DNA from: a virus
IMG/VR virus record: IMGVR_UViG_3300028920_000002
Location: 96,001-160,000 of that record
Length of the DNA stretch: 64,000 nt
Reading direction: 5' to 3' (one strand)
Positions within the stretch are counted from its first letter, which is position 1. Each line of letters begins with the position of its first letter. The notes below the pieces were generated by a model that did not search any database, was not told the origin of the DNA, and saw only the letters and a program-made list of their open reading frames with translations. Below are positions 1 to 64,000 of the stretch, piece after piece. Made by a program: the position numbers and the translations under genes.

Positions 1-30
1 ATCCCTGGGAAGGAGGGGCAGGTCAGTGGT

Positions 31-2235
31 GTGCGTAGAGTGAACATCCGCAATTCAGAGTGGAAGATAGTATCGGACAATGCCCTGGACGTACTGGCTA
101 CGGTAGAGGCAGTACAATCTTCGCTGGCCAGCTTGGCTACGCTATCTGCTCAAGCTAAGTCCGACAGCATCGCTGCAGAGGCGTGGAAGGACGGAATTGA
201 GGACGCCAGGCTACGTCTGCAGCGTGCTGCCAAGTTCCTCAACGAGACTCTTCCTCTGATTCGTGGAGCGCCTCCTCCCTCCAGTACTATCTTCAGCGCT
301 TCCTCGAAGGCGTTGCGGAACGCGGATGCGTGGGTCAAGAAGTGGACCCCGAAGTCTCCCGAGAGCATCAAGAAGAAGGTCGACAAGTTCCTGGAGGAGG
401 CTGCGGTGCAACTGCGCCGTGCGGAGTACCTGACGGTGAACACCACTCCGCTCAAGGACCGTGAGCCGGCACGGATGGCTCAGCAAATCTTCCGCCCCGA
501 CATCTGGTTCGGAGCTCCACCGCGCTGCAACGTCCTCTTCCCCGAGAACTACATGCAGCTCACCTATCAGCGTATCTACCTGCAGGAACCCACGCGGTTC
601 ATGCTCAAAACCAATGACGAGTTCTACGGTGAAGACTTTCTGTTCGACCGGTTCTACTTCGCGCCACAAGCTGGGTCTTTGAAGAAGGAGAAGGCCAACC
701 TCAAGAGCATGCTTCGCAACGATTTGCTCGACCACGAGCTCTTCACTGGCATCCTACCGGTGTTCGAGAAGATGGGAGAGTTCAACATCTTTGCGTCGAA
801 GAGTTGGACCACTGAGGGCAAAGTGCCGAAGGTGGGTCTGGCACAGCGCTCGGCCAACTTCCTGTACTTCAAGCATCGGTTCAACTCGCGCCAGATGCAG
901 GTCAGCGGACGCTTCAATCCGTACATCGCCTGCGGATTCCCTGGTCTCATCTTGGACAAGTGGGTGGACACCACCGTAGCGGACCAACTCCAAGCGATGC
1001 GCAAGGCGTATCAGGAGGCGACTGGGCAGACCATCCTCCCGGAGTTCACTCGGGGGCTGTTGGGTACGAACTTCCTCGGCAACTTCATGGAGGTGACCCA
1101 CTCCCTGTCTCACCAGCAGGCGCAGGGGCGTACTGAGATTCGTTGTACCTACCCTCGGCAACCTGAAGAGAGCGTAGAGTTCTTGGGTACTGCGGAGCGA
1201 GCACAGAACGTTCAGGTGAGAGATGACCTGGACGCCAAGCGCTCAGTGGACGTGGCCGCCCTTTCCCCACCAGCGGTGAACTCTCTTGGTCCGAACGGCG
1301 GCAAGATTGTCGCAGTCAAGGAAGTGACAACAGAGTACAGCCGAGCTCGAGCTGGAGAGAAACCTGGTTTAGACGACGATAACATTGGCCGATTCCTACC
1401 CGTTTTCTTTGGCGGAACGCGTAGGAAGGGAGGCAAACCACCAGACGCGTCGGTGCCGGTTGGCACCTATATGACGCTGCGCGAGATGGGAGCGGCGGAA
1501 AACAAAGAGCTGCTCGACCTCATCGGCGACCCGGACAAGACCATCGTCTTCCGCGCCTTCAGGCTCACTGAGGAGATTCCTCGCTACCGACGTGAAATCA
1601 TCGACCTGCCTGCAGAAGAGCTCATCCGCCCGGGGTGGTACGGGGACATATGGACACCCGGCAAGATTGGTAAGGTGTACAACCAGTTCTTCGCTACGGG
1701 TGCCATCACCGACCCGACCTACGTACTTGATAGCGACGGGAGCGCGCTGGGTAGTACTAGTGAAGAGATGGCCCGTAGTTCAGAAGAGGGTGAGAAGGTT
1801 GAAGGGACGGAAGAAGACCCGCGCATCAATGTGCCGGCCGTCACTTCCCTGGCTGAGGGCTCGAGCATCGAGCAGGCCGTGGAGTTCCTCACCCTCACCT
1901 ACTCCTACGTGAAGACGGCTGGACTCGACGTAGATGAGTTCATCCGAGCCTACACTTGGCGGCCCATCGCCACCATGTTGGACATCTTCGGCTCGCATGA
2001 CCTCGAGTACAGTCCTGGTGGTGAGGAGGTCACTTCAGGGACCGAAGGGTTCCACTCCAGGTCTTTCGGCCCGTACAACAACTTGTTTGGTTTGGTGAGC
2101 CCAGAGATTGAAGACGTGCTGGGGTTCCGCCGTGGCTCTACTACGGCGCAGAAGGCGGACACGCGAGCTCGCAAGTTGGAGGCAGTACTGTCCTTCGCTT
2201 CACAGCTCAGTTTCTCCCGAGCCATACTCGGCTAG
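31..2235 (+). CDS. Putative baseplate hub / tail protein (gp27/gpD-like), probably 5'-truncated by the window
   Basis: Frame is open from base 1. Segment RQMQVSGRFNPYIACGFPGLILD...FLGNFMEVTHSLS...TEIRCTY resembles the C-terminal beta-strands of hub proteins. Fold call is inference. Confidence 0.4.
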   Translation: MRRVNIRNSEWKIVSDNALDVLATVEAVQSSLASLATLSAQAKSDSIAAEAWKDGIEDARLRLQRAAKFLNETLPLIRGAPPPSSTIFSASSKALRNADAWVKKWTPKSPESIKKKVDKFLEEAAVQLRRAEYLTVNTTPLKDREPARMAQQIFRPDIWFGAPPRCNVLFPENYMQLTYQRIYLQEPTRFMLKTNDEFYGEDFLFDRFYFAPQAGSLKKEKANLKSMLRNDLLDHELFTGILPVFEKMGEFNIFASKSWTTEGKVPKVGLAQRSANFLYFKHRFNSRQMQVSGRFNPYIACGFPGLILDKWVDTTVADQLQAMRKAYQEATGQTILPEFTRGLLGTNFLGNFMEVTHSLSHQQAQGRTEIRCTYPRQPEESVEFLGTAERAQNVQVRDDLDAKRSVDVAALSPPAVNSLGPNGGKIVAVKEVTTEYSRARAGEKPGLDDDNIGRFLPVFFGGTRRKGGKPPDASVPVGTYMTLREMGAAENKELLDLIGDPDKTIVFRAFRLTEEIPRYRREIIDLPAEELIRPGWYGDIWTPGKIGKVYNQFFATGAITDPTYVLDSDGSALGSTSEEMARSSEEGEKVEGTEEDPRINVPAVTSLAEGSSIEQAVEFLTLTYSYVKTAGLDVDEFIRAYTWRPIATMLDIFGSHDLEYSPGGEEVTSGTEGFHSRSFGPYNNLFGLVSPEIEDVLGFRRGSTTAQKADTRARKLEAVLSFASQLSFSRAILG

Positions 2236-2273
2236 CTTCCGATAGGGCTTCCGTGGGTGGTACAACTACTGGG

Positions 2274-3362
2274 ATGTCGAGTCACGTCGGTCTGGTGAAG
2301 AATGCTGTGTCCAAGGGCCGGATGACGGTCTCGCAGACGCGCTCCGGCCGCCGTCCCATGCGGGTAGATACCCTCCTCAAGAAGGAGAAGGAGGGGACGC
2401 TCTACAAGTACACCAAGATGGCAGAGGCGCTGAGGCGTCGGGGCGTCGGCTTGGGTCTCCTCAAGCAGGCTCTGGGCGTCCCCATGACGCCCATGACCTC
2501 GATGACCCCGTCTGCAACGCAGCAGATGAAGGCTCCGCAGAGTACGGCGAGTGGGCCTAAGATGCCCGGTGTCGGCGTGGCTCCTCCGTCGGTACCGGGG
2601 CTGTCCAACTCGGGGGCGCAGCCCGCCGCGATGCCGAAGATGGGACAGGTGCGCTTGCCAGAGTCTCTGGACGAGGCTGGGGAGCAGGCCCAGAAATTGG
2701 TGGCCTTGCGGAAGAAAGTGTTGCCGGAGACCGTCAGCTACATTCGTGATGCGCTCCGTGAAGGTCTGACCGAGAAGACGGCTGAGCCGCCTCCGCCGGA
2801 GGGCATCTCTATGGAGCAGTGGGACCACCTACTCAACAAGGGGACGCATGACGAGAGTGCGCGTGCGCCCACCAATTCCAAGAAGAAGCCAGGAGACGTC
2901 CCCACGCTAGAGGATGACTACTTGGGCTCCAATCGGGAGGAGCTGCCCGTGTTGGCCATCGCCAAGTTCGGGGCGGCAGCCGATGAGATGCGCAAACTCT
3001 GCGCCATGACTACCGAGCAGGCACGTCAGTCCCTGTCCAGGCTCGAGACGCTCAAGAAGCAACCTACTGGAGAGCTGGCTAGAGGAGCTGCCGTTGGTGC
3101 CATAGCCGCACCTTTGCTTGGTGTTGTCACGCGCCGCGTGCGCGGCGGTGAGCCGGTAGCAGCTGGGCTGAGAGCACTCATGGCTAAGGGTGGCAGGAAT
3201 CTAGCCGCCGATGCCATCACAGGGGCTACTTACGGAGGGGCTGTACCCGCCGTCCGTAATCTACTGGAGCGCAAGGTGGAAACTGAGCGTCTGCAGGACT
3301 ATGTCGCTGGCGGAAAGAGAAGGGGTCTCCGTCGCACTGTGGCCCGACATGTAGGAGTCTGA
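2274..3362 (+). CDS. Basic, Gly/Ala/Pro-rich hypothetical protein, possibly head-associated
   Basis: Long ORF with a C-terminal glycine-zipper-like segment and an AAADEMRKLCA motif. ATG 2274 lies 7 nt after TGGTACAAC. Confidence 0.6.
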   Translation: MSSHVGLVKNAVSKGRMTVSQTRSGRRPMRVDTLLKKEKEGTLYKYTKMAEALRRRGVGLGLLKQALGVPMTPMTSMTPSATQQMKAPQSTASGPKMPGVGVAPPSVPGLSNSGAQPAAMPKMGQVRLPESLDEAGEQAQKLVALRKKVLPETVSYIRDALREGLTEKTAEPPPPEGISMEQWDHLLNKGTHDESARAPTNSKKKPGDVPTLEDDYLGSNREELPVLAIAKFGAAADEMRKLCAMTTEQARQSLSRLETLKKQPTGELARGAAVGAIAAPLLGVVTRRVRGGEPVAAGLRALMAKGGRNLAADAITGATYGGAVPAVRNLLERKVETERLQDYVAGGKRRGLRRTVARHVGV

Positions 3363-3363
3363 G

Positions 3364-5028
3364 ATGCCCGCGTGGATTCACAACCGAGCTGAACACCTCT
3401 TGGCGAAGAACCCGTCCATGAAGAAGGAGACGGCCTTCGCTATCGCCACGCAGCAGTCCCACAAGGTGGGCAAGACCCCGAAGGGGTACGGCACTTCTGA
3501 GGGTAAGCGTGAGGCGAAGGCAAAGTTCGACAAGCCCAAGAAGGAGTACGTCAAAGGCGCCAACCCTGGAAATCTCGAGACCCCAAAGCTCAATGACAAA
3601 CCGAAGACACGTTGGACAGGGAAGAAGTTGGTGAAGGCAGCGGCCGAGCTGCCCTCCTACGACAAGGTACCAGAAGGGCACTTCGAGTTTCGGGGCAAGG
3701 TCTACAAGAAGGATGCGGAGCTATCAGCGCGCAACAAGAAGCTGACCTCTGAGGCGCGAGAGAAGGGTTTGTATGTCACTCCTTCAATGGGAACACCGGT
3801 GGGCCAGATGAAGACAGCTATGGTTGAGGAGTTCATGTTCATCATGCTCAACCGCAAGGAGAAGCTCGCGGAAGAGCACAAGGACAAGACTCCTGGCGGC
3901 AAGGCCGACGACAAGCAGCTCAAGGACTACCCCAAGGACCAACTCGAGATGGGTCAGAAGGTGGAGATGGAGCACACCGATGACCCTGCTCTCGCTCGCG
4001 AAATCAGCATGGACCACCTCGAGGAATTCCCCGACTACTACACCCGCCTGAAGAAGATGGAGGAAGAGGGAGAGAAGGACAAGAAGGCGAAGGAGAAGAC
4101 CGCCAACGGCGTAGAGGAGAAGGGTGAAGATGAGGGGCCTGGAAGAGCGGCGACCAAGAAGGACGTCGCGAACATCATCGCCTACATGAAGAAGCGCAAG
4201 CCGGGCGAAGAGGATGACGAGTTCCACGAATTCGCCGAGGGTCGTGGGATGAACGTTCACGAGGCTGAAGAGGCCGTCTACGACGAGCTGGGCAAGGCCC
4301 TGAAGAAGCAGGGAGAAGCCGGCCCTTTTGAACAGAGGCTGCCCTGGTATGCGAGCGCGGTGGGAGGCACTGGCGGCGCTCTGCTGGGGCAGCATCTGTT
4401 GAAGAGCCGACCTGTTGCCGGGGCTCTGCTGGGGACGCTAGCCGGTACTGCCGCCGGGTTGGAGGCTGGCACTGCCGCTGGTAGGCAGCTGGACAGAACG
4501 ACCGGCGGAGCGTTGAAGAAGCAAGGCATGATTCCCACAGCTAAGCCACAGGGTTTGATGACCCCGCAGCAGCGCCTGAAGGAGTCTCAGAACGTCGGTA
4601 ACGTGGGCGCCTTCAACCAGAAGACTCAAGGCATCAAGCTCCAGAAGTTCAAGCCGATGAGTATGATGAAGCAGAGCTCCAGCAAGCTCGCGTTTCAGAC
4701 CTCTCAGTACTCCGGCCCCCTCGGCCCGGGGCGGATGAGCTACCGTCACCCGGATGCCATGCCGGGCTTCGTGGACCCTCCGGTCAAGACGGCGGGCCCG
4801 CCTCCGGGTGAGGAGGGAGAGCGTCGGGAGGGTGTCAAGGCCATGAAGGAGGCGGCAGCACGTCTCAAGATGGCTGCAGCAGCCACCACTCCGGCGGGGC
4901 GGTTGGCGAGCAGTCAGCAGGAAGGTCAGCCGAAGACCACCAATCCTCCTGGTCCGAGCATCCAGCAGATTTCCAAGCCGGTCGGCTACGGCCGCCCCCT
5001 CCCCGGGACCACTCTGGGGATTTCCTGA
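3364..5028 (+). CDS. Multidomain protein with a DUF5661-like domain
   Basis: GQKVEMEHTDDPALAREISMDHLEEFPDYYTRLKKME matches the ExEHT...IAxDHLxE..DYYxxL pattern. Also a glycine zipper and a Lys-rich N-terminus. Confidence 0.7.
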   Translation: MPAWIHNRAEHLLAKNPSMKKETAFAIATQQSHKVGKTPKGYGTSEGKREAKAKFDKPKKEYVKGANPGNLETPKLNDKPKTRWTGKKLVKAAAELPSYDKVPEGHFEFRGKVYKKDAELSARNKKLTSEAREKGLYVTPSMGTPVGQMKTAMVEEFMFIMLNRKEKLAEEHKDKTPGGKADDKQLKDYPKDQLEMGQKVEMEHTDDPALAREISMDHLEEFPDYYTRLKKMEEEGEKDKKAKEKTANGVEEKGEDEGPGRAATKKDVANIIAYMKKRKPGEEDDEFHEFAEGRGMNVHEAEEAVYDELGKALKKQGEAGPFEQRLPWYASAVGGTGGALLGQHLLKSRPVAGALLGTLAGTAAGLEAGTAAGRQLDRTTGGALKKQGMIPTAKPQGLMTPQQRLKESQNVGNVGAFNQKTQGIKLQKFKPMSMMKQSSSKLAFQTSQYSGPLGPGRMSYRHPDAMPGFVDPPVKTAGPPPGEEGERREGVKAMKEAAARLKMAAAATTPAGRLASSQQEGQPKTTNPPGPSIQQISKPVGYGRPLPGTTLGIS

Positions 5029-5576
5029 TGGACCTCCTCTCCATCCGCGCATGCGCCGACGAGATGGAGAAGATTGCTCTCCTTCGTGAGGCAGTGAGGC
5101 TTGGGCTGAAGGATGTGCCGGGTACCCCACGCCTGGTGATGCGTAAGCGGAACTTACTGGAGCGGGCTGCCGCTTCCGAGAAGGCAGTCCGGGCGTACGA
5201 GCGGGCAATATCCGACCCCATCAAGAAGAAGCTGACGCCAGTGGCGGAAAAGCTGCCCGAGTCGGTTCGGATACCGCTCACTTCCAAGTCGGTGAAGCCA
5301 CGGGCGGCGGCCACGCGTGGGGTGGAGATGATGGCCGCTGACCCGATAGGCAACGTGGCCTCGAATCTGGTGCCCGCCCCCGGTGCATTCGCGGCCTACC
5401 ACGGCGCGAAGAAGGGTGGAGAGGTGCTCATCAACAAGGGTGTGCAGATACCCCACCCAGCACGGTTGGTGAGTAGGGCGGCGCGTGCTGAAGGCAAGAA
5501 GCTCAGACTGGTGCCTGCGTTGGACCCCATCTCTCCAGAGATGTCTCAGCAGGCAAGGATGCTCGCTTCCGCCTAG
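5028..5576 (+). CDS. Hypothetical basic protein with an N-terminal ACADEMEKIA motif
   Basis: Start overlaps the previous stop (TGATG); 182 aa. Confidence 0.65.
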   Translation: MDLLSIRACADEMEKIALLREAVRLGLKDVPGTPRLVMRKRNLLERAAASEKAVRAYERAISDPIKKKLTPVAEKLPESVRIPLTSKSVKPRAAATRGVEMMAADPIGNVASNLVPAPGAFAAYHGAKKGGEVLINKGVQIPHPARLVSRAARAEGKKLRLVPALDPISPEMSQQARMLASA

Positions 5577-5617
5577 CATTAGGAAGCCACTCCGGGGATA
5601 ACAGCTCTGGAGGTGAC

Positions 5618-6277
5618 ATGCCTATGCAACACTGCCCGGTAGTCACCGGCTACTTGAATGGCATCAAGGATGCGCTGCCGATAGAAGATGCTCTGTCAGC
5701 TGATGTCTGGGACGAAGTACGGGAGTTGTGCGCTCTCGTACAAGAGACCTATGCGATGGTGGCCGCACAGCGGCTGCGCGCCTTCTACATCACAGAAGCG
5801 TATTACCACTCGCTCCTACCCTCGCAGGCGTGGCTGCTGGATGAACCAGAGCTCAAAGCCAGGATTCTGGAGCTGCGACTACCACGCTCGAAAGAAGGTA
5901 TCGAGGAGCTCGAGTCTTTGCTACGCACGCTCGAGAGGAAGGTTGTAGTTCGCCAGTCTTGCCTGCTGCTCAGAGAAGAGCGCGGTGTGGGTGGCGGTTA
6001 CACCACCAACGATGCTCAGCTCGCTTCCATGTTAGAGAAGCCGGGTGTCGTGCTGAAGTATGGCATTCAGGCCGCCGAGTTGTTCAAGACCCAACTTCGA
6101 GGCGAAGCTCTGCAGCTCAAGCGTGTGGGGGAGCTGTTCGGCAGAGCTTTCGTGGAATCGGGGACGGAGTCCCAGTACTACATACGACATGCTCGGGTGA
6201 TGTTGCACATCACACCGACGCGAGGAGTGAGCCCATGGAACACGACGAGCGAATTCCTGGAGTCACCTTCTTTGTAG
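5618..6277 (+). CDS. Hypothetical protein
   Basis: GGAGG SD and a GGGGATAA promoter upstream; 219 aa. Confidence 0.65.
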   Translation: MPMQHCPVVTGYLNGIKDALPIEDALSADVWDEVRELCALVQETYAMVAAQRLRAFYITEAYYHSLLPSQAWLLDEPELKARILELRLPRSKEGIEELESLLRTLERKVVVRQSCLLLREERGVGGGYTTNDAQLASMLEKPGVVLKYGIQAAELFKTQLRGEALQLKRVGELFGRAFVESGTESQYYIRHARVMLHITPTRGVSPWNTTSEFLESPSL

Positions 6278-6660
6278 AAGAAGCTACGCAGAATCCGACC
6301 AACAACCCCAAGCTACAGGCGAGGGGCAGGGTCGTGCTCGAGGCAGACATTGTCGACGATAAAGTCTGGGATGTAGTCACCAAGAAGTTGGATGGGTGGC
6401 GCGTTTACGAAGGGGCAGACCTATCCCAGGCGATGATTGAAGCAGCCCAGCTACGGCGTAAGCGTGCCGAGGAAGAAGCTGAGAAGCTCAAGACCGAGTA
6501 CCAGCGTGAGCTGGAGACTCTTCGGCAGCGCAACAGCTTCCTCGAGGAGGAGAACCGTCGCCTGCTGAAGGAGAAGGTGGAGCTTGAACGGGGTATCCAC
6601 CAGGCCCTCAAGCCCGTGGACGAGCTCGAGGCCGCCCTCGCAGACCTCAAAAAGGCGTAG
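6235..6660 (+). CDS. Coiled-coil hypothetical protein
   Basis: GAGGAG SD before ATG 6235; heptad-rich C-terminus (AEEEAEKLKTEYQRELETL). Confidence 0.65.
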   Translation: MEHDERIPGVTFFVEEATQNPTNNPKLQARGRVVLEADIVDDKVWDVVTKKLDGWRVYEGADLSQAMIEAAQLRRKRAEEEAEKLKTEYQRELETLRQRNSFLEEENRRLLKEKVELERGIHQALKPVDELEAALADLKKA

Positions 6661-6698
6661 TCTTTCCGCTTTGGGGCCCGGTGTTGTACACTGGGCCC

Positions 6699-7130
6699 AT
6701 GGACCAGTACGACCGGGCATTCTACGACGACCTGCAGAAGGAAGCGGCCTCGACGGTGGAAGACAACGAGGACTCCATGACCGGTGGAGAGAATCCGGTC
6801 GAGCCCAAGGCTGGGGACCCGCCTTCCGACGAAGGCACCATCGATGCCTCATGGGGTGAGAACGACACTCCCGGCAAGAAGAACGACCCAGTTCACCTCA
6901 GCGATGCGGTGGCGAGCTCGATTCAGGAGAGCCGACAGAAGCTCCTGGACCGATGCTTCGCTCAGAAGCCAGCGGCCCAGCGGGCTGCGCAGAGCTTCGT
7001 GAGCCAGCATCTCTCGCACGCCGCCAGCGGAGACTTCGAGAGCCGTGCCCCTCTACTCGAGGGAAAAGCCAAACAGGCATCAGCCTGCGAAACGCTGAGG
7101 GACCAGGTCTCTCGCGTCTTCGAGGACTGA
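6699..7130 (+). CDS. Acidic hypothetical protein with an N-terminal RAFYDDLQKEAA motif
   Basis: ATG 6 nt after TACACT, no SD. Confidence 0.6.
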   Translation: MDQYDRAFYDDLQKEAASTVEDNEDSMTGGENPVEPKAGDPPSDEGTIDASWGENDTPGKKNDPVHLSDAVASSIQESRQKLLDRCFAQKPAAQRAAQSFVSQHLSHAASGDFESRAPLLEGKAKQASACETLRDQVSRVFED

Positions 7131-7177
7131 TGCTGAAAACTGCTGCGCTGCTCGGGGATAAGAGCAGTGGAGAGCAA

Positions 7178-7963
7178 ATGGCGCGCAAGAATCCACTGGA
7201 CAGTGCGCTCTCCGCAAAGGAGAAGCTCGCGGCTCAGCGCCGCGCAGAAGATATCCAAGCGTGGGAAACGTGGAAGAAGCAGCCCACGCCCGAGAACACT
7301 CACGTCCTGCTGAACCGTTTCGAGCCAGTCTTTCGCCAGAAGGTGAGGGACTGGAAGGCCCCCAACACGAGAACTGGCGCCTTCAAAGCTAACCTCAAGC
7401 TTCACGCGGGCAACGCGTTCGAGAGCTACGACCCCAACCGAGGGGCTAGCCTGCGTACCCACGTGGAGAACCATCTGAAGAAGTCGATGCGCTTCAACCA
7501 GAGGTACCAGAATGCTCGCTACATGCCTGAAGGGCAGACCGAGCTCATCGGACCTATCCAAAAAGCGCACGGCACTTTGATGGACCAGCTGGGACGGGAC
7601 CCGACGCACCGAGAGATTGCTAGCTACATCAACCAAACCCCGGAGCTCATAGGCCGACGTAAGCCGTTGAGCGCCGCGAAGGTGAAGCGCATCTCCACAG
7701 CTGCGTTGGAAAAGGACATCATCGGGTCCACCTTCGAGAGCGACCCGACGCCTCGAGCGTCAAAGAGGGAGTTCGAGGTCATTGGGCAGCTACGCCCGAC
7801 GCTGACGCGTGATGAACAGGAAGTCTTCGACTACCTGTACGGCCAAAACGGCAAACCGCGTATCGGCTCCACCAGCCAGCTGGCTGGCAAACTAGGTAAG
7901 AGTCAGTCACAAGTCTCACGTTTGAAGAGTGGGATTCTGGCCAAGTACAAGCACTACTACTAG
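7178..7963 (+). CDS. Phage RNA polymerase sigma factor (sigma-70 family, FliA/group 3-like)
   Basis: Region 2 (AFESYDPNRGASLRTHV), region 3 (LGRDPTHREIA) and region 4 HTH (LTRDEQEVFDYLYG...SQLAGKLGKSQSQVSRL). Confidence 0.85.
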   Translation: MARKNPLDSALSAKEKLAAQRRAEDIQAWETWKKQPTPENTHVLLNRFEPVFRQKVRDWKAPNTRTGAFKANLKLHAGNAFESYDPNRGASLRTHVENHLKKSMRFNQRYQNARYMPEGQTELIGPIQKAHGTLMDQLGRDPTHREIASYINQTPELIGRRKPLSAAKVKRISTAALEKDIIGSTFESDPTPRASKREFEVIGQLRPTLTRDEQEVFDYLYGQNGKPRIGSTSQLAGKLGKSQSQVSRLKSGILAKYKHYY

Positions 7964-7983
7964 TCGGGTACAACAACCCTGAC

Positions 7984-9144
7984 ATGCAGTACGACCAAGC
8001 TCGGGATACTAAGCGTGCGCGTTTAGCGCGTGAACGCTTGGAGACGAGGTTCAGGCTTGGCGAGCGCGAGCAGACGGCACTTCTCGAGCGTGTCTCGAAG
8101 ATGGTCATCGTCGACAAGCTCGTGCCCCCTGCGCGGATGTACTTCTCCTGGAAGGGAGGAGTCCGCGTAGCATACGGCTCCGAGGACGCGACCGCGATGC
8201 CTATTCACGGCCATGCCCTATCGCAGATGTGCGGTGTGGCGGGTATCGCTAAGGTCTACGTGAACAGACTCGCCAAGGGAGAGGCTTGGGAGCACACGCT
8301 CCTGGTCCACAACTTGAACGAGCTATTTCACCGAGGCAAATACAAGGACCGGCGTGGGCAGCCCGCCAAGTTCCTGAGTCGCAGCGTGGACGATGAAGTG
8401 CGCGGGTTCCTCTCGCGTAGTTTCAATCGACACTTGGCGAGCGCTCCTCTCCTTAGAGCGTTCATTGCCAGCTGTGGGCAGATGGGAGCGAAACCGGTCG
8501 AGGCTGGAGCCTCACCCATTCACTTCAGCCTGAAGTGCTTTCTCCCCTACGTATTCGAGCCTGTGGACGGCGAGTTCCTGAGCGTTGGATGCGGGTGGGC
8601 GAACTCGGACTTCGGCTCGGGCAGGATGCGGGTGGCGCTTTCTGGCTTGCGGGTCAGCTCGGGAACTACTTCCGTCCTGGAGGACGCTATCAGTAGGGTC
8701 CACATCGGCTCCGTCATCCAGGAGTCCGACATCGAGCTGAGCGACGAGGCATCACGCAAGGAGATGGAAGCTCAGGCGGAGGCAATCCGTAGCAGCGTCC
8801 ATAAGCTGTTGGAGCCGGCCAATGTGACCCGGCTTCTGAAGCTGGTCCGAATGGCGCATGAGGAGGCAGTTCCGTGGCACAAGCTCAAGGATGAATTGGG
8901 CAGACTGCTGCAGAAGAAGGAGCTCGAGACCGTCGAAGAGATGTTGAGAAGCAACGCAGACGACATCATCGACCTCCCGCCGCCTAGTTACAACGACGAC
9001 AACGAACCAGTGGCCAACCGATGGTGGGCGAGCAACGTCCTAGGACACCTGGCCAACAAAGAGTCGAGTGTGGAGCGCAAGAAGGACCTTCAGACCCTCG
9101 CGGGCAGCATCCTTGGTAAGACCAAGGGAGCCAACAAGCTTTGA
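7984..9144 (+). CDS. DUF932-like phage protein
   Basis: HALSQMCGVAGI...LVHNLNEL...VRGFLSRSF...GWANSDFGSG resembles the DUF932 pattern. Confidence 0.6.
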   Translation: MQYDQARDTKRARLARERLETRFRLGEREQTALLERVSKMVIVDKLVPPARMYFSWKGGVRVAYGSEDATAMPIHGHALSQMCGVAGIAKVYVNRLAKGEAWEHTLLVHNLNELFHRGKYKDRRGQPAKFLSRSVDDEVRGFLSRSFNRHLASAPLLRAFIASCGQMGAKPVEAGASPIHFSLKCFLPYVFEPVDGEFLSVGCGWANSDFGSGRMRVALSGLRVSSGTTSVLEDAISRVHIGSVIQESDIELSDEASRKEMEAQAEAIRSSVHKLLEPANVTRLLKLVRMAHEEAVPWHKLKDELGRLLQKKELETVEEMLRSNADDIIDLPPPSYNDDNEPVANRWWASNVLGHLANKESSVERKKDLQTLAGSILGKTKGANKL

Positions 9145-9147
9145 GGT

Positions 9148-9180
9148 TTGGCGGGCGAAAGCCCGCCAACCCTCTACTAG
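9148..9180 (+). terminator. Hairpin, probable terminator
   Basis: TTGGCGGGC-GAAA-GCCCGCCAA directly after the stop, followed by CTAGC; the T-tract is weak. Confidence 0.55.
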
Positions 9181-9209
9181 CTACGGAATAAGAGTCTCGG
9201 AGGTAGACT

Positions 9210-9434
9210 ATGTTTCACCTGTACCAGTTGTTGAAGCTACTGGAGTTGGCGTACGCCGCCGACCCCAACCAGGCGATGGGAGAGCTGGGCAAACTGTTGC
9301 ACCACGCTGAGAAGAACGGTCACTCCGTCACCGCATCTATGCTACGAGAAGCAGCGGCCAACTTGGCCGATGGGTTGCCACTGAGGGTCCTCGGGCATCA
9401 GGGGCAGTTGCAGGGAGTACGAGAATGTCAGTGA
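9210..9434 (+). CDS. Small hypothetical protein
   Basis: GGAGG SD; CGGAATAA promoter at 9184-9191. Confidence 0.6.
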   Translation: MFHLYQLLKLLELAYAADPNQAMGELGKLLHHAEKNGHSVTASMLREAAANLADGLPLRVLGHQGQLQGVRECQ

Positions 9435-9598
9435 ACAAGCCAGCGCGGTTCACACTGCGCAAGAAGAAGGAAGCCAGGGCCGACTTGTTGAGAATCATCA
9501 AGGAAGGCTTCGAGCCGCACCCTTCCACGTGCGAGCTGCTTGAGTGGCTGAGCTACGAGATTCAGAAGGCGGAGGAGAAGTCCACGCGCAATGGCTAA
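9425..9598 (+). CDS. Small basic hypothetical protein (57 aa)
   Basis: Translated by eye (MSVNKPARFTLRKKKEARADLLRII...); fills the gap and overlaps both neighbours. Confidence 0.5.
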   Translation: MSVNKPARFTLRKKKEARADLLRIIKEGFEPHPSTCELLEWLSYEIQKAEEKSTRNG

Positions 9599-10247
9599 GC
9601 CGGTTACGGTGAGCCCGTCTCAGCAGGAGGCCCTGCGTCGAATCGAGGAAGCCGATGTGGAGTACATCATCGGTATCGACGAAGTGGGTCTCGGTCCTTG
9701 GGCGGGCCCCGTCACCGTCGGTGCGGTGGTGGTGCCCAAGGGCTGGAGACATCACAGTGTGCGGGACTCCAAGCAGCTTTCTGCTAAGGCCAGGTTGGCG
9801 GCCACGAGATTCATCTACGACGCGGCGGTAGCCCACTGTGTCATCAGCTCTCCGGTTGAGGACATCGACAAGTACGGGTTGAAGAAGGCGCATGCCTTGG
9901 TCACGGAGGGTGCCGCCCTCTACTGCCTGAAGCGCTATCCTGATGCACTCATCGTTCAAGACGGCGACATCCCAGTCACCGTGGATGGCCGCCCGCAGAA
10001 GATGGTCTGGCTCCCCAAGGCCGACGTCCTGGTCCCAGCAGTGAGTGCGGCTAGCATCATCGCCAAGCTGAACAGGGATGCTTTCATGACGAAGGCGGCC
10101 AAGGAGTTTCCTGGCTACGGATTCGCTCAGAACAAGGGCTATGGGACCAGTCAGCACATCGAGGGGCTGAAGAAGCATGGTGTCTGCTCTCTCCACCGCA
10201 AGAGCTACAAGCCGGTGAAGCGGTTCCTCGAATCTGGTAGACTCTGA
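9591..10247 (+). CDS. rnhB: Ribonuclease HII
   Basis: GIDEVGLGPWAGP, DSKQLS, DG, KAD...VSAASIIAK..RD and YGFAQNKGYGT...HRKSY motifs. Confidence 0.95.
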   Translation: MAKPVTVSPSQQEALRRIEEADVEYIIGIDEVGLGPWAGPVTVGAVVVPKGWRHHSVRDSKQLSAKARLAATRFIYDAAVAHCVISSPVEDIDKYGLKKAHALVTEGAALYCLKRYPDALIVQDGDIPVTVDGRPQKMVWLPKADVLVPAVSAASIIAKLNRDAFMTKAAKEFPGYGFAQNKGYGTSQHIEGLKKHGVCSLHRKSYKPVKRFLESGRL

Positions 10248-10249
10248 AC

Positions 10250-10480
10250 GTGGCTCAGGGCGAACAAGAGAAGCGGGCGGCTCGAGACGAGCGGCTGACC
10301 AAGCTGCAGCAGGCCACTAACGAGTGGGCCGACAAGGAAGAAGACAGGCTCAACAAGGAAGTCGCGCTGGCGAAGAAGATACTGCTCGGCCGAACTGGAG
10401 CTGAGCGGCTCAACAACGCTTCGGTCCAGTCGGCATCTGAGCTGTTGGTCGATGAACTCAACAACTTTCTAGCAGGATGA
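10250..10480 (+). CDS. Small helical hypothetical protein
   Basis: GTG 6 nt after TGGTAGACT; coupled to downstream genes. Confidence 0.6.
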   Translation: MAQGEQEKRAARDERLTKLQQATNEWADKEEDRLNKEVALAKKILLGRTGAERLNNASVQSASELLVDELNNFLAG

Positions 10481-10483
10481 GAC

Positions 10484-10795
10484 ATGACGGAAGAAGTGAA
10501 GAAGGTGCCCGCAGCACCGACCCCGAACAAGGACAACGGCCAGACCACCAAGGAGAGCCTCCCGGTCATCGAGGAGCTCGATAGGCTGAAGCTGGAGAAT
10601 GCCGAGCTTCGGCTGCGCAATCTTGGGATGCAGCACGACCGTCTTCATGAGGACTTGAAGGACTGTCGGGCGCAGATGACCAAACAGGTTCAGGAGCTCG
10701 AGGCATTCAAGGTCCAGCTTCAGGTGAAGTACAAGGTCGACCTCAGCATGTATCAGATGCGTGCCGGCGACGGTGCGCTCATCCCAAAGGGGTAG
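10484..10795 (+). CDS. Coiled-coil hypothetical protein
   Basis: 103-aa ORF with heptad pattern. Confidence 0.6.
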   Translation: MTEEVKKVPAAPTPNKDNGQTTKESLPVIEELDRLKLENAELRLRNLGMQHDRLHEDLKDCRAQMTKQVQELEAFKVQLQVKYKVDLSMYQMRAGDGALIPKG

Positions 10796-10798
10796 CTC

Positions 10799-11830
10799 AT
10801 GGCAGTCAGCATCGTCAGACCCGTCAACCTCAGCTCGGAGGAGCTGCAGCTGGTCGAGCTGCACATCTTCGTGGTTGACGAGGATTGGGTAGGGGACTTT
10901 GACCAAATCGAGGTCTGGCGTTCCAAGACCACGTCCTCGGGCCCATATGAGGAGCTGACTGCCGAGACCTGGCGTTACGCGCGACTCCCCCACGGCGCTG
11001 GTGACATTCCATCCACCCCGGTGACTGGGGCTGACGTCATCGTCGTGGGGTCGGACCTGCAGCTGCGCCTCAACGAGAGGGATGACCTGACCATCCTGTT
11101 CACTGGGACGGACCCCCTGACCCTCACGCAGGTGGCATCCCAGATTGTGGCGGGCGGACTCACCCGGGTGAACAGCTACGTGGACGAAGATGGCCTGCTG
11201 GTCATCGAGACCACTGAGCCCGGAACCGGCGCCCTGCTCCGCATCGTGGGCGGGGAGGCCACCGGCATACTGGGCCTGCCCACCGAGGAGCCGGAGAGCC
11301 TGGCCAACGGCCGGGACCCGCGCATCACCCTCATGCAGGGGACCAGCGAGTACATCTTCAGCGACATCCGCGGCTCTGAGGGCTACTACTACAAGACCAG
11401 GTTCCGAAACAGCTTCAGCCAGGCGGTCAGCGAGTTCTCACAGCCCTTCCCTGTAGGACAGGCCCTTGGCCTCTCGGCCGCTCGGGTGGTCTGCGGGCGG
11501 CTCGACCTGGTGGCCCAGGACGGCAAACCGCTGCGCAACGTGGAGGTCCACGTATTCAACGGCCACAGAGGTCAAATCGTCGATGACAAGCTGGTGGCTG
11601 GCCCGGTCCAATCGCAGCTCAGCGACCGCTCTGGACGCGTGGAGTTTCACCTGGTGCGCGGAATGAGGGCGACCGTGACCATCATGGGCACTGACATCAC
11701 CCGGGATATCGAGGTGCCCTCTGACGAGAACGTCAAGGTTTTCAACCTGCTGGACCCCACAGTTTCAGTAGAGGATGTGTTCACCGTTCAGGTGCCCAAC
11801 ATCGTCTATGCCCAGCGAAGAAGCCTCTGA
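10799..11830 (+). CDS. Putative virion structural protein
   Basis: Acidic and beta-rich, with a TLTQVASQIVAGG...ATGILGL segment typical of tail/baseplate accessory domains (inference). Confidence 0.5.
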   Translation: MAVSIVRPVNLSSEELQLVELHIFVVDEDWVGDFDQIEVWRSKTTSSGPYEELTAETWRYARLPHGAGDIPSTPVTGADVIVVGSDLQLRLNERDDLTILFTGTDPLTLTQVASQIVAGGLTRVNSYVDEDGLLVIETTEPGTGALLRIVGGEATGILGLPTEEPESLANGRDPRITLMQGTSEYIFSDIRGSEGYYYKTRFRNSFSQAVSEFSQPFPVGQALGLSAARVVCGRLDLVAQDGKPLRNVEVHVFNGHRGQIVDDKLVAGPVQSQLSDRSGRVEFHLVRGMRATVTIMGTDITRDIEVPSDENVKVFNLLDPTVSVEDVFTVQVPNIVYAQRRSL

Positions 11831-12065
11831 CGCGCGCATCACCGTAGTCTTCCCCGGAAAGGGCGGGCGTACGGGAATTTGCCCGCTGAGCCACGTCCCT
11901 GGTAAGCGCATCAAGGACTACCTGCGGACCCCTCCTCTCGCAGCACAGGGGCTCGTGGGCATGGTGGCCAAGCGGGGGAAGATGTACACCCGCGGTGGCC
12001 AACGGATTCGTTTTTACTACGTCCCCAATCCCGGAGATGTCATAGTGCTCATTGCTATGGGCTGA
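11808..12065 (+). CDS. Small hypothetical protein
   Basis: Fills the gap between structural genes; start uncertain. Confidence 0.45.
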   Translation: MPSEEASDARITVVFPGKGGRTGICPLSHVPGKRIKDYLRTPPLAAQGLVGMVAKRGKMYTRGGQRIRFYYVPNPGDVIVLIAMG

Positions 12066-12075
12066 AGGAGGGAAG

Positions 12076-12978
12076 ATGTCGGCCTACGAGCAAGTCGATG
12101 TCTACGTCAAAACGAAGGCGGAGCCGAACACACCCGTCGAGGGAGTACTCGTTCGGGTTTACGAGCAAGACGGCTCCCTCATCTTCAGCGAAGCCGCCAC
12201 CGATGCCGACGGTCACGTCGGCTTTCTTTTGTGGTCGGGCAAGACGTACTCTCTGCGCTTCTACAAGTTCCAGGTGGGCTTCACCCAACCTCAGCTCATC
12301 GAGGTGAAGACCGAGGTGATGACGCCCGGGACTACGCCCAACACGTTCGACGTTGAGGCTGAAGTGCTCGAGTTCCCAGTGGCCAACGACTCCCGTTTGT
12401 GCCGGGCGTCTGGCTATTTCCGAGACATCACTGGGGCGCCCTACGCTAACCTAGACATGCACTTTCGTGGGCGTTTCCCCGTAGCTCTACTCGAGGGCTC
12501 TGGAGTGGTGAACGCCACCCGCATCGTGCGTACTGACGATGACGGCTACGCCTGTGTGGACTTAGTGCGCTGCGCGTTGTACGAAGTGACGATGGAGACT
12601 CTCGAGGGTGTGCGCCGCTGCATCAAGGTGCCGGACGCGCCGAGCGTGAATCTGCCAGACCTACTGTTCGCAAAGGTGGAAGCGGTGGGCTTCGAGCCGG
12701 AGGGTCCGTTCCAGTTGACCGTCGGCGGCGAGCTCGAGCTGGTCACCACTGTGGTCGGCACCGACGGGGTGCCCCTGGACGGGCCGGCCATCCAAGACGT
12801 CTTGTGGAAGACCAGCGACAACGGGGTCTTCTCCTTCACCACCACCGCCACGGGCCTGCTCCTTCGGGGCGTGGGTGTTGGGACTGCCGAATTACAGGCA
12901 GAGCGGAAGGATGAGAGCATCGTGAGCATTCCGGCCGCGCCGATATCGGGCGTGCCCATCGCCGTCGTCGTAACGTGA
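12076..12978 (+). CDS. Putative virion structural protein (transthyretin/Ig-like beta domains)
   Basis: PVEGVLVRVY...ATDADGHV and VRTDDDGYA prealbumin-like motifs; C-terminal VLWKTSDNGVF Ig-like segment. The CRASGYFRD...NLDMHF region parallels the C-terminal half of 10799-11830. Confidence 0.55.
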   Translation: MSAYEQVDVYVKTKAEPNTPVEGVLVRVYEQDGSLIFSEAATDADGHVGFLLWSGKTYSLRFYKFQVGFTQPQLIEVKTEVMTPGTTPNTFDVEAEVLEFPVANDSRLCRASGYFRDITGAPYANLDMHFRGRFPVALLEGSGVVNATRIVRTDDDGYACVDLVRCALYEVTMETLEGVRRCIKVPDAPSVNLPDLLFAKVEAVGFEPEGPFQLTVGGELELVTTVVGTDGVPLDGPAIQDVLWKTSDNGVFSFTTTATGLLLRGVGVGTAELQAERKDESIVSIPAAPISGVPIAVVVT

Positions 12979-13637
12979 CCGCCTCTGCCGCCGCCTCCGC
13001 CGTGTACACGCTCTCCGCTCTGCTGGAGGTGCAGGTGGAGGCTCTGGCGCTGGGGGCGCCTGTGCGGCCCATCCTGGCCGCCACGATGGCAGCGCTCGAG
13101 GCCACCCTGGGGAGCCTGTCGTCGCCCCCACCGCCTCCTGTGGCGCCCCTGGTGCCCGAGGAGATGCCTCTCAGCGCCTGGGACCCCGAGCCGCACGACG
13201 TGGTCATGGAGGCCAGCAAGTGCCGTGCACTGCTACTGGAAATTGTCCGGCGGGCCGCCCACGACTGGGTCTTGTATCGGCTCAGCAAGAAGATGACCGA
13301 GCTCGAGCTCGCGGAGGACGCCTACGTCTGGATGTTCGAGGAGGACCCGGCCCATTCTTGGGCGCGCCGTCGGGAGGGCACACCCAAGATGCTCACCAGC
13401 TTCCTGACCATCTGTGAGCTGCTGGACCTCAACCCGCGGGTGGTGCGGGAGCGCGTCAAGAAGATGACGGTCAAGAGCATCATGACCGCCGGCAGGCCCG
13501 CCGAGCGTCGGCGGCAGTACCGGGACGAGCCGGCACGCGTGGAGGACTACTCCTTGGTGGATGGCATGAGCGTGCCGCCTGAGGACGAGTCCGACTACCG
13601 CACGTCCTACGAGGCTCACTTCGCCATCGGAATGTAG
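12975..13637 (+). CDS. Conserved phage hypothetical protein
   Basis: LLLEIVRRAAHDW...AYVWMFE...SFLTICELLDLNP resembles a common phage helical family; start uncertain. Confidence 0.55.
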   Translation: MTASAAASAVYTLSALLEVQVEALALGAPVRPILAATMAALEATLGSLSSPPPPPVAPLVPEEMPLSAWDPEPHDVVMEASKCRALLLEIVRRAAHDWVLYRLSKKMTELELAEDAYVWMFEEDPAHSWARRREGTPKMLTSFLTICELLDLNPRVVRERVKKMTVKSIMTAGRPAERRRQYRDEPARVEDYSLVDGMSVPPEDESDYRTSYEAHFAIGM

Positions 13638-13648
13638 GGCTAGCGAAA

Positions 13649-13668
13649 CGGCCGGTTTGCACCGGCCG
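13649..13668. terminator. Hairpin between convergent genes
   Basis: CGGCCGG-TTTGCA-CCGGCCG; on the minus strand it is followed by TTTCGCTAGC. Confidence 0.55.
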
Positions 13669-13673
13669 CCTCG

Positions 13674-13901
13674 CTAATTCATGAGGCGGTGCCGCTCCTG
13701 GTAGAGTCTCTCGAGCGCGTCGTTGACGGCCTCCACGGTAGAGGCTCCGTAACCGTTGAAGGTCTTCTGCTGCATCAAGTCCTGAAGCGGTTGGTGCACC
13801 AAACCGCCGGCGAGTCTGCCTACGCCCATGGCGATGTTCTCGTCAGCGAGTCTCTTCATCAGCTCGCCGTAGGTCATCATCGGGTCAGCTCGAACGGTCA
13901 T
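13674..13901 (-). CDS. Small hypothetical protein
   Basis: AAGGAG SD; promoter motif at 13954. Confidence 0.6.
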   Translation of the reverse strand: MTVRADPMMTYGELMKRLADENIAMGVGRLAGGLVHQPLQDLMQQKTFNGYGASTVEAVNDALERLYQERHRLMN

Positions 13902-14005
13902 GCGGTCACATTAGCTCCTTTCCGTGGTGGAACGGTAGGGTCCACCACTCTTGTTATTCCGCAACGCGCTCTCTTTCTGCGGCATAAGAGCGACGGAGGA
14001 AGACT

Positions 14006-14215
14006 ATGGTCGACAAGAAGAAGCGTGCGAAGAAGACCTCGAAGATTGAGGTCAGCCACAAGCAGTGGGCGGAGTACAAGAGTGCTCTGCACTGCATTCA
14101 AGACATCTGTGCGCTGCTCTACGACGAGGAGGGCGAGGAGCTCGGCGACGTCAGTGGCGCAGACTTCCTGCAGGAGGTCGATACCTACCTGCGCAACTAC
14201 GGGTTCGTGAAGTGA
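14006..14215 (+). CDS. Small hypothetical protein
   Basis: GGAGG SD; promoter motif at 13979-13987. Confidence 0.6.
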   Translation: MVDKKKRAKKTSKIEVSHKQWAEYKSALHCIQDICALLYDEEGEELGDVSGADFLQEVDTYLRNYGFVK

Positions 14216-14412
14216 CCATCTTCAGCAACGAGACCCACAAGCTGTACGTCATCAGCGTGCAGAAACAAGAAGTAGTGCAGCTCGCCAAGAGATGGGCGGA
14301 GCAAGGCTCCCGGAGTAAGTGGAGTACCGGGCCCTCTCTGGCTCTCTACGACGCCGTGCAAGAGCTGGTCGAATTGGAGGAAGCCGATGTTTCTACTAGC
14401 AACCGTGAATGA
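14212..14412 (+). CDS. Small hypothetical protein
   Basis: GTGA start/stop overlap with the previous gene. Confidence 0.5.
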   Translation: MTIFSNETHKLYVISVQKQEVVQLAKRWAEQGSRSKWSTGPSLALYDAVQELVELEEADVSTSNRE

Positions 14413-14803
14413 CCCACATGAGCTGGGCCCGATGTTTCTCTGCGCGGAGCTCGACGAGCGACATGTCAAAGACATCAAGCGCAGACATGAGCATTTCATG
14501 CAGACGAAGGGGGTCGATGAGGACCTGGCCTACGTCGAGTACAACGATGATGCTGCGTTCTACTACTCTGTCCCCATCAGCGGGGATGTAGAGCGCGGTG
14601 AGGTGGAAGACCTGCTCTACGACAAGGGGTACGTCGAGGTGCCTCAGGTTGCTACGGAGGGGGCCGAGCAGGTTGAAGTGTATGGCTTGCGTCTAGTCAT
14701 CAGCGAAGACACCTTCTTCTGGAGTGCCTATGTCAAGCACACTGCATGCGAGGTGAGCTCTCAGGACATCTATTTCAAGACGTGGGGAGGGAAGGATGCT
14801 TGA
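14387..14803 (+). CDS. Acidic hypothetical protein
   Basis: GGAGG SD; 138 aa. Confidence 0.6.
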   Translation: MFLLATVNDPHELGPMFLCAELDERHVKDIKRRHEHFMQTKGVDEDLAYVEYNDDAAFYYSVPISGDVERGEVEDLLYDKGYVEVPQVATEGAEQVEVYGLRLVISEDTFFWSAYVKHTACEVSSQDIYFKTWGGKDA

Positions 14804-15473
14804 ACAGTCCTATCTCACCCGTCCACTGGTGAGCCCCGATGACCGCTTCTTCGGAGAGACGCCTAAGCATGAAGGTCTGCCACAGGAGACGGTGTTCAAG
14901 AAGGGGGCGTTTGCGCTCCAACTGTGCGAACGACGTAGCGGCAAGTCCATGCTCGCAGAAGCGATGTCGTCACACATCCGGGACAAGCTTCGGGAGCAGG
15001 AATTCGCCCGCAAGATTCTGCCGGTAGAGGTGACTGGCGTCGATGTCTCTGGCAGCATGACGCGAGAGCTACTCGAGCTCCCTTCAGGTACCAGGAGCGG
15101 TCGAGTCAGCTCTGGCTCGCTCAATCTGCAGAATGTCCTGAAGGTGGACGTGCCGGCGAGCTATCAGTCGAAGCTGTACCACCTCGATGCCCCGCTGAAG
15201 GCGCAGCGCCTCATCATGAACAAGGCGGACTACGACGACATCCTCACCTGGTCTCAGAAGGCTGCGAGGCAGAACGCCAAGCTCATCAACTTTGGGTTGG
15301 CCTACGGCGCTTCCCCGAAGCAGGTGGCTGACGCCATCTATCACGGAGGGAAGACCGCTACTCGCTTTCTCGAGGACGCGTACTTCCACGGTCCGAAGTA
15401 CGTGCTCAAAGCACCTGCCATCACCAAGGAAGACCGCAAGGCATATCAACACGGAGGAGATGATGACGCATGA
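14796..15473 (+). CDS. Mosaic hypothetical protein containing a PolA motif-B-like segment
   Basis: RQNAKLINFGLAYG; no PolA motif A or C. Confidence 0.55.
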   Translation: MLEQSYLTRPLVSPDDRFFGETPKHEGLPQETVFKKGAFALQLCERRSGKSMLAEAMSSHIRDKLREQEFARKILPVEVTGVDVSGSMTRELLELPSGTRSGRVSSGSLNLQNVLKVDVPASYQSKLYHLDAPLKAQRLIMNKADYDDILTWSQKAARQNAKLINFGLAYGASPKQVADAIYHGGKTATRFLEDAYFHGPKYVLKAPAITKEDRKAYQHGGDDDA

Positions 15474-16593
15474 GTGGGATGGTCGGGGCAAGTCACCCTG
15501 GCTGTACGCAAAGAGCGCTGGTGGCGCCATCAACGTCTGGCGCTGTTGGACTGAGGCGCACGAAGTTGTAGTCGAATGGGGTCAGGAGCACGGTGCCATG
15601 CAGACCGCACGCTTCGAGTGCGAGGGCAAGAACGCTGGCAAGAAGAACGAGACCTCATCGGCAGAGCAGGCCGTCAAGGAGGCCATCGCCAAGTTCAAGA
15701 AGCAGCGCAAGAAGAAGTACTTCCTGTCTTCAGAAGAGGCGAGCACGACGCTCAACATCAAGCCAATGCTGGCCAAGTCGTTCAAGGACCGGAGGGGCAA
15801 GGTGACCTACCCTGCCTACATCCAACCCAAGTTCGATGGCGTGCGTTGCTTCGCCTATCGACCGAATGGGCACAAGAGCTCGGTCATCCTCCAGTCTCGA
15901 GGCGGCGACCCCTACGACGTGGAGCACATTCGAGAAGAGCTGGAGGCGGTGTTGCGTGGAGACACGGTGCTCGACGGCGAGCTGTACATCCACGGCACCA
16001 GCTTGCAGAACATCACCTCGTTGGTGAAGCGTCCCCAACCGGGGAGCATCAAGCTGCAGTTTCACGTCTACGATGTCACCAGTCTGAAAAGCGGAGGCGC
16101 ACAGAGACTACCGTGGCACCAACGTGAGCAGTTGCTGCGCGACTGGTTTCACTACCACAATCGCTTGTTCTACTGTCATTACGTTCGCAGTTGGATTGTG
16201 GACAATGAGCAGCAGGTCAAGGAACATCACGACCGCTTTGTGCAAGGTGGCTACGAAGGTGCCATCATTCGCGCGCAGGATGGCGTCTACAAGTTCGGCC
16301 ACCGTAGCTCGGACCTACTCAAGTACAAGGACTTCCAGGACGCCGAGTTCCCCATCGTCAGCTTCACTACCGGTAAGGGTAAGTTCGCCAACGTGCCCAT
16401 CTTTCGGTGTACTACTGGCGAGGGGAGGGAGTTCGACGTGGCGCCGAAGGGCACCGACGCCGAGCGCGCCGAGATGCTCCGCAATGCGCACAGGCTCATT
16501 GGGGCCCAGCTCACCGTGCGCTTCTTCGATTGGACCGACGACCGCGTGCCCCACTTCCCGGTGGGTGTGTGCATCAGGGAGCCAGGAACGTGA
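15463..16593 (+). CDS. ATP-dependent DNA ligase with an N-terminal WGR-like domain
   Basis: KPMLA, motif I QPKFDG, LDGELY, FHVYD, YEGAIIR, RSSDLLKYK and an OB-fold tail. Confidence 0.93.
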   Translation: MTHEWDGRGKSPWLYAKSAGGAINVWRCWTEAHEVVVEWGQEHGAMQTARFECEGKNAGKKNETSSAEQAVKEAIAKFKKQRKKKYFLSSEEASTTLNIKPMLAKSFKDRRGKVTYPAYIQPKFDGVRCFAYRPNGHKSSVILQSRGGDPYDVEHIREELEAVLRGDTVLDGELYIHGTSLQNITSLVKRPQPGSIKLQFHVYDVTSLKSGGAQRLPWHQREQLLRDWFHYHNRLFYCHYVRSWIVDNEQQVKEHHDRFVQGGYEGAIIRAQDGVYKFGHRSSDLLKYKDFQDAEFPIVSFTTGKGKFANVPIFRCTTGEGREFDVAPKGTDAERAEMLRNAHRLIGAQLTVRFFDWTDDRVPHFPVGVCIREPGT

Positions 16594-16605
16594 AGGTCGT
16601 CTGAG

Positions 16606-17022
16606 ATGAACGAAATGGCGGAGAAGTTGGAGAAGATGTCCAACGACCTAGACGAGTTGGGTTTTCCGACGAAGGTGAAGATGGATGTAGACGCAGCTGA
16701 AGGTGTGTACCTGGTGTTCGCAAAGATACGGGCGCCCAACGGCACACTACTCGAGGTGTACGTGGAGCTGGACCAAGAGAAGGGCCGCAAGCTCTTCAGC
16801 GAGCTCACCGCCCAGCAGCTGTTGGAGGGTCAGCCCGTGCTGCCGCCCGGCATGCGGCGCTACACCCCGGCGCCGCCCGCGGGTGAGGTACACCTCACCG
16901 GTGATGTACACATCAAGGACGGAGACGTCCTGGAGCTCAAGGAGGGCGAGGCCCACATCGTGGACGCCAGGGGCAACCGCTTCAAGGTCAGCTCGGACAA
17001 CAAGCTGAAGATTATGACTTGA
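16606..17022 (+). CDS. Hypothetical protein
   Basis: 138-aa ORF ending just before a terminator. Confidence 0.6.
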   Translation: MNEMAEKLEKMSNDLDELGFPTKVKMDVDAAEGVYLVFAKIRAPNGTLLEVYVELDQEKGRKLFSELTAQQLLEGQPVLPPGMRRYTPAPPAGEVHLTGDVHIKDGDVLELKEGEAHIVDARGNRFKVSSDNKLKIMT

Positions 17023-17029
17023 GGCTACA

Positions 17030-17066
17030 GAAAGCGCACCCGAGGGCGCGCTTTCCTAGCCCTCAA
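17030..17066 (+). terminator. Intrinsic terminator
   Basis: GAAAGCGC...GCGCTTTC hairpin followed by CTAGCCCTCAAT. Confidence 0.6.
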
Positions 17067-17094
17067 TTGTCGTGCCCGAACCGAGGGCTAAAAG

Positions 17095-17410
17095 ACGAAC
17101 GCCGCAACCCAGAGGTCACGGCGCCCGCCCCAAGGAGACGAACTTCAGAGTCGGCGAGAGGATGACAAGGGCTGATGTTTCAACGCTGAGTGCTTGATGC
17201 TCAGTGCTGAGGGCTGCCCTGACTGAGGGCTGAGAGCTGCCTGCTTCCATCCCGCTTCTACGCCGAAGCTCCACGAGACGTCGGTGTCGGAACCGATATG
17301 AGTCAGGTCTTCTCATGTTTCACCTTAACAAGGTGAGTGCCCTTTGCCGGGGCGGCGGTACTTGACGTTGTACCCACGCCTCTCGCTCCCTCGTCCGTCC
17401 GTTCCAAGGT
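17095..17410 (-). ncRNA. Putative ncRNA trailer of the DIP1984-like gene, with heptamer TCAG repeats
   Basis: Gap with no credible ORF; about 10 imperfect T(C/G)AGCMC units at 17165-17237; hairpin CACCT-TGTTA-AGGTG. Confidence 0.45.
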
Positions 17411-17411
17411 C

Positions 17412-18008
17412 CTAGACCAGCGTTGTGTGATTCGCTGCTTCGAGCAACGCGTTGAGCTGGTCGAAGGCGGACTGCGCCTTCTCGAGCGCCTCGGTGGCGT
17501 CGTTGATGGTGACCTCGCTGACCACCGAGTACTTTTCGGTGGCGGGCACGCGCTCCGGGCGCTTCCGACCCTTGTCGTCAGCCACCATCTGAATCTTGGT
17601 GGTCTCACGCTCCAGGTTGGTGATGCGCTTGGCCCGGATGCCGTTCTGCCCGTAGCGGGCCTCGTCGTCGGTGGTCGCCGTGTCGAGCAGCGCCTTGTTG
17701 CTGGCGCAGGCACCCTTCAACTCGGCCAGGACGCGCAGGCATCGAGCCAGCGTCATCTTCTTGCCGTTGTAGGTGACGTGGGCCTTACCATTGGCCTCGG
17801 CGATGCGCGCTGCCAGGTCCACCAGCTCTTCACGAAGCGGCGTCACCTTGGACAAGCACTGCGTGTACGAGAACGCAGGTTCCTTGCCTTTCTCGTAGAC
17901 CACGGAAGCAGCCAGGCGCGTCTGCCACGTCTGCAGCTCACCCTTGATGCGGGAGATGCGACGGAGGGCCTGGGAGACGGTCATCTTCTTGGAAGTCTTT
18001 GGTGCCAT
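17412..18008 (-). CDS. DIP1984-like long helical-hairpin protein
   Basis: MTVSQALRRISRIKGELQ...ELVDLAARIAEAN...MTLARCL...FDQLNALLEAANHTTLV matches the family pattern as I recall it; AAAGGAG SD. Confidence 0.7.
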   Translation of the reverse strand: MAPKTSKKMTVSQALRRISRIKGELQTWQTRLAASVVYEKGKEPAFSYTQCLSKVTPLREELVDLAARIAEANGKAHVTYNGKKMTLARCLRVLAELKGACASNKALLDTATTDDEARYGQNGIRAKRITNLERETTKIQMVADDKGRKRPERVPATEKYSVVSEVTINDATEALEKAQSAFDQLNALLEAANHTTLV

Positions 18009-18087
18009 GTGAATGCTCCTTTTCCAGTCCACAGTCGTTATCCCCACAATCGGTACGTTTTTGCAGCTAACAGAGAGGAGCTTGCGC

Positions 18088-18549
18088 TCAACTCTCTGCC
18101 CCCAGCTCACGGCACTGAGGGAACTTCTTCACGACGGCCATCCAGATGCGCTTCAGCGCCCGCCTCTCGTCCGGGTCTTGCACCGGGTTCTCATCTTCGT
18201 CGTAGGCTTGGTTGTCGATGAGCCAGTACGAGAAGTCGTCGACCCCGTCGTCCTCCGGCCAGAACGGATGAGCGCTGACGTAGTAACCGCCGGCCTCACG
18301 CGTGGCGCGATAGAGACACAGTTCGAGACCACCGGGAGCCTTCAGGTCGACGCAGTGGACCGGGGGCTTCTCGTTCTTGTAGTCGTCGATGACCCCGTGG
18401 GGGTACTGGCTCAACTCGCAGAGCTCTGCAGCGTCCACGATGGCGAGGCACAGCCGCAGCTTCTCTTCGAGGGTGGGCTCCCCGCGCTGCACCAGGAACC
18501 ACTTTTTCCGAACGTCCTGCACCAGTTGCGGTGTGAGGTTTTCTTGCAT
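18088..18549 (-). CDS. Hypothetical protein
   Basis: AAGGAG SD before MQENLTPQ; promoter motif at 18573. Confidence 0.6.
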   Translation of the reverse strand: MQENLTPQLVQDVRKKWFLVQRGEPTLEEKLRLCLAIVDAAELCELSQYPHGVIDDYKNEKPPVHCVDLKAPGGLELCLYRATREAGGYYVSAHPFWPEDDGVDDFSYWLIDNQAYDEDENPVQDPDERRALKRIWMAVVKKFPQCRELGAES

Positions 18550-18717
18550 CGTGCTCTCCTTTTCCGTCTCTGTTATCCCTGAAAAGTCACCGTCTTTTCC
18601 GGGGACGGTTGGCAGCACGTTCTCTGACAGATAGACTTCTGCCTATGTTCTTCGCCCACCTCCGTCAGTGGCTCGGCATAGGCGCGCGGGTTGCGCCCGC
18701 CAGCAACGGAGGACTGC

Positions 18718-18909
18718 ATGCATCACAAGCGAGGGAAGCCGAAGAACGCGCGGGCCGGTTGCCTGCTCTGCAAGCCGCACAAGGCCAATGGCGTTGGCAA
18801 GCTCAACCAGGCCAAGCCCAGTCTGCGCAGGACCCTGCAGGAAGACTATGGAGGAAGGGCCCAGAAGGGCTGGAAGTTCACCCTCAACAAAGGTGGCATC
18901 CCCGGATAG
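18718..18909 (+). CDS. Small basic CxxC protein (63 aa)
   Basis: GGAGG SD; MHHKRGKPKNARAGCLLCKPHK. Confidence 0.6.
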   Translation: MHHKRGKPKNARAGCLLCKPHKANGVGKLNQAKPSLRRTLQEDYGGRAQKGWKFTLNKGGIPG

Positions 18910-18912
18910 GGG

Positions 18913-18940
18913 TTGACAGGCTCGAACGGCTGGTTAGGCT
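18913..18940 (+). promoter_or_regulatory. Host sigma70-type promoter for the tRNA-Pth2 unit
   Basis: TTGACA-16 nt-TAGGCT. Confidence 0.55.
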
Positions 18941-19051
18941 AACGAACATGACCTGTCGACTTTGACAGTCAGACCGCTTCGGCGGGTATCCAGAGAGCCC
19001 TAGACGCTGCCATCAAGGCTCGGCAACAGCGTCCAGGGCTTTCTTGCATTT

Positions 19052-19126
19052 GCGGGTGTACCTCAGCTGGCAGAGGGCCGGGCGTAAAGAACCCGGACGT
19101 CGGTGGTTCGAGCCCATCCACCCGCG
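19052..19126 (+). tRNA. tRNA gene with a 9-nt anticodon loop (CGTAAAGAA); identity undetermined; no encoded CCA
   Basis: Acceptor GCGGGTG/CACCCGC, D CCTC/GAGG, anticodon stem CCGGG/CCCGG, 5-nt variable loop, T GGTGG-TTCGAGC-CCATC, discriminator G then CTA. Confidence 0.85.
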
Positions 19127-19130
19127 CTAG

Positions 19131-26461: not shown

Positions 26462-29400
26462 CTACACCCCCACCGAACTGTCCGCTGCAGTAGAGAAGCT
26501 GGTGCGTACTTCCATCCGTCGGGAGTACGGGGGCTTGGGAACCAGAAGAACGGATATCACCTTCTCGGACACTCAAGACGCAGCGGCCGGGGTGTTCACC
26601 CTCTACCAGAATGCCCCCTTCTATGTCCTCAAGCTGGGTAGGGACCGTGTACAAGAGCTCGTAGACACAGAGAAGGCCCTCATCGATGACTTCCTGGAGG
26701 CGGTTGTCGATGTGGGCCGTACTGTGACGCCCGTCTCCAACTTAGCCCCTCTTGCTAACGCTAGGAGTGCTCTACAAGCCCTTTCGTCGGCAACGGCAGA
26801 GCGCATCACACCCCTCGCACGCGTGGAGGACTCGGCTGCGTACAACCGTTTCGAGAGCAACACTACTCGCTTCCTGCGTGACTCGAGCAAGAACATCCGT
26901 AGCTCTGGTGCCATCGTACGGACCCCGCAAGAGTCCAAGAGCTTGCTCGCCGGCTACGTTTCTAGCCTCAAGTCTCAGCATGAAGCTCTGCTCCAGCGTG
27001 TGGGCTACCTGACTGGCGGGATTGACGAGTTCAACTCGATGAACCTGCCGGCGACGCTGAGCGCCAGCATCATCGCCAACGCCCAGTCCGTGCTCGCTGA
27101 GCACTACGATACCCTCGCCGACCTGACCGACGCCCAGCGACTGGCAAGGATGCGGGAGGTGACGCTGGATGTACTGGCAGCTCGAGCCGTGGTTCGTGGC
27201 TTCGGAGCGCTGCCTCCACTGACCACCTTCGTGGTGATGGAAGGCTTCGGCTCGCCCTATGCTGATGCCGACCACCCAGCTACTCCAGCCAGCCTCGCCT
27301 CCGACAAGTACGGTCCGTACATCATCGTGGAAGGGGGCAATCAGCTCTACTTCCAGGTGGACAGCTCTGAGAACATCAACGTCCAGGTCCCCGGCTCCTA
27401 TTCGGCGCAGGTGGCGTCGCAGCTAGTCGAGACCTATGATGTCGACACCGGCGGGGACTACCTCTACATCTTCTCCGAGGCGGATAGCGGGAGCTGGTTC
27501 TACGGCGTGAACGTCACGTTGAGTCATGGAAGCGCGCAGAGTGCCCAGGACATCGCTGACGACATCAACGGGGCGGTGACTACCGAACCCATCTTCGCCG
27601 AGCCATACAACCAGCGGGTGAAGTTCAGCGGGCCCGTCTACATCAAGAATCCCTCTGGGGCCAACGCCGACTTCGAGAAGGCGGTGGACCCGCCCGCCAC
27701 CACTGGGGACTGGGGCGACCTGACCTATCAGCCCGAGGCAGGAGACTACTTCTACGTCGACAGCAGCGTGGAGCCCAGCAACACTGGCTGGTGGGTCATC
27801 AACAACGTCACTGGCTTGCCTACCTCCTTCAACGCCGACCGGGTGGCGGGTGGCACCGTCGTGGAGGAGATAGCCCCGTTGACCGCTCCTAGCCTGGAGC
27901 TAGGACAAGATGCTCGGGGCGTGCTCATCCGCTTCACGGATGCGGTCATTCGAGACTCCATTGAGGAGCGGGCCAAGTTGAGGGTGAGCGGCAATGCGTG
28001 CGCCACGTTGGGCTACGCAGAGTCTGCCGTATTCACTTCTCAGCCTACTCCAGTAGCCGATGTGGTGAGGGCCCTGAACGACTCCTTCTCCATCGCACCT
28101 GTAGGCACGGCGAGGATGCGAGCAGACGTGGGGTACACGGCCAACGTCTACGACGGCACGATTCGTACTGTGCCTACGAATCCACTCAAGGTGGTGGCGA
28201 GTGTCGCCGAGGGTACGGGTGACCTCATCACCAACTCAGGCATTCACCGATTCAACAACCTGAGCTTCGCCGCAAGTGAGGCCACCATCTACAGAACCGT
28301 GTTGGTCGCCCGAGGTAGTACGCAGGAGGGCGTTGTAGACACCTGGGGAATCGTTGTGGGCGTGGGCGCTGACTACCTGGATGTGGACTGGCAGGGCCCA
28401 GACATTCCAGCGCTGGAGACTGGCATGCAGCTCGAGCTGGGGTGGCACCTGCGCTCCGGGTCTCAGCCAGCTATCAAGCACATCGTGATGGTCATCGAGG
28501 ATGATGGGTTGAACGACGGCACCTACCTCGAGTGTGAGGCAGAGCCACTCATACCTTCGTGCGAACTGACGCTGACCCGCCCGCTGCCGGTGCCCTACGA
28601 CCTGGGCTCTCAGCCGCTGAGGCACACAGGCTCGATGGGGCAGCAGCGTGCCGTCTTTGCCAGCACCAGCGTGTTGGCCGACAGCGCCATCGAGATGCAG
28701 AGTGGTGATGACGATGCCTACGACGAGTTCTTCAACCCCGCCACTCCCCTGCCGTCTGCTGTAGGCTCCACGCGTTTCTTCCAGACGCCAGAAGAGCCCA
28801 AGCAGGTGGAGCCAGATGACCTGCTCGAGCTCTACGATACGAACGCCATCACAGCGAGCTACATCTGCACCATCGACAACGTCGAGGTGGACGACTCATT
28901 GGTTCGAGTGGAGGAGGGCAGTGAGCTGGACCTGGACCTGGGCTCCTTTGACCTCGACCCGGACAACGGCATCCCGCTGGCCCGCATTCGCAAGGGTAGG
29001 CTGAACAACTTCACCGAGTTCGCCGACCAGGCAAACGATTGGGTAGAGCTGCCTGTCAACGAAACCGTGGCCTACTTCCGTGAGCTCAACCGGCTGGTGA
29101 ACGTCCTGGCGGTGAACGCCAATCCCACACCAGGGCAAATCAACACCGTGGTGGGCACCCTGCAGAGTCTCAGCAATACGCTGGACCAGCTCGAGCCCAT
29201 CTTGGCCATCTACGAAGCCGACACGGTGGAGCAGGTGGATGCCCTACTTGCCGCCTACAAAGAGAAGGGCTCGGACCGAGCTTCAGACATCTTGCTCGAA
29301 GGCAGGTTCAGGGACTTCTTCAACCTCAGCCAGGATGAGGTGAGCTACGCCGGCGCTGTGCAGGCAGGGGTCAAGGAAGTGATGCGCGCCGACCTACCCG

Positions 29401-29549
29401 TCAGGCGCTACGACCGTCCTCGAGATGGCTACATCGTCGCCGAGTACGAGGAGAAGGACTTCGAGTACGACTGGAGCGACGCCGAGGATGATTATGAGGA
29501 CGTGAGTGCTCCAGCTGAGGACGTCGTTTTCCCCCGCTCGGCCTTCTAG
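26454..29549 (+). CDS. Large acidic virion structural protein (tail/baseplate-associated)
   Basis: 1031 aa; helical ends around a beta-rich core; SAQDIADDINGA segment typical of sheath/baseplate accessory domains. Function is inference. Confidence 0.55.
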   Translation: MADYTPTELSAAVEKLVRTSIRREYGGLGTRRTDITFSDTQDAAAGVFTLYQNAPFYVLKLGRDRVQELVDTEKALIDDFLEAVVDVGRTVTPVSNLAPLANARSALQALSSATAERITPLARVEDSAAYNRFESNTTRFLRDSSKNIRSSGAIVRTPQESKSLLAGYVSSLKSQHEALLQRVGYLTGGIDEFNSMNLPATLSASIIANAQSVLAEHYDTLADLTDAQRLARMREVTLDVLAARAVVRGFGALPPLTTFVVMEGFGSPYADADHPATPASLASDKYGPYIIVEGGNQLYFQVDSSENINVQVPGSYSAQVASQLVETYDVDTGGDYLYIFSEADSGSWFYGVNVTLSHGSAQSAQDIADDINGAVTTEPIFAEPYNQRVKFSGPVYIKNPSGANADFEKAVDPPATTGDWGDLTYQPEAGDYFYVDSSVEPSNTGWWVINNVTGLPTSFNADRVAGGTVVEEIAPLTAPSLELGQDARGVLIRFTDAVIRDSIEERAKLRVSGNACATLGYAESAVFTSQPTPVADVVRALNDSFSIAPVGTARMRADVGYTANVYDGTIRTVPTNPLKVVASVAEGTGDLITNSGIHRFNNLSFAASEATIYRTVLVARGSTQEGVVDTWGIVVGVGADYLDVDWQGPDIPALETGMQLELGWHLRSGSQPAIKHIVMVIEDDGLNDGTYLECEAEPLIPSCELTLTRPLPVPYDLGSQPLRHTGSMGQQRAVFASTSVLADSAIEMQSGDDDAYDEFFNPATPLPSAVGSTRFFQTPEEPKQVEPDDLLELYDTNAITASYICTIDNVEVDDSLVRVEEGSELDLDLGSFDLDPDNGIPLARIRKGRLNNFTEFADQANDWVELPVNETVAYFRELNRLVNVLAVNANPTPGQINTVVGTLQSLSNTLDQLEPILAIYEADTVEQVDALLAAYKEKGSDRASDILLEGRFRDFFNLSQDEVSYAGAVQAGVKEVMRADLPVRRYDRPRDGYIVAEYEEKDFEYDWSDAEDDYEDVSAPAEDVVFPRSAF

Positions 29550-29681
29550 CTGGATAGCTAGTTGAGCGGAGACCAGAGCGATTATAGCTATAATTGGCTC
29601 TGTAAGAAGCCACCGGATCGTGGAGCCTGTTTTTACGGTATAAAGGCTGTGCGGTGAGGACACGCCGTGGATTGGAGCGCT

Positions 29682-30038
29682 ATGACGAACAGGCAAACAG
29701 AGGACAAGTATGAGTTCGACGTCGAGCTGAGCATCCCCGTACTGGAGCAGCTCTTGGAGATGGCCAAGGAGGCCAAGCGCGCCGGTACGATGCGGCGCAA
29801 CCGTAAGGGCGAGGAGGTCTTCCCGGTCTTCACCGTATCGACCGACCGTTCCTTCGGTCGCCACTGCCCGGGGCGCAAGGGCGTCTGCAAGTGCGGTGGC
29901 AAGTTCGCCTTCGTGGAAGACGTCGGCTGGCGCACGGTGGTGGAGTACACCGAAGTACGCACCCTCAAGGGTGTTGAAAAGCGAGTGTCTAGGGTCATGG
30001 TCCGCGACCAACCCTGCTGCAAGCTCTGTAGGAGGTAG
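29682..30038 (+). CDS. Basic hypothetical protein
   Basis: GGAG SD; promoter motif at 29640. Confidence 0.55.
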   Translation: MTNRQTEDKYEFDVELSIPVLEQLLEMAKEAKRAGTMRRNRKGEEVFPVFTVSTDRSFGRHCPGRKGVCKCGGKFAFVEDVGWRTVVEYTEVRTLKGVEKRVSRVMVRDQPCCKLCRR

Positions 30039-30040
30039 CC

Positions 30041-30358
30041 ATGTCGACGGTCTACGAGAACATTCCGGTCTACATGCCTCGCTACAAGTGGGTGATGCTG
30101 CGCTGCCTTCTCAAAGTAGCTGCAGACACCCTCTACGCTAGCGGTGACCACCTCATCGACGTGAGCACGCTCAGCGACGAGGAGCGTAGAGCTCTGGACG
30201 ACTCCATCAAGGAAGCGTTCGACGTAGAGGATGAACCGGTAGTACTGCTCAGGGCGCCGGATGAGCAGGACCCACTCTGTATGTACGAGATGGTAGAGCG
30301 CAGCCTGGCTTCTCAGTTGGGAGGAGACCCGTTGGAGGTGGGGCTAAAGCAAGGTTGA
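30041..30358 (+). CDS. Hypothetical protein
   Basis: GGAGG SD. Confidence 0.6.
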   Translation: MSTVYENIPVYMPRYKWVMLRCLLKVAADTLYASGDHLIDVSTLSDEERRALDDSIKEAFDVEDEPVVLLRAPDEQDPLCMYEMVERSLASQLGGDPLEVGLKQG

Positions 30359-30394
30359 GTTCAAAAACGGCAATCGTGCTGGTAGACTGAGCTG

Positions 30395-31228
30395 GTGAAC
30401 TACTCCAGCATGCGGGACGAGTTTTACAAGATTGCCAAGGAGAAGAAGCCGCCGGTGCCCGGTGAGCGAGATGTACTGCTGGGTACCGGTGGATGGCTTG
30501 GCTCTAAGGCCATGAAGGCGGTTGGCAGAAAGGGCAACGCCGCTCTCGTTGAAGAGCTCATGAACGAGACTCCCACCCCGTCAGACGTTCGCACCAGGCA
30601 AATCAACCTCTTCAAAAAGATGGTCGGTGGTTCCGGTGTGGACGTCTACGGCAAGCAGCTTACTGGTCACGGCCCAGCTGCCATCCAAGCTCTGAAGACT
30701 AAGCCGGCCATGCACATCGCCCCAGAGATGATTGGCATGCCGGGCATCATCGCTCATGAGCTCGGCCATGTTGACGTAGCCAAGGGTCGCATCGGCAAAT
30801 TCGTCGGGGGCCTTCCCGGTGTGCTTGGTGGGATGGCTGCAAGAAAGGTGTCTCCCTACACAGCACTAGCTGGCGGACTACTCACTGGAGCCAGCAAGGA
30901 AGAGGATGAAGGGAAGCGGCGTACCGGCACGGCGATGGCTGCGGCCCCTACTGTGTTGGGCCAAGGTCAACAGTTGGCCGATGAGGCCGGGGCAAGCTTG
31001 TACGGTCTGCGTCGTCTACGCCAAGCAGGGGCTACTCCGGCGGAGATGTCGGCAGCCCGCAAGCACATGACCAAGGCGTTCGGCACCTATGGCACCGCTG
31101 CGCTGGTACCTGCGGGTACTGCTCTTGGGCTGTACGGGATAGGTCGTGGCGCGGCAGGTATGGTGCGCAGGCGAGCACATCTGAATTCCAGAGCTAGAGA
31201 AGAAGCGCCCCCGGACGCTTCTTCCTAG
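30395..31228 (+). CDS. Putative zincin metallopeptidase with hydrophobic Gly-rich segments
   Basis: IIAHELGH (HExxH) plus a distal DEAGAS third-ligand-like motif; N-terminal SMRDEFYKIA. Confidence 0.65.
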   Translation: MNYSSMRDEFYKIAKEKKPPVPGERDVLLGTGGWLGSKAMKAVGRKGNAALVEELMNETPTPSDVRTRQINLFKKMVGGSGVDVYGKQLTGHGPAAIQALKTKPAMHIAPEMIGMPGIIAHELGHVDVAKGRIGKFVGGLPGVLGGMAARKVSPYTALAGGLLTGASKEEDEGKRRTGTAMAAAPTVLGQGQQLADEAGASLYGLRRLRQAGATPAEMSAARKHMTKAFGTYGTAALVPAGTALGLYGIGRGAAGMVRRRAHLNSRAREEAPPDASS

Positions 31229-31231
31229 CCC

Positions 31232-31648
31232 TCAGTTGTTCGGGCTGTGTGCCTTGGCGGCGTCCCCGACAACCTTCTCCTCTACTGGGCGAATGATGCG
31301 CTGAAGTAGGCCGCCCACCATTCGGCGAGCCTCCTCATCACGAACTGCCTCGTACGCCTCTACTGCCTCCTTGGTGAAGTTCGGGCAGCCGACCGTGAAC
31401 AGGGTGCGGGCAGCCTCGAGCAGTAGGGCCTCTGCCACCCTGTGCGCCGCCCAGGACATCGCCGCATCATGCGTCTCCTTGTCGTCGGTCTCGTCGTCCA
31501 CCATGTCCTCACAGTCCTCGACCATCTTCGAGAGCTGATTGCTCAGCGCAGTGCGGATGTGGACCCCGAGCTTGACGACGAACTCCTCGCTCGTCGCTTC
31601 GGTGAGTTTGCAGGTGGCGCAGTCACACTTCTTCTCTTCGTTGGACAT
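31232..31648 (-). CDS. Hypothetical protein
   Basis: AAAGGAGG SD; promoter motif at 31670. Confidence 0.6.
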   Translation of the reverse strand: MSNEEKKCDCATCKLTEATSEEFVVKLGVHIRTALSNQLSKMVEDCEDMVDDETDDKETHDAAMSWAAHRVAEALLLEAARTLFTVGCPNFTKEAVEAYEAVRDEEARRMVGGLLQRIIRPVEEKVVGDAAKAHSPNN

Positions 31649-31800
31649 ACTTCCTCCTTTCCACTGTTGTTATTCCTTACTTGTGCTCAAGTTGTTGTAG
31701 CAGTACATCGACTGGCCCGCTGTCCGCTTGACCTACACTTCGGCGTCCGTGTACAACCGTCTGGCTTGGTGGGAAGGTCTCTCTCGAAAGGAGCAGAGCT

Positions 31801-32406
31801 GTGGAGAACTTGTCGACGTTCGAGATGGGGTTGATTCTGGTGGCTGCCATCACCGTCATCCCGTTGGTGGTGTGGTGGACCAGGAAGATGGATGCTGTGC
31901 ACAAGGAGCGGCAGTCCGCTGCCATGGCAGAGCTCGAGGAGAAGGCAGCTGAGGTCCGTCAGCAGCAGATGCGCAAGGGCACCCACGACCAGTACGGCCA
32001 CCGCTTGTGTGTCACCTGCAATGACAAGATGACTCGAGCCACCCAGCCGGCGTTCGTGGTCAAACAGAGCGAGGGCTTCTGGGACTTGGTCAGGCGCCGA
32101 TTCGGAGCTCCAGCCCGCTACATCGTCACTCAGCTCAAGAAGGGCGACGATACCACTGACGTCTACTGTGACCAGTGTGCTGACCTGGTGCGCTTGGCGC
32201 ACGAGGACTACATCCTCCGTTACGAAAAGAAGGTCCGTGAGTTCAAGCGTGATGCTGCGGTAGAGCTCAGGCGTTGGCTCATTCATGGCTGCAATGACAC
32301 CGTGGCCCTGCTCATCGAGAAGCATGACGAGCGCATCAAGCAGACCGAGCCTCAGCCCAAGCGGGCTACGGTCGTGCCACTGAAGACCGACGCCAACGGA
32401 GGGTAG
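31801..32406 (+). CDS. Single-TM protein with CxxC pairs
   Basis: N-terminal TM helix; CVTC and CDQC. Confidence 0.6.
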   Translation: MENLSTFEMGLILVAAITVIPLVVWWTRKMDAVHKERQSAAMAELEEKAAEVRQQQMRKGTHDQYGHRLCVTCNDKMTRATQPAFVVKQSEGFWDLVRRRFGAPARYIVTQLKKGDDTTDVYCDQCADLVRLAHEDYILRYEKKVREFKRDAAVELRRWLIHGCNDTVALLIEKHDERIKQTEPQPKRATVVPLKTDANGG

Positions 32407-33051
32407 ATGCCCAAGCATCTGCTCATCCTGGTCGCACTGCTGTGCGCCCTGGGGGCCACTTTGCCTTCAGTGGTGTCCCAGGCCCGTGTCGTATCGACGA
32501 CCCGTATCGAGCGGGCGTGGAAGAAGACCTGCCCGCATCTCAACACGGCGCTGGCTAGGTCTTGGGCCAAGGTGCTGCAGAAGGAGGCGAAGAAGCGCTC
32601 CTTCTGTCCCTACACCGTCATCGCCATCGTCAAGCATGAGACTGGCGGAACGTGCAATCCCAGACTCGTCTACAACAATCTGCCTCGGGAGTATTCGGTG
32701 GGCCTGGGGCAGGTCAACGTCATACACCATCGAGATTGCAAAGCAGGAGGCATCCAGTCGCCGGGCTGCCAGGCATACATCGGAATGCTCATGGATGGAG
32801 GCTCCAACCTGCGGGTGGTGTCCTCACTCATCACGGCGAATCGGAAGTTCTGTAGAAAGAAGACGGGGAGGTCGGCTCTGTTTGCTCGGTGGTTGAGCTC
32901 CTATCAGGGGCTCAACAACAGCCGAGGGAGGAAGGGCGTATGGTGCAACATGCGGCAAGACAAGAACGGCCGCTGGAGCGACGTGAAGACCCCGTGGTCC
33001 ACGAAGAGAGTCATCGACTACCGTCGGTATCTCGTTCGGACCTTGGGCTAA
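32407..33051 (+). CDS. Lytic transglycosylase (SLT-like) with an N-terminal signal/anchor
   Basis: IAIVKHETGG..NP (catalytic Glu) and SVGLGQVN motifs; several Cys. Confidence 0.75.
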   Translation: MPKHLLILVALLCALGATLPSVVSQARVVSTTRIERAWKKTCPHLNTALARSWAKVLQKEAKKRSFCPYTVIAIVKHETGGTCNPRLVYNNLPREYSVGLGQVNVIHHRDCKAGGIQSPGCQAYIGMLMDGGSNLRVVSSLITANRKFCRKKTGRSALFARWLSSYQGLNNSRGRKGVWCNMRQDKNGRWSDVKTPWSTKRVIDYRRYLVRTLG

Positions 33052-33246
33052 GCGAATTCTACGTCGAGAGCGAAGCGAGGCGTGAAGAGGAGCGCCTCGA
33101 GTCGGAGTCCGTCGCCCGCGTCGTCACCACTTTCTTGGTCATCGCCCTGCTTGGATTGCTGGTCCTCGTGGCCATCATCAAGATAGCTACGGCGAGAGGG
33201 TTACGTGACGCTCGCCCAGTGGAGCTGTCTTCGCTACACTGTCTGC

Positions 33247-33684
33247 ATGAAGAATGGTCGGCGGCCCCGCTCCATTGCAGTGAAGAGCTTGATGCTGGGC
33301 TACCGACACACCGAGCCGGTGTCTCCGTACTGGCGTCCTGAGACGCGTGCTGACTGCAGCAGAGTTCCTCGTCCTTGCCCCTACGTCGGGTGCCAGTACA
33401 ACCTCTACCTGGACGTGCTTCGTAGTGGGTCGCTGAAGTACAACTTCCCGCATCTCGAACCCAGCCAGATGGTGGTGTCTTGCGTACTGGACATGGCAGA
33501 GGATGAGTGCGGCTGCACGTTGGAAGCGGTGGGCTCGGTGATGAACCTCACCAGAGAGCGGGTGAGGCAGATTGAAGCTCGAGCTCTGATGAAGCTGGAG
33601 CGGATGAACCCTCAGTTGAAAGAGTTCGTTCTGAACCGTCAGACTCCGTTAAGCCCCTCTGCTGAAGCGGCCGAGTCTGGATAA
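33247..33684 (+). CDS. Sigma-70 region-4 HTH protein with a Cys-rich N-terminus
   Basis: TLEAVGSVMNLTRERVRQIEARALMKL; RPETRADC..PRPCPYVGC..NLYLDV. Confidence 0.8.
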   Translation: MKNGRRPRSIAVKSLMLGYRHTEPVSPYWRPETRADCSRVPRPCPYVGCQYNLYLDVLRSGSLKYNFPHLEPSQMVVSCVLDMAEDECGCTLEAVGSVMNLTRERVRQIEARALMKLERMNPQLKEFVLNRQTPLSPSAEAAESG

Positions 33685-33986
33685 CGCCCTTGCTGAACAA
33701 GGGCCTTTCAGGGGTACCTCCGAAATCGGTGACCATACATGTATGTTCTCCAAATCCGCTCCTTGAATTGGTCGGACCAGGGCTGCAAATAGAAATCCAG
33801 CATCTTTTCCCACTTCACTACGAGCTCTCTCGTTTGTTGTTCTCCTTCGGAGAACTTCCCGCCGGCGACAGAAAAAGTTTAGACGCCCCAGCAAGGGCCC
33901 TTAACGACCCTCCCAGAACTTTTTCTTCAGCGCCGGAGAAGTGGAGCTAGCGAATGATGCGTCCAGAGACACACCACCCGCTGCCC

Positions 33987-34757
33987 TCAGTCGACCGCCA
34001 GGCAGATGGCCTTGGCAGTCGCCAACACGTAGCCGCTTGCGCCGACTGAGCAGACCCAACCCTGAGCGGAGGCGTTGCCGCTGTCGATGTCCGACTGCGT
34101 GAGCGGGTAGCTCGTGCGTACGATGCCTCCTTGTCCAGCGTTGGTTAGGCACCCGCCGGTCAGCACGATGTCCCCAGCGTCACAGTAGACGAACAGGTTA
34201 GTCGTGTCATTTGAGACACCGGCGCTGTCGCTGCGCTCGTACAGCATGCTGGGGTCCACGACCCCGTCAGCGCCATCCACTCCTGGGGCTCCCGGAACGC
34301 CGGTGGCGCCACGCTCTCCTGGAACCCCCTGAGCGCCGGTGGCTCCGACAGGGCCAGCCGGACCGACTGACCCCGTCTCTCCACGCTCACCCCTTTCACC
34401 GGCAGGGCCGGCCGGGCCCTCGCTCCCCGAGGGGACGACAACGCTCTGGTCGCCACATGTGACGAGGGCGCCCGCTGGGTCGGGCTGGACGGTGCACGAC
34501 GCCCCCGGCTCTCCCGCTGGCCCCGGCTCGCCAGGAGGCGCCGCCGGACACTCGAGCGTACAGGCCGCTGCGATTTCGTCGGGGGTGAGGTCCTGCAGCT
34601 CGGTGTAGCCGGTAGTCCCCGCAGACCCCGTAGCAGTTGGGTCCGGTGCAGGAGCAGGAGTACCGGACGACGGTAAAGGGCCGTAGCTCCCGTCGTTCGA
34701 GCAGCCCGCCAGGGCGAGCAGGGTTGCGACGATGAGGCCCAGCTTGTGCGTGGTCAT
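33987..34757 (-). CDS. Collagen-like lipoprotein
   Basis: Lipobox LAGC; about 19 contiguous Gly-X-Y triplets plus a short run; C-terminal Cys-containing beta domain. Confidence 0.8.
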   Translation of the reverse strand: MTTHKLGLIVATLLALAGCSNDGSYGPLPSSGTPAPAPDPTATGSAGTTGYTELQDLTPDEIAAACTLECPAAPPGEPGPAGEPGASCTVQPDPAGALVTCGDQSVVVPSGSEGPAGPAGERGERGETGSVGPAGPVGATGAQGVPGERGATGVPGAPGVDGADGVVDPSMLYERSDSAGVSNDTTNLFVYCDAGDIVLTGGCLTNAGQGGIVRTSYPLTQSDIDSGNASAQGWVCSVGASGYVLATAKAICLAVD

Positions 34758-34983
34758 GATGTCACCTCGTGATTGTAGTACCAATGCTGCGTGCGAGCAC
34801 GTCAGCTTTTACTCTTTCCACTACTGTTATCCCCGAACGCCTCTCTGAATTGAGGGCTACGACGGCGGCCCCGAAGGGCCGTGGGAGTCGAACCCAGTAA
34901 CAACGGCCATCTCCGTCACCACTACTTTTATCCCCGAAACGGTATAAGGATTGTGGACACCTTGTAGGGTTGAAGGAGGACGG

Positions 34984-35205
34984 ATGGACAAGCCACTCTG
35001 GCGCTGCATTGGCGTCTTGAACGAGTCCACGGATTCGGTGGGCAAATCCCTCGAACGAGCGCTCAACAGGCTCGAGGATGAGGGCTACGATGTACGTGAC
35101 CCTCTGCCCATCGGCGAGACCGGTCACTTCTTGGTGTACGGTAGGGTGCTACAGAAGACGAGGAGGAAACGTGGGGACAGTATGCCACCTTCCAGTCGCG
35201 GATAG
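34984..35205 (+). CDS. Small hypothetical protein
   Basis: GGAGG SD; promoter motif at 34944. Confidence 0.55.
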   Translation: MDKPLWRCIGVLNESTDSVGKSLERALNRLEDEGYDVRDPLPIGETGHFLVYGRVLQKTRRKRGDSMPPSSRG

Positions 35206-35656
35206 ACCGAAGTCGAGGACCCTGCGCCTGCACTTCACGGCCACAGACGCCGAGCTTCGGGATATCCTCATCTACATCTCAGAGCTGCTATCAGAAGAAG
35301 TGGGCCCGCACGCCATGAGCGAAGAGGTCAGCGACCTACTTGAAAGAGACGCTGACTCAGCCAGCTGATGCCTTCTTGCTTGTAGAACTGAGCTGAGCTA
35401 CATCGAGGTTGTTCACCCCCATGAGGGGCCTGGTCAATTCAGCAGTGAGAAAAAGCCTCCCGCCTGCTTCGGCACGCGCAAGTGCTTGGGCGAAGACAGT
35501 GTGGCTGAGCGCTGTCGGGGTTGCGCAGCCCCAGTCCTGTCGGCATTTGTGAGCACTGCTCACACCCGTCGATTAACTCGCTTGGCCAGTCCCACTCATG
35601 GGGGTGAGCAAAGCCTTCTGCTCTTCCGGGATAAAAGCCGTGGACAGGAGGACACC

Positions 35657-36754
35657 ATGAAAGAATCTCAGAAGCGAGCGCGTCAGGATGTGGTGGCAAC
35701 TGCATTGAAGACATTGCTCGCCAACGAGGGCAGCGGGCTCACCCGCAAGACCTTCTTTTTACCGACTAGCTCGACTCCATCGGAGGCCGAGATTGAGGCG
35801 TGCAAGGGCAGGCGTTGGCAGAAGCCTGTTCTCGATAGGCTCGTGGACAAGGGCCTCTTGGTGGTGGCCAAGGTCGGAGACGATATGGGCTACGGCCCTG
35901 GCGACAGAACCCTCATCCGCAAAGTGCTTCGTGACTACGAGGATGATGGGCTGCTGCTCGCCTCTCTGGTCTTTCCCAACGAGGTTCGTGGGGTCGAGCT
36001 GCCCAGCGTTCGAGATGCTCTCGAAGAGGAAGAAGCTCTGACACGCCAGCATCAGGTGGACGACGTTTTGGACAAGGTCACTGATACCAAGGCGATGGAT
36101 AAGATGGGCAAGGACCTTCAAGAGGCCATCGACAAGCACGGACCGGGTCTCGTGTTGGCTGATGCTCTGACCCGGTTCACCTTGGCTGTGAACGAGCAGC
36201 ACACTACTGCTCGGGAGTCCTACAACAGACTCGTGCTGTCTATGGAGAGTATGGCCAAGGCGTACGGGGACCACACCAAAAGGATGGAGGCCATGCTCTC
36301 TGCACAGAGCGCCCGTACAGGTACGGTCGAGACCAAGGTGGGTGGGTACAACAAGCGCCTGGACGCTCTCGAGAAGCGTGAGCAGGAGCACACTGCTGCC
36401 ATTCACCGGTTGGTCAACATCCTTCAGGAGTACCACGTTCGTGAGAAGACCAACGGTTCGGGCTTCGACGTCAGCGAGGTAGCAGAGAAGATGGCGGCTG
36501 CAGTGGCAGTAGAGGTGAAGCCCCTACTTGACGCCAACACCGAGAACTTCTCGAAGGTCACAGCGCTCATGTACGCCCTGCAGGGCAGCACCGAGACGCT
36601 GGCTGGTCACTTGAAATCGAAGGAGGCGGACAGGCTCTCTGACCTCAATCGTAGGTTGGAGGCACACATCAAGGACGGGCAGGAGTTGCAGGAACTTCTG
36701 TCTGAGGTATGGCTCAAGATGGATGGAGACAAGGATGGCCCAGCGACTGAGTGA
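35657..36754 (+). CDS. Coiled-coil hypothetical protein
   Basis: AGGAGG SD; promoter motif at 35632; long heptad C-terminus. Confidence 0.65.
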   Translation: MKESQKRARQDVVATALKTLLANEGSGLTRKTFFLPTSSTPSEAEIEACKGRRWQKPVLDRLVDKGLLVVAKVGDDMGYGPGDRTLIRKVLRDYEDDGLLLASLVFPNEVRGVELPSVRDALEEEEALTRQHQVDDVLDKVTDTKAMDKMGKDLQEAIDKHGPGLVLADALTRFTLAVNEQHTTARESYNRLVLSMESMAKAYGDHTKRMEAMLSAQSARTGTVETKVGGYNKRLDALEKREQEHTAAIHRLVNILQEYHVREKTNGSGFDVSEVAEKMAAAVAVEVKPLLDANTENFSKVTALMYALQGSTETLAGHLKSKEADRLSDLNRRLEAHIKDGQELQELLSEVWLKMDGDKDGPATE

Positions 36755-37619
36755 GCTGGTCGCCCGCTACAAGCGAGAGTCAGACAAGCTCTCACAGCGG
36801 GAACTGGCCGAGCTGGAACGAGACATCTACGAAGCCTACTGCTTCGAGAACCCCAGGAGGCCGAGTGACGGCCCGTTCAGCCGTACTCACCGCAATACGC
36901 TGGTGGAGCTGCTGGGCATCACTTCCGGCTACGCAGACAACCGCCTCTACTTGCTGAGGTGTGGGCGAGCCGCAGAGCCTCTTTGGAAGCTTGTGGATGA
37001 GGGTAAGTACACCCTCTCTGCCGTGGTCATGCTGCTGCGCAATGCGCGCAAGGAGGCTCAGAGCAAAGGCGTCTCCCTGCCCGACGTGCTGGAGCGCATG
37101 TTGGCGGAGCCGAAGAAGCGCAAGTTCAACCGCAGCAATGGTTCTGCCAAGCCGCTCAATGCCCAGGACGCCAAGGACTTCGAGGAAGAGGCAGCCGAGT
37201 TGATTCGGGCCTACGTTGCTCGGAGAGCTGTCGACCTGGACGAGCTCGAGCGGGACATGCTGCTCACGAACTTCCTGGGCATGCTGCGCATCGCTCATGA
37301 GGAGTTTCGGGAGAGCCTGCAGCGGGAGCAGCGCAGCCTTCGTCAGCAACGACGAGAACGAGAAACGATTGGTAAGGCGCTGTTCCTACGCGCCTGTGAA
37401 GTCCTGAGCTTGGACCTGCCCTACGGCAAGGAGCTCAGTGACAAGAAGAGGGACTCGATATTGAAGCTGGTACGTAGGCGTAAAGCTGAGCGAGTCCGTG
37501 AATTGCATCCCGACCTCAACCCGGGTCAGACGACCACGAGTGAGGTCATCCAAGAGCTCAACGCTGCGAAGGAGGCGGGCGACCTCTTGGTGAAGTACTT
37601 CAGCCAAGGAGCAAGGTAA
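36735..37619 (+). CDS. HTH-containing protein with a C-terminal J-domain-like segment
   Basis: LKLVRRRKAERVRELHPDLNPG...IQELNAAKE (HPD motif). Confidence 0.6.
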   Translation: MAQRLSELVARYKRESDKLSQRELAELERDIYEAYCFENPRRPSDGPFSRTHRNTLVELLGITSGYADNRLYLLRCGRAAEPLWKLVDEGKYTLSAVVMLLRNARKEAQSKGVSLPDVLERMLAEPKKRKFNRSNGSAKPLNAQDAKDFEEEAAELIRAYVARRAVDLDELERDMLLTNFLGMLRIAHEEFRESLQREQRSLRQQRRERETIGKALFLRACEVLSLDLPYGKELSDKKRDSILKLVRRRKAERVRELHPDLNPGQTTTSEVIQELNAAKEAGDLLVKYFSQGAR

Positions 37620-38140
37620 TGGCATCACGCAAGCTGAACGGGGCGAGCACCAAGGACCTGCTTGCCAAGGTGGATATGGACCAGACAATCCCGCATCGTG
37701 CGGCCGACATCCTCAACGAGGCGGCCCGGCTGATGCCCAAGCGCTGCATAGACAAGCGCGACTTCGTCAAGATGGTGTTGGCACTGGGCCGGCGCCCGGC
37801 AGAGGACTCCAAGGACGTGGAGTTCTTCTTCAAGAGCAAGTGGGGTCGTGTGAAGGTCGTGCTCTACGAGAAGCACGGTCGTGCTGGCATCACCGTCCCG
37901 GGTAAGGGCGTGCGCGCCACTACCAGTGACGAGGATGCAGCCGGCACCGACCTGCGCGGAAAGGTCAGGCGCTTCAAGAGCGCTGCTGCTGGAGTGCGGC
38001 GCTCGGCAGAGCTGGTCAATCCGACCAAGGTCAAGAACCCCGAGCTGAAGAAGTTCGCGAAGGACGTCCACTCCTTCAAGAAGGTCATCAGCGAGGACGA
38101 GCTCGAGCGGCGCCTGCGTCTGCCCGACAAGACAGACTGA
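37619..38140 (+). CDS. Basic hypothetical protein
   Basis: TAATG coupling; 173 aa. Confidence 0.6.
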   Translation: MASRKLNGASTKDLLAKVDMDQTIPHRAADILNEAARLMPKRCIDKRDFVKMVLALGRRPAEDSKDVEFFFKSKWGRVKVVLYEKHGRAGITVPGKGVRATTSDEDAAGTDLRGKVRRFKSAAAGVRRSAELVNPTKVKNPELKKFAKDVHSFKKVISEDELERRLRLPDKTD

Positions 38141-38277
38141 GCCGCCGTGAGGCGGTTTGGCCCACTCGGCTTGAGTGGGTGGAAGCGCGCTCTCAACCTC
38201 TCTTCGGGCGCGCTTCCTTTAGCTACAAGTTGGAGCTAGCGAAAACGAGCGGGTGTGCAACCCACTCGTTTCTGCTG

Positions 38278-39336
38278 TCAGGCGCGCTTCTTCCCCTTTT
38301 TGCTCACGGGCTTCTTAGGCATCGTCTTCACAAGGCCGGGCTTCTGCTTCAGAGTGGCCCTGTCCCTGCTGAAGTAGCGCACAGCCGGTTCATCGAGGAG
38401 CTTCCTGGGCTTGTTCCTCCCCTTGACTTTGGCCTTGCTGGCGTCTGATAGGCCCTGCCATCCTACCAGCGGAACTCCCTCCAGCTCCGCTTTCAGCGCA
38501 CGAAGCACTGCCAGGATGTTGGCTTCCTGCGCCGCACCACCGACCATCTTCTTCCCGTTCTTTCTGTTGCCATACTGGAACCATTGGTTGAGGGTGTACA
38601 TCGGAGTCCCAGGCTTGAGTTCACTGCCTTCGATTGCCGACTTGATGGCAGCGTGCACTCGCTTGGGGTTTCTCCACATCGCGTAGTAGACGGCGGCCCA
38701 TACGCTGGGGGCTTTGCCTTCCTTCCCGACTTTGCAGTACAGGTTGTACAACCCTTGCAGGGCCAACATCTCTTCCTTGTACTTCCTCTCCGTCTTGGTG
38801 ATGTCGTCTTGCAGAGCTCGTGCGCTCCACCCTTGGGTCAGCCTGTACAGGACGGAGAAGCACTCGGTGTAGTGCTTGGTCCAGCGTGTGGCGGCGTCCT
38901 TGTCCCCCATCATGGATAGGTGGTCAGCTATGGTCCGCTTGGTACCACCATCCAATCGAGCGACCTCCTTGGGGGACATGTTGAACACCACGAGGGCAGG
39001 AAACGCTGCCTTGGCCTTCACGGCAGCGTGCATGCGGTTCTGTCCATTCACGATGGTGCCGTCGTAGCCGCTGGCGATTGGGTCATGGGTGAAGACGAAC
39101 TTGCCTTCCTTCATCTCCCTGGTCATGGAGTTGATTCCCGAGGGCTTCTTGCGCCGCTGATTCGGGTGCTGTTGCTGGAGACCAGCCAGACTCAACTCCA
39201 AGGGGATGACTGTCTCAAATGCGCAGGAACCGTCCTTGTACTGAGTGACGTACTTCACCTTCTTGAGGAGAGGCAGGAACGGTGTTGCGGCGCGTAGCAG
39301 TGCAGCGCTCAGGCTGCTAACCTTGATTTGCCTCAT
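38278..39336 (-). CDS. ParB/Srx-like N-terminal domain protein
   Basis: PNQR...SMTREMKEG.F..THDPI...DGTIVNGQNRMHA pattern. Confidence 0.7.
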   Translation of the reverse strand: MRQIKVSSLSAALLRAATPFLPLLKKVKYVTQYKDGSCAFETVIPLELSLAGLQQQHPNQRRKKPSGINSMTREMKEGKFVFTHDPIASGYDGTIVNGQNRMHAAVKAKAAFPALVVFNMSPKEVARLDGGTKRTIADHLSMMGDKDAATRWTKHYTECFSVLYRLTQGWSARALQDDITKTERKYKEEMLALQGLYNLYCKVGKEGKAPSVWAAVYYAMWRNPKRVHAAIKSAIEGSELKPGTPMYTLNQWFQYGNRKNGKKMVGGAAQEANILAVLRALKAELEGVPLVGWQGLSDASKAKVKGRNKPRKLLDEPAVRYFSRDRATLKQKPGLVKTMPKKPVSKKGKKRA

Positions 39337-39351
39337 GATGCTTGTCCTTCC

Positions 39352-39969
39352 TTATGGGAAATTGGGGCAGCTGGCACAGTGCTTGAAGATGTAGTCTGCT
39401 GCCTCAGCGTGTGTTTTGACGCCGAGACGTTGCTTGATGACGGAGAGATGACGCTTCCACACATCTACGCGTGGAATGGTGTCCCTGAAGACGATACCTG
39501 CTGTGCCCGAACCTTTGGAGCCCTCTCTGCCCTGGGCCCGCTTCACCTTTTCCTTCAGCTCCATCAAGGGGAGGATGGCCGCCAGCTTCAGCCACTTCCT
39601 CGCATCCTTCAGGCTGTTGATGACCGGTTGGATGAGAACGAGTCGCTCGAAGCTTACTCGGGCGATGAGGTTCATCAAGCTCTTGTTGCGCGCACACTTG
39701 AGCTTGAGACCAAACTTCTCCCAGAGCACGATGCACGATGTCACCTCGTGGGCTTCCAGACACAGCTCCTTGAACGCCCACTCTTCGACGGACTCGTAGC
39801 CCCAGGCGATGTACAGCGTTCGCAGTCCTCCCTGGAACTGCATCACATCCACGCTGGCACTGTAGACCAGACGCGCGATGGTAAGGATTTTCTCCCTGTG
39901 GCGGTTGTGGGCTGCCACCTTCGCGTCCTTACGTACCTTGTCGGCTCTCGACTTGGTTAGTGTTGCCAT
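39352..39969 (-). CDS. Hypothetical helical protein
   Basis: AGGAG SD before MATLTKSRAD; LYIAWGYESVEEWAFKEL segment. Confidence 0.6.
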   Translation of the reverse strand: MATLTKSRADKVRKDAKVAAHNRHREKILTIARLVYSASVDVMQFQGGLRTLYIAWGYESVEEWAFKELCLEAHEVTSCIVLWEKFGLKLKCARNKSLMNLIARVSFERLVLIQPVINSLKDARKWLKLAAILPLMELKEKVKRAQGREGSKGSGTAGIVFRDTIPRVDVWKRHLSVIKQRLGVKTHAEAADYIFKHCASCPNFP

Positions 39970-40070
39970 CCGTATTCTCCTGACGTGCTGGTTCTTGACC
40001 GGTCCTCGGTCTTCTCTTTGCACTTCTCTTATCTCCGCAAACCTCTCCGCTTTGCGGCATAATGCTCCCG

Positions 40071-40304
40071 ATGTCACAAGCTAGCCGTGAGCTGTACGTG
40101 ATGCGGTTGGAGGGAGTCCTCTCCGCAACCGAGACTCAGACTGGACGCAAGCCAACCATTGACACATTCCCCATCCGCAAGTGTGATGCGGAGCGTCTGG
40201 TGAAGGACCGGAGTGTTCTGCTCGACAACATCATGGACAGCGGCATAGAGCCGTCGCTGCCCTACTGGCCGTGCGGGCCGGGGAAGGTCGTGAAGGTAGG
40301 ATGA
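40071..40304 (+). CDS. Small hypothetical protein
   Basis: Follows the GCGGCATAA promoter. Confidence 0.5.
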   Translation: MSQASRELYVMRLEGVLSATETQTGRKPTIDTFPIRKCDAERLVKDRSVLLDNIMDSGIEPSLPYWPCGPGKVVKVG

Positions 40305-40909
40305 AGACAGCGGTCGTATCGTCGAAAGAGCTGGACCCGAAGAAGGGTCTGCGCGCCGAGAACTACATTGCAGGAGCAAGGAGTCGGAAGATTCCAGGCA
40401 AGGGCTCAAAGCACTACAAGGCAGTGCGCATCGCCATGAGGTTGGCTGAGGGATTGAACGTCAATTTCTTCTACCCACCCGAGGAGCAGCAGCTTGAGCT
40501 CTACAGGGCTGGCTTGCCCATGCCCGCACGCGCTTCTCTGCGGCTGTGGGAGGGCATGGACACCATCAACTACTGGGCTGGCGTCGTACACGCTTGGTCG
40601 AAGCGCAAGGGCTGGTGGAAGAAGCCCCAGGGTGACGTGGCCAAGAAGCTACTCATGCTCCACAGCGAAGTCGCAGAGATGACTGAGGACCTCAGGGTGA
40701 CGGAGGAGAAGGACCTCAACATCATCAACTGGGAGTACGACAAGCACGGGCAGCTCAAGCCCATCGGCTTCGCCAGTGAGCTCGCCGACCTATTCATTCG
40801 CATGGCGGACCTGGCTGGCAAGCTCGACATTGACCTGTCTGCAGCTGTCGCCCTCAAGATGAGGTTCAACGAAGACCGGCCCTATCAACATGGAGGCAAG
40901 AAGCTGTGA
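40301..40909 (+). CDS. MazG-like nucleotide pyrophosphohydrolase
   Basis: LMLHSEVAEMTED...SELADLFIR..DL.....IDL..AV..KM..N..RPY.HG motifs. Confidence 0.85.
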   Translation: MKTAVVSSKELDPKKGLRAENYIAGARSRKIPGKGSKHYKAVRIAMRLAEGLNVNFFYPPEEQQLELYRAGLPMPARASLRLWEGMDTINYWAGVVHAWSKRKGWWKKPQGDVAKKLLMLHSEVAEMTEDLRVTEEKDLNIINWEYDKHGQLKPIGFASELADLFIRMADLAGKLDIDLSAAVALKMRFNEDRPYQHGGKKL

Positions 40910-41457
40910 CCGAGAACAAGTCGTTCGGCGCCCCGTTCTGGTTCGTGGTGGTCTCGTTGGCCGTCGTCCTGCTGGCCATCGTCCCGATGGCCATGTGCAG
41001 AGGGGAGCCGCCGACGCCCGCTCCTGGGCCGTCAGTTCAGGTGGTAGAACCTGTCCCCTCCACGTCGGGCAGCGCCGAGCTGTTGGAGCCGGCTCCCGAG
41101 TCGACTGTCTTGCTCGAGCTCGAGGACGGCGATTGGGGTGGCCCTGGCGGGCAGGTGAAGCTGCAGCTCCGCTCTCGGGCGGCCACCGACGGTCCCTGGG
41201 ACTGGCAGCCGTACCCGTGGGTGCTCATCCTGACGCCTGACGACCCCGAGGTCATGGAGGTGTGCGGCTTCTACCCTCAGCTCCACGATGGCTTCTGGCG
41301 CCAGGCTCACTGCCTGACGGGGGACCCGGGGCGCCCCCACGACTTGCGGCGCCTGCGGCTCTCTGTGACGCCCAGTGGGCTCCTGGAGGCTCAGCTGGGG
41401 GAGGACCGGCTCCTGCTCTCCATGGAGCGCATCGGGCAGCCGGAGAAGGCGCCCTGA
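40906..41457 (+). CDS. Membrane-anchored hypothetical protein
   Basis: N-terminal TM helix and Pro-rich linker. Confidence 0.6.
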   Translation: MTENKSFGAPFWFVVVSLAVVLLAIVPMAMCRGEPPTPAPGPSVQVVEPVPSTSGSAELLEPAPESTVLLELEDGDWGGPGGQVKLQLRSRAATDGPWDWQPYPWVLILTPDDPEVMEVCGFYPQLHDGFWRQAHCLTGDPGRPHDLRRLRLSVTPSGLLEAQLGEDRLLLSMERIGQPEKAP

Positions 41458-41676
41458 CCGAGGGCTGCGACGACACGTGTCGCTGACACAAGAGGCGCAT
41501 ACGGCTCAGATTCAGTAGCCTTCCCCCGCTCCCCCCAGCAGAGGGAACCAGATACGCGCGTTTCAGGGGAGCTGACACAACGGCCGCCCGTGGGCGCGGC
41601 GGCGTGCAAACATCCACAGGCCCAGGGCATAAGGCCCGGGGTCGGCTGACCAAGTTGGTCGGCCGGAAGGACGACG

Positions 41677-42171
41677 ATGGAGATAGTGAACAAGGAGATG
41701 CGCATCTGGTGCGCAGACGAGAAGCAGCTCACGGCCGAGGTGGCGACGAAGCCGTATGTTCTGAAGCTTGAGCTGCCGGTGGGCGCCCAGTTCCTGGGGG
41801 CGTTCAACCTACCCAACCTGATGACCGTGCTTGGCTTCGGCCAAGGCGGCCCGCCTGGGTACGCGTTCTTGGTGGACCCGGAGGAGGACGCCACTTGCGT
41901 CCGCTACTTCGCTTCTCAGACAGCCGATGCGCCGTTCCTATGGAAGACGACTGAGGTGGAGTGCTGGAATCGCGGTCTGCTCACGCTGCTGGGAGTGCCG
42001 GTGGTGGTTCTGGAGTTGGTGTACGACATGTCTACGCCCGGCATTCAAGAAGCGCTGGAGCGGGGGCTCAAGATGAACGGAGTGGTCATCGATGGCGTGC
42101 GCTATCACACGCCTCCGTCACTGCTGAAGGCGGTGGCATCTGGTGGGGTGGATGACGAAGAAGCAGGCTAG
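41677..42171 (+). CDS. Hypothetical protein
   Basis: SD; promoter motif at 41629. Confidence 0.6.
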   Translation: MEIVNKEMRIWCADEKQLTAEVATKPYVLKLELPVGAQFLGAFNLPNLMTVLGFGQGGPPGYAFLVDPEEDATCVRYFASQTADAPFLWKTTEVECWNRGLLTLLGVPVVVLELVYDMSTPGIQEALERGLKMNGVVIDGVRYHTPPSLLKAVASGGVDDEEAG

Positions 42172-42922
42172 TCACGACGACAGCGACGGACTTGTTGGTC
42201 AGGTAAATCTGGCTGACATCCCCTTCGTAGAAGTGGCTTGGTCTTCGATAGCCCAGCTCTCAGAGAAGAGTGACGCAGAGCTGCTTGGGATTCTGTCTCA
42301 CTACGCCCCCGGCCTGTGGGAGCTGAGTACTCATCAGCAGCACCAGCTCATCGAGTACCTGCGAAATTGGCTGACGGCTCTTCGTGGAGCGGAGAGCGTG
42401 CGCACCGAGCTTTCCGAGAAGCTCTCCAGCGTGGCCGTGGAGCTGGCGCGTTTGCGCTACGTGGTGCGAGAGCTCGGTACGAAGATGTACGAGAAGGGCG
42501 CCTTCACCGAGCGCATCGAGCTTGATGACGACCTGGCCTTCGCTCTCTTCCGCGCAGCTAAGCCACTGATGCTCAAGCACACAGCTCGAGAGTTGGGTGG
42601 GTTCAAGGCACCAGAGGACATTGGGGACCACAGCCCGTTCAGGATGGGCAACAAGAGAGAGTTCGAGGCTGCTTTTGCCTCCGGGACTTCGGCGCTCGAG
42701 TGTATGGGCTTTCAGGTGGTGGGCACAGACATTGAGACGAAGAACGAGGTTGGGCCCAATACCGTCAGCTACGTACTGGTATTCGACTGTGAGCTCTTAC
42801 CCACGCACGTCTCTCAGGTTGGACAACGCCCACAGCTCAACAAGGAGCAGCTCGAGGAGGCGGTGCGTGCTTACATGCCGTCTACTACGACGGTTTCCTG
42901 CAAGGTCAGAGTGACGCTGTGA
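42143..42922 (+). CDS. Hypothetical protein
   Basis: About 256-259 aa; exact start uncertain. Confidence 0.6.
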   Translation: MGWMTKKQASHDDSDGLVGQVNLADIPFVEVAWSSIAQLSEKSDAELLGILSHYAPGLWELSTHQQHQLIEYLRNWLTALRGAESVRTELSEKLSSVAVELARLRYVVRELGTKMYEKGAFTERIELDDDLAFALFRAAKPLMLKHTARELGGFKAPEDIGDHSPFRMGNKREFEAAFASGTSALECMGFQVVGTDIETKNEVGPNTVSYVLVFDCELLPTHVSQVGQRPQLNKEQLEEAVRAYMPSTTTVSCKVRVTL

Positions 42923-42937
42923 CTGGTAGACTGACGC

Positions 42938-43243
42938 ATGTTCGAGTGGCGGCATCTGCTGAGTGGGAAGACCTTACGAATCTCCTGCCTTTACTATGGC
43001 CACACCTACTTGGGGTGCATCACGTATCCGAAGGGGCAGAGCTGCCGAGGCATTCCGTACGACCCGCAGAAGCCAAGCCGGGTTGTGTACACAGGGGGCT
43101 ACGCTCAGGTAGCCGACAACATGGAAGGGCACGCCCGTGAACGACTTGAAGCTTTGGTTGGCAGACCTGCTACACGACCTGGCCTGGACGCTAGAGCGCT
43201 CAGCCATCAGCGAGACCCTGACGACGATATTCCGACGTCATAA
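42938..43243 (+). CDS. Hypothetical protein
   Basis: ATG 5 nt after TGGTAGACT. Confidence 0.5.
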   Translation: MFEWRHLLSGKTLRISCLYYGHTYLGCITYPKGQSCRGIPYDPQKPSRVVYTGGYAQVADNMEGHARERLEALVGRPATRPGLDARALSHQRDPDDDIPTS

Positions 43244-43385
43244 GTCATCCGCAGCAGAGAAGATGCAGAGGTGGCTCGAGTTGCTACCTCCCGACGAACA
43301 ACGACGTGTGCGAGCACACCTCAAGCACAGGCGACGAAAGCAAGCAGTCTACGGGGGTCCCAGGGATGAGCGACAAATCCACTGA
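43137..43385 (+). CDS. Small helical hypothetical protein
   Basis: GTG start; overlaps both neighbours. Confidence 0.45.
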   Translation: MNDLKLWLADLLHDLAWTLERSAISETLTTIFRRHKSSAAEKMQRWLELLPPDEQRRVRAHLKHRRRKQAVYGGPRDERQIH

Positions 43386-43833
43386 GTTGCTGAGGAGGAA
43401 AGGGCGCAACGGTCCGCAGCGCCCTAGCTTCGAGGAGATTCACATGCGGATGGCGGGGTTGCTCGTAGGTAGGAGCACTTGCGCCCGCCTGAAGGTTGGT
43501 TGCGTCATCGCCAGCGCCGACTTCAGGAAGGTTTTGGCGATGGGCTACAACGGCAACGCTAGCGGTCTACCCAATCTCTGTGACAGCGAGGAGCCTGGCA
43601 AGTGCGGTTGCCTGCACGCTGAAGAGAATGCGGTCATCAACTGCGACTCGCCGAGGCACTGGCCCAAGATTGTGTTCTGTACCCACGAACCCTGCAAGAT
43701 GTGCGCTAAGCGCCTGGTGAATCTGGGTGGGGTGCAGAAGGTCTACTACAACGAACCATACCGGCTCCATGAGGGGCTGGAGGTATTCAAGCTCGCTGGC
43801 ATACCGTGCGAGCAGATGGAGATTCGCTGGTGA
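43366..43833 (+). CDS. dCMP deaminase (cytidine/deoxycytidylate deaminase family)
   Basis: RSTC.RLKVGCVI, GYNG, HAEENA and THEPCKMC motifs. Confidence 0.92.
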   Translation: MSDKSTELLRRKGRNGPQRPSFEEIHMRMAGLLVGRSTCARLKVGCVIASADFRKVLAMGYNGNASGLPNLCDSEEPGKCGCLHAEENAVINCDSPRHWPKIVFCTHEPCKMCAKRLVNLGGVQKVYYNEPYRLHEGLEVFKLAGIPCEQMEIRW

Positions 43834-45089
43834 CTGAAGAGAAGAAGCCTCCAAAGGGGCTGACAACGGAGCAAGAGCTTAGGCTGTGGCGAGAGCTCAC
43901 CATGTTGCTGCCTCACAACTTCGAGGAGTGCAACAGCCCGCCGTGGTCCCAGATTGAGGACCACATCAAGAAGCTTGAAAAAGTGAAGGAAGCCTTCGAC
44001 CGTGAGAGCGGCAAGGTAGCGGGCGAAGTTCTCAGGCAGCTCGAGAAGGACGGGAGCCGTGTGGTCGATAAGAGCGTCTACGACCAGATGCAGCGCATCG
44101 ACTACTACGCCCGCAAGGTCTACAAGCAGCTCGAAGAGAACGCCAAGAACGAAGGGGTGTACAACACGCCTACGGGTTTGGAAGCCAAGCTGTGGGAGAA
44201 CTTCGGCAGGGCGCTGTTTGACGGCACCTGGCAACCCCACGAAGTAAGTCCAGCCTCAACCCACGAGGAGGTCATGGCCAGCGACAACAAGGTCATCAAG
44301 GATGCGTACGAGGAGTCCAGGGTAGTAGGAGAGGTCGTCTCTGGTACTGGTGGCAGCTTGTACTACCGAGACAGGCGAAGTGGGCATACCTACAGCATCA
44401 AGAAGCTGGACATCGTGAATGACGAGGAGCCTGTCGAGACGATGTTCGGGAAGGAATTCCCTACCCCCAGGGCGGACTCGGCCCGGCCCGTGCTGAAGGT
44501 CAAGCAGGACTTCGTTCCCAAAACCGTCGAGTGGCCCAGTCCTCAGAAGCCCCTGGACAAGCTCGTCCAGAAGGCTCTGAACGTAGCTCGCTTGCCCGAC
44601 ATCTACATGACCCAGGACCAGCAGCTCGTGGACCGAACCATCGGTGAGCTGCGCAAGGCCGCTGGGGAGTACGAGGCAGAGCAGAAGAAGCAGGAGTCCT
44701 TCCCTGATGAGTGGTACGTGGAAGCCTGCGCCGGTGAAATAGTCGACAAGGCCGTGAAGGTGTACCGGGTCAGACCTATTCAATTTGGCCCGCAGACGCA
44801 GCCATTCTACCGAGCCATCCAGGACCTACTTGAGTCTGTCGAGGAGTTCGAGAGAGTACGTCGTGGGCGCATCATCGACGACGCGCACCACGAGAAGAAG
44901 AGCTCCGCACCCGAATCACCCGGCATGTTTCAGCGACTCATGTGCGCTGGGGGCAAGCACGAGCCCGAGGGCGAGAAGTACGCTCAGACGCCCTACTATG
45001 ACCTAAGCCTGAAGGTGAATGGGTGGGCTGGGCACTTCAAAGTCAGGAAGTGCAAGCACTGCAAGTGCCTGTACGTGGAGGAGAAGTAA
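43830..45089 (+). CDS. Mosaic hypothetical protein with a C-terminal Cys/His motif
   Basis: About 419 aa ending in CKHCKCLYVEEK. Confidence 0.6.
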   Translation: MTEEKKPPKGLTTEQELRLWRELTMLLPHNFEECNSPPWSQIEDHIKKLEKVKEAFDRESGKVAGEVLRQLEKDGSRVVDKSVYDQMQRIDYYARKVYKQLEENAKNEGVYNTPTGLEAKLWENFGRALFDGTWQPHEVSPASTHEEVMASDNKVIKDAYEESRVVGEVVSGTGGSLYYRDRRSGHTYSIKKLDIVNDEEPVETMFGKEFPTPRADSARPVLKVKQDFVPKTVEWPSPQKPLDKLVQKALNVARLPDIYMTQDQQLVDRTIGELRKAAGEYEAEQKKQESFPDEWYVEACAGEIVDKAVKVYRVRPIQFGPQTQPFYRAIQDLLESVEEFERVRRGRIIDDAHHEKKSSAPESPGMFQRLMCAGGKHEPEGEKYAQTPYYDLSLKVNGWAGHFKVRKCKHCKCLYVEEK

Positions 45090-45215
45090 CTGTCAGCTAG
45101 GGAGGCATCGTGGAATACATCGTGATGGTCGTTGGGCTCGTGCTGCTGCCGGTCTGTGGATGCAGTACAACATGCTCACCAAGCGACGGCCCTGGTAACT
45201 GTCAGACAGGGAGCC

Positions 45216-45635
45216 ATGCGTAGCTACAGCACAACTCGTTTCACCCAATGCGAACAGGAGTTACTCGTCCAGGCGCAGACGCTAGTGGAAGCTGTCCCCT
45301 CGACCGTCGGGGAACAGGTGCGTTGCCACGAGCTTGCTCGCGCGGTCGCAACCATTCTGTCGCTTCCCGTGCAAGACGGAAGATTTGAGGCCGTTGAGCA
45401 TTCATGGATATGGGCGAAGTCCGGCTGGGAGTACCACTCGGACTATCGGGATTTCTGTGGCGCTCCACCGATTCTGGACGTGTACGTGCCCGGCTGTCTG
45501 CCTCAAGTGCAGCTTGTGGACTGGTCGCATTGGGGGCTTCCCTACAAGCGGGTGTACGTGCCTGGAGAACTCCGCAACGACATAGACGATGAGATGTTGA
45601 AGCGGCTCGTCGCCATGATGGGCGACACCAAGTAA
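45216..45635 (+). CDS. Hypothetical protein
   Basis: GGGAG SD. Confidence 0.55.
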   Translation: MRSYSTTRFTQCEQELLVQAQTLVEAVPSTVGEQVRCHELARAVATILSLPVQDGRFEAVEHSWIWAKSGWEYHSDYRDFCGAPPILDVYVPGCLPQVQLVDWSHWGLPYKRVYVPGELRNDIDDEMLKRLVAMMGDTK

Positions 45636-45658
45636 CTGTCATTGCTAGAGGAGGAGAC

Positions 45659-45970
45659 ATGAGCGACGAGAATGAGCTGAAGTTCACCGACCCGGACCAG
45701 GGAATGATGAAGCTCAATCTGCGCCCCAAGGTGGTGCAGCGAGGAAAGTGCTCCACCGAAGTCTACGACAACGGTCAGGTGGTAGTACGCGAGGAGCACG
45801 AGCCCGACGAGGAGTTGGAGAAGACAGTGTGGGCTGACCAGCCAGTGTGTCTCTTCGACTTGTACAAGTACGGTAGTACCCCAGTCGAAGGTGCGTACAG
45901 GAAGGAAGACAAGGTGGCTTCAGTGCGCATCTGCAAACACTGTGGCTGCTTGTATGCGGAGAAGTCATGA
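45659..45970 (+). CDS. Hypothetical protein with a C-terminal CKHCGCLY motif
   Basis: GAGGAG SD. Confidence 0.6.
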   Translation: MSDENELKFTDPDQGMMKLNLRPKVVQRGKCSTEVYDNGQVVVREEHEPDEELEKTVWADQPVCLFDLYKYGSTPVEGAYRKEDKVASVRICKHCGCLYAEKS

Positions 45971-46131
45971 AGCGCCGCAAGCGCTGCAGTTGGTGCAACG
46001 AGCTGATTGAGGTCGGCCAGGAGCTTCGCAGGAAGGATGCTGCCGACCTCACTCACTACTTCCACAAGAAGTGCTGGAAGGCACACTGTGATTGGTTGAA
46101 CGAGATTAGTTCACGGAAGAAGAGACGATGA
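45967..46131 (+). CDS. Small zinc-finger protein (54 aa)
   Basis: Translated by eye: CSWC...FHKKC; ATGA overlaps at both ends. Confidence 0.55.
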   Translation: MKRRKRCSWCNELIEVGQELRRKDAADLTHYFHKKCWKAHCDWLNEISSRKKRR

Positions 46132-46343
46132 GCGAAGGGTACGAGTATCCCAACGAGGTCGAGGTGATAAGAGAGTCGGACTCCGGCAAAGCCCTCCTGG
46201 TCAAGGACGACGAGGGTGAGGAGTTTTGGGTGCCCAAGTCTCAGATTCACGAGGACAGCGAGGTCTTCAAAGTAGCTGGCAGCAACAGCTACGGGCGCCT
46301 CATCGTTACCGAATGGTTAGCGAAGGAGAAGGGTTGGTTGTGA
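46128..46343 (+). CDS. Small conserved phage protein (WVPKSQI type)
   Basis: KALLV...EEFWVPKSQI...LIVTEWLAKEKG. Confidence 0.65.
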   Translation: MSEGYEYPNEVEVIRESDSGKALLVKDDEGEEFWVPKSQIHEDSEVFKVAGSNSYGRLIVTEWLAKEKGWL

Positions 46344-46549
46344 CAGACCAGAAGTTCATGCTTGCACAGGAGGCGGCCGAGGAGGTCGTACGCATTGAGC
46401 CCGACGGTAGGGTCTTTCTGTATGGTGAGCTCGTGGAGACTGACGAGCAGCGCCTTGCTGCGTTCTCGCTGATTGTCGACTGCAGTCGTGGCAATTACGA
46501 GCCGCATGGGTACAAGGACATCGTTGAGATTGAGGAGCCCGACCAGTGA
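46340..46549 (+). CDS. Small hypothetical protein
   Basis: GTGA coupling. Confidence 0.5.
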   Translation: MTDQKFMLAQEAAEEVVRIEPDGRVFLYGELVETDEQRLAAFSLIVDCSRGNYEPHGYKDIVEIEEPDQ

Positions 46550-46749
46550 AGAAGACCATCTGGTACATGGCCAAGCCTGGCGAAGAGCGGGACTACGCCA
46601 TGACCAAGCCTCCGAATCCCTGGTGGGCCGAAGAGTGCAAGAAGCAGGGCTACGTCATCTTCTCGGTTGAAGTCGACCTGCCTTTGGGATGGGATAGTGC
46701 CGACCACGAGCTCAAGGGGCGCATTGCAGGAAGGGAGCTGCCGGAATGA
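46546..46749 (+). CDS. Small hypothetical protein
   Basis: GTGA coupling. Confidence 0.5.
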   Translation: MKKTIWYMAKPGEERDYAMTKPPNPWWAEECKKQGYVIFSVEVDLPLGWDSADHELKGRIAGRELPE

Positions 46750-47051
46750 AGAAGGTGACGTGGGAAGCCACGACTGAGCGCATGTACGTTCAGCTAGTGC
46801 AGGAAGTACCCGAGGAGAAAGACCTGACCATGTCCAACGGGATGATGGCCATGACTGATTCGTTTCCTACTTCCTACCTCATGATTGGCAAGCCGGGGTC
46901 CAAGGAGCGCACGCGTGTGGAGGGACCTGACGCCGAGCTGCTGCTTCTGGCGCTCGGCAAGGTGATGTCCATGAGGCCCGGGGCCGGGATGCATACTATG
47001 GGTCGCATTCCCATGCCGCCGGGTACTAGCCCCTTCGGCTCTGTAGGCTAG
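46746..47051 (+). CDS. Hypothetical protein
   Basis: ATGA coupling. Confidence 0.55.
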   Translation: MKKVTWEATTERMYVQLVQEVPEEKDLTMSNGMMAMTDSFPTSYLMIGKPGSKERTRVEGPDAELLLLALGKVMSMRPGAGMHTMGRIPMPPGTSPFGSVG

Positions 47052-47108
47052 CAAAGTAGGCGGGGGCTGAGGTATAACAGGGGTGGAGTGAGAACCACTT
47101 CACTCTTT

Positions 47109-47475
47109 GGGCCTGAACTGGTTTCGACGTGGAGGAATCAAAGTAGTTGCGTGCAGGCGGTGCTCGACCCGCCTTGACCAATCGAGCAACGGCAGTTGCC
47201 AACGACAACGCCACCCCCGCTCTCGCAGTCGACAAGGCTGCGTGAGCCGTTCGCCTGGGTAGGAGCCCAAGTACCCCAGGGGACGTCATCAGAACATGGG
47301 TGGACAGCGGGAAAGACTGCTGACTCTCAGGAAAGACTGAGTGGTGGAGGTGCCTACCAACCCCCGAGGCGCCAATCGGTTGCTGGATGAACCAAAACCA
47401 ATCGCCAGCTACGCACGTGAACGAGACTACTGAGTGAACTTCGCGGACCCGGGTTCGATTCCCGGCGGGTCCACC
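47109..47475 (+). ncRNA. ssrA: tmRNA, tag peptide ANDNATPALAVDKAA
   Basis: 5' GGGCCTGAACTGGTTTCGAC; 3' CCGGG-TTCGATT-CCCGG-CGGGTCC-ACC; G3:U70 pair; pk1 (GGCGG/CCGCC with TGCTCGA/TCGAGCA); resume codon GCC at 47198, stop TGA 47243-47245. Confidence 0.93.
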
Positions 47476-47478
47476 GGG

Positions 47479-48112
47479 TTCTGTCAGGTGTGGGTAAAGG
47501 AGGGGATGTAGCGCTCCCTCCCAGCAAACCTCGGGAAGTGGTGCACCACTTTCTGCTGTTAGGCTGCCTGACAGAGCACGAGACTTGTCCCCATCAGTCT
47601 CGCAGTATTCTGGTGGGGGCACGACGGAAGGTAGGAAACACGTCAGTTAGCTGCTGTCGCAAGCCCTACTGAAAGTGAGGTCGCTAGGAGGACATCCTGG
47701 AGAAGGCCCTGTAGGCAATTAGAGCTCAATGGTTCGCCCAGTCCTCGAAAGCCGACCTTCTCCCTGTTGTGTCGTACGGTGTACCTCGGGCCCCATCAAC
47801 ACAGGGTATGGTGTGGGCCCCAACTCTATCCCGGGTACTAGATACCCCGGTGGGTAGGTCAGCGAGACGCTCTTGGTAGCTGACCAACAACGGTTCTCTC
47901 TTTTGGGAGGCCGACAAGGAGCCGGGGGTCAGGTGAAGACGGTTAGCCTGACCACCGAACACCATGATGTGACCGCTCCCCAGCAGGGTTTGCACGCTTT
48001 CCCCACTGATGTTAGAAGTGTGCGCCCCCGACGTCCCGCAAGGCGTCGGGGGCACCAGCAGCGGGTTCGATGCGGCCTACCCCCCAAGGCTCACGGGCCC
48101 GCTGCCTTTTCT
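47479..48112 (+). ncRNA. Putative large ornate ncRNA (~630 nt)
   Basis: No credible ORF; more than a dozen helices, two similar pseudoknots, a GNRA loop and a terminal hairpin with T-tract. Confidence 0.6.
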
Positions 48113-48135
48113 TAGCTCTCTGCTAGACTGGCGTC

Positions 48136-48516
48136 GTGGCCATCAGCGAAAAAGAGCAGGGCGAGGACAAAGCCCGAGAGGACTTTCACTTCGTTGAGCG
48201 TAGGGCAGTCAACAACGCCTACGCCGCCCTTGTGGGTCGGCAGTACACAGAGTCGCAGCAGGCGTTCACCTTCGAGGAGGCGTTGGACGCCCATATCGAA
48301 GCCATCGAGGGGAAGGATGACCCTCTGCATCCCAACGAGCTCAACCGGGTGAGGCGCATTCGCAACGAGCTCAATGCCGCTGTGGATGCCATCAAGGCGC
48401 TGCCTCCCGAAGCGTTCGTGCTCGAGGCCAGCGAAGAGGACGTCAACACCGAAGAGGTCCTCGAGGAGCGCACCGCCGCCAAGGAAGCGGCGAATGAGCA
48501 AGCCTTCGGCTCCTAG
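48136..48516 (+). CDS. Acidic helical hypothetical protein
   Basis: 126-aa ORF with GTG start. Confidence 0.55.
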   Translation: MAISEKEQGEDKAREDFHFVERRAVNNAYAALVGRQYTESQQAFTFEEALDAHIEAIEGKDDPLHPNELNRVRRIRNELNAAVDAIKALPPEAFVLEASEEDVNTEEVLEERTAAKEAANEQAFGS

Positions 48517-48533
48517 GGTATAAGCACCCCAGT

Positions 48534-49082
48534 ATGACTACGTCTCTCTACTGGGAGAGTGCTCCTGACCCCGACGGGGACCATGAGGAGACAGAAGAAG
48601 AGCGGCGCAAGCGTTTCGACCGCAACATGGAGAACGCTGTGCACGCGATGCTGGTGTGGGCGGAGGAGGTGAGCAAGTCCAACGCTCAGCTCAGCAGGGC
48701 GCTGTCTGGTAAGGACGAGTATGGCACTCCTGACTACAACCCCGACAATCCGTTGGCCAAGATTGCGGACAAGTTGGGTGATATCGTCAACATGCTAGGT
48801 GGCTACGGTGGCACCAGTCCGTTCCAAGGTATCGAGACGGCCATCAGCGAAATCTCCGAGGCAGCTAACTCGGCCAAGACTGCGATGGACAAGACCTTGG
48901 GCAACGCCGCGCTCGATGCCCTACGCTCCGAGAATCAACGACTCACGCACTTACTGTTCCAGGTTCTTGGCAAGGACCTAGAGCGTTCGGATGAGCCGTT
49001 CATGACCGCCCTTCGCCGAGCGATGAGGGAAGCCGAGGAGTCTCCAGCCCAGTCGGAATCTCCTCCTGACCAAACCGATTGA
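48534..49082 (+). CDS. Hypothetical protein
   Basis: GGTATAA motif upstream; 182 aa. Confidence 0.6.
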   Translation: MTTSLYWESAPDPDGDHEETEEERRKRFDRNMENAVHAMLVWAEEVSKSNAQLSRALSGKDEYGTPDYNPDNPLAKIADKLGDIVNMLGGYGGTSPFQGIETAISEISEAANSAKTAMDKTLGNAALDALRSENQRLTHLLFQVLGKDLERSDEPFMTALRRAMREAEESPAQSESPPDQTD

Positions 49083-49226
49083 AGCTGCCAACTTCAGCTA
49101 CGCTCAGCCAGTTGTGCTCGCAACTCAGACAGCGGCACGAGTGAACCAGATTGACGCCGTCTTGGTAGAGGCGTTTGCACTCGCAGTTCCTATGTTCGCA
49201 GGCCACGCTGCATTGTACAATGAGCC

Positions 49227-50342
49227 ATGGCAACTGCAGCAGACATCGGTTGGGGTTCTTACAGAAGCTACGAGGGTCCGTTCTACCGTGGCAAGGTACG
49301 TTACCACCTGCCTTCGAGGCCGACGGAAGAGGACAAGATTCTTGCCGTCATCACTGCAACGGAAGGCGGTCACTTGGACGCGTACAATGGCTACGACCGT
49401 TGCATCCGTACCAGTGGGCTAATTCAGTGGTGCGACCGCGCCCCTCAGCACAGTGTGGACGACATGCTCGGCAAGGTCGCCGAGGAGGACCGAAGTCTCA
49501 TCCTTCCGGTGGACCAGCTGATGAAGACCACTGGCTACGAGTTCAAGAAGGGTAGCAATGGTAAGTGGAGGGCCCACAAGGGCGGGGTTCCCATCAACAC
49601 GGCCGAGCTGCAGCGCCGCCTCTACTTCCTGAACAGCGATGGCAAGAAGGGTAACTGGGACACCGCCTCGAAGCAGCGGGCCAAGGAATGGGCTGCGGCA
49701 ACCTCGACGGTCTGGGAGTTCACCGAAGCTCAGAAGGTCCAGCGGGCCTACACGGGCAAACGGCTGCTGAGCTTCGCTCTGCCCAAGGCGCGCCGCATCA
49801 TCAACCAGGCGCCAGGTAATGGCGTCGGCAGGGCTTTCACGGCTGCCTACCTCAGCTTCGCCGCCAACAACCCCACCTGGGCCTGGCGCGCTCTGGAGGC
49901 CGCGCTCAAGGAGTGGAACGGCCGGCCGCTCTGGAATGAGCAGTGGCTCATCCACGCGTTGAAGAGCCTGACCTTCCATCCGAGCGTGGCCATCTACCCT
50001 CATCGGTACAAGGCCATCCGCCCGGTGCTCGAGCGGCTCTACGGGGTGCAGCTACCGGACTTCCCCAACGAGCTCAAGGCGTGGACGACCAAGCACAACT
50101 ACAAGGGCTACATCACTACCCTGCGCCTGCAGGAGGCGCTCATCACCCTCGGCTACGACCTTGGGCCCGCCGGCGCCGACGACCGTTTCGGCAAGATGAC
50201 CCGTGATGCCCTCCGAGAGTTCGAGGAAGACGCGGGCATTCCTGGGGCGTATCGGGATGGCTCGCCAGATGAGTTCACGGTACCCTCACTGGAGAAGGCG
50301 TTGGAGAAGCGGGGAGCTCAGCTCCTTTGGGAGAACGAGTGA
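49227..50342 (+). CDS. Endolysin-like protein: lysozyme-like domain plus C-terminal peptidoglycan-binding domain
   Basis: ATEGGHLDAYNGYD...SGLIQW; LQEALITLGYDLG..GADDRFG..TRDALREFE...DG. Confidence 0.75.
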   Translation: MATAADIGWGSYRSYEGPFYRGKVRYHLPSRPTEEDKILAVITATEGGHLDAYNGYDRCIRTSGLIQWCDRAPQHSVDDMLGKVAEEDRSLILPVDQLMKTTGYEFKKGSNGKWRAHKGGVPINTAELQRRLYFLNSDGKKGNWDTASKQRAKEWAAATSTVWEFTEAQKVQRAYTGKRLLSFALPKARRIINQAPGNGVGRAFTAAYLSFAANNPTWAWRALEAALKEWNGRPLWNEQWLIHALKSLTFHPSVAIYPHRYKAIRPVLERLYGVQLPDFPNELKAWTTKHNYKGYITTLRLQEALITLGYDLGPAGADDRFGKMTRDALREFEEDAGIPGAYRDGSPDEFTVPSLEKALEKRGAQLLWENE

Positions 50343-50947
50343 GCCAGAAGGAATCTAGCGACATGCCGGGCTACATCGGAGTAGCTCAGGACGAGAACAA
50401 GTACTTGTCTGGTGGAGAGCCGGTGGTACGTCCGGGTGTGTACGTCGAGGAACTCCCGGCAAGCTTGGCAGCGCTGTCTGGGCTGCCTAAGGCGGACAAT
50501 ACTCTCAACAAGATGCTGAAGCAGGCTTACGACGGGAGCAATGTCGCTGCCTGGGAGGACAAGAAGATGGCCGCGCAGCAGAAGCTGGTAGAGCAGCTAC
50601 GTGCCATCGAAGAGAAGAAGCTTCAGGAGGGCATCGCTAAGATGGTGGAGGAAGCGGTAGAGCGCAAAGATACGCTACTCGCTGCCACCAACGACGTCCT
50701 CGCTCGGCAGAACAAGCAGCTGCTTGAGCGGGAGCAGGGGCTACAAGACCAGGTCACCAAGCTATCGAAGCAACTTGATGAAGCACACGAGCGAATCTTC
50801 AAGCTCACTGACTTGGTGTACTCGAAGTGGATGAATGACGGACGACAAGAGGGACCTCCTGGAGGCCACGAACAAGGTTCTGCGCAAGAAGAACAGGGAA
50901 CTTCAGAAGGCGCTGGACAACGAGACACTTCTTCGCACGGTACTTGA
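50339..50947 (+). CDS. Coiled-coil hypothetical protein
   Basis: GTGA coupling; heptad pattern. Confidence 0.55.
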   Translation: MSQKESSDMPGYIGVAQDENKYLSGGEPVVRPGVYVEELPASLAALSGLPKADNTLNKMLKQAYDGSNVAAWEDKKMAAQQKLVEQLRAIEEKKLQEGIAKMVEEAVERKDTLLAATNDVLARQNKQLLEREQGLQDQVTKLSKQLDEAHERIFKLTDLVYSKWMNDGRQEGPPGGHEQGSAQEEQGTSEGAGQRDTSSHGT

Positions 50948-51218
50948 GCGCAATGAGGCGCTCCGCATTGCCAAGATGGAAGGCGTGGAGAATCGGTTCA
51001 CCGGTCTCTTCTATGCCATCGAGGTTCTGGCAGCTGAGGTACCTAGCAACACACAAGCTGGGCGTCAGGCTAGAGCTCAGGCGCGTACATTGCTGTCCAA
51101 AAGGGGCGTGAAGCCGCCAGCGAGCCTCGGCGCTCCGAGAAAGTCCAAGCCGCGGAAGAAGCGGAAAACCAAGGCGAAGCGTGCTTCTAAGGCCAGCCGG
51201 CCAAAGAAGTCGAGTTGA
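50835..51218 (+). CDS. Basic hypothetical protein with a Lys/Arg-rich tail
   Basis: 127 aa; KSKPRKKRKTKAKRASKASRPKK. Confidence 0.55.
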   Translation: MTDDKRDLLEATNKVLRKKNRELQKALDNETLLRTVLERNEALRIAKMEGVENRFTGLFYAIEVLAAEVPSNTQAGRQARAQARTLLSKRGVKPPASLGAPRKSKPRKKRKTKAKRASKASRPKKSS

Positions 51219-51274
51219 CAAGGGGAGCGCCCCGGGCACACTGAAGGTCGGAAGGCGTTCCCTTCGTCGGTCAG

Positions 51275-51317
51275 GCCCACCCGCTTCCCCATGTGCGGGT
51301 GGGCTTTCGTCTTTTTC
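51275..51317 (+). terminator. Intrinsic terminator
   Basis: GCCCACCCGC/GCGGGTGGGC stem followed by TTTCGTCTTTTT. Confidence 0.75.
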
Positions 51318-51349
51318 TAGCTCCATGTCCGTGGTGATAGAATCGGCAC

Positions 51350-52012
51350 ATGGCGATTGACTTCCAGGTCGTCTATCCGCAGGAGTCTGTGCAGCTCAAC
51401 AAGGTTGAGCTGACCAATGGGGCTGGCATCGACGCCCTCGACATCCGCGGTCAGGACTTCCGCTCTGTCGACGAGGTGCTCATCAACGATTTGCCCTCGC
51501 CCGATGTCATCGTGGTGAGCAAGAGTCAGCTTCTGGCTCAGCTCCCAGACCGTCTTCAGGGGGCACCGGGTCAGGTCAATACGGTGATGGTACTCTCGAA
51601 ACGCCTGACGGTGAGCGAGCGCAGCATCATTCGATTCCGTATCAGCGATACCCCGGGGCGGGTTCGCGGTCTGCTCCGTCTCATCCAGCTCTTTCTGAAG
51701 ACATTGTTCACCACCCCTGGTAGCGACATCTTCGACCAAGACGCTGGAGGTGGAGCGTTGAGGAAGGTCGGCGAGACGTTTGGGGCTGACGAGGGTGGAA
51801 ACATCGTGAGCAGCTTTGTGGTTTCCGTGAATCAGACGGCTCGGCAAATTGTCGCTCGGCAGAGCCGTGACTCGAGCCTGCCGCTCGATGAACGGTTGAT
51901 GTCCGCCCGTGTCATCCGAGCGAACTTCGACAAGAACCAGGGCGCATTGTTCATCGGTGTAGAGCTACTTTCCCAGGCGGGTCAGCAGGCCATCGCCAAT
52001 ATGGAGCTGTAA
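51350..52012 (+). CDS. Baseplate gp25-like protein with an N-terminal Ig/IPT-like domain
   Basis: LIQLFLKTLFTTPGSDIFD...GG...LDERL pattern; lies directly upstream of the baseplate J gene. Confidence 0.7.
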   Translation: MAIDFQVVYPQESVQLNKVELTNGAGIDALDIRGQDFRSVDEVLINDLPSPDVIVVSKSQLLAQLPDRLQGAPGQVNTVMVLSKRLTVSERSIIRFRISDTPGRVRGLLRLIQLFLKTLFTTPGSDIFDQDAGGGALRKVGETFGADEGGNIVSSFVVSVNQTARQIVARQSRDSSLPLDERLMSARVIRANFDKNQGALFIGVELLSQAGQQAIANMEL

Positions 52013-55000
52013 TGGCAGTCAGAGACGTAGAAGCCTTCGTCCGTCAGCGCGCCGTCATCTACGACGGTAATCTGGATGTCACCCCAGGAGCGCCCTTCGA
52101 CGTTCAAGTCATCCAGCCTCTGGTTCGTCGGTTGGGCCCAGACCCGTTCACCGTAGACCTGTCCACGTTCATCAATGCTCGGATGGCTCAGGCATACCCG
52201 GAGCTCGCCAGCAAAGACGGCGACACTATCACCGACTTGCTCAACAAGCCGGCCACGCTGCTCTGGGACCCGATTGTTCGGGAGAATACACGCGTAGCTC
52301 GCAACGCGTCTTTCGCCGACCCCAGCACACTGACTGATGAAGAAGCCGATGCGCTCGGCGCCAACTTCTTCTCTATCCGTCGTCGTGGCGCCCTATCGAG
52401 GGGCTTGGCCCGCATTCTGTTCGCCCAGCCGCAGAACGTTGCGGTGAGCCCGGTGAACTTCTTCACCTCTCGAGGCGGTCTGCACTTCTTCCCTCAGGAG
52501 ACACAGAGCATTCGTACGGAGGAGATGCTCCTCAACGTGACAGAGGGAGGTCTCTACTACTTCGACGTCAACGCGGTCGCCGAGTCACCTGGCATCTCGT
52601 ACAACATCGCCAAAGACAACCTCATCTCGGTGGCCAACGTGCCCTCGGCGGTGCAGGTGACCAATCCCCGTCGGTTCCGGTCTGGTGAGGTGGAGGAGAC
52701 CGGACGGGAGTTCATCGAGCGTATTCGCCAAGAGATTGGCGAGCGCTCGTTGGTCACGCTTCGAGGCATCGCTGCCAAGACCGTGGATGCCTTCCCAGAG
52801 GTGAATCGCCTCAACGTAGTGGGCTTCAACGACGCTGAGATGCAGCGCGACATCATCGTGGGTGGCGGCCTCGGCTCCATCCAGGCTGCTGGTAATCAGG
52901 GCGTCATCATCTCCGACGGTACGGGAGCTGCGTTCAGCAGCTACTTCAACACCACCGAGGAGGACTTCTCTGCTCTCATCGGTAGCGTGGGCGCCACTTC
53001 CGGTTGGGTGCTCACTGTGTTCGACGCCCTCACGGGGTTGGATGTGGTCAAGGACCTCAGTGTGGTGCGCGTGGTGAGTGCAGATACCATCGAGGTTGAC
53101 GGCCAGGAATTGGTCATTGGTACCAGCAGCGTACGCTGGACGCTACGACGACGTGAGCTGACGCTCAGCCACATCCCAGGCGGAATTCTGTTCCCCGAGG
53201 GGCTCGGTGAGACCACGGTGACGGTGCCAGACGACACCATTCACGTGGGCGGCTGCTACGACCTATACACACGTGGCTCGGACTTCGAGGAGTCGACTAC
53301 GGTGTTCGAGTCGGTCGTCGATGACCTGCCAATTCTCAGTGGTACGCAAGCGTCCAACCCGGCCATCATCTCGCAGTTCATCCTCTTCGGTCTGCGCCAG
53401 GGAGTCGACTACGAAATTGGAGACGCCACCTACACGGCTCTGCAGAATGCCGCCCGCTTCAACTACTCCTTTCAGATGCAGGCCGGTCCCACCGCTGGGA
53501 CGTACCGAATCATCGATGTGGACTTCGGTGCACCTGGTAGCGCAGTCGAGCTGACAGTCGACCCAACACCTCCGGTGCTGAGTGGTCTACTGCAACGTTG
53601 GCGTTTGTTCGATGAGCTCAACATCGACCTTCTCGAGCCGAAGGAGACTCGATACTCAGGCAGCGATTTGCAGACGGTGTTGGGCAGCGACATCGTAGAG
53701 ACTGATTCTGGGGTGGACTTCGACGAGTATGGCGTGGCGGAAGGTGACGTCCTGCGCGTTGATGTCGGCGAGGACGCCGGCGACTACACGGTTGTGGCCG
53801 CCCCGCTCCCACCCACCAACAGCCGCCTACAACTCGACCGTCCTATGACTCGTACGGCCTCGGGGCTGTCGTTCAGCGTCTTCCGTTCTGGTGTTGGGGA
53901 GATTGTCCCTCCGTTCGTGCGCATCAAACAGATTGAGCTGCTCGACTCATCCTCGCAGCCTCTCGGCTCCATCGTTCCCTACGCCAAGCCAGTGGATGTA
54001 CAGAGCCGCGCTTTCCAGAACCCAGCTCGTGGAGTGGACCACGAGTTTGGCGACGCTCGTCTGGGATTGGTCAGCGCTGAACTCACGAGCGTCACCATTG
54101 GAGCGGGCAACAACGGCCTCAAGTTCCTCATCGATGGCGCTGCGGTCAACATCACGCTAACCAATGGGACGTACGACCTGGATGGCATCGTCGCTGAGCT
54201 CAACACGCAGCTGTCTTCCTACTACCCGGAGATGGCGTTGGTCATCTCGGGCAGCCGGTTCGGTATCCGGCCCGTTGGGGAGAGCGGCTATGTGGTTCTG
54301 GTGGATGGTTCTGCCCGAACCGACTTGTTCGGAGATACTGAAGTACGCACCACCGGGGATGTTCGCTCAAGCGACGCTTCTAGTGAGGGTGGTTGGGGAA
54401 GCCTTGAGCCGGCTATCGACACCGTCAGTGGTTTGGACGTGATTCAGGTCCTCGATGGGTACAACATCGGCTTCTACTCCGCCCCGTTCGAGTTGGACCT
54501 CGACATGTCGAGCGTCTATCCGTCAACAGCCTCGACTGCTCTCATTGTGGGCACACCTCACCCAACGACGCCGCTGACGTTCGTTCCAGAGAAGACCTTT
54601 CAGCCACAGGCCAATCGCAGAGTGCAGATTGGTACGAGGTCCATCGGCTCGGCGCGCGTCTACTTCTTGGAGCCTACATCCTTCGAGGTCGACCAGGACA
54701 GCCGATTCTCTGCGACCAGCGAGGATGGGGGCACCATCTACTTCTTGCCAGACCCGACGCTGGACCATCAGCGCATCCCTCCGCTGCCAGAGGGAGATAG
54801 CCCCACCGACGGAGAGAGTGCCGCGGGTGGTTCGAGCTTCATCTCGTCCTCGCAGGACTTCACGACCGCCGGCATTCAGCCAGGGGACAAACTGGTCGTC
54901 GAGTACCACCCCATAGAGGGCTCGATAGTGCTCACCAACCCGGTATCCGACCTCGTGGGCAAGATACTGACCTTCGCTATCGACGACGGTCCAGACAAGG

Positions 55001-64000: not shown

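Follow-up and report, generated by a model that had tools for sequence, protein, structure and literature searches.

What does a phage keep in 660 bases of gene-free DNA directly behind its tmRNA gene, in a genome whose genes are otherwise tightly packed? The locus belongs to a complete 186,723-bp IMG/VR phage with direct terminal repeats, of which bases 96001–160000 make up the window analysed here (64,000 nucleotides; window positions are used throughout). The window has ~60% G+C and carries its tightly packed genes on the plus strand. The tmRNA gene, which the first-pass annotation had placed upstream of the gap and on which ARAGORN and Rfam (RF00023, 104.4 bits) agree, occupies 47109–47475 on the plus strand, and its 3' end as encoded reads ACC, not ACCA. 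The gap follows directly on the 3' end of this full tmRNA (47476–48135), and the only ORFs that can be drawn in it are short (60–109 aa) and unconserved. The next credible gene (48136–48516, plus strand) codes for a protein of 126 aa that belongs to no family and has 10 homologs (tblastn against the related contig L013, E = 2.5e-41), whereas a gene for a 101-aa protein borders the block of tmRNA and gap on the other side. According to Pfam searches, SmpB (PF01668) and a CCA-adding enzyme (PF01743) are absent from the phage genome. With a tmRNA gene that encodes only ACC, the phage must rely on host factors. Elsewhere in the window (19052–19205), two tandem tRNA genes with enlarged anticodon loops are called as Phe with the anticodon AAA.

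About 30 nt before the tmRNA, a promoter-like -10 word is found on the plus strand (47071–47078). This word (GGTATAA followed by C or G) recurs before the tmRNA in three diverged phage lineages, at a distance of ~85 nt in L023 and L025 and of ~22 nt in L014. Its six copies genome-wide are no more than expected by chance, and a sigma-70 scan calls nothing at 47071–47078. The word near 47071 may act as a promoter. Another copy lies 9 nt before the start codon at 48534.

Evidence for a folded, non-coding RNA on the plus strand

With the 126-aa gene as an anchor, relatives of the locus were reached via the flanking proteins, and four related metagenomic versions were found. In L029/L030, the upstream gene and a tmRNA are followed by 307 nt of the stretch, after which the contig ends. 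L013 begins within the tmRNA and contains a 427-nt version of the stretch plus downstream genes. In L023/L024 and in L025 the tmRNA is followed by a structured stretch of ~600 nt that ends in a hairpin and T-tract, by ~150 further non-coding bases, and then by an endolysin-like gene. The nearest relative of the latter gene in the genome collection (L037, 46% identity) resides on a 76-kb contig from a Lentisphaeria MAG bin, possibly a weak hint at the host.

The view that the gap is non-coding withstands comparison with these relatives. Neither the ORF list nor six-frame tblastn against the relatives revealed a conserved open frame in the gap; tblastn returned only matches of 12–36 aa, which lie in all frames and on both strands at blocks of conserved nucleotides. 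The plus strand is predicted to fold with an MFE of -287.5 kcal/mol (z = -4.1 against dinucleotide shuffles), compared with -261.1 kcal/mol (z = -2.5) for the minus strand. In alifold, the plus strand reaches energies of -85.8 and -55.5 and the minus strand only -62.6 and -45.2, and both projected comparisons described below contain many G-U pairs on the plus strand.

To avoid circularity, structure prediction used only the window sequence, and the resulting fold was projected on structure-blind MAFFT alignments. Between 47826–48120 and L013, which share 54% identity, 17 of 98 projected pairs are changed on both sides (0–3 in slid controls) and 88% of the cells are paired (slid controls 34–45%). 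For 47583–47845 and L029 (58% identity), both-sided changes affect 11 of 80 projected pairs (slid controls 1–4), and again 88% of the cells are paired (slid controls 37–47%). A neighbouring gene served as coding control in a comparison with L013 (70% identity); here 5 of 100 pairs are changed on both sides (slid controls 0–2) and 83% of the cells are paired (slid controls 36–42%). The RNA comparisons thus contain 28 both-sided pair changes versus 5 in the coding control, and varying pairs stay standard in 53 of 94 cases (56%) in the RNA versus 15 of 49 (31%) in the control (Fisher p = 0.003), all of these being pairwise statistics, which are weak for two sequences, on four related versions from one narrow clade. 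About 12 of the seemingly broken RNA pairs sit in two helices that were misaligned by MAFFT and that are both kept when inspected by eye. For example, helix 47927–47933 / 47947–47953 corresponds to L013 315–320 / 336–341 and shows two double changes. Double-change counts from column-shuffled alifold runs are uninformative for two sequences and were not relied on. The covariation results are good evidence, not proof, and the part of the gap whose conservation emerges from these alignments is ~47583–48113 only. It appears very likely that the locus encodes a conserved structured non-coding RNA tied to the tmRNA.

Layout of the structured stretch

All stems listed in the first-pass annotation exist in the sequence where they had been placed, and the plus-strand fold reproduces most of them. 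The stretch opens with domain 1 (47476–47578, plus strand), a three-way junction in the MFE fold closed by 47480–47488 / 47567–47575. This is the multiloop domain proposed earlier; it does appear in the MFE fold, but it is found in this phage only and has no counterpart in L029, L013, L023, or L025. In the absence of a homolog, thermodynamic stability alone speaks for it. In the relatives, its slot is taken by 50 other nt (L029) or by an HNH gene (L023/L024). Domain 1 also contains a strong Shine-Dalgarno-like word, followed after 2–3 nt by an ATG (47506–47508) and at once by a TAG (47509–47511; whole arrangement 47496–47511). This could be chance, and the word doubles as one strand of a hairpin. 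A small ORF behind a Shine-Dalgarno word in L029 was considered and rejected, because it is not conserved.

Hairpin a (47586–47621, plus strand) combines a 12-bp stem with a conserved 12-nt loop (47598–47609) and is supported by changes in the relatives. Its region is 96% identical to L029 across 47 nt, whereas the adjoining tmRNA is only 73% identical. Among four sequences, one pair of the stem is changed on both sides and five on one side, and three are mismatched, all of them in L023. The hairpin occurs once in the 187-kb genome. An H-type pseudoknot had been proposed at this site, but the stem that it involves (47579–47585 / 47596–47602) is absent from L029, L023, and L025, and the claimed pairing turns out to be the plain 12-bp stem of hairpin a. 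A kissing contact of the hairpin a loop with the loop at 47864–47869 was rejected as well, since it is not kept in L025.

Directly 3' of hairpin a lies the conserved 8-nt word CGACGGAA (47622–47629, plus strand). The window, L029, and L023 have it behind hairpin a; after hairpin a of L025 it is CGACGAA, but L025 also has the word immediately behind the tmRNA 3' end. Next comes hairpin M (47630–47670, plus strand), in which a variable outer stem and an internal loop lead to an inner stem and a loop that are conserved. Within this inner stem, one pair is CG, CG, AU, and UA across the four lineages, and the outer stem, as read from the sequences, differs in each lineage yet pairs in all of them. 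The conserved single-stranded word GAAAGUGAGG (47671–47680, plus strand) follows hairpin M in the window, L029, L023, and L025; it has a second copy in L029 and L025 and a single copy in this genome. The body of the middle unit (47681–47820, plus strand) comprises a domain closed by 47699–47706 / 47756–47763 and a bulged hairpin at 47788–47820. The latter had been read as a second pseudoknot; it is better described as a plain bulged hairpin, whose inner half covaries with L029 and whose bulged base is kept.

The 3' domain (47830–48023, plus strand) consists of hairpins at 47830–47850, 47857–47885, and 47892–47913, a Y-shaped element (47918–47979), and a hairpin at 47992–48023 with a fully conserved 16-nt loop (48000–48015). 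It is followed by hairpin b (48024–48057, plus strand), a tRNA-like minihelix made of a 12-bp stem (48024–48053) and the word ACCA (48054–48057). A long GC-rich hairpin and T-tract then close the stretch (48058–48113, plus strand; stem 48058–48105, T-tract 48107–48113) and form a probable intrinsic terminator. Five pairs of the long stem are changed on both sides relative to L013, and the T-tract is kept in L013, L023, and L025. A consensus terminator scan does not list this element, because it permits loops of 3–8 nt only. Overall, changes in the relatives support the helices at 47586–47621, 47699–47706 / 47756–47763, 47788–47820, 47830–47850, 47857–47885, 47992–48023, and 48024–48053 as well as the inner stem of 47630–47670 and the terminal stem 48058–48105.

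Modular make-up and relation to catalogued RNA families

The relatives differ mainly in which parts of the stretch they contain. L029 and L013 share the end of the tmRNA, diverge right there, and rejoin just after a hairpin. The swapped part measures 93 nt in L013 versus 291 nt in L029, and L013 lacks hairpin a and the whole middle unit. The absence of the entire 5' half from L013 means that this half may be dispensable or even selfish. The two segments (L013:106–198 and L029:1245–1535) have the appearance of two haplotypes in one metagenome (IMG 3300031585) that differ by a clean module swap, although an assembly artefact is possible. L025 carries two middle units in tandem, whereas L023 has one. 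In L023, an HNH gene and hairpin a are inserted exactly between the last base of the tmRNA and CGACGGAA; in L025, the first unit starts with CGACGGAG directly after the tmRNA 3' end. As the start of the unit follows either hairpin a or the tmRNA end, hairpin a and the tmRNA acceptor end are interchangeable neighbours of the unit start. The borders between modules coincide with the 3' ends of the tmRNA or of hairpins with 12 stacked layers. The homology of the window type with the L023/L025 type has no other basis than hairpin a, the start of the unit, and hairpin b. Judging from these sequence comparisons, the stretch is modular rather than one monolithic fold. The earlier description of a ~630-nt ornate non-coding RNA is therefore upheld as far as structure and lack of coding capacity are concerned, but a single ornate RNA with pseudoknots is at odds with the modularity of the relatives.

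The inserted gene encodes an HNH_3 endonuclease directly after the tmRNA 3' end (L023:4529–4984, L024:2765–3220). It is missing at the corresponding site of L025 (L025:3100–3110), though L025 is 97% identical further downstream. This pattern amounts to a presence/absence polymorphism of a homing-type gene inside a non-coding unit.

The location of the block also varies. In the window it lies between the genes for the 101-aa and 126-aa proteins. In L023 and L025 these two genes are adjacent, and tmRNA and RNA are found three genes further on, before the endolysin-like gene. Since the flanking genes are neighbours there without the block, the RNA travels with the tmRNA and not with the downstream gene. 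Homologs of the 126-aa gene in L014, L015, L016, L017, L018, and L019 come without the RNA. More distant relatives have other arrangements behind their tmRNA genes: an ORF follows directly in G001, ~100 nt with a terminator in L014, and a terminator, a tRNA, and an HNH gene in G006. Gene-free structured stretches after the tmRNA were also noticed at L046:5606–6060 (G007; ~450 nt, after two small ORFs) and L048:1871–2160 (G004; ~300 nt), the latter containing a short hairpin followed by ACCA. However, blastn of the spacers of the window, L029, L013, L023, and L025 against the post-tmRNA stretches of L046, L048, and L014 found nothing significant, and the L046 and L048 stretches thus cannot be called homologs.

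The RNA had been suspected to lie outside the known families, and the family searches bear this out. A cmscan of 46900–48400 against Rfam 15 (E<=10) gave the tmRNA and chance-level matches only, the best of the latter being Scr3202 with 29.7 bits versus a cut-off of 52, and no family matched the spacers of L013, L024, L025, and L029 either. At the same threshold, the covariance models of GOLLD (RF01998), ROOL (RF03087), OLE, HEARO, and raiA had no match, nor had those of group I and II introns. The models of RNase P RNA (RF00010, RF00011, RF00373) also remained without a match at E<=10, in agreement with the earlier statement that no RNase P signature is visible. Some words in the stretch are reminiscent of CR-II, which is a lead only. 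Several other identities were considered and rejected. For a second or permuted tmRNA (RF00023, RF04321), the stretch 47439–47637 scores 18.8 bits with RF04321 (cut-off 47), and this score is carried by the 3' end of the real tmRNA. A duplicated tmRNA and a decayed tRNA array lack any match to the respective models. A group I or II intron with a homing endonuclease disagrees with the missing intron match, with a tmRNA that is complete without splicing, and with the free-standing HNH ORF of L023/L024. The motifs are single-copy, which speaks against a genome-wide phage promoter or repeat, and the hairpins are not copies of the tmRNA end, as would be expected of an attP-type element.

Searches for further members were equally restricted in outcome. 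No match was obtained by blastn of 47000–48200 against 50,697 phage records, and a blastn comparison of the window RNA with G001, a relative of 427 kb, yielded chance-level similarity only (best E = 1.6). Scans with the conserved words found nothing, or chance matches within genes and unrelated terminator-like hairpins, in viral contigs; L013 only, plus two coding chance matches, in metagenome contigs; and none in genome contigs. The hairpin a pattern, with three mismatches allowed, is not found in five related phage genomes. A covariance model of 47962–48064 (R1) searched over 20 loci recognized its own two sequences alone as significant, and L025 scored only 11.9 bits. The RNA is outside every catalogued family, and its own family is tiny and confined to one phage clade.

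Minihelices, a proposed processing model and its alternatives

Eight copies of hairpins a and b were folded, and each shows 12 stacked layers although stems and loops differ; hairpin b keeps this length in the window, L013, L023, and L025. In tRNAs, the acceptor and T stems stack to twelve layers. Behind hairpin b stands ACCA in the window and L013 but ACCU in L023/L025; no CCA is found after hairpin a. In L023/L025 the loop of hairpin b measures 7 nt and is T-loop-like, and the 3' strand of hairpin b together with ACC is the best-conserved word across the lineages. Both hairpins have the ~12 stacked base pairs of an RNase P minihelix substrate; by the textbook rule, however, hairpin a would be a poor substrate owing to its lack of CCA and its 12-nt loop. 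Bacterial RNase P does cut tRNA-like substrates other than tRNA, phage RNAs included (PMC11143913). No internal promoter-like or terminator-like site before 48058 was found in the scan. Because no terminator-like site separates the tmRNA from 48058 and the terminator hairpin is kept in L013, co-transcription is likely, and tmRNA and RNA probably form one transcription unit.

A model that combines these features would start the transcript at a probable promoter near 47071 and end it at the hairpin and T-tract 48058–48113. Its part 47476–48113 would be a non-coding plus-strand RNA made together with the tmRNA and built as a chain of modules, namely domain 1, the middle unit (47622–47820), and the 3' domain (47830–48057 including hairpin b). 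Minihelices that resemble a tRNA acceptor mark the borders, namely the 3' end of the tmRNA itself, hairpin a, and, with ACCA behind it, hairpin b. Host tRNA-processing enzymes may then cut this precursor, with RNase P acting at the 5' side of the minihelices and RNase E, RNase Z, or exonucleases at their 3' side. Host factors would have to serve here, as the phage lacks SmpB and a CCA-adding enzyme. Besides the tmRNA, such cuts would release one or two stable RNAs, the final one of which would end like a tRNA. Modules are probably also exchanged, doubled, or deleted at these hairpins in the course of evolution. A modular, co-transcribed RNA that is punctuated and cut at tRNA-like minihelices would be the best explanation overall, with a probability of roughly 0.5 on the available sequence data; the processing steps taken by themselves are put forward more tentatively. 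A further extension is a long shot: the released 3' RNA (~47622–48057) could terminate in a true acceptor end of the tRNA type, finished by the CCA enzyme of the host and perhaps charged, and it could act together with the tmRNA in rescuing ribosomes or in countering a host attack on tRNA ends, for instance in the role of an adaptor or decoy.

Alternatively, the stretch might be one large RNA that works intact like GOLLD or ROOL, with peripheral modules and with minihelices that are structural elements instead of cut sites. Some 530 nt of conserved structure would fit such an RNA, and the conserved loops of hairpin a (12 nt) and of 48000–48015 (16 nt) could make tertiary contacts. It also shares with GOLLD (PMC6582537) the setting within a tRNA-type unit of a phage and a neighbouring HNH gene. 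This reading is nevertheless unlikely, because half of the molecule is missing in L013 or duplicated in L025, an ORF interrupts it in L023/L024, all supported helices are local with no long-range helix or pseudoknot among them, and Rfam offers no match. Quite unlikely, too, is a selfish or recombining array of cassettes behind tRNA-like 3' ends, in which the hairpins re-create the landing site and structure is kept for the array's own transfer. Cassettes would explain why presence/absence variants have their borders precisely at the end of the tmRNA or of a hairpin, why a locus has one to two units, and why a homing-type HNH gene occupies the same slot. Yet each genome has the motifs once only, without further copies elsewhere in the 187 kb; six related phage genomes and the scanned public collections yielded none; no recombinase is adjacent; and the abundance of G-U pairs speaks for an RNA fold rather than folded DNA. 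The observed variation could also stem from ordinary recombination between hairpins a and b, which look alike.

The remaining readings fare less well. A purely cis-acting 3' trailer of the tmRNA, i.e., a stabilizing or insulating tail plus terminator that shields lysis and tail genes and has no function in trans, is improbable. It would account for the two strong hairpins and the T-tract that end just before the next gene, and other phage tmRNA genes are indeed followed by a terminator (L014, G006), but these manage with ~100 nt, and conserved loops and covarying helices over 500 nt far exceed the needs of a terminator. The position directly upstream of the gene at 48136 and the terminator-like hairpin at the end, as in attenuators, would suit a leader or riboregulator of the downstream gene. 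This is very improbable, since the RNA is followed by the 126-aa gene here but by the endolysin-like gene in L023/L025, always with the tmRNA on its upstream side, and since the 126-aa gene does without the RNA in L014–L019. Equally remote is the idea of chance hairpins in a decaying, functionless spacer or of unrecognised small genes. GC-rich DNA folds well by chance, and ORFs of 60–109 aa can be drawn, but the compensatory changes are well above both the slid and the coding controls, the 47-nt block is 96% identical beside a 73% identical tmRNA, and conservation is not frame-specific.

A modular RNA cut at minihelices would have partial counterparts among known systems. GOLLD is a large phage RNA that is found among tRNA genes, has an HNH endonuclease gene at its locus, and contains an embedded (pseudo-)tRNA (PMC6582537). 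The RNA described here resembles GOLLD and ROOL as a large structured phage RNA placed among tRNA-type genes, but it matches neither model, lacks a conserved multi-stem core or pseudoknot, belongs to one small clade, and has modules that come and go between close relatives. Non-tRNA substrates of RNase P include pre-4.5S RNA, the C4 antisense RNA of P1/P7, and phage M3 RNA, in which a hairpin imitates the stacked acceptor and T arms and is followed by a 3' RCCA word (PMC11143913). Hairpin b has this very form (12 bp plus ACCA), whereas hairpin a lacks the CCA, and the RNAs between the marks are much larger here and unrelated in sequence.

The stable RNAs C and D of phage T4 (species 1 and 2) are single units of 119–139 nt that are cut from a tRNA operon transcript. 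They share with the present RNA the tie of a phage non-coding RNA to a tRNA-type gene and, as we infer for the latter, co-transcription and release by tRNA processing; unlike them, it is ~640 nt long, consists of several modules, and lies behind a tmRNA. In eukaryotes, the cloverleaf-like tRNA-like element of MALAT1 (mascRNA) lets RNase P define the 3' end of a long non-coding RNA. The likeness lies in a tRNA-like element that ends a long non-coding RNA, and the difference in a full cloverleaf-like fold there versus a minihelix here. The sole Rfam match to this family (16 bits, E = 5.4) is inside the tmRNA itself.

Phage-borne tmRNAs are poorly understood, and to our knowledge no companion that travels with them has been reported. 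That a conserved RNA moves as a block with the tmRNA points to a role connected with ribosome rescue or with how tRNA-like RNAs are handled in the infected cell. Hairpins of 12 stacked layers, one of them with an ACCA tail, suggest that phages may use host tRNA-processing enzymes as punctuation for additional non-coding RNAs, and the module swaps at the same hairpins hint at a wider, as yet undescribed way of building RNA arrays, although the small size of the family speaks against it. If the long-shot role in ribosome rescue or in countering attack on tRNA ends proved true, this RNA would represent a new class of phage RNAs acting on the translation-rescue machinery.
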